This document shows, one piece after another, positions 1 through 34,272 of a DNA stretch of 34,272 nucleotides (position 1 is its first letter; each line of letters begins with the position of its first letter). Source of the stretch: Candidatus Heimdallarchaeota archaeon (GTDB lineage Archaea > Asgardarchaeota > Heimdallarchaeia > Heimdallarchaeales > Kariarchaeaceae). The position numbers and the translations under genes were made by a program. The notes under the pieces were generated by a model that worked only from the letters and a program-made list of their open reading frames with translations, was not told where the DNA came from and made no database searches. The stretch lies in contig WAKA01000037.1 of assembly GCA_015523565.1 (NCBI GenBank), positions 1 through 34,272 of the forward strand. The letters are read 5' to 3'.

Positions 1-1
1 A

Positions 2-877
2 AATATAATGAACTACAAATTCTGGTCGTTCATTGTTCCAATGGGTTAACCCAAATCCGAATGCAATCACTACCAACATAATCTCACGGCTCTTGTTTGT
101 GAAAACTTTATCTGAAAGTTGTGTCAGTCCACTTCTAAAAACCAATTCTTCTTGCAATGCTACAGTCAGGAAAATACCAATAAATCCTATGATAATTTCT
201 TGCGGATCAAAGCCAATAGGATTCCAAACAAGGAATCCTGTCAATAGACCGAATGGTACAATAACAATCGACGCATAATTGAGATGGATAAATGCAATCT
301 TTGCACCTTCAAGAGAGGGGGTAATCCCGCTGTCATGCATGTTTTCATCTTGTATCACGCCAACCCAATATCCAAAGTTTATAGAGATCACATGTGCAAT
401 CCAGAGTGAGTTCATTAGGTAGGAGAGTCCTTTTAGCCCTTCAAAAAGAGGGGATGTGTATCTGTGGTCAAATCCAATCCAAAGCAAGATCAGACCAAAA
501 GAAGAGAATATTGGACGTGAATATTTAATGAATCTGTTTTCATCATTTCCTCTTAATTCTGCATTGAATAGTATTGCAGGAATTGTATACCATATCAAAA
601 ACAGAAAAGTATCTATAGGTTGGTTAATGCCAGCCAAAAGAAAAATCAATTCAGGTAAAATCGTGGAAAGTGAGACAAGTAAATATGGATTGACTTTCCA
701 TGATCTGATAATCTTTGAGATCCGTCTTGTCGATATGGCAAGTGTTGAAAAGATCCACCAAGCACTGAAAATCCAAACAATTATATTTTTAATGACATCT
801 TCCTGTGGTTCTACAAGTATTACCAGCGTGGCCGCAATTCCAGACACTAATGCAATTACAGTAATGTCCTTTTTCAT
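2..877 (-). CDS. CPBP family (CAAX/Abi, Rce1-like) intramembrane glutamic endopeptidase, 3'-truncated by the window edge
   Basis: Not in the ORF track. Manual translation from ATG 877 (MKKDITVIALVSGIAATL...) stays open to the window start. It is multi-TM and contains ALQEELVFRSG (EExxxR motif 1) and FGFGLTHW (FxxxH motif 2). A TATA-like TTATTAAA lies ~25 nt upstream. Confidence 0.88.
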   Translation of the reverse strand, partial: MKKDITVIALVSGIAATLVILVEPQEDVIKNIIVWIFSAWWIFSTLAISTRRISKIIRSWKVNPYLLVSLSTILPELIFLLAGINQPIDTFLFLIWYTIPAILFNAELRGNDENRFIKYSRPIFSSFGLILLWIGFDHRYTSPLFEGLKGLSYLMNSLWIAHVISINFGYWVGVIQDENMHDSGITPSLEGAKIAFIHLNYASIVIVPFGLLTGFLVWNPIGFDPQEIIIGFIGIFLTVALQEELVFRSGLTQLSDKVFTNKSREIMLVVIAFGFGLTHWNNERPEFVVHYI

Positions 878-1041
878 GTAATTTTGAAAGACAGTACTTT
901 TAATAACGTTTTGCGAAACAAGGGTTGATATTTCATATTTATTCTTCTGTTTTCATATTCTTGCCTTCTTTTTTTAACTAACCTAGCAATATTATGCAAA
1001 AGGATCGTTTCTTTTTTATCAATCCTGAACTTGTTTATTAC

Positions 1042-1818
1042 ATGGAAACGGTTAATTTAATTACAGAAGATGCAGTTGCAAAAGTTACGATTTCAAGACC
1101 CAAAGCCCTAAACGCAATCAATAGTCAAGTGCTTGATGAGCTTTCCCAAATCATAGGTCAAATCGAAAGTGACCCTAACGTAAGGGTTGTTGTGATAACA
1201 GGCGATGGAGACAAATCATTTGTTGCAGGCGCAGATATCGCGGAAATGTCTAAGTTGACACCGTTGGAGGCTCGAAATTTTTTGACAAGAGGGCAAAGGT
1301 TACTGGATCGAATTGAAAACCTCAATGCAATTACTGTGGCAAGGGTTAACGGTTATGCCTTAGGTGGTGGTCTAGAGCTTGCCTTGGCTTGTGATATCCG
1401 CATTGCTTCAGAAAATGCACTTGTAGGGCTTCCAGAAGTAAGTCTAGGGCTTATTCCCAGTTTTGGCGGCACCCAGCGTTTAACTCGGGTTGTGGGAAGC
1501 AGTGTATCAAAATACCTCATTCTCCTTGGAAAAAGACTAAAAGCCAGTGAGGCGTTGAATTATGGCATCCTCAATGAAGTTGTCCCAATCGGGGAATTGG
1601 ACTCTGCTGTAGACAAGGTTATTGACACCTTACTGAACATGGCTCCTGTCGCCTTAACTGCTGCAAAGAATGCCATTTATATGGCAAGCCAAACCGATAT
1701 GTACTCTGGTCAAGAGCTTGAAGTGAATTATGCTTCTATGTGCTTCTCCACAGACGATTTACGTGAGGGAATGAATGCATTTTTGGAAAAAAGAAAAGCA
1801 AAATTTACAGGTAAATAA
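1042..1818 (+). CDS. Enoyl-CoA hydratase/crotonase family protein
   Basis: RPKALNA, FVAGADI, NGYALGGGLELALACD and GLPEVSLG..P.FGGTQRL motifs, with both catalytic Glu present. Start 1042 (METVNL) is preferred over 994 because it matches family length and has a TATA-like element upstream. Confidence 0.95.
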   Translation: METVNLITEDAVAKVTISRPKALNAINSQVLDELSQIIGQIESDPNVRVVVITGDGDKSFVAGADIAEMSKLTPLEARNFLTRGQRLLDRIENLNAITVARVNGYALGGGLELALACDIRIASENALVGLPEVSLGLIPSFGGTQRLTRVVGSSVSKYLILLGKRLKASEALNYGILNEVVPIGELDSAVDKVIDTLLNMAPVALTAAKNAIYMASQTDMYSGQELEVNYASMCFSTDDLREGMNAFLEKRKAKFTGK

Positions 1819-1856
1819 GTAAACTGTAAAAGGTATCTAATTTATTTCTCTCTTGA

Positions 1857-2681
1857 ATGCCTGAAGGTCCTGAAGTTGAAGTGGTTCGGAGAGGTCTTCT
1901 TCAGATTGTTGAAAAAGAAATTTCTGATGCTTGGTTTGCAGACCATCCAAAATACCGTATTCTATCCAAGAACCAGTTTGTCGGGAATAATGTTAAAAAT
2001 ATTGCCCGGTATGGGAAATTCCTGGTTTGGAAGTTTGAAGATGGCTTGACTGTGGTCAATCATCTCGGAATGACTGGAATTTGGAGACTGTTTTCTGCTG
2101 ATTCATTTGATTGGAAAAGTCTTCGCCACCCAAAAATTGTCTTTGGATTTGTCAACGCCGAAAAATTAGTGTTTGAGGATGTTCGTACATTCGGAAAATT
2201 TGAAATTGTGAGAGAATTACCATCTGTTATTCAACAAATGGGTCCTGATATCCTAAAACCCAATTTTGACATGAACAAGTTCATCTCGAACATACGGGGC
2301 AAAGGTAAAAATCCTCGACGGCAACAAATTGGAAAACTTCTGCTTGACCAATCAATCATTGCTGGTTGTGGAAATATCTATAAGTCCGAGGCACTTTTCC
2401 TTGCTAAAATTAACCCTTTTTGTCCTGCCGATAAGATTAGTGACGAGGATCTGGAAAGATTGGCAAATGCCTTGATCTCCGTTGCAAAAATGGCTCTGAA
2501 AAGTGGTGGGTCAACATTGCGTGATTTCAGCTCTGTAGAGGGATATAATGGGTTGATGCAAAACAAATTCAACGTATATGGGAAAGAAGGCTCTGCCTGC
2601 ATTGATTGTGGCAATAAAATTGAAAGGGTCGTTCAAGGTGGTAGAAGCACCTTTTTTTGTAGGGTTTGCCAGAACCTTTAG
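1857..2681 (+). CDS. mutM: Formamidopyrimidine-DNA glycosylase/AP lyase (Fpg/Nei family)
   Basis: N-terminal PEGPE, R.GKFL, HLGMTG, DVRTFG, H2TH motif LLDQ..IAG.GNIY.SE.LF, and C-terminal CxxC...GRSTFFCxxC zinc finger. Confidence 0.93.
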   Translation: MPEGPEVEVVRRGLLQIVEKEISDAWFADHPKYRILSKNQFVGNNVKNIARYGKFLVWKFEDGLTVVNHLGMTGIWRLFSADSFDWKSLRHPKIVFGFVNAEKLVFEDVRTFGKFEIVRELPSVIQQMGPDILKPNFDMNKFISNIRGKGKNPRRQQIGKLLLDQSIIAGCGNIYKSEALFLAKINPFCPADKISDEDLERLANALISVAKMALKSGGSTLRDFSSVEGYNGLMQNKFNVYGKEGSACIDCGNKIERVVQGGRSTFFCRVCQNL

Positions 2682-3394
2682 AAAACCGTTACTTCTAGTC
2701 TTCTAATTCCTCTTCCCTTATTTTTGTGCTTGAGTATTTTAAAGCTCCCCAGTTCCTTTGTTGATTTTACATGGATGCCTCCATCTGCTTGGCGATCTAC
2801 AGATCCAATTGATACAACTCTTACTTCCTTCAAACCTTTTGGAAGGATATTGTTTTTTGTTCTGATTAATCCTGGGGTACTGACAACTTCGTCTATGCTT
2901 AAAACCTCCGCTGATGTCGGATGGTCTTCCTCAATAATTTTCCTCATCTGATCCTCTATCTCCTTCAACTCCTCTTTTGTGAAGTTTCTGGACATATCAA
3001 AGTCTATCTTTGCTTTTTCAGGGGTTATGTCACTTCCAGTTACAAGTACCCCATGTTTATTCCAGACAATTGCTGAAATTAAATGCAAGGTGGTATGGTG
3101 CTTCATCATGGCGTATCTGCGATCCCAATCGATTTTTAGATTCACCTCATCACCTACCCCAAATCCTGGATTTTCATCTATGACATGGATGTTCCCCTTA
3201 TCTGACCGAAGGACATTTACAACATTGGCAATTCCTTTTTCATTGGAAATTGTCCCTGTGTCTGGCTTTACTCCACATGATTTCCCGAAAAAAATAGTCT
3301 GATCCAGTAAAATCCCTTGATCTGAGATCTCAATTATCTTTGCTGATGCCTCCTTCAAATATGGATCTTCATAAAACAGGTTTCTTGTTGTCAT
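2678..3394 (-). CDS. alaX: Alanyl-tRNA editing protein AlaX (AlaX-M type)
   Basis: LFYEDPYL start, IDWDRRY.MM.HHT.LH (HxxxH) and QADGGIHV motif, ~238 aa. ATG 3394 preferred. Confidence 0.92.
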   Translation of the reverse strand: MTTRNLFYEDPYLKEASAKIIEISDQGILLDQTIFFGKSCGVKPDTGTISNEKGIANVVNVLRSDKGNIHVIDENPGFGVGDEVNLKIDWDRRYAMMKHHTTLHLISAIVWNKHGVLVTGSDITPEKAKIDFDMSRNFTKEELKEIEDQMRKIIEEDHPTSAEVLSIDEVVSTPGLIRTKNNILPKGLKEVRVVSIGSVDRQADGGIHVKSTKELGSFKILKHKNKGRGIRRLEVTVF

Positions 3395-3567
3395 ATTTCT
3401 CAAAAATCATGGATAAACAAAAAAGTAATGGATGAAGCAAATTCCAAAAAGCTTAATATTATTCAATTTGTTTGGTCTGATTTTCCCTTCTGGCGTTTCG
3501 TTTTTATTGCATTCAAAATGGTGAATATGAAAACTGTTTTTACTACCTATGTTCAACTTAATTCTAT

Positions 3568-5622
3568 ATGAAATATCCGGATGCAGAACGAATTAATGTT
3601 GTCGATGATTATCATGGCACACCTGTTGCAGATCCCTATCGCTATTTGGAAAACCCTGAAGACCCAAGAACACTGAAATTTATTGAAGAAAATAACAAAT
3701 TGGTTGATGAATGCATTGAAAAAGAAAGAATTGAATACTATCGTGAAAGGATTACGGAATGCTACCAATCATATGTTCGATATTTTGGGTTACACAAGGT
3801 AAATGATGCGTTCCTCTACAGTAGGATGTCTGGATTGCAATCACAGCCTGTAGATTTGTTGAAGATTGGTGACCAAGAAAAAGTTGTCTTGGATGTCAAT
3901 ACACTGAGTGAAGACGGCACCACTTCCGTGACATTTAGATCCCTTTCACCCAATGGAAGATATTATACTGCAAATGTGACTGTACATGGTTCTGATTGGC
4001 AATCAATGATGATAATCGATCTGGAAACTGGTAAGGAGCTTGAGAAGTTGGATTGGATCAGGTTTACAAATGTGGAATGGAAAAAGGATTCATCTGGATT
4101 TTATTATCAAAGATTTCCAAACCAATCCGATTTGCCACCAGAAAAAAGGAATATGGATGCTAAAATTTACTTTCATAAAATAGGAACTCCTCAGGATGAA
4201 GATATGCTTGTCTTTACTCCAGATAGCCCAAAAGAATTTGTTTCCCCCATAATGTTTGCATACAAGCATCTTTTCCTGTTGGTAAACAATTCCACCCATC
4301 CCAAGAACAAGCTATACTACCGAAAAGAGGGTGATAATCATTTCGTTTCAATTATCCCTGAGTATGACGGATTTCGATACTTGCCAATCGGTGTGTCAAA
4401 TCAATATGTCTACCTAATAACCAGCAATAACGCCCCCAACTCCAAAATTGTAAGGCTTCCACTTGATTCACTAGAAACCCCTAAATTCGAAGAAATAATC
4501 CCTGAATCCGCCCAAGCAATCAGTTTTGCCAGCTTAACTGGAAATTCAATTGCAGTTGTGTATTTGAAACATGCCAGCCATGAAATTCATTTGTTTTCCT
4601 TGGATGGAAAATTCCAGTCAATTGTACCCATCCCCGAAATGGGGGCCGTGACATCAATGGAGGGAAAATACGGTGACGATGAGCTATTCATTGAATATCA
4701 TAATTTCTTCCATCCATATACAATTTTCAGGTATCGCCATTCTTCAGGATCATTGAACAAATTCTTGGAACCAGAATTCGGAATTGATACTGACCAATTC
4801 ACTGTCAGGCAAGTCTTTTATCCGTCAAAAGATGGCACAAAGGTTCCAATGTTCATAGTGCACAAAAAGGGAATTGAAAAAAATGGAACTAACCCCACTT
4901 TCCTTTACGGGTATGGCGGATTCAATATTTCCAACACTCCTTCCTTCGCTCCTTATTACCTCCCGTGGCTTGAAGATGGGGGAATTTTTGCTTTGGCGAA
5001 TATCAGAGGTGGCGGTGAATACGGCAAGAATTGGCATGAACAAGGAACACTTGAAAGAAAACAAAACGTATTTGATGATTTCATTGCCGCCGCAGAATAC
5101 TTGATCGCAGAAAAATATACCTCTCCCAAAAAACTTGCAATAAATGGAAGGAGTAATGGTGGATTGCTTATTGGTGCTGTCCTTGTCCAAAGACCTGACC
5201 TCTTCGGTGCCGCAGTTCCCCAAGTCGGCGTTCTTGATATGCTACGCTATTCTCTCTTCACAATTGGAAGATTCTGGATTGAAGAGTACGGAGACGCAAT
5301 AAACAATCCCGAACATTTCAAATTCCTGATAAAATATTCTCCCCTACATAATGTCAAGGATGCAGAGTATCCTCCGACTCTTATTACTGCTGCAGAAGGT
5401 GACAACAGGGTTGATCCTGCCCATAGCTTAAAGTTTGCTGCTACTTTACAATACCATCAAAAAGGAGAATCCCCCATTCTTTTGCGTATCGAACGAAAAG
5501 CTGGTCATGGGTTTGGCAAACCAATGACAAAGGTTATTGAGGATTTAAGCTATAAATTCGCATTTATCTCACAAGCTTTGGATATTTCAGTCCATACACC
5601 CAAGCCAACTGTTTCTTCCTGA
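3568..5622 (+). CDS. Prolyl oligopeptidase (S9A)
   Basis: DPYRYLE N-terminus, beta-propeller region, YGYGGF, NIRGGGEYG, catalytic GRSNGG, GDNRV and AGHG. Confidence 0.97.
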   Translation: MKYPDAERINVVDDYHGTPVADPYRYLENPEDPRTLKFIEENNKLVDECIEKERIEYYRERITECYQSYVRYFGLHKVNDAFLYSRMSGLQSQPVDLLKIGDQEKVVLDVNTLSEDGTTSVTFRSLSPNGRYYTANVTVHGSDWQSMMIIDLETGKELEKLDWIRFTNVEWKKDSSGFYYQRFPNQSDLPPEKRNMDAKIYFHKIGTPQDEDMLVFTPDSPKEFVSPIMFAYKHLFLLVNNSTHPKNKLYYRKEGDNHFVSIIPEYDGFRYLPIGVSNQYVYLITSNNAPNSKIVRLPLDSLETPKFEEIIPESAQAISFASLTGNSIAVVYLKHASHEIHLFSLDGKFQSIVPIPEMGAVTSMEGKYGDDELFIEYHNFFHPYTIFRYRHSSGSLNKFLEPEFGIDTDQFTVRQVFYPSKDGTKVPMFIVHKKGIEKNGTNPTFLYGYGGFNISNTPSFAPYYLPWLEDGGIFALANIRGGGEYGKNWHEQGTLERKQNVFDDFIAAAEYLIAEKYTSPKKLAINGRSNGGLLIGAVLVQRPDLFGAAVPQVGVLDMLRYSLFTIGRFWIEEYGDAINNPEHFKFLIKYSPLHNVKDAEYPPTLITAAEGDNRVDPAHSLKFAATLQYHQKGESPILLRIERKAGHGFGKPMTKVIEDLSYKFAFISQALDISVHTPKPTVSS

Positions 5623-5660
5623 TTGCAAAATGTTTTCAAACAAATGAAGATTTCTCTTAT

Positions 5661-7025
5661 ATGGACGAGGAATTAATTGCCCTCTTATCAAAACTTGTCG
5701 AGTTTGATACCAGTATTAATCCTGATAAAAATCAATTCCCAGACCCTAGTTGCAGGGATTGGCTTGAAACATATGCAAAGGACAAGGGCTATGAAATTTT
5801 AAGCTTACCAGAAGCTAATTACAAAGGAAATCCTGTTTATCCACTTCTTGCTGTCAAAAGGGGGAAATCTTCTGGATCCAATGTCTTGTTTCTCGGACAT
5901 ATCGATGTTGTTCCAGTCACTCCAGAAGAAATATCCTCTTGGGATACCAATCCTTTCACCCCTACAAGAAAAGGTGATTTCTTGATGGGTCGAGGTGCCA
6001 GTGATATGAAAGGGGGTGTTGCCGCCTTTTTCACCGCTTTCAATGAAATGGAGATTGAAAAGGGAAATCTTCTGATTGCAGTCAGCGGAGATGAAGAAAT
6101 AGGTGGTACTGGCTCTTTACCTGCAATTATCCAAGCACTCAAAGAAAATGATCTAATGCCTGATTTTGTAATCAATGCAGAACCAAGCAAGGATTCTGTC
6201 TTGGTCACTCAAAGAAGAGGTGCCACATGGTTAAGATACACTTTCCCAATTGATAGGAAACAAATTCTTGGCCATAAGAAAACAATCGAATTCTTTTCAA
6301 GACAAGGTGATGGGTCTCAAACCCTCCATTCTGCCTCATATCTGTTTGGTGCTGATATTCATGCCATGACTGCCGCGGCTAAATTTTCTGTTGACAAAAA
6401 AATTGTGAAAGTTATTTCATCAAGCATAAAAAATAATGCCGTTCCTCAAAAAGTCACTCTTGAATATGTTATCCCTGATCCTGATGGTGAACCAATTGAA
6501 TATTCCCCCACTCTTTCACGAATTATGTGGAATCTTGCCTCTGTCAATACCATGGATTGGCCAGTCAAACGAAGCAAATTTGGAATATCCGTCAATCCAA
6601 ATGTTCTTCAGTATAACCCTGACCAAACCGCTTCCCTTACTTTTGATATCAGATCGATGCTTTCAGATACAGAGGGGCATTCAATATTGCTTAATTCAAT
6701 AGAAGAACATTTGAATCATGAAATAGGCAATGTCAAAGGTGAAATTTTGGCACAGATTGATCCTGTTGACGTCGATCCCAATTCATTTCTCCCGAAGCTT
6801 ATCTTAGATGTTTGCAAGAAGCATAAATATCCTATATATGCAATTGGTGAAAAATTGGGGGGTGCAAGTGACACTCGCTATTTCACCCAATTGAATATTC
6901 CTGGTGTAGAACTTGGTCCCATTGGAAAGAACGATCACGGAATTAATGAAGGGGTAAATATTGCTTCCTTGGAAAAGCTTGTTGATATCTTCAGAGATGT
7001 ATTCCTAAAACTTTCCAATTCTTGA
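5661..7025 (+). CDS. M20 family metallopeptidase/amidohydrolase (DapE/ArgE-like)
   Basis: GHIDVVP, GRGASDMKGG, DEEIGG, NAEP, GGASD.RYF and H..NE metal-binding motifs. Confidence 0.93.
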   Translation: MDEELIALLSKLVEFDTSINPDKNQFPDPSCRDWLETYAKDKGYEILSLPEANYKGNPVYPLLAVKRGKSSGSNVLFLGHIDVVPVTPEEISSWDTNPFTPTRKGDFLMGRGASDMKGGVAAFFTAFNEMEIEKGNLLIAVSGDEEIGGTGSLPAIIQALKENDLMPDFVINAEPSKDSVLVTQRRGATWLRYTFPIDRKQILGHKKTIEFFSRQGDGSQTLHSASYLFGADIHAMTAAAKFSVDKKIVKVISSSIKNNAVPQKVTLEYVIPDPDGEPIEYSPTLSRIMWNLASVNTMDWPVKRSKFGISVNPNVLQYNPDQTASLTFDIRSMLSDTEGHSILLNSIEEHLNHEIGNVKGEILAQIDPVDVDPNSFLPKLILDVCKKHKYPIYAIGEKLGGASDTRYFTQLNIPGVELGPIGKNDHGINEGVNIASLEKLVDIFRDVFLKLSNS

Positions 7026-7068
7026 GTTGGATATTATTCTTTATATATCGAGAAACATATCTAAAGGC

Positions 7069-7971
7069 GTGCCTGGAGAGATTCTTGCAATTGCCGCCAC
7101 CTTCACTTTTGTCCTGTCAAGTGCAATGTTCAGAAAGGTGGAGAATACTCTCTCTGCTGTTCAAATCAGCGCGTTCAGAACATCTGTTGGTTTATTCACG
7201 TTTTATTTCTTGTCCATTTATTATGGATTTTTCAGGTATGCATTTTCCCTTCCCCCAAAAATCATCTTTTATCTGGTCATAAGCATAGTTGCAGGACAAG
7301 TCATTGGAGATACGCTCTATCTTTACACTCAGGAAAAAATAGGTACTACGCTTTCAATTACACTCTCTACAACCTTCCCATTTTTTACATTTCTCGTTGC
7401 ATTTATTGTAAGGAATGAAACAGTTCCAAATTCCTTTATCGTCTCTGCAACACTAATTTCCATTGGTGTTATGCTCATTTCCAGAGGAAAAGTCTCATAC
7501 AAATCATCCAAAAGCCATAATGTTAACCCATTGGCTATTGGTCTTGGTCTCCTTTCATCTTTTGCATGGGGGGTTGCTACAGTCTATACAGACCTTAGCT
7601 TGGATCTGGTGAGTCAATCAATCCCTGATGACATTGATCCCACAATAACAGGGAATCTCATCCGATTTCCAATTGCCACTATTGCTCTTATTACCCTGTC
7701 TATCAGAGATTCTAAAACACCACTTGCAAAAATAGACAAAAAAACATTTGCTTGGGTCTTTTCAGCATCAATTATTGGAACTGCCCTTGGAGCATACCTT
7801 TGGGCTGAATCTGCTCGAATAGCAGGCGCTTCCCTTAGTGCCCTGATATATTCGGCATCTCCACTTTTTGCATTACCAATAGGTTATCTCCTCAATTCTG
7901 AAAAAATCAACCTATATGGAATTACAGGCGCATTAGTTACTGCAATCGGTGTATCCCTGATTTTTATTTAG
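7069..7971 (+). CDS. DMT/EamA family transporter
   Basis: About 10 hydrophobic segments in two EamA-like repeats (GDTLYL...IG; PLFALPIGYLL.SEKI). GTG 7069 follows TTTATATA (7040-7047). TTG 7027 is an alternative start. Confidence 0.88.
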   Translation: MPGEILAIAATFTFVLSSAMFRKVENTLSAVQISAFRTSVGLFTFYFLSIYYGFFRYAFSLPPKIIFYLVISIVAGQVIGDTLYLYTQEKIGTTLSITLSTTFPFFTFLVAFIVRNETVPNSFIVSATLISIGVMLISRGKVSYKSSKSHNVNPLAIGLGLLSSFAWGVATVYTDLSLDLVSQSIPDDIDPTITGNLIRFPIATIALITLSIRDSKTPLAKIDKKTFAWVFSASIIGTALGAYLWAESARIAGASLSALIYSASPLFALPIGYLLNSEKINLYGITGALVTAIGVSLIFI

Positions 7972-8012
7972 CCTAAAGGAAATTTCAAATAATGCAACTT
8001 AACACTTAAATT

Positions 8013-8234
8013 ATGGAAATCACGCACAAAAAACCAGTTACTGCTGCTTGTAACTGCAACAAATGTGTAAACAACAAAGATGAGTTGATTTATTCAATAT
8101 GGAAAAACAAAATCATTTATTTCTGCACAGAAAAATGCAAAAATGAATTTGATGAATCCCCTGAGACATTTATCAAGTCAAACCACTTTAAAATTGACTT
8201 TAATGACCTTCCAGAATTGGAAATGACAGAATAG
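8013..8234 (+). CDS. Small YHS/TRASH-like metal-binding protein
   Basis: CNCNKC followed by IYFCTEKCKNEF...PETFI, matching the YHS/TRASH pattern YxFCsxxCxxxF..P..Y/F. Confidence 0.7.
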   Translation: MEITHKKPVTAACNCNKCVNNKDELIYSIWKNKIIYFCTEKCKNEFDESPETFIKSNHFKIDFNDLPELEMTE

Positions 8235-8322
8235 ATTGCAATGCAACGTTCTGCATTCTTCAACTCATTTTATAATTCAAAAATATGTACAAATGTGAAA
8301 TAATACAGTTATGGGCTTTCAT

Positions 8323-8667
8323 CTAATTATCATCCTTATCCTCTTCAAACTTATCATCCTTATCCTCTTCAAACTTATCGGCAATTGGCAGAACTTGAAA
8401 TACTTTGCTCTTAAGAAATTTTTTATAATTTTCATAGTTCAAATCCTCTGGAAACTTATTTTGCAACCATTTGTAAAATCCACAATTACTACAGGTATTA
8501 ATTTTGTCATCCCATATCTCTTGTGATGAACCAAAACATTTTGTGCCCAAAATAAACATACAGGCCCTCCCTCCATTAACTCCTCCTAAAAATCTATCTG
8601 CACCTTCTGAATAAAAGGCCGCACAATCGTCTTTGACACCACACCCCTGAAATTCCCAACAGTTCAT
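8323..8667 (-). CDS. Small Cys-rich protein, two-CW-domain-like
   Basis: NCWEF..C....C.A......GG.NGGRAC....GT.C.G........K...C..C.FY pattern. TATA-like CTTAAAA lies 24-30 nt upstream of the ATG. Confidence 0.75.
   Translation of the reverse strand: MNCWEFQGCGVKDDCAAFYSEGADRFLGGVNGGRACMFILGTKCFGSSQEIWDDKINTCSNCGFYKWLQNKFPEDLNYENYKKFLKSKVFQVLPIADKFEEDKDDKFEEDKDDN
8327..8379. repeat. Perfect 24-bp tandem repeat, 2.2 copies (TTATCATCCTTATCCTCTTCAAAC)
   Basis: Directly visible. Encodes DKFEEDKD x2 at the C-terminus of the two-CW-like protein. Confidence 0.95.
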
Positions 8668-8810
8668 CCATTATGTATTGTTTTTATTCCTTTTAAGTAT
8701 TCTAGTGAAATCTGTTTTTACTTTAAAACTATTCAAAATTCCTTAAAAAGTATCGTATGAATATTAATTTCTTCAAAAATTTTTCTTCTTTTTTATCAAA
8801 TGTTCTTTTT

Positions 8811-9191
8811 TCACCTGTTTGCCAAAAGTAAGCAATATTCCTCATACATTGAAGATATCGCCTCTCTTATTCTTTTTTTGTCTTCTTCTCTCTCCAAAGA
8901 ATCACACATGTATTCCTGTAACTTCAGCAAGGTTCCCATCGTTCTTTTTCTCCTTTTATAAGGTGTCATCTCATTCCCATGAATATATTCAAGTTTATTC
9001 TCTTCATGGTAGTTGATTATTGCCTTCCAAAGAAATGCATAGGCTATTCTTGAATCAATGTCAATTCTATTGACCATTTGGTTAAACATACCTTGAACTA
9101 CATACTTGATTTTCTTTTGTCCTTCTGTAAGAACCAATGATTCACTAAAGATCAACAATTCTTCAATTGCATCTTTTTTAAACTTCAACAT
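8811..9191 (-). CDS. Hypothetical alpha-helical protein
   Basis: 126-aa ATG ORF filling the gap, charged helical composition, no motif recognised. Confidence 0.7.
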   Translation of the reverse strand: MLKFKKDAIEELLIFSESLVLTEGQKKIKYVVQGMFNQMVNRIDIDSRIAYAFLWKAIINYHEENKLEYIHGNEMTPYKRRKRTMGTLLKLQEYMCDSLEREEDKKRIREAISSMYEEYCLLLANR

Positions 9192-9247
9192 TACCTTATT
9201 CTTTCGTCAAACAGATTAATAAATTTTCTCAAAAATTAATAAACTAA

Positions 9248-10150
9248 TTAAATAAGCGCTTGCCTACATTTTTTGCATAATTCCGTATTTTCTGGGTTTG
9301 CTTCACCACAATTTGTACAATACCATGAATCAGATCCTTTGACATGATAGTGATGCTTGTTTTTTGAATGAATGACTGGTGTATTGTCATATTTTGTTTT
9401 TGTCAATCTAACACCTACCACAAGACCAAAATAACCAAAAAATAGATAAGCAATCAATTTTTGGTATGTCTGTATTGGAAATGCGTTTAAAACAGGAATG
9501 TTGGAGGTTTTTACTAGTTTAAATCCATCCAGAAGGTTGATGATTGTAAAAAGGGCTAATAAAAAGAGAAGGACGTAATCCACCCAAATTAATTTTGTTT
9601 TCTTGTATGGCAAATCTCTTGCAAAAATAAGCATGATATACCATAAAATGCAGACAATGGTAATCAATATATAAAGCAATGCAACCCAAAATCCATGTTC
9701 TTGCCAAAAATACTGTACTGGAAAACTCAAATCAAATATCCCCACTCCGATCAACATAGGTCCAGTCAAAACACCACCGACAATGGCAATCCAAAGAACT
9801 ATCGTGGAAAACAAACTTTCATTTCTCATCTGCCGAAATGAAAAAGTGAAAAATGGAATCATCAGTATCCCTGATAAAACCAAAGTAAAATTAAAAATGT
9901 CGGGATGCGGTGGGGCATATCTTTTTTCTGTAGTTCCATCGGAGAATACTTCAATGTAGTCTCTTCTTACACCCAATTCAGAAAAGAATTGCTTAAAAAA
10001 GTCATATTTCCCATTTGGTGTTTCATAAAGGAGAATTGCAAGAAACGTCCCAAACAAGAATATCACCCCTGCAAGGAGAATGCTGGCAGGTGGGATGTAA
10101 TCCAAAAACTGTCTGTCCTCCTCCTTAATGACATATTTTCTTTGTTGCAT
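9248..10150 (-). CDS. DUF998-like membrane protein with C-terminal RanBP2/NZF-type zinc finger
   Basis: About 6 TM segments. Y.F..QFFSELG...IFN..L.L.G and GVGIF...H resemble DUF998. C-terminal WYCTNCGEANPENTELCKKC. Confidence 0.75.
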   Translation of the reverse strand: MQQRKYVIKEEDRQFLDYIPPASILLAGVIFLFGTFLAILLYETPNGKYDFFKQFFSELGVRRDYIEVFSDGTTEKRYAPPHPDIFNFTLVLSGILMIPFFTFSFRQMRNESLFSTIVLWIAIVGGVLTGPMLIGVGIFDLSFPVQYFWQEHGFWVALLYILITIVCILWYIMLIFARDLPYKKTKLIWVDYVLLFLLALFTIINLLDGFKLVKTSNIPVLNAFPIQTYQKLIAYLFFGYFGLVVGVRLTKTKYDNTPVIHSKNKHHYHVKGSDSWYCTNCGEANPENTELCKKCRQALI

Positions 10151-10324
10151 GATTTTGAAACAAATCAGATAAATATAATATCTTCACGGATGAAAAATGG
10201 AAAATAGGCATTCAATTTTTACTTTATTGTGTTCCTGACAAATGGGAACATTTAATATCAATGCCAATGCAAAAAGATTAGAGAAAGCTTATTTCGAGCG
10301 TCTTTAAGTAATTTATCAATCTAA

Positions 10325-13099
10325 TTGGAGAGGATATGTATTTCTCAAAATCAAGCTTATGATCTATTAACCACTAAATATCTTCCGAACCCTTCCGATG
10401 GGGAATTGCAGATGATTTCCGACCTCTTTAAGGACTGGCTAAGATCGAAGAATGAAGGGCTTTTGGTTCATATGTTTCAGATTATCGATAGCCATGAATC
10501 TCAAGAGGTTAGGAATCTTGCATTGGATCATATTCAACGATTTTTACCCTCTCAAAAAAGGGAATTGGTCTTAAATCTCTGGATAACACACCCCCTGCCG
10601 TCCTTGAAAGACTTCATCAAGCAACTTGTCGATACCTATCGTGACAAAATCAAAAAGCCATTGCTTTCTGCATTGTTTGTCATGTTAGATGAGCTTATCA
10701 AACTAGAGGAAATGGATCCAGATCTCATATATCTTGATACTTATCTGGAAGACATGGATCCCTCATTGGGAAGCCTTTTGTTTGAAAGGGCTGGCAAGCT
10801 CAAGAAAAAACTCTTCGCAACTCGTCCTCCCCAGATTTTTAGCGACGAAAATGTATCCATTGCAGATCTTCTCAGCAAAAAAGATTATGATACACTTTGG
10901 CAATCCGTTTTGAATTACCCATTCCCTTTTATCTGTGAAATGATCAAGACCCTTGAAGAAGAGGGATGGACTCCTGATGACTTGGAGATCCGGCGTTTCA
11001 AAGACATTCTTGCTGAATATCTTGGAAATGAAGGGTGGAAACCAATTGAACATGTGCTTGATTTGACATTGTCCATTCGTGATCCAAAAACACAAAGTTT
11101 CCGAAAATTGACGCAAACAGAAACCCGGATGAAACTGATTGACATCAAAATCTCCCCAATTATCTTCACTCGTCCAGATAGAATCCCAAAAATGCCGTTT
11201 GTCAATAGGGGAAGATTCAATCTTGTAGATAATGCCTTGGGGATTTCTATCTATCAGGAAAGGGTAAGATACTCTTCTTTTACTGGAAAACTTCATATTC
11301 CAATTTATTCTTCGAATGGTGTTCAAATTGCAGAGATTGTTGCGTTTGCCTCTCAGACATCTTCTTTCCACATGGACGAAGATGGTCTATATTTTTCTAT
11401 TAAGACAAAGGGTGGAACTTATTCTGTAGACCTTGATGCTCTTGCTTCATTTCTTCTCCCGTTTAATCAACATACTGAACTCATTGCCGCGGCTATTCCC
11501 GTCATGCTTTCCGATGCTACTGGACGAAAAAGATTGATCATCGAAGCTATGAAGCTCCTTTCAGACCTGCAGCAAGGTCGATCTTTCTCAATTTTTGACC
11601 TTAAGGAAGAAGTTCCAATTGTAAATCACACAAAAAATTCATGTTGCTCTCTTGCTTTCGATTTCGGCAACTATTTCACAAAAGTGGGCGTCATTCCTTC
11701 AACATGCAACCATCGACCTGTATTCTTTGAGTTCCCTTCCGCAATCTATTATTTGACTCCTTCCCAAAAATTTGTTGGAGACATTCTCTACCAAAAAGAA
11801 ATTGAGGGAGAACCAGTTGATCCAACTTTAATCTTTACAGATATACAATACGGATTGGCACACGGGACTACCCATACAATCCGGGTACAAAATCTCACAA
11901 TTGATGTCCAGACAGCTACAAGTAATTTCATTGAGGAGGTCATCAAAATTGTCATGCAAGAAATTGATTATCCAATATCTACAGTGGTGTTTTCACATCA
12001 AAGTAACGTTCCTCTCAAATATCTGGTTTGGATGAAACAACAATTCCACAATCTTGGCTTTGAAACAGTAACTGGTCTGAATTCTGCCCTGTCCCATATT
12101 TTGGCAGATTATCGGCTGAAAAAGACAAAAGGTGTATACTTGTATGTCAATGTCAATGAAAATGGAACTGAATTAACGCTGGTGGAACTTCCTCCACAAA
12201 AAACAAAGAAAAGAAAGGAAACTGAATTGCTAAAGGTAAACCAGCCTGCTCCGAAAATTGTAGTTCAAAGATATGTACCTTATGGACTGCCCCAGCTTTT
12301 AGAGAAACTGAAGAAATTCGTTCCTGACAATGTTCCCGATCTTGATAAAAACAGAATGGTTGTCAATGGTGTTCAAGAGTTGTTTACTCAATTTGAAAGT
12401 CATATATTTCCAAACCCCATATTTATTGATTCCAATAATGATTGTGAATATTGCATTGACACATCTCTTTTCTTTGACTTTGAAAAGCTTAGTTTTGTTC
12501 TGAGAGATATTTTTTACCATGGGCTTGATCAAGGAATCCCCAAATCTAAAATCTCTGGTATCATCTTTTCAGGTCTTGGAAAAATGTATCCTGATTTGGC
12601 CCGTTTTATATTCAACTATTTTGACAAACAATTTCCAATTGTTGTTCTCGATGATCCTGACATTTGTGCCAAAGGTCTTGGGATCTTTGGAAATGGCCAG
12701 CAGATAGAGGCTCCACTCGGCTATGAAATCATGCTTAGAACTAGTGATGAAGGACTCATGACGTTTCAGACATTGTTTCAAGAAGGTGAAAAAATTACAG
12801 GGATGTCCAAGAAGTTCCAGATCAACATGGAGACAAAACTTGACACCATAGCACTTGACGTATGGACGAAACGCAGCAATTACGAAAAGGCCATTGAAAA
12901 AGAAGAACACGAGCATTCCAATATAGAAGATCAATACATTTTTGATAAATTGACCCCATTTCCAAGATTATTGCCGATTTCAAAGTGGAAAAATCCCATT
13001 ATTTTTGCAGGTATTGACAAATTTGGCAGGTTTGGTCTCTCCATTCACGAAAAGGATACTGATGAAATTGTGTTGGATTATATCTCCCCCATGCTTTAA
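10325..13099 (+). CDS. Large multidomain protein: helical/beta N-terminal region plus degenerate Hsp70/actin-like ATPase-fold domain
   Basis: LAFDFGNYFTKVG (phosphate-1), FPSAIYY, IIFSGLGKMYP (adenosine motif) and DPDICAKGLGI (connect-2) occur in Hsp70 order. Start is uncertain (TTG 10325). Confidence 0.75.
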   Translation: MERICISQNQAYDLLTTKYLPNPSDGELQMISDLFKDWLRSKNEGLLVHMFQIIDSHESQEVRNLALDHIQRFLPSQKRELVLNLWITHPLPSLKDFIKQLVDTYRDKIKKPLLSALFVMLDELIKLEEMDPDLIYLDTYLEDMDPSLGSLLFERAGKLKKKLFATRPPQIFSDENVSIADLLSKKDYDTLWQSVLNYPFPFICEMIKTLEEEGWTPDDLEIRRFKDILAEYLGNEGWKPIEHVLDLTLSIRDPKTQSFRKLTQTETRMKLIDIKISPIIFTRPDRIPKMPFVNRGRFNLVDNALGISIYQERVRYSSFTGKLHIPIYSSNGVQIAEIVAFASQTSSFHMDEDGLYFSIKTKGGTYSVDLDALASFLLPFNQHTELIAAAIPVMLSDATGRKRLIIEAMKLLSDLQQGRSFSIFDLKEEVPIVNHTKNSCCSLAFDFGNYFTKVGVIPSTCNHRPVFFEFPSAIYYLTPSQKFVGDILYQKEIEGEPVDPTLIFTDIQYGLAHGTTHTIRVQNLTIDVQTATSNFIEEVIKIVMQEIDYPISTVVFSHQSNVPLKYLVWMKQQFHNLGFETVTGLNSALSHILADYRLKKTKGVYLYVNVNENGTELTLVELPPQKTKKRKETELLKVNQPAPKIVVQRYVPYGLPQLLEKLKKFVPDNVPDLDKNRMVVNGVQELFTQFESHIFPNPIFIDSNNDCEYCIDTSLFFDFEKLSFVLRDIFYHGLDQGIPKSKISGIIFSGLGKMYPDLARFIFNYFDKQFPIVVLDDPDICAKGLGIFGNGQQIEAPLGYEIMLRTSDEGLMTFQTLFQEGEKITGMSKKFQINMETKLDTIALDVWTKRSNYEKAIEKEEHEHSNIEDQYIFDKLTPFPRLLPISKWKNPIIFAGIDKFGRFGLSIHEKDTDEIVLDYISPML

Positions 13100-13671
13100 C
13101 CATTGTCCCCTTTGTTTATCCTGTCCACAATCTCTTCATACAACCGAATTCCAGCATCTGAAAATATGTATTCTTGAGCTGATTTCAGGAATGATTGTAT
13201 TTCTTCTCGGGGCATTCTGTCAGCATATGCCATTGCCTGTATACACATTTCCAGTTTATCCAATTCTTTCACCTTCCTTGCATCAATGGTCTCTTGCTCT
13301 ATATATTCAAGTACCAGTTCCTTTACTTGTCGGATTGTTGATGTCGGCGTGATTTTTAACAGCAATTGCATTGCTTCTCTTTCTTTTCTGTCCTTTTCTT
13401 CCTTTTTTTTCCTGTCTTTGTGATGGCCTTTCTGCCAAACAATGTCTCCAGTAATGCTTTCTGCAAGGTCATGAACCAATGCCATTTGGATCAACTTGTT
13501 TTTTGCAGGATCGTGTTCATCAATCAACAGAATTGCCAAAAGTGCAACCATAAAACTATGATCTGCAATACTTTCAGCATCTGAAATCCCTACATCCATC
13601 CATCCTGTTCTTTTTATCTCTTTTAACTGATAGTACACCATTAGTCGATCCAATAAACCTGCATTTTTCAT
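13096..13671 (-). CDS. HD-domain 5'-deoxynucleotidase (YfbR/HDDC2-like)
   Basis: LK.IKRTGW, ESIADHSF, ALVHDLAESITGD and DKLE motifs. Confidence 0.92.
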   Translation of the reverse strand: MKNAGLLDRLMVYYQLKEIKRTGWMDVGISDAESIADHSFMVALLAILLIDEHDPAKNKLIQMALVHDLAESITGDIVWQKGHHKDRKKKEEKDRKEREAMQLLLKITPTSTIRQVKELVLEYIEQETIDARKVKELDKLEMCIQAMAYADRMPREEIQSFLKSAQEYIFSDAGIRLYEEIVDRINKGDNG

Positions 13672-13674
13672 GGT

Positions 13675-14085
13675 TTACCCTTCCAAGGATTTTAGGCGAC
13701 TGACTGTGAACTCATCTCTTCGCTCTTTCAGAATTTTGCTTGTTTTCATTTCTTTTAACAAAAGTGGGAAAAGGAGAAAGGAAAGGAGGGTATTGAATAA
13801 TAGATATCCAACGTTTACAGTGCTCAGGTAAAGATTTACCAAAGCAACTGCCACAATGACGATTTCAATGATTAAGGTCGCCTGAATCCCCTGAGAAAGA
13901 AATGATGCAAATTTGACTGTGTCCAAGGACATGTCTTCCTTAATCTGCAAAGGCAGGAATACACCAAGTGAAATAAAGGGGATGAAAAAAATAAGCAACA
14001 ATGGAGACCCAATACTTAATGTCGTTGTGACGGCTAGAATTGCGAATAGAAACCCAATTGATTTAAAAATGACGATATTCAACAT
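13675..14085 (-). CDS. Hypothetical membrane protein (~4 TM)
   Basis: Four hydrophobic stretches and a basic C-tail, ending 3 bp upstream of the HD gene. Confidence 0.75.
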   Translation of the reverse strand: MLNIVIFKSIGFLFAILAVTTTLSIGSPLLLIFFIPFISLGVFLPLQIKEDMSLDTVKFASFLSQGIQATLIIEIVIVAVALVNLYLSTVNVGYLLFNTLLSFLLFPLLLKEMKTSKILKERRDEFTVSRLKSLEG

Positions 14086-14152
14086 AGTTTCTTCAAATTT
14101 CTTAAAATTAAACCCTATGTTTGCTATTCATATGTTTGTCATTAGAGATATG

Positions 14153-14779
14153 CTATTTGTTCGGCACCTTTTTTGAAAAATTTGTTGCTCGTTCTTGCCT
14201 AAATCCATCCCTATACTCATCAAAGCTAATCATCGTAATTGTATTTGCAATGCCTGGAATATTCCTCATCTCTTCAATAATTAAATCGCTTAGCATGTTC
14301 ATGTGGGGAATGGCAATTTCAACTAAGAAATCGTGGGAACCTGTAATGATATTGACCCTTGTGACATACCTTATTCTAGATATCAATTTTGCTACAGTTG
14401 CTTGTCTATATTCGGTTCCCGCTGTTTTTGCATCATAGCCCACTAAAATAAAAGCCCGAAGGGGCAATCCACATTTGTTATAATTTAATTTTGCTGTAAA
14501 CCTGTCAATTATGCCCTTTTCCTTTAATTTCTTAATTCTCTCATGTGCAGTGGCTCTTGCAATACGTGCCTTATTTGCAATGGCTTGTGTACTTTGACGT
14601 GAATCAATCAGTAATTCGCGTAAAATCACTGCATCTGTTTTGTCAATGAGATTCAGTTCCAATAGGTGATCAATTAACCAGTTCGAAGGCTGATGGACTA
14701 AACTTTCATGAGTGTTCCATTCACTCATGGATTTCCTTGATAACTGCAGATTAAATGGTTTTACATCTATAGTTGACAT
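14153..14779 (-). CDS. Lrp/AsnC family transcriptional regulator
   Basis: IDKTD..IL.EL..DSR.S...IA......AT..ERIKKL...GII HTH and RAM domain ITGSHDF. Divergent from an amino-acid lyase. Start uncertain. Confidence 0.93.
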   Translation of the reverse strand: MSTIDVKPFNLQLSRKSMSEWNTHESLVHQPSNWLIDHLLELNLIDKTDAVILRELLIDSRQSTQAIANKARIARATAHERIKKLKEKGIIDRFTAKLNYNKCGLPLRAFILVGYDAKTAGTEYRQATVAKLISRIRYVTRVNIITGSHDFLVEIAIPHMNMLSDLIIEEMRNIPGIANTITMISFDEYRDGFRQERATNFSKKVPNK

Positions 14780-14803
14780 ATTGGTGAACCTTTTTCTTTT
14801 TCC

Positions 14804-14944
14804 CTGACGAAATGTCGGAGGAACACTTGATTTTCATATTTTTGGTTATTTTCTCCCGAACAATTGACCCTTGAATGAAGAAGACATTAAATAACATAAC
14901 CTCTCATATTAAATCGTATTTTGGATAATCCGACGAATTGTTGG
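14804..14944. promoter_or_regulatory. Pair of 15-bp semi-palindromic operator candidates (CYGACGAAWTGTYGG) at 14804-14818 and 14930-14944
   Basis: CTGACGAAATGTCGG and CCGACGAATTGTTGG share 12/15 positions, have an AT-rich core and lie in the Lrp/lyase divergent region. Confidence 0.65.
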
Positions 14945-14984
14945 ATGATTCCAAAAAAAATGTAATAACCGTTGGTTGATTGTT

Positions 14985-16214
14985 ATGGAGAAAGATAAGG
15001 ATTTCTCACAAATGGGTGAACAAACCCTTGCAATTCACGGTGGTCTTGACTGGAAAGATATTTACCCATATCCTGTCAATGCCCCAATTTTCGCATCTTC
15101 GACCTTTGCTTTTCAAAATGTCGATCATGGTGCCCGAATTTTTCAGGGAGAAGAACCAGGTGGGTATACCTATGGACGTCTTGCTAACCCCACTGTACGT
15201 GATGCTGAACAAAGACTTGCAAACTTGGAGCATAGTGAGGATTGTGTATTGCTTGCAAGCGGAATGGCCGCCGTGTCTACCCTGATTTTTACAATTCTTC
15301 AAAAAGGAGACCATCTTGTGGCAGATAATACCTTGTATGGGGGAACCATGAGTCTCTTTACTCACGAATTGGAAAAACACGGTATCGAGGTAACCCTTGT
15401 TGACGCATCCGATCCTGAAAATGTAAGGAAAGCATTGAAAGACAATACAAAACTTATTTATTTCGAAACACCTACAAACCCCACTCTTAGGCTTGTTCCC
15501 ATAAGACCAATCGTTGAAATTGCAAAAGAATGCAATGTCCTGACTGCACTAGACTCAACATTCATGTCACCAATTCTTATGCGTCCAATTGATATGGGTG
15601 TGGATTTTGTGATCCATTCTGCAACAAAATACCTAAATGGTCAATCTGATGTAATTGCAGGTGCAATTTGCGGTCAAAAGGAATGGATAGACCAATGCAG
15701 GATGACTGCTGTCCATCATGGTGGAATATTGGGTCCATTTGAGGCATACTTGCTGTCACGGGGAATGAAAACACTGAAAATCAGAATGGATGCCCACGAA
15801 AGAGGGGCAAGAATTGTCGCAGATTTTCTCGCATCGCATCCACTGGTAGAAAAGGTCTATTACCCTGGCTTGGCATCTCATCCTCAACATGAACTCGCAA
15901 AAGAACAACAGAATGGATTTGGCGCAATGATTGGTTTTGAACTCAAAGGAGACTTGGAAACCGCCAAAAAATTCGTTGACCATCTGAACTTGATCACGCG
16001 TGCTGTTTCATTGGGCGGCGTAGAAAGTCTGTTAACCCATCCTGCCTCAACTACACATTCAATTGTTGATGAAGAGGACAGAAAACGTGCAGGGATTACA
16101 GACACATATATGCGGTTGTCTGTTGGTTTGGAGGACCCTGAAGACATCATCAAGGATATGGAACAAGCATTTGCAGTTATTGAGAAAGACCTCAAAATGG
16201 AGTTAAGCCATTAG
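14985..16214 (+). CDS. Cys/Met metabolism PLP-dependent enzyme (methionine or cystathionine gamma-lyase-like)
   Basis: YGRLANPT, SGMAA, ETPTNP, HSATKYLNG (PLP Lys) and AVSLGGVESL..HPA.TTH. Confidence 0.93.
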   Translation: MEKDKDFSQMGEQTLAIHGGLDWKDIYPYPVNAPIFASSTFAFQNVDHGARIFQGEEPGGYTYGRLANPTVRDAEQRLANLEHSEDCVLLASGMAAVSTLIFTILQKGDHLVADNTLYGGTMSLFTHELEKHGIEVTLVDASDPENVRKALKDNTKLIYFETPTNPTLRLVPIRPIVEIAKECNVLTALDSTFMSPILMRPIDMGVDFVIHSATKYLNGQSDVIAGAICGQKEWIDQCRMTAVHHGGILGPFEAYLLSRGMKTLKIRMDAHERGARIVADFLASHPLVEKVYYPGLASHPQHELAKEQQNGFGAMIGFELKGDLETAKKFVDHLNLITRAVSLGGVESLLTHPASTTHSIVDEEDRKRAGITDTYMRLSVGLEDPEDIIKDMEQAFAVIEKDLKMELSH

Positions 16215-16254
16215 GGGAAAGTAATTAACTTGCCTTTCATATATATGTTCGTAA

Positions 16255-16917
16255 ATGGATGAACAACAATACACTGCTGAAATAGAAGTGTCTCGAAAGT
16301 CATTGTTCTTAGTTCTGAAACCAATCACTGGTGGTCAGGACATCATCCTCCCTTTAGCTGAAGTCAAACCTTCAAGTACCTTGTGCTACCAGTACGACCT
16401 TTGGGAAAATGCCCTCGACAATCTAGACCCTGACGAAATGCCAATAATCAACAAGGCAAAATTAGAAAGCCAAATTCAAACCTTGCTGGATCAAATAACT
16501 GCTCATAGATCAATTCCGTGTGATTGTGATGAAGATATCTCCACCCGATATTTCAGAGGCTTCAAACTAGAGACAAAGAAAGGTCAATATGTTCTATCTA
16601 TTCTTGTCTATTCCAATGAAACCCAAAGTATCCTCACATTTGAAGTCAATACATCTCCAAATAGTATTGAACTACTCAAGTTCTTAATTGAAATAATTGA
16701 ATATGGTACAAAACATGCCCATTATCAAACCTTTGATTTAATTGACTTTTCTGAGATTGTCCATCGAGGCTACGATATTGTTCTTTCTGCTGGAGAAGCT
16801 CTTGAAAACTGGAAATTTGAATTAGGGGTTGATTTGTCAAAAGAGGAAAATTCACTCTATAAAAAAGCGGAAAGATTACTACAGGCGGCCTTAGATTTCC
16901 AAGAGAATAACCTTTAG
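16255..16917 (+). CDS. Hypothetical protein
   Basis: 220-aa ATG ORF, no family recognised. Confidence 0.75.
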   Translation: MDEQQYTAEIEVSRKSLFLVLKPITGGQDIILPLAEVKPSSTLCYQYDLWENALDNLDPDEMPIINKAKLESQIQTLLDQITAHRSIPCDCDEDISTRYFRGFKLETKKGQYVLSILVYSNETQSILTFEVNTSPNSIELLKFLIEIIEYGTKHAHYQTFDLIDFSEIVHRGYDIVLSAGEALENWKFELGVDLSKEENSLYKKAERLLQAALDFQENNL

Positions 16918-17396
16918 TCTTCCTTTGAGAGATAGTAAAAATAGAATGCCCATAATATCATCAAAGCAAGATTCCCCCATCCGATAGCCAATGACATCTC
17001 CTTGTTGAAATTTGAAAGACCTACGTCTGCTTCACTTCCTGAAATGGCTCCTGTTACTGTGACATTTACTATGAAAAATGCCAATAACTCTGTAATGAAC
17101 ATTGGTAAAAATATTTGGGTCCATGAGGGAACTCGATTGAATAAATCCTCACGGTTTGCCAAACCAATTACCAATGCCAAAAATGTAATTTGCAAAAGAA
17201 CAAGGATTACTGCGACTAGTGCCCAATTTGATTTCTCAAGAGGCAATGGTTTGTATAGGAAACCCAATTTTGTTTCAACAGGGTTTTGAACAGCCAAATA
17301 AAAGAGCAAGCCAATGGAAACCAAAGCCAAACTCATTGAAATAACAAATGTTCTCCCCGCTGGATTTTCTACATATCTTTCAGTCAAGCTACTCAT
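16914..17396 (-). CDS. Hypothetical membrane protein (~4 TM)
   Basis: Four hydrophobic segments and a GGAG SD upstream of the ATG. Confidence 0.78.
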   Translation of the reverse strand: MSSLTERYVENPAGRTFVISMSLALVSIGLLFYLAVQNPVETKLGFLYKPLPLEKSNWALVAVILVLLQITFLALVIGLANREDLFNRVPSWTQIFLPMFITELLAFFIVNVTVTGAISGSEADVGLSNFNKEMSLAIGWGNLALMILWAFYFYYLSKED

Positions 17397-17553
17397 AATC
17401 TTATCTCCAACCTCGATAAAGAAAATTCCTTTTTAGGGATATCGGTCGTTACTCCTTTAGCTTAACTCTTGAAAGATAATTTTATGTTTGGCTGTTTCCT
17501 ATCTATCAATCTTTAAATGAGTGAATAAAATAATTAATTAGAAGACAAAAAAT

Positions 17554-17575
17554 AGAGGTCGCATAACTGACCTCT
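17554..17575 (+). promoter_or_regulatory. 7-bp stem-loop in the probable 5' leader of the SBDS-exosome operon
   Basis: AGAGGTC-gcataact-GACCTCT, downstream of TTTAAA (17512-17517) and upstream of the GGTGA SD. Confidence 0.4.
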
Positions 17576-17601
17576 CCATGTCGTTTAATGGTGAAAAGAA
17601 A

Positions 17602-26121: not shown

Positions 26122-27258
26122 ATGGACTTCAATCTTTCAGAAGATGAAAAACTTATACAGGAAACAATCAAGGATCTTGCCTCGTCAAAATTTGCCGCAA
26201 GGGCTGATAAAATAGATAAGGAATCTCTCTTCCCTGAAGAGAACATAAAAGAATTGGCTGAACTTGGGATGCTCGGCACAATTCTTGACCCTGAATATGG
26301 TGGTGCTGGTGCATCTACAATTACCTATTCTGTTGTTCTTGAAGAAATTGCAAAGGCTTGTGCATCCACAAGTGTCATCACTTCTGTCACAACAATGGTG
26401 GGATTGGCAATCCAACGAGAAGGGACTGAGGAACAAAAAGAGAAATGGGTGACAAAAATCGCAACAGGTGAAACACTGGGTTCTTTTTGCTTGACTGAAC
26501 CAACCGCAGGCAGTGATGCGGGAAGTCTAAAGACAACCGCAACAATTGAAGGAGATGAGGTAGTTATCAATGGACAAAAACTATGGATAACCAATGCCGC
26601 ACATGCAGGAATATTCTTGGTGATGGCAAATGAAAACCCCTCATTGGGGCATAAGGGAATTAGCGCTTTTGTCGTTGAAAAAGATACCCCTGGTCTACAG
26701 GTTGGGGCTCCTGAAAAGAAAATGGGCTTGAATGGGAGCCATACCTGCGCAGTCTTTTTTGATAATGTCCGCATTCCTTTGGAAAACAGGATAGGTGATC
26801 CAGGCAAAGGATTTTCCATTGCCTTGAAATCCTTGGACACTGGGAGAATTGGTATTGCTTCACAAGCCCTTGGCATCGGTCAAGCCGCATTTGAAGCTTC
26901 TGTCAACTATGCCAAGGAACGAGAACAGTTTGGAAAGCCAATCCATAAATTCCAAGCTGTCTCTTTCAGGATCGCAGAAATGAAGATGAAGCTTGAAGCC
27001 GCCCAGCTATTGACACGAAAAGCGGCATGGATGAGGGACAAGGGGATGAAACATACAATGGAAAGCAGTATGGCCAAGGCTTTTGCAACCGAAGTGGCAA
27101 GTGAAGTTACACAAAATGCAATCAAGACATTCGGTGGAATGGGCTTCTCTAAAGAATTACCAATTGAACGTTATCACAGGGATATTCAAGCTACGTTGCT
27201 TTATGAGGGTACCAATGATATCCAACGTCTTGTCATTGCCAAAAACCTGTTTGCATGA
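26122..27258 (+). CDS. Acyl-CoA dehydrogenase (short/branched-chain type)
   Basis: FCLTEP.AGSD, NGQKLWITN, GRIGIA.QA.G, R.QFGKPI..FQ and YEGTNDIQ (catalytic Glu). ATG 26122 (MDFNLS). Confidence 0.96.
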   Translation: MDFNLSEDEKLIQETIKDLASSKFAARADKIDKESLFPEENIKELAELGMLGTILDPEYGGAGASTITYSVVLEEIAKACASTSVITSVTTMVGLAIQREGTEEQKEKWVTKIATGETLGSFCLTEPTAGSDAGSLKTTATIEGDEVVINGQKLWITNAAHAGIFLVMANENPSLGHKGISAFVVEKDTPGLQVGAPEKKMGLNGSHTCAVFFDNVRIPLENRIGDPGKGFSIALKSLDTGRIGIASQALGIGQAAFEASVNYAKEREQFGKPIHKFQAVSFRIAEMKMKLEAAQLLTRKAAWMRDKGMKHTMESSMAKAFATEVASEVTQNAIKTFGGMGFSKELPIERYHRDIQATLLYEGTNDIQRLVIAKNLFA

Positions 27259-27403
27259 ATACTTTCGGTTCTCCGCTGAAGGATTTATCAAAAAAAACAA
27301 GTTTTTTCCCATTTATAGCTCTGCTTTTCACTATGTGCTCCCTTTTTACTTTCGATTCACTCTCTCCGTCTCCCTCAAATAATTTCTCTCAGTACTTTAT
27401 TTA

Positions 27404-28693
27404 ATGAAAATTAAACTGTTCTGGACATCCCAACAAAATAAAAACAATGCAATTTTAAATGACATTTTTGATAGCCACCATTTTTTCCAAGAAACATCAT
27501 TTCCCACGCACTTTGAAAACCTAGCATCTCTTCTCAAACTAATGGATTTTGATGCCTCCCTATTGGAAAATCCATACGAATTCAAAAGACAGAAAGAATC
27601 TCCCTCTCTTTTTTCAATCATTGGATACCAAAGCAACACCACAATTTATAATGATGTTGTGGAAATCTCCAAGAACTTGCTGAAAAAACATGATAGCTCT
27701 CTTATTCACTATTCCTTGGCAAGGCTTCTAATTACGGAAAATGAGAATGAGATTTCTTTTATCATGAATTTTTTATACGAGGTCAATCCTAAGACATCAG
27801 TTCGTGGAATCTTTGAACTTATGGGGATTTATGTTGACTTGATCATAATTCTCTTGGAATCCAAGTCGCTATTCTCAGAATGGAAAAAAAATGAACTTAA
27901 ACTGGATATGTATCAAGACCTGTTGGAAAGTTATGATGGCAAAACAAATGCTGAGCTAATTCTTGCCCTTTGTCGACGAATCGAAATGCTTTCTTTTTAT
28001 TTCCTCAATGATTTTATGCCATTCCTGATTGAAAATCCAGTGGAAATGGTTGAGGAAATTTTGTTGACGACAAGTGAATTGTTTCACCTAGTTTTCCACA
28101 AGGATATCCCCCGTACTTTCAATTTTCAATTCTCACTTACCAATATCATCATTCAAATTGCAAATCTTTTGGAGCCATTTGAGTTGGGTTACTTTTCACA
28201 ATCCCTTAGATTTGAACTAGCTGATGAATTGACAAATTACCTTGCTGGGCTTGTTGAAAATTATGGAAAGAATAAACAGGATCCTGTCAATCTTGCTGAT
28301 ATCCTTATGCCATTTGACCATGCTCTCAAATTCAATCTTGCAATACGCAACTCAAAAGATTTCCTGAATGACATTTTTGCAAACAAAAAAACAATTGTTG
28401 AAATGCTTGTTGACTTGACAATACAGTCTGGAATCTGGTTCCACCCTGATTTCTTCTTACTCAAAGCAGGTAAGGAACTGCTATCGCGTTTCGATGAGAT
28501 AATTGGGTATCTTTTCTCATATGACGAACTGGATCAATTCAGAATAAGGGAAACTATTGCCATGAAACTGTTTGAAAGAGAGTTTCCACTGTCAATCAAA
28601 CTTAAGGACACTCTGATTATGACTGCAAACCAAATCAATCTTCCACTCTCTCTTTCTGATACATTAGAAACAATTCTCAGATATTCTATGTAA
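27404..28693 (+). CDS. Hypothetical Leu-rich alpha-helical protein
   Basis: 429-aa ORF with amphipathic helical pattern, no family recognised. Confidence 0.75.
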   Translation: MKIKLFWTSQQNKNNAILNDIFDSHHFFQETSFPTHFENLASLLKLMDFDASLLENPYEFKRQKESPSLFSIIGYQSNTTIYNDVVEISKNLLKKHDSSLIHYSLARLLITENENEISFIMNFLYEVNPKTSVRGIFELMGIYVDLIIILLESKSLFSEWKKNELKLDMYQDLLESYDGKTNAELILALCRRIEMLSFYFLNDFMPFLIENPVEMVEEILLTTSELFHLVFHKDIPRTFNFQFSLTNIIIQIANLLEPFELGYFSQSLRFELADELTNYLAGLVENYGKNKQDPVNLADILMPFDHALKFNLAIRNSKDFLNDIFANKKTIVEMLVDLTIQSGIWFHPDFFLLKAGKELLSRFDEIIGYLFSYDELDQFRIRETIAMKLFEREFPLSIKLKDTLIMTANQINLPLSLSDTLETILRYSM

Positions 28694-28766
28694 AAAATAA
28701 ATTAAGGGATTTTTTTTATAGTCTTTAATCAATTAAATTAAATAGAGTCATGTTGCACCAAAAATA

Positions 28767-29720
28767 ATGGCAATGCATTCTACAACGGCACAATCCTTGT
28801 TGGAAAACAAACCCACATACCAACACTATTTGGCTATTATGAAACCTCGGGTCGTTTTTCTTCTCGTACTTTCCAGTCTCGCAGGATATTTTACCGCTGT
28901 TCCTCTTGTTGGTGAAATAAATTGGTTAGACCTGATTGTCCTGATTTTTGCAGGGTATTTTTCTTCTGGAGGAGCTAATGCCGTTAATTCATGGTTTGAT
29001 CGTGACATAGACAAAATAATGTATCGAACGAAAAAACGCCCTATCCCTGAGGGATTGATCCCCCCCTGGGCTGGATTGCTTTGGGCTCTAGTTTCCATTT
29101 CTTTTGGTGTCTCATTGGCTTACTTTTTGTTAAATCCCCTTTCCGCCCTCATGATGTTTATTGGTGCAATTTGGTATGCGGTATTTTATACAATGATCCT
29201 GAAAAGAAATACTCGATGGAATATTATTTTTGGTGGTATCGCTGGGACTTTTCCTGTATATGCAGGATGGGCCGCGGCTATCAATGATCTGAACTATGTG
29301 TTCCCTTGGCTCATTGGAATTGCTGTTTGGATCTGGATTCCTCTGCACTTTTGGAGCCTTGCTATTCGTTTCAGAAAAGAATATGCAGAGGTGAATGTTC
29401 CAATGCTTCCCGTTGTTATTGGGGTCAAGTCAACCCTTCCCTATATTTCCATTTCTGGTCTATTATTGACTCTTGTGGCACTCCTTATTGCCTTTTCCAG
29501 CCTGACAGGATATGTGTATGTAATTGGAATTTTACCCCTCAGCTATTGGATGGCAAAAAAAACGTGGCAAACAATTAAAACCCCAACAGAGCAGAATTCT
29601 TGGACTTTATTCAAAATTTCAAACCTGTATCTTGTTATGGTTGATTTCTTGCTAATCCTCGATTCTATGGTCAACTACTTCTTTAAATTAGAACCATTTG
29701 GCATAAATGCCTTGGTATAA
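28767..29720 (+). CDS. ctaB: Heme o synthase (protoheme IX farnesyltransferase)
   Basis: KPRV, N..FDRDID..M.RT..RP.P.G, YT..LKR and W.P.HFW.LA.....EY....PMLP. Confidence 0.96.
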   Translation: MAMHSTTAQSLLENKPTYQHYLAIMKPRVVFLLVLSSLAGYFTAVPLVGEINWLDLIVLIFAGYFSSGGANAVNSWFDRDIDKIMYRTKKRPIPEGLIPPWAGLLWALVSISFGVSLAYFLLNPLSALMMFIGAIWYAVFYTMILKRNTRWNIIFGGIAGTFPVYAGWAAAINDLNYVFPWLIGIAVWIWIPLHFWSLAIRFRKEYAEVNVPMLPVVIGVKSTLPYISISGLLLTLVALLIAFSSLTGYVYVIGILPLSYWMAKKTWQTIKTPTEQNSWTLFKISNLYLVMVDFLLILDSMVNYFFKLEPFGINALV

Positions 29721-29881
29721 TAATGCCTGTTTACTTGTTTTCAATTCACTAAAATTTACTTGACATTTTATAGAATTTCTCTGTACATCCTGTTTTTAGA
29801 AATTAATACTGCAAATTTCTTTATGAAATTACAGTAATTATGCCAATATGTTTATAATTAATTAATTGATTTTCAGTTTAG

Positions 29882-30568
29882 GTGAACAAATTGAGGCGAA
29901 AATCATTATTATTTGTCCTTGGCTTTTTAGCGCTTATAAATGGGTTATATTCCTCAATTGCCGCACCAAATGACTACCGTGAGAAATATGATGAAATTTT
30001 TAAGATTCAACTAATCTTGTCTGTTATTATCATCATTATGGTACTTGTCATGGCAATTGTTTTACTTAGGAAATATAAATCCAATGAAGCTATATCTCCC
30101 AAGGAAATAAAGGTTTTTCACAATAACAAGCTTGAGATAGGATGGACATTGGTCGCAACTGTTTTGGTTCTTTATCTCTTTTTCATTAGCTTGCCTCCTA
30201 CCGAAAATTTTGCGGCTGCAAATAACAAACAGGCAGATGTGACAATATCCGTCATTGGACACCAATTTTATTGGGAATTTGCGATTGAAGGTGTGGTGAA
30301 TTCTTCATTTACCTCTCTGAATTTCACAACTGGTGAAATAATCCCGTTAGTTTTATTTCAAAATACAACATATCTGCTCAAAGTTACTTCTGCCGATGTG
30401 ATACATAGTTTTTTTGTACCTGAACTTGGTTTCAAAGTAGATGCTGTTCCTGGTCATTATAATTATGTCTACTTAGAAAATATCCAAAAAGGCGAATACA
30501 GGGTAACTTGTGCAGAATATTGTGGTGTAAACCATTACAATATGCCTGGTCTTATTAAGGTGGTATAA
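29882..30568 (+). CDS. coxB: Cytochrome c oxidase subunit II (CuA)
   Basis: LEI.WT, GHQFYW, S.DVIHSF.VP, K.DA.PG and CAEYCG.NH..M CuA motif. GTG start. Confidence 0.96.
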   Translation: MNKLRRKSLLFVLGFLALINGLYSSIAAPNDYREKYDEIFKIQLILSVIIIIMVLVMAIVLLRKYKSNEAISPKEIKVFHNNKLEIGWTLVATVLVLYLFFISLPPTENFAAANNKQADVTISVIGHQFYWEFAIEGVVNSSFTSLNFTTGEIIPLVLFQNTTYLLKVTSADVIHSFFVPELGFKVDAVPGHYNYVYLENIQKGEYRVTCAEYCGVNHYNMPGLIKVV

Positions 30569-30569
30569 T

Positions 30570-32138
30570 ATGGCAACAGAAAGAAAAACAACTTCTTATT
30601 GGTTTTTGGACTATAAAAAGTTCTTTGGAACTATTGATCATAAGCAAATCGGCATGCTTTACATGATGTTTTCTTTTGTAAATATCGTTTTTGCTGGTCT
30701 TCTTGCACTTATTATGAGGGCGGAACTATATAATCCTGGTAAAGATTTTGTTGAGTCCAGAGACTGGGCAGGGTATTTTACTGTCCATGGGACAGTTATG
30801 ATCTTTTTTGTGGTTATGGCAATGGGTGCTGGTCTTGGAAATTATTTAGTTCCAAAAATGATCGGTGCAAGAGACCTTTATTGGCCAAGGTGGAATAACA
30901 TAGCTTTCTGGATGCTTGTCCCTGCTTCATATTTTGTTTGGAGTAGTATGGCTCCGATTGGTTGGACTGCCTATCCCCCAAATGCAATAGTGCTTGGTGG
31001 TGATAAGGTCGATCGATGGTTGATTGGGTTGATTTTGGCTGGTACCTCCTCAGTTATCGGCGCCATTAATTTCTTATTAACTGTGATCTATCTGAGAAGA
31101 CCTGGGTTGACATGGAAAAAATTGGACTTATTCACTTGGTCTATTGTCTTTATGGCCTTTATTCAATTGGCGGCCACTCCTGTTATTACAATTGGTCTTG
31201 TCATGGAGTTTCTTGCCCGTTCATTGGGAGCCACATATTTTTCAACTAATGCAGGAAGCAGCCCTCTGTTTTGGCAGCATGTCTTTTGGAGTTATAGCCA
31301 TCCCGCAGTTTACATTATGATTTTACCTGCCATGGGTTTGACTTCCCTTATAATTTCGCGTTTTTCACAAACCGAGGTGTTTGGAAAGGTTTCAATGATA
31401 TTGTCTATGGCTGCAATTACACTTTTGGGTTTCATTGTTTGGGGTCACCATAATTTTACTGCTTCTCCAAACTCCCCTCCAGGGTGGTTCTTTACATTGA
31501 CTACTTTCCTGATTGCCATTCCCTCTGGAATAAAAACATTCAATTGGTTGCTGACAATGTATAAAGGCAAAATTGTCGTTGATGTCCCATTCCTTTTCGC
31601 AATTAGCTTTGTCTTGGGATTTGTCCTTGGTGGTGTCACTGGTGTCATGGTGAATACGATCCCACTAGACCTTGTATTTCATGATACTTACTTTGTTGTG
31701 GGTCACTTCCACTTCATAATTATTGGCGGTGCATTGTCAGCAGTTTCTGGTGCAATATATTTCATCTATTCTGATATGACAGGGAGGATGTACAATAGAA
31801 AACTTGCCTATGCCCATTACATCTTTTGGGTGATCGGATACATTCTCACTTTTGGATCCATGAATGTACTTGGGGCTTTGGGAATGCCTCGACGCTACTA
31901 TGACTATTCTGTTCTCTCAATACTTCCAAATTATGATATGATTGTTCTTTTCAATAGAATTGCAACTATTGGTGCATTTATGCAGGGTATTGCATTCACC
32001 ATTTTCGTCTTCAATTTCATTTATAGTGCATTCAAGGGTGAACTTGCTGATGAAAAACCCTACAATATTGCAATTCCAAGACTTTGGATGACTGATGAGG
32101 AATGGGAACAATTGGAGAATATGGAGGTAATGCACTGA
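30570..32138 (+). CDS. coxA: Cytochrome c oxidase subunit I (heme-copper oxidase, A2-type motif)
   Basis: DHK.IG, HG..M, GWT.YPP, YSHPAVY, WGHH, HDTYFVVGHFH and GMPRRY. Confidence 0.97.
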   Translation: MATERKTTSYWFLDYKKFFGTIDHKQIGMLYMMFSFVNIVFAGLLALIMRAELYNPGKDFVESRDWAGYFTVHGTVMIFFVVMAMGAGLGNYLVPKMIGARDLYWPRWNNIAFWMLVPASYFVWSSMAPIGWTAYPPNAIVLGGDKVDRWLIGLILAGTSSVIGAINFLLTVIYLRRPGLTWKKLDLFTWSIVFMAFIQLAATPVITIGLVMEFLARSLGATYFSTNAGSSPLFWQHVFWSYSHPAVYIMILPAMGLTSLIISRFSQTEVFGKVSMILSMAAITLLGFIVWGHHNFTASPNSPPGWFFTLTTFLIAIPSGIKTFNWLLTMYKGKIVVDVPFLFAISFVLGFVLGGVTGVMVNTIPLDLVFHDTYFVVGHFHFIIIGGALSAVSGAIYFIYSDMTGRMYNRKLAYAHYIFWVIGYILTFGSMNVLGALGMPRRYYDYSVLSILPNYDMIVLFNRIATIGAFMQGIAFTIFVFNFIYSAFKGELADEKPYNIAIPRLWMTDEEWEQLENMEVMH

Positions 32139-33025
32139 TGGAAGAAGAACATGAACACGTAAGTGGCATGGCACCTATCGTGGGTCTTTCATTCGCAGTA
32201 ACTGGTTTTGGATTGCTTGAATTCTCCCAAGGAAATTATGCAATGGCTTTTCTCCTTGTTGGAATTTTCTTGGCTGTTGTTGTTGGGTCTGTTGTCAAGG
32301 AAATTAAAAAACGCAGTGAGACAGTTGAAGCCCATGAGGATGAAGAAGTCCCCATTCAATTCAAAAAAGACCCTATCTTTGGGTTTATGGGGAAGAAACT
32401 ATGGATCTGGATATTTCTTATCTCTGAAGTCATTTTCTTTACCCTTATAATTGGGCTTTCCTTCTCTCTTAGGCTTGTGGTAGACGAGGGATTGGGATAC
32501 CGGGAAATTGCAAAGTTTTGTGGTCTTCCAACAGATTCCAATTTGTTTGGGCTTTATCCTGCTGGATGGGTTGATCAGGAGGGTCGAGCACCTCATGAAG
32601 TGCTTGACATTCCCTTGACTACCCTGAACACCTTTGTCCTGATCACAAGTAGTTATACAATGGTTAAGGCCCATGAAGCTGCTGAAAAAGGTGATTTCCT
32701 TGGAAAATGGGGCGCAAGGAATTATCTGCTCATGACAGCTGGAATTGGTGCAACATTCCTCAGTATCCAAGTTTTCGAATATGTATCACTAATAATCAAC
32801 GAAAACTTTACTGTGCAAAGTGGCTTGTTTGGTGCAACATTCTACTTGCAAACTGGATTTCATGGTATGCACGTTTTGGGCGGTATCATCATGATCCTCT
32901 TTATGGTTTATAAAATTCAATCTGGTGCAATGAAGGATTCCAGTGATGTTGAAATCACAGGGCTTTATTGGCACTTTATTGACGTGGTATGGATCATGCT
33001 GTTCACGCTCGTTTATTTGGTATAG
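32138..33025 (+). CDS. coxC: Cytochrome c oxidase subunit III
   Basis: W.FL.SE..FF, NT..L..SS, Q..EY, F...TGFHG.HV and LYWHF.D.VW. ATG overlaps the coxA stop (TGATG). Confidence 0.95.
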   Translation: MEEEHEHVSGMAPIVGLSFAVTGFGLLEFSQGNYAMAFLLVGIFLAVVVGSVVKEIKKRSETVEAHEDEEVPIQFKKDPIFGFMGKKLWIWIFLISEVIFFTLIIGLSFSLRLVVDEGLGYREIAKFCGLPTDSNLFGLYPAGWVDQEGRAPHEVLDIPLTTLNTFVLITSSYTMVKAHEAAEKGDFLGKWGARNYLLMTAGIGATFLSIQVFEYVSLIINENFTVQSGLFGATFYLQTGFHGMHVLGGIIMILFMVYKIQSGAMKDSSDVEITGLYWHFIDVVWIMLFTLVYLV

Positions 33026-33035
33026 GTGATGATTT

Positions 33036-33317
33036 ATGACAGAAGAAACTCATGAACACCCAAGCAGACCGTATTTCAAAGTACTTGTTATACTGGCCGT
33101 TTTGACAATTATTGAAGTGTCTGTTACATACACAGGCATTTCTGAAGCAATTCTTTTGTGGATACTTCTTAGTCTGGCCTTTGTCAAGGCTAATCTCGTC
33201 ATTGCATTCTATATGCATGTCAAGTACGAACCCAAGCCATGGTTGCTATACACCATTGTTTTTGTATTGCCTTTTGCATTGGCATTTCCCATGGCATTTT
33301 TCCCAACGGTTGGCTAA
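33036..33317 (+). CDS. coxD: Cytochrome c oxidase subunit IV family protein
   Basis: Y.KV...L..LT..E and LA..KA.LV...YMH.KYE, 3 TM, GGTGA SD. Confidence 0.9.
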   Translation: MTEETHEHPSRPYFKVLVILAVLTIIEVSVTYTGISEAILLWILLSLAFVKANLVIAFYMHVKYEPKPWLLYTIVFVLPFALAFPMAFFPTVG

Positions 33318-33637
33318 ATTTCCCTTATCATCTTTTTAATCGTATCCAATAAAAGCTTCTCATCTTCAGTAACAACATTGTCTTTTAATGCTTCATTCTC
33401 CAAGGATCTTATTAATTTGTCCTGTAGCCTTAATAATTTCGTATGTTCCTTTACTGTGACAATGCCGTCTTCCAAGGCTTCATCAACAAACTTTTGATAA
33501 TCCCTGATCCTTTCCCTTGCTTGAAGCAATAACTTGTCCTCATCCTCGGTAATCACACCGTCTTTCAATGCTTGCTCAAGCAACTTTTGATAAATCATCT
33601 CCATTTTTTCCGCTTTGCTTTTGATTTGTTCTGACAT
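33314..33637 (-). CDS. Small helical protein with three AL.DG.(I/V)T..E repeats (TerB/EF-hand-loop-like)
   Basis: ALKDGVITEDE, ALEDGIVTVKE and ALKDNVVTEDE. TATA-like TTTAAG lies ~25-30 nt upstream. Confidence 0.8.
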   Translation of the reverse strand: MSEQIKSKAEKMEMIYQKLLEQALKDGVITEDEDKLLLQARERIRDYQKFVDEALEDGIVTVKEHTKLLRLQDKLIRSLENEALKDNVVTEDEKLLLDTIKKMIREI

Positions 33638-33754
33638 CTAAATAAATAAGGGTTGGAGCTTCTTAAATGTTTCCAATTTTAGAAGGGTTGTTTTTATACT
33701 ACTCCTATCATCAGCAGATACTGATTTATATGTTCATATCCCTATGGGAATTGC

Positions 33755-34272
33755 ATGCTTGAAGGTATTTCCCAAATTGTTGAGCAACGGCAAGGGACAA
33801 TTGCAAATATACTTGCCCTATTAGGCAAACGTCCAGCTTCAAGCACATATGGTTTCTTTATTCTTGTCACCATTGTCTTGAATTCACTCAAGTTGTATTC
33901 CCCTGCGATTATTCTTCAGCATTTTTTTGTATTCATTGTTGTCCTTTCATTGGAACAGAAATGGCTCAAAAGTCTTCATCTTCCCCAAACCAAATTTCAA
34001 TTCTTCATTGTCCAGAGATATTGGAAATTTTTCTTTTTAGGGGGAATGGTTTATGGAGGGATCGTTGTCTTTCTGTTACCCACTTTGTTTTTTCTTCCCT
34101 TCGCTAATCCTTTTCCAATATCTTATCTGATATATTTTGTCTTTTCTTTTCTTCTTTCTCTTGCTTTTATCTCCCCTGGATTTTATAAGATCATGAACGA
34201 AACGTCCGAGGGTGTAAAACGCCTTATATCTTCATTTGAACAAGTCGCATCATTTACTGTCTACTTTTTTGC
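33755..34272 (+). CDS. Hypothetical membrane protein, 3'-truncated by the window edge
   Basis: Not in the ORF track. Manual translation MLEGISQIVEQRQGTIANILALLGKR... stays open to the window end with several Phe/Leu-rich segments. Confidence 0.6.
   Translation, partial: MLEGISQIVEQRQGTIANILALLGKRPASSTYGFFILVTIVLNSLKLYSPAIILQHFFVFIVVLSLEQKWLKSLHLPQTKFQFFIVQRYWKFFFLGGMVYGGIVVFLLPTLFFLPFANPFPISYLIYFVFSFLLSLAFISPGFYKIMNETSEGVKRLISSFEQVASFTVYFF

What the first reader, a model, noticed from the sequence alone, without database searches (positions are those of the whole stretch)
10325..13099. 924-aa pseudo-Hsp70: helical/beta region fused to a catalytically degenerate Hsp70-fold domain
Seen: from residue ~440 (nt ~11640) Hsp70 NBD landmarks appear in order: AFDFGNYFT, FPSAIYY...VG, IIFSGLG..YP, DPD..AKG..I, then PLGYEI...F..LF..G resembling the linker and start of the substrate-binding domain. 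Positions I align by eye to the catalytic Lys (KR to QY), connect-1 Glu (NEPTAA to NSALSH) and phosphate-2 (DxGGGT to NVNENGT) are all substituted, and a basic KTKKRK insert is present. The first ~235 aa look like a helical solenoid, followed by a beta-rich segment with one WD-blade-like stretch (SSFHMDEDGLYFSI). No DnaJ or GrpE is nearby. Inference: a non-enzymatic scaffold or adaptor, analogous to eukaryotic atypical Hsp70s and actin-related proteins. It may be a fusion of a helical+WD40 gene and an Hsp70-like gene, a pairing I recall from other prokaryotes but cannot verify.
Basis: partly seen in the sequence, partly recalled or inferred. Interest (0 to 1): 0.78.

Follow-up and report, generated by a model that had tools for sequence, protein, structure and literature searches.

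The report
Dead Hsp70 look-alike in Asgard archaeon
This 924-residue archaeal protein has the shape of an Hsp70 chaperone but has lost its ATP-splitting residues, and it probably serves as a passive adaptor for an RNA-helicase module, much like accessory proteins predicted by computation in 2024 for bacterial anti-virus systems.

Summary
AlphaFold2 (pLDDT 84) gives four parts: a helical repeat domain (1-248), an alpha/beta domain with no clear PDB match (249-431), an Hsp70 nucleotide-binding domain (437-796) and a lidless substrate-binding beta domain (797-924). The Hsp70 part matches DnaK, BiP and Hsp110 at Z 25-26.

Of 12 ATPase sites aligned to the genome's own DnaK, the window protein keeps two. 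Distant relatives with the same architecture (899-986 aa) keep all the catalytic and phosphate-2 residues. They sit in an operon: DUF2997, radical SAM, AAA+, this protein, UPF1-like helicase, large protein.

All 12 genomes of the window's family carry the degenerate form, the helicase and a 574-aa partner. These lie head to head in 6 genomes but are unlinked in the window's genus. DUF2997, the radical-SAM gene and the operon AAA+ were not found in this 90%-complete genome.

The best reading is a non-catalytic adaptor of a helicase-effector module. The closest published kind is CnuD/CnuH/CnuE of type III CoCoNuT systems (PMC11090510), but no McrBC is present. The scan had already noted the parent operon and the helicase pair on other DNA. 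Binding and RNA targeting are inferred, not shown.

The parts
10325..13099 (+). Whole ORF, 924 aa (TTG start), helical::alpha-beta::pseudo-Hsp70 protein
   Evidence: full-length orthologues in 11 of 11 genomes of the same family
10325..11068 (+). Residues 1-248: all-helical repeat domain (15 helices, HEAT/ARM-like). Shared with the catalytically intact operon-type relatives.
   Evidence: AF2 secondary structure; residues 25-255 match P0016, P0019, P0022 and P0028; weak HEAT_2 and Xpo1 hits in 2 relatives; mean pairwise identity 0.44 in the family
11069..11617 (+). Residues 249-431: compact alpha/beta domain plus helical hairpin. This is the best conserved part (motifs TRPDRI and MDEDGLYF). No clear known fold.
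   Evidence: Separate AF2 model with pLDDT 88.9 and pTM 0.82; Foldseek PDB best E 0.08; VIA wide best Z 5.2, on the helix hairpin only, with propeller-like matches at Z 4.3-4.8; atlas TM at most 0.35; pairwise identity 0.46
11633..12712 (+). Residues 437-796: Hsp70-type nucleotide-binding domain, catalytically degenerate
   Evidence: VIA Z 25.7 to the DnaK NBD 7rax (model 439-796 to chain 1-393, 320 aligned); profile hit to PDB Hsp70 NBDs at E 1e-7; residue table
11639..11713 (+). Phosphate-1 hairpin (AFDFGNYFTK; D446 and G448 kept), flanked by clade-invariant C440, C441 and C461 and by H463 (His in most members): a candidate metal site
11846..11848 (+). Q508 at the position of the catalytic Lys (DnaK K70)
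12083..12085 (+). S587 at the position of the catalytic Glu (DnaK E171)
12149..12172 (+). Degenerate phosphate-2 loop NVNENGTE in place of DLGGGTFD (D194 to N, GGG to NEN, T199 to G, D201 to E)
12191..12220 (+). Basic insert PPQKTKKRKE in the lobe IIA hairpin. It is conserved as P..KSRKR in the degenerate clade and absent from the active relatives and from DnaK.
12560..12592 (+). Adenosine motif remnant IIFSGLGKMYP (first Gly invariant, second Gly changed to Leu)
12713..13096 (+). Residues 797-924: SBD-beta-like sandwich. The protein ends here, so there is no helical lid.
   Evidence: VIA two-domain alignments, for example 4b9q with model 440-920 to DnaK 2-501, Z 25.5; beta strands run to the C-terminus; alignment with own DnaK

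Best explanation
The gene encodes a pseudo-Hsp70. An N-terminal helical repeat domain and a conserved alpha/beta domain of unknown fold are fused to an Hsp70 nucleotide-binding domain and a lidless SBD-beta. The ATP-hydrolysis machinery of the Hsp70 part has decayed.

It descends from a catalytically intact protein of the same architecture. That ancestor type is one subunit of a six-gene Asgard operon: DUF2997 protein, small radical-SAM enzyme, AAA+ ATPase, helical::Hsp70, UPF1-like SF1 helicase, and a large protein.

In the window's archaeal family, the DUF2997, radical-SAM and AAA+ genes were not found. What remains in every genome is this protein, the helicase, and a shortened 574-aa downstream partner.

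I infer three things, in falling order of confidence:
1. The protein no longer cycles ATP.
2. It acts as a passive adaptor or regulatory subunit of the helicase-partner module. Its main working surface would be the well conserved N-terminal half, possibly with the conserved basic KSRKR loop.
3. The module acts on RNA, in surveillance or defence.

Shown: the fold, the residue loss, the ancestry pattern and the gene linkage in relatives. Inferred: loss of ATPase activity, physical binding to the helicase or partner, and RNA as the target.
For: Fold:
- The AF2 full-length model has pLDDT 84.2 and pTM 0.72.
- Foldseek top hits are two-domain Hsp70s at E about 1e-15.
- VIA gives Z 25-26.5 to Sse1, DnaK-ATP, BiP-ATP and Ssz1 over model residues 439-922.
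- The family profile hits PDB Hsp70 NBDs at E 1e-7.

Residue loss:
- Of 12 ATPase sites, the window protein keeps D8 and G10 only.
- All 14 members of the clade lack GGG, T199 and D201.
- The four operon-type relatives keep D8, K70, E171, D194, T199 and D201.

Relaxed constraint on the Hsp70 part:
- Pairwise identity is 0.28 for the NBD and 0.26 for the SBD.
- It is 0.44-0.46 for the two N-terminal domains.

Ancestry:
- P0016, P0019, P0022 and P0028 share the N-terminal module.
- They score above the Pfam HSP70 threshold.
- Three of them lie in the same six-gene operon.

Partners:
- The helicase orthologue is 41% identical over residues 80-914 and lies at G000:C179:6453-9134.
- The gene after it is the genome's only match to the operon's large protein.
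- All 12 family genomes carry all three genes.
- In G004, G005, G006, G008, G009 and G010 the pseudo-Hsp70 lies head to head with the helicase-partner pair. The same is seen in the P0012 locus.

Not found in this genome: DUF2997, the radical-SAM gene, and an orthologue of the operon AAA+.

Helicase type:
- It is of the UPF1/IGHMBP2/Sen1/Dna2 kind, with all motifs invariant.

Published parallel:
- CnuD combines HEAT repeats with an Hsp70 NBD/SBD and has degenerate ATPase motifs.
- It is encoded with the UPF1-like helicase CnuH and the wHTH-effector CnuE, and is predicted to target RNA (PMC11090510).
Against: - No experiment or validated model shows that these proteins bind one another.
- In the window's own genus and in one other genus the three genes are unlinked. 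In G003 they lie 110 kb apart.
- Residue loss was read from a sequence alignment, not from superposed coordinates. D446 and G448 of phosphate-1, the first Gly of the adenosine motif and the fold are all kept, so nucleotide binding without hydrolysis is not excluded.
- Several clade members still have K70, E171 and D194, so the clade may not be uniformly dead.
- The Hsp70 half is not generally basic. RNA binding rests on analogy and on one short loop.
- The 574-aa partner matches no Pfam or PDB family by sequence.
- The genome is 90% complete, so 'not found' for the lost operon genes is not proof of absence.
Confidence: 0.55

Rival explanations
1. It is a nucleotide-sensing switch rather than a dead scaffold. 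The domain would still bind ATP or ADP without useful hydrolysis, as Ssz1 and Hsp110 do and as CnuD is predicted to do. Nucleotide state would then gate its interaction with partners.
For: - The NBD fold, D446 and G448 of phosphate-1 and the first Gly of the adenosine motif are kept.
- Other clade members keep K70, D194 and sometimes E171.
- The best structural matches are ATP-state, docked conformations of Sse1, BiP and DnaK.
- Bell et al. predict ATP/ADP binding with negligible hydrolysis for CnuD.
Against: - The window copy has lost the whole phosphate-2 Gly-rich loop, the Mg-coordinating Asp and the second adenosine Gly.
- NBD conservation is low across the clade.
- AF2 often predicts docked Hsp70 states, so the modelled conformation is weak evidence.
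Confidence: 0.2
2. It is a stand-alone proteostasis factor: an ATP-independent holdase, or an Hsp110-like co-chaperone or exchange factor for the cell's canonical DnaK. It would be unrelated to the helicase.
For: - An SBD-beta is retained.
- Sse1 (Hsp110) is the nominal top VIA match at Z 26.5, though it is tied with DnaK and BiP.
- A canonical grpE-dnaK-dnaJ cluster exists in the genome.
- The gene is not next to the helicase in this genus.
Against: - The SBD-beta is the least conserved part (0.26 identity; 5% of columns are at least 80% conserved).
- Hsp110 function needs ATP binding and a lid, and both are missing here.
- Gene linkage in 6 of 12 family genomes and in the ancestral operon points to the helicase module.
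- No J-protein or GrpE lies nearby.
Confidence: 0.08
3. It is a decaying relic with no remaining function.
For: Catalytic residues are lost, the Hsp70 half evolves fast, and operon partners are missing.
Against: - Relatives were found in all 12 family genomes and six genera, and none of the matches contains a stop.
- Invariant motifs are concentrated in the N-terminal half.
- The AF2 models are confident.
Confidence: 0.05

Closest known systems
CnuD (and the CnuCD fusion) of type III CoCoNuT systems, with CnuH (UPF1-like SF1 helicase) and CnuE (wHTH-effector). Bell, Sahakyan, Makarova, Wolf and Koonin, eLife 2024, PMC11090510. A computational description only.
   Same: - HEAT-like helical repeats are joined to an Hsp70-like NBD/SBD.
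- The ATPase motifs are degenerate.
- The protein is encoded with a UPF1-like helicase, which is followed by a gene for a further protein.
- It is proposed to be a non-chaperone targeting or adaptor subunit.
   Different: - No McrB-like GTPase (CnuB) or McrC/DUF2357 (CnuC) lies in any locus seen here. DUF2357 was not found in the genome either, though that search had no positive control.
- This is archaeal, whereas CoCoNuTs are reported as nearly absent from archaea.
- It has an extra conserved alpha/beta domain.
- Its ancestor sits with an AAA+ ATPase, a DUF2997 protein and a radical-SAM enzyme.
- It is inherited across a whole family rather than scattered in islands.
- Direct sequence homology to CnuD was not tested, because no CnuD sequence was available by reference.
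Asgard six-gene operon: DUF2997, radical SAM, AAA+, helical::Hsp70, UPF1-like helicase, large protein. I found no paper describing it. It was noted earlier by this scan (e1-5448797) and seen here in L017, L018 and L019.
   Same: - The protein architecture is the same, and the N-terminal module is homologous.
- The helicase is orthologous at 41% identity.
- The N-terminus of the downstream protein is homologous.
   Different: - The window protein has lost the catalytic residues.
- It has gained a KSRKR loop and a Cys/His cluster, and it has a longer middle domain.
- The DUF2997, radical-SAM and AAA+ genes were not found in its genome.
- The genes are dispersed.
Eukaryotic atypical Hsp70s: Ssz1 of the ribosome-associated complex, and Hsp110/Sse1
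   Same: - They have the Hsp70 fold (Z 24.6-26.5).
- The fold is used for a non-foldase role.
- Ssz1 is a structural partner with a truncated SBD.
   Different: - Ssz1 and Hsp110 still bind ATP and keep the phosphate loops.
- They lack an N-terminal helical/alpha-beta module.
- There is no evidence of specific common ancestry. This is a 'works like' comparison only.
Canonical DnaK (this genome: G000:C232, L011:1477-3339)
   Same: The NBD and SBD-beta are in the same order and are colinear.
   Different: - Sequence identity is 13%.
- There is no lid.
- Ten of 12 ATPase sites are lost.
- There is a 436-residue N-terminal extension.
- No grpE or dnaJ lies beside the gene.

Membership tests
Hsp70 superfamily (fold level) | ASKHA-type nucleotide-binding domain of the Hsp70 kind | tested here: met
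   VIA Z 25.7 to the DnaK NBD 7rax, with 320 residues aligned at rmsd 3.6. The family profile hits BiP and DnaK NBDs at E 1e-7.
Hsp70 superfamily (fold level) | SBD-beta sandwich directly after the NBD | tested here: met
   Two-domain alignments: 4b9q Z 25.5 (model 440-920 to chain 2-501) and 6asy Z 25.6. About 550 columns align in Foldseek.
Hsp70 family (Pfam PF00012) | Score over the Pfam gathering threshold | tested here: not met
   The window protein gives no PF00012 hit at E up to 1. Three of 15 clade members hit weakly. The distant relatives P0016, P0019, P0022 and P0028 pass.
Functional Hsp70 ATPase (DnaK-type chaperone) | Catalytic and phosphate-binding residues: D8, K70, E171, D194, the GGG loop, T199, D201 | tested here: not met
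   Only D8 and G10 are kept. The changes are K70 to Q508, E171 to S587, D194 to N609, GGGT to NENG and D201 to E616. This is alignment-based, not based on superposed coordinates.
Functional Hsp70 ATPase (DnaK-type chaperone) | Alpha-helical lid and adjacent J-protein or GrpE genes | tested here: not met
   The protein ends at the SBD-beta. Its neighbours are a DUF998 membrane protein and an HD phosphohydrolase. The grpE-dnaK-dnaJ cluster is on contig C232.
CnuD of type III-B/C CoCoNuT | HEAT-like repeats plus an Hsp70-like NBD/SBD with degenerate ATPase motifs | tested here: met
   The definition is taken from PMC11090510.
CnuD of type III-B/C CoCoNuT | Encoded with a UPF1-like SF1 helicase (CnuH) followed by an effector gene (CnuE) | tested here: inconclusive
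   The genes are adjacent in 6 of 12 family genomes and in the ancestral operon. They are unlinked in the window's genome. The wHTH or nuclease nature of the 574-aa protein was not confirmed by sequence.
CnuD of type III-B/C CoCoNuT | Part of an McrBC-derived system: NxD McrB GTPase CnuB plus DUF2357 McrC homologue CnuC | tested here: not met
   No McrB or DUF2357 gene appears among the called genes of L015, L017, L018 or L019. DUF2357 was not found in the genome, but that search had no positive control.
CnuD of type III-B/C CoCoNuT | Direct sequence or profile homology to published CnuD sequences | not tested
Asgard DUF2997 / radical-SAM / AAA+ / helical::Hsp70 / helicase operon | Homologous helical::Hsp70 subunit | tested here: met
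   The N-terminal module matches P0016, P0019, P0022 and P0028 at E 8e-21 to 5e-4 in a library of 1.84 billion proteins. The full-length alignment is colinear.
Asgard DUF2997 / radical-SAM / AAA+ / helical::Hsp70 / helicase operon | Presence of the DUF2997, radical-SAM and AAA+ partner genes | tested here: not met
   These were not found in the 90%-complete genome. DUF2997 was not found in 9 of 11 family genomes.
WD40 beta-propeller (middle segment) | Closed propeller of WD40 blades | tested here: inconclusive
   The domain is about 180 residues and gives no WD40 Pfam hit. Partial matches of about two blades to LRRK2, Apaf-1, Nup37 and clathrin propellers reach Z 4.3-4.8 over 77-95 residues. 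Atlas TM is at most 0.35.

The most novel reading that the evidence does not exclude
In a whole family of Heimdall-group Asgard archaea, a conflict-type operon was cut down and domesticated into a vertically inherited housekeeping complex. That complex would consist of a UPF1-like helicase, a nuclease-type partner and a catalytically dead Hsp70 adaptor, and it would carry out RNA quality control. It would then be a prokaryotic counterpart, in close relatives of eukaryotes, of UPF1-type RNA surveillance. It would also be an Asgard example of an Hsp70 turned into a pseudo-enzyme scaffold, as in Ssz1.
Probability: 0.1. Interest if true: 0.85.

Novelty: new variant of a known kind. Interest (0 to 1): 0.55.

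Why it matters
Hsp70 derivatives that have given up chaperoning are well known in eukaryotes (Ssz1, Hsp110). A 2026 review names Asgard genomes as the place to look for overlooked ones (PMC13580251).

This case offers a natural series. Catalytically intact operon-embedded forms, partly degenerate forms and a nearly fully degenerate form all share one architecture. The series shows which parts stay under selection when ATPase activity is abandoned: the N-terminal helical and alpha/beta domains.

It also extends the HEAT-Hsp70 / UPF1-like helicase / effector association beyond its published setting. That association has so far been described only by computation, in bacterial McrBC-derived systems. 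Here it occurs in archaea, without McrBC, in a lineage where it looks like a core gene set rather than a mobile island.

The middle domain has a confident model with no clear solved relative, which makes it a good target for structure work.

Tried and rejected
- Single-sequence searches of the window protein found nothing useful. These covered Pfam, NCBIfam, PADLOC and PDB.
- The ESM Atlas feature search of residues 1-436 gave no usable hit.
- The middle domain has no clear match. Foldseek PDB best E is 0.08. VIA wide best Z is 5.2, on a helix hairpin only. Atlas TM is at most 0.35. This does not show that the fold is new.
- A search for a free-standing N-terminal module (profile A7, proteins of 206-805 aa) found none. 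The search depends on a word index, so this is weak evidence.
- The search for related loci with the Asgard DUF2997 proteins over genome contigs confirmed no locus. I therefore could not fetch bacterial HEAT-WD40/Hsp70 operons to test homology with the N-terminal module.
- Complex prediction was run on the N-terminal module (1-436), the helicase N-terminus (1-345) and the 574-aa protein N-terminus (1-160). The verdict was 'no answer': scores were 0.60, 0.61 and 0.55, but the control with the helicase chain replaced scored 0.46. This is not evidence either way.
- The 574-aa partner matches nothing by sequence. This covers the profile against PDB, Pfam on all 12 members and PF11977 (Regnase/NYN) in the genome, which hits other genes but not this one.
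- The idea that the Hsp70 half is globally basic was rejected. The pI of the NBD and SBD varies from 4.5 to 9.5 across the clade, and the window copy is acidic.
- An actin/ParM-like reading of the DFGN..TK motif was rejected. All structural matches are Hsp70-type and an SBD-beta follows the NBD.
- SBDS homologues gave no organism names for close relatives, so the taxonomy could not be fixed this way.
Full report
**The gene and its setting.**
The window holds a 924-codon ORF on the + strand, from TTG 10325 to the stop ending at 13099. Orthologue alignments begin at residues 5-9, so the predicted start is about right.

The window is archaeal. It carries SBDS and the exosome genes rrp4, rrp41 and rrp42. 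It also carries an Lrp/AsnC regulator, haem-copper oxidase subunits and beta-oxidation enzymes.

The genome is a 3.57-Mb assembly of 233 contigs, about 90% complete. A distant homologue is named by NCBI as coming from a Candidatus Heimdallarchaeota archaeon, and an earlier scan note calls this genome Heimdall-group Asgard. I did not establish the taxonomy independently.

The flanking genes are a divergent DUF998 membrane protein and a convergent HD-domain phosphohydrolase. No DnaJ or GrpE is nearby.

**Is it an Hsp70?**
The single sequence matches nothing in Pfam, NCBIfam or the PDB. An exhaustive phmmer search of 1.84 billion representatives found only 27 relatives.

A profile of 15 full-length relatives hits BiP, DnaK and Hsc70 nucleotide-binding domains at E about 1e-7. 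The hit is colinear from profile 433-783 to DnaK 8-359.

AlphaFold2 with an 18-sequence alignment gave pLDDT 84.2 and pTM 0.72. The model has four parts:
- 15 helices in residues 1-248
- an alpha/beta domain in 249-431
- an NBD in 437-796
- a beta domain running to the C-terminus

Foldseek's best PDB matches are two-domain Hsp70s at E about 1e-15, over about 550 columns. VIA-align gives these scores:
- Z 26.5 to Sse1
- Z 25.5 to ATP-bound DnaK 4b9q (model 440-920 to chain 2-501)
- Z 25.7 to the DnaK NBD alone (model 439-796 to chain 1-393)
- Z 24.6-25.2 to Ssz1

These values are tied, so they establish the Hsp70 fold and not a subfamily. There is no helical lid.

**Catalytic residues.**
I aligned the family with this genome's own DnaK (L011:1477-3339) and with four distant relatives. 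I then tabulated 12 ATPase sites.

The window protein keeps only D8 and G10. The other changes are:

| DnaK site | Window protein |
|---|---|
| K70 | Q508 |
| E171 | S587 |
| D194 | N609 |
| GGG-T199 | NEN-G |
| D201 | E616 |
| second adenosine Gly | Leu |

All 14 members of the window's clade lack GGG, T199 and D201. K70 and D194 survive in 10 of 14 members and E171 in 4 of 14. The four distant relatives keep D8, K70, E171, D194, T199 and D201.

The window copy is the most degenerate of a degenerating clade.

Within the clade the Hsp70 half is far less conserved than the N-terminal half. Pairwise identity is 0.26-0.28 against 0.44-0.46. Columns at least 80% conserved make up 5-9% against 23-24%. 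This is the reverse of canonical Hsp70s.

The clade has also gained two features:
- a conserved basic loop (P..KSRKR; PPQKTKKRKE in the window protein) in the lobe IIA hairpin
- a Cys/His cluster around the phosphate-1 hairpin: invariant C440, C441 and C461, with H463 conserved in most members

From memory of the DnaK-J-domain structure (5NRO), that lobe IIA hairpin is the acidic J-domain docking site. A basic insertion there would fit loss of J-protein control. This point is recollection, not a test.

**The N-terminal half.**
Residues 25-255 are what the distant relatives share most clearly. Two relatives give weak HEAT_2 and Xpo1 hits.

I modelled the middle domain on its own, and it is confident (pLDDT 88.9, pTM 0.82). 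It has no clear solved relative:
- Foldseek best E is 0.08.
- VIA wide best Z is 5.2, on the helical hairpin only.
- Matches of about two blades to WD40-type propellers reach Z 4.3-4.8.
- Atlas TM is at most 0.35.

It is not a WD40 propeller. Whether it is a remnant of one is open.

**Where it comes from.**
P0016, P0019, P0022 and P0028 are 899-986 aa long. They have the same N-terminal module and pass the Pfam HSP70 threshold.

Three of them sit in the same tightly packed operon:
1. a DUF2997 protein
2. a small radical-SAM enzyme (Fer4_12)
3. an AAA+ ATPase of about 540 aa
4. the helical::Hsp70 protein
5. an SF1 helicase of about 940 aa (AAA_11/AAA_12)
6. a 972-1162-aa protein

I found no paper on this operon. 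This scan had already noted it on other DNA (e1-5448797), along with bacterial Ycf46-AAA / lidless Hsp70 / DUF1257 / DUF2997 / radical-SAM clusters that carry HEAT-WD40 or helical::Hsp70 proteins.

Among 301 genomes of the phylum, only one outside the window's family (G039) has an operon-type copy. No family genome showed an operon-type copy beside its degenerate one.

**What is left in this lineage.**
The window's genome has a clear orthologue of the operon helicase at G000:C179:6453-9134. It is 41% identical over residues 80-914.

The gene after it encodes 574 aa. Its N-terminus is the genome's only match to the operon's large protein. It is orthologous to the 554-aa gene in the P0012 locus.

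DUF2997, the radical-SAM gene and an orthologue of the operon AAA+ were not found. DUF2997 was not found in 9 of 11 family genomes.

All 12 family genomes, across six genera, carry the pseudo-Hsp70, the helicase and the 574-aa gene. In G004, G005, G006, G008, G009 and G010 the pseudo-Hsp70 lies head to head with the helicase-partner pair. In the window's genus and in G007 they are apart; in G003 they are 110 kb apart.

The helicase is strongly conserved and all SF1 motifs are invariant. Its nearest solved relatives are IGHMBP2, UPF1, Dna2 and Sen1.

**Comparison with what is known.**
Bell et al. (eLife 2024, PMC11090510) describe CnuD by computation. Their description has these points:
- CnuD has HEAT-like repeats plus an Hsp70-like NBD/SBD.
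- Its ATPase motifs are degenerate, and it is predicted to bind nucleotide but barely hydrolyse it.
- It is encoded with the UPF1-like helicase CnuH.
- CnuH-family helicases are typically followed by a wHTH-effector gene, CnuE.
- The authors suggest that these systems target RNA.

The trio here has the same logic. It differs in several ways:
- It lacks the defining McrB and McrC genes.
- It is archaeal, whereas CoCoNuTs are reported as nearly absent from archaea.
- It has a different ancestry and is inherited across a family.

I could not test sequence homology to CnuD. Another agent studied the helicase pair in this same genome. It reached the CnuH-CnuE comparison and noted an Hsp70-like third gene elsewhere (e1-5639116). 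Its NYN-nuclease assignment for the partner was not reproduced by sequence here.

**Mechanism and odds.**
- I hold the identity (a pseudo-Hsp70 derived from an active operon subunit) at about 0.9.
- I hold a working link to the helicase-partner module at about 0.55.
- I hold RNA as the target at about 0.35.

The one complex prediction gave no verdict and is reported only as tried. The rival readings are a nucleotide-sensing switch, a stand-alone co-chaperone and a dead relic. They are listed with their tests.

**Verdict.**
This is a new variant of a computationally known kind, of moderate to good interest.

Noticed in passing
G000:C193:58810-63952 (L021:7810-12953): This is a second non-canonical Hsp70 module in the same genome. 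An MBL-fold protein (477 aa), a 340-aa protein with no Pfam hit and an 898-aa Hsp70 sit in tight or overlapping succession. The Hsp70 has its NBD at the N-terminus and a long C-terminal extension.
   Followed up: partly
window 11639-11713 (residues 439-463): C440, C441 and C461 are invariant in the degenerate clade, and H463 is His in most members. All four are absent from the active relatives and from DnaK. They flank the phosphate-1 hairpin and could form a structural metal site or a disulfide.
   Followed up: partly
L017:5215-5772, L018:5198-5752, L019:5115-5675: The 'DUF2997' gene of the Asgard operon encodes about 185 aa. The Pfam family covers only 47 positions, so about 100 conserved N-terminal residues are unassigned. 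They might be a fused DUF1257-like part.
   Followed up: no
L017:1-5056: The operon-type copy P0028 lies beside defence-type genes: an N6/N4 methyltransferase, an HNH protein, an EVE/NucS-like protein and a CARF-domain protein. The window's degenerate copy sits among housekeeping genes.
   Followed up: no
window 19033-20493: The Rrp41 homologue is 486 aa, but its RNase PH domains end near residue 211, leaving a long C-terminal tail. Another finding already covers this (e1-5627758).
   Followed up: no
L014:10636-11964 (G003): In the same-genus genome G003, a 442-aa gene with no Pfam hit follows the pseudo-Hsp70 after an 11-nt gap. The window has no counterpart at that position; there the next gene is a convergent HD hydrolase.
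   Followed up: no
G039:C243:122-973 and G039:C297:1282-2988: The only operon-type copy found among 301 genomes of the phylum is split over two contigs. Its N-terminal piece contains one TAA stop, and a DUF2997 gene lies on the same contig. It may be broken, or this may be an assembly artefact.
   Followed up: no
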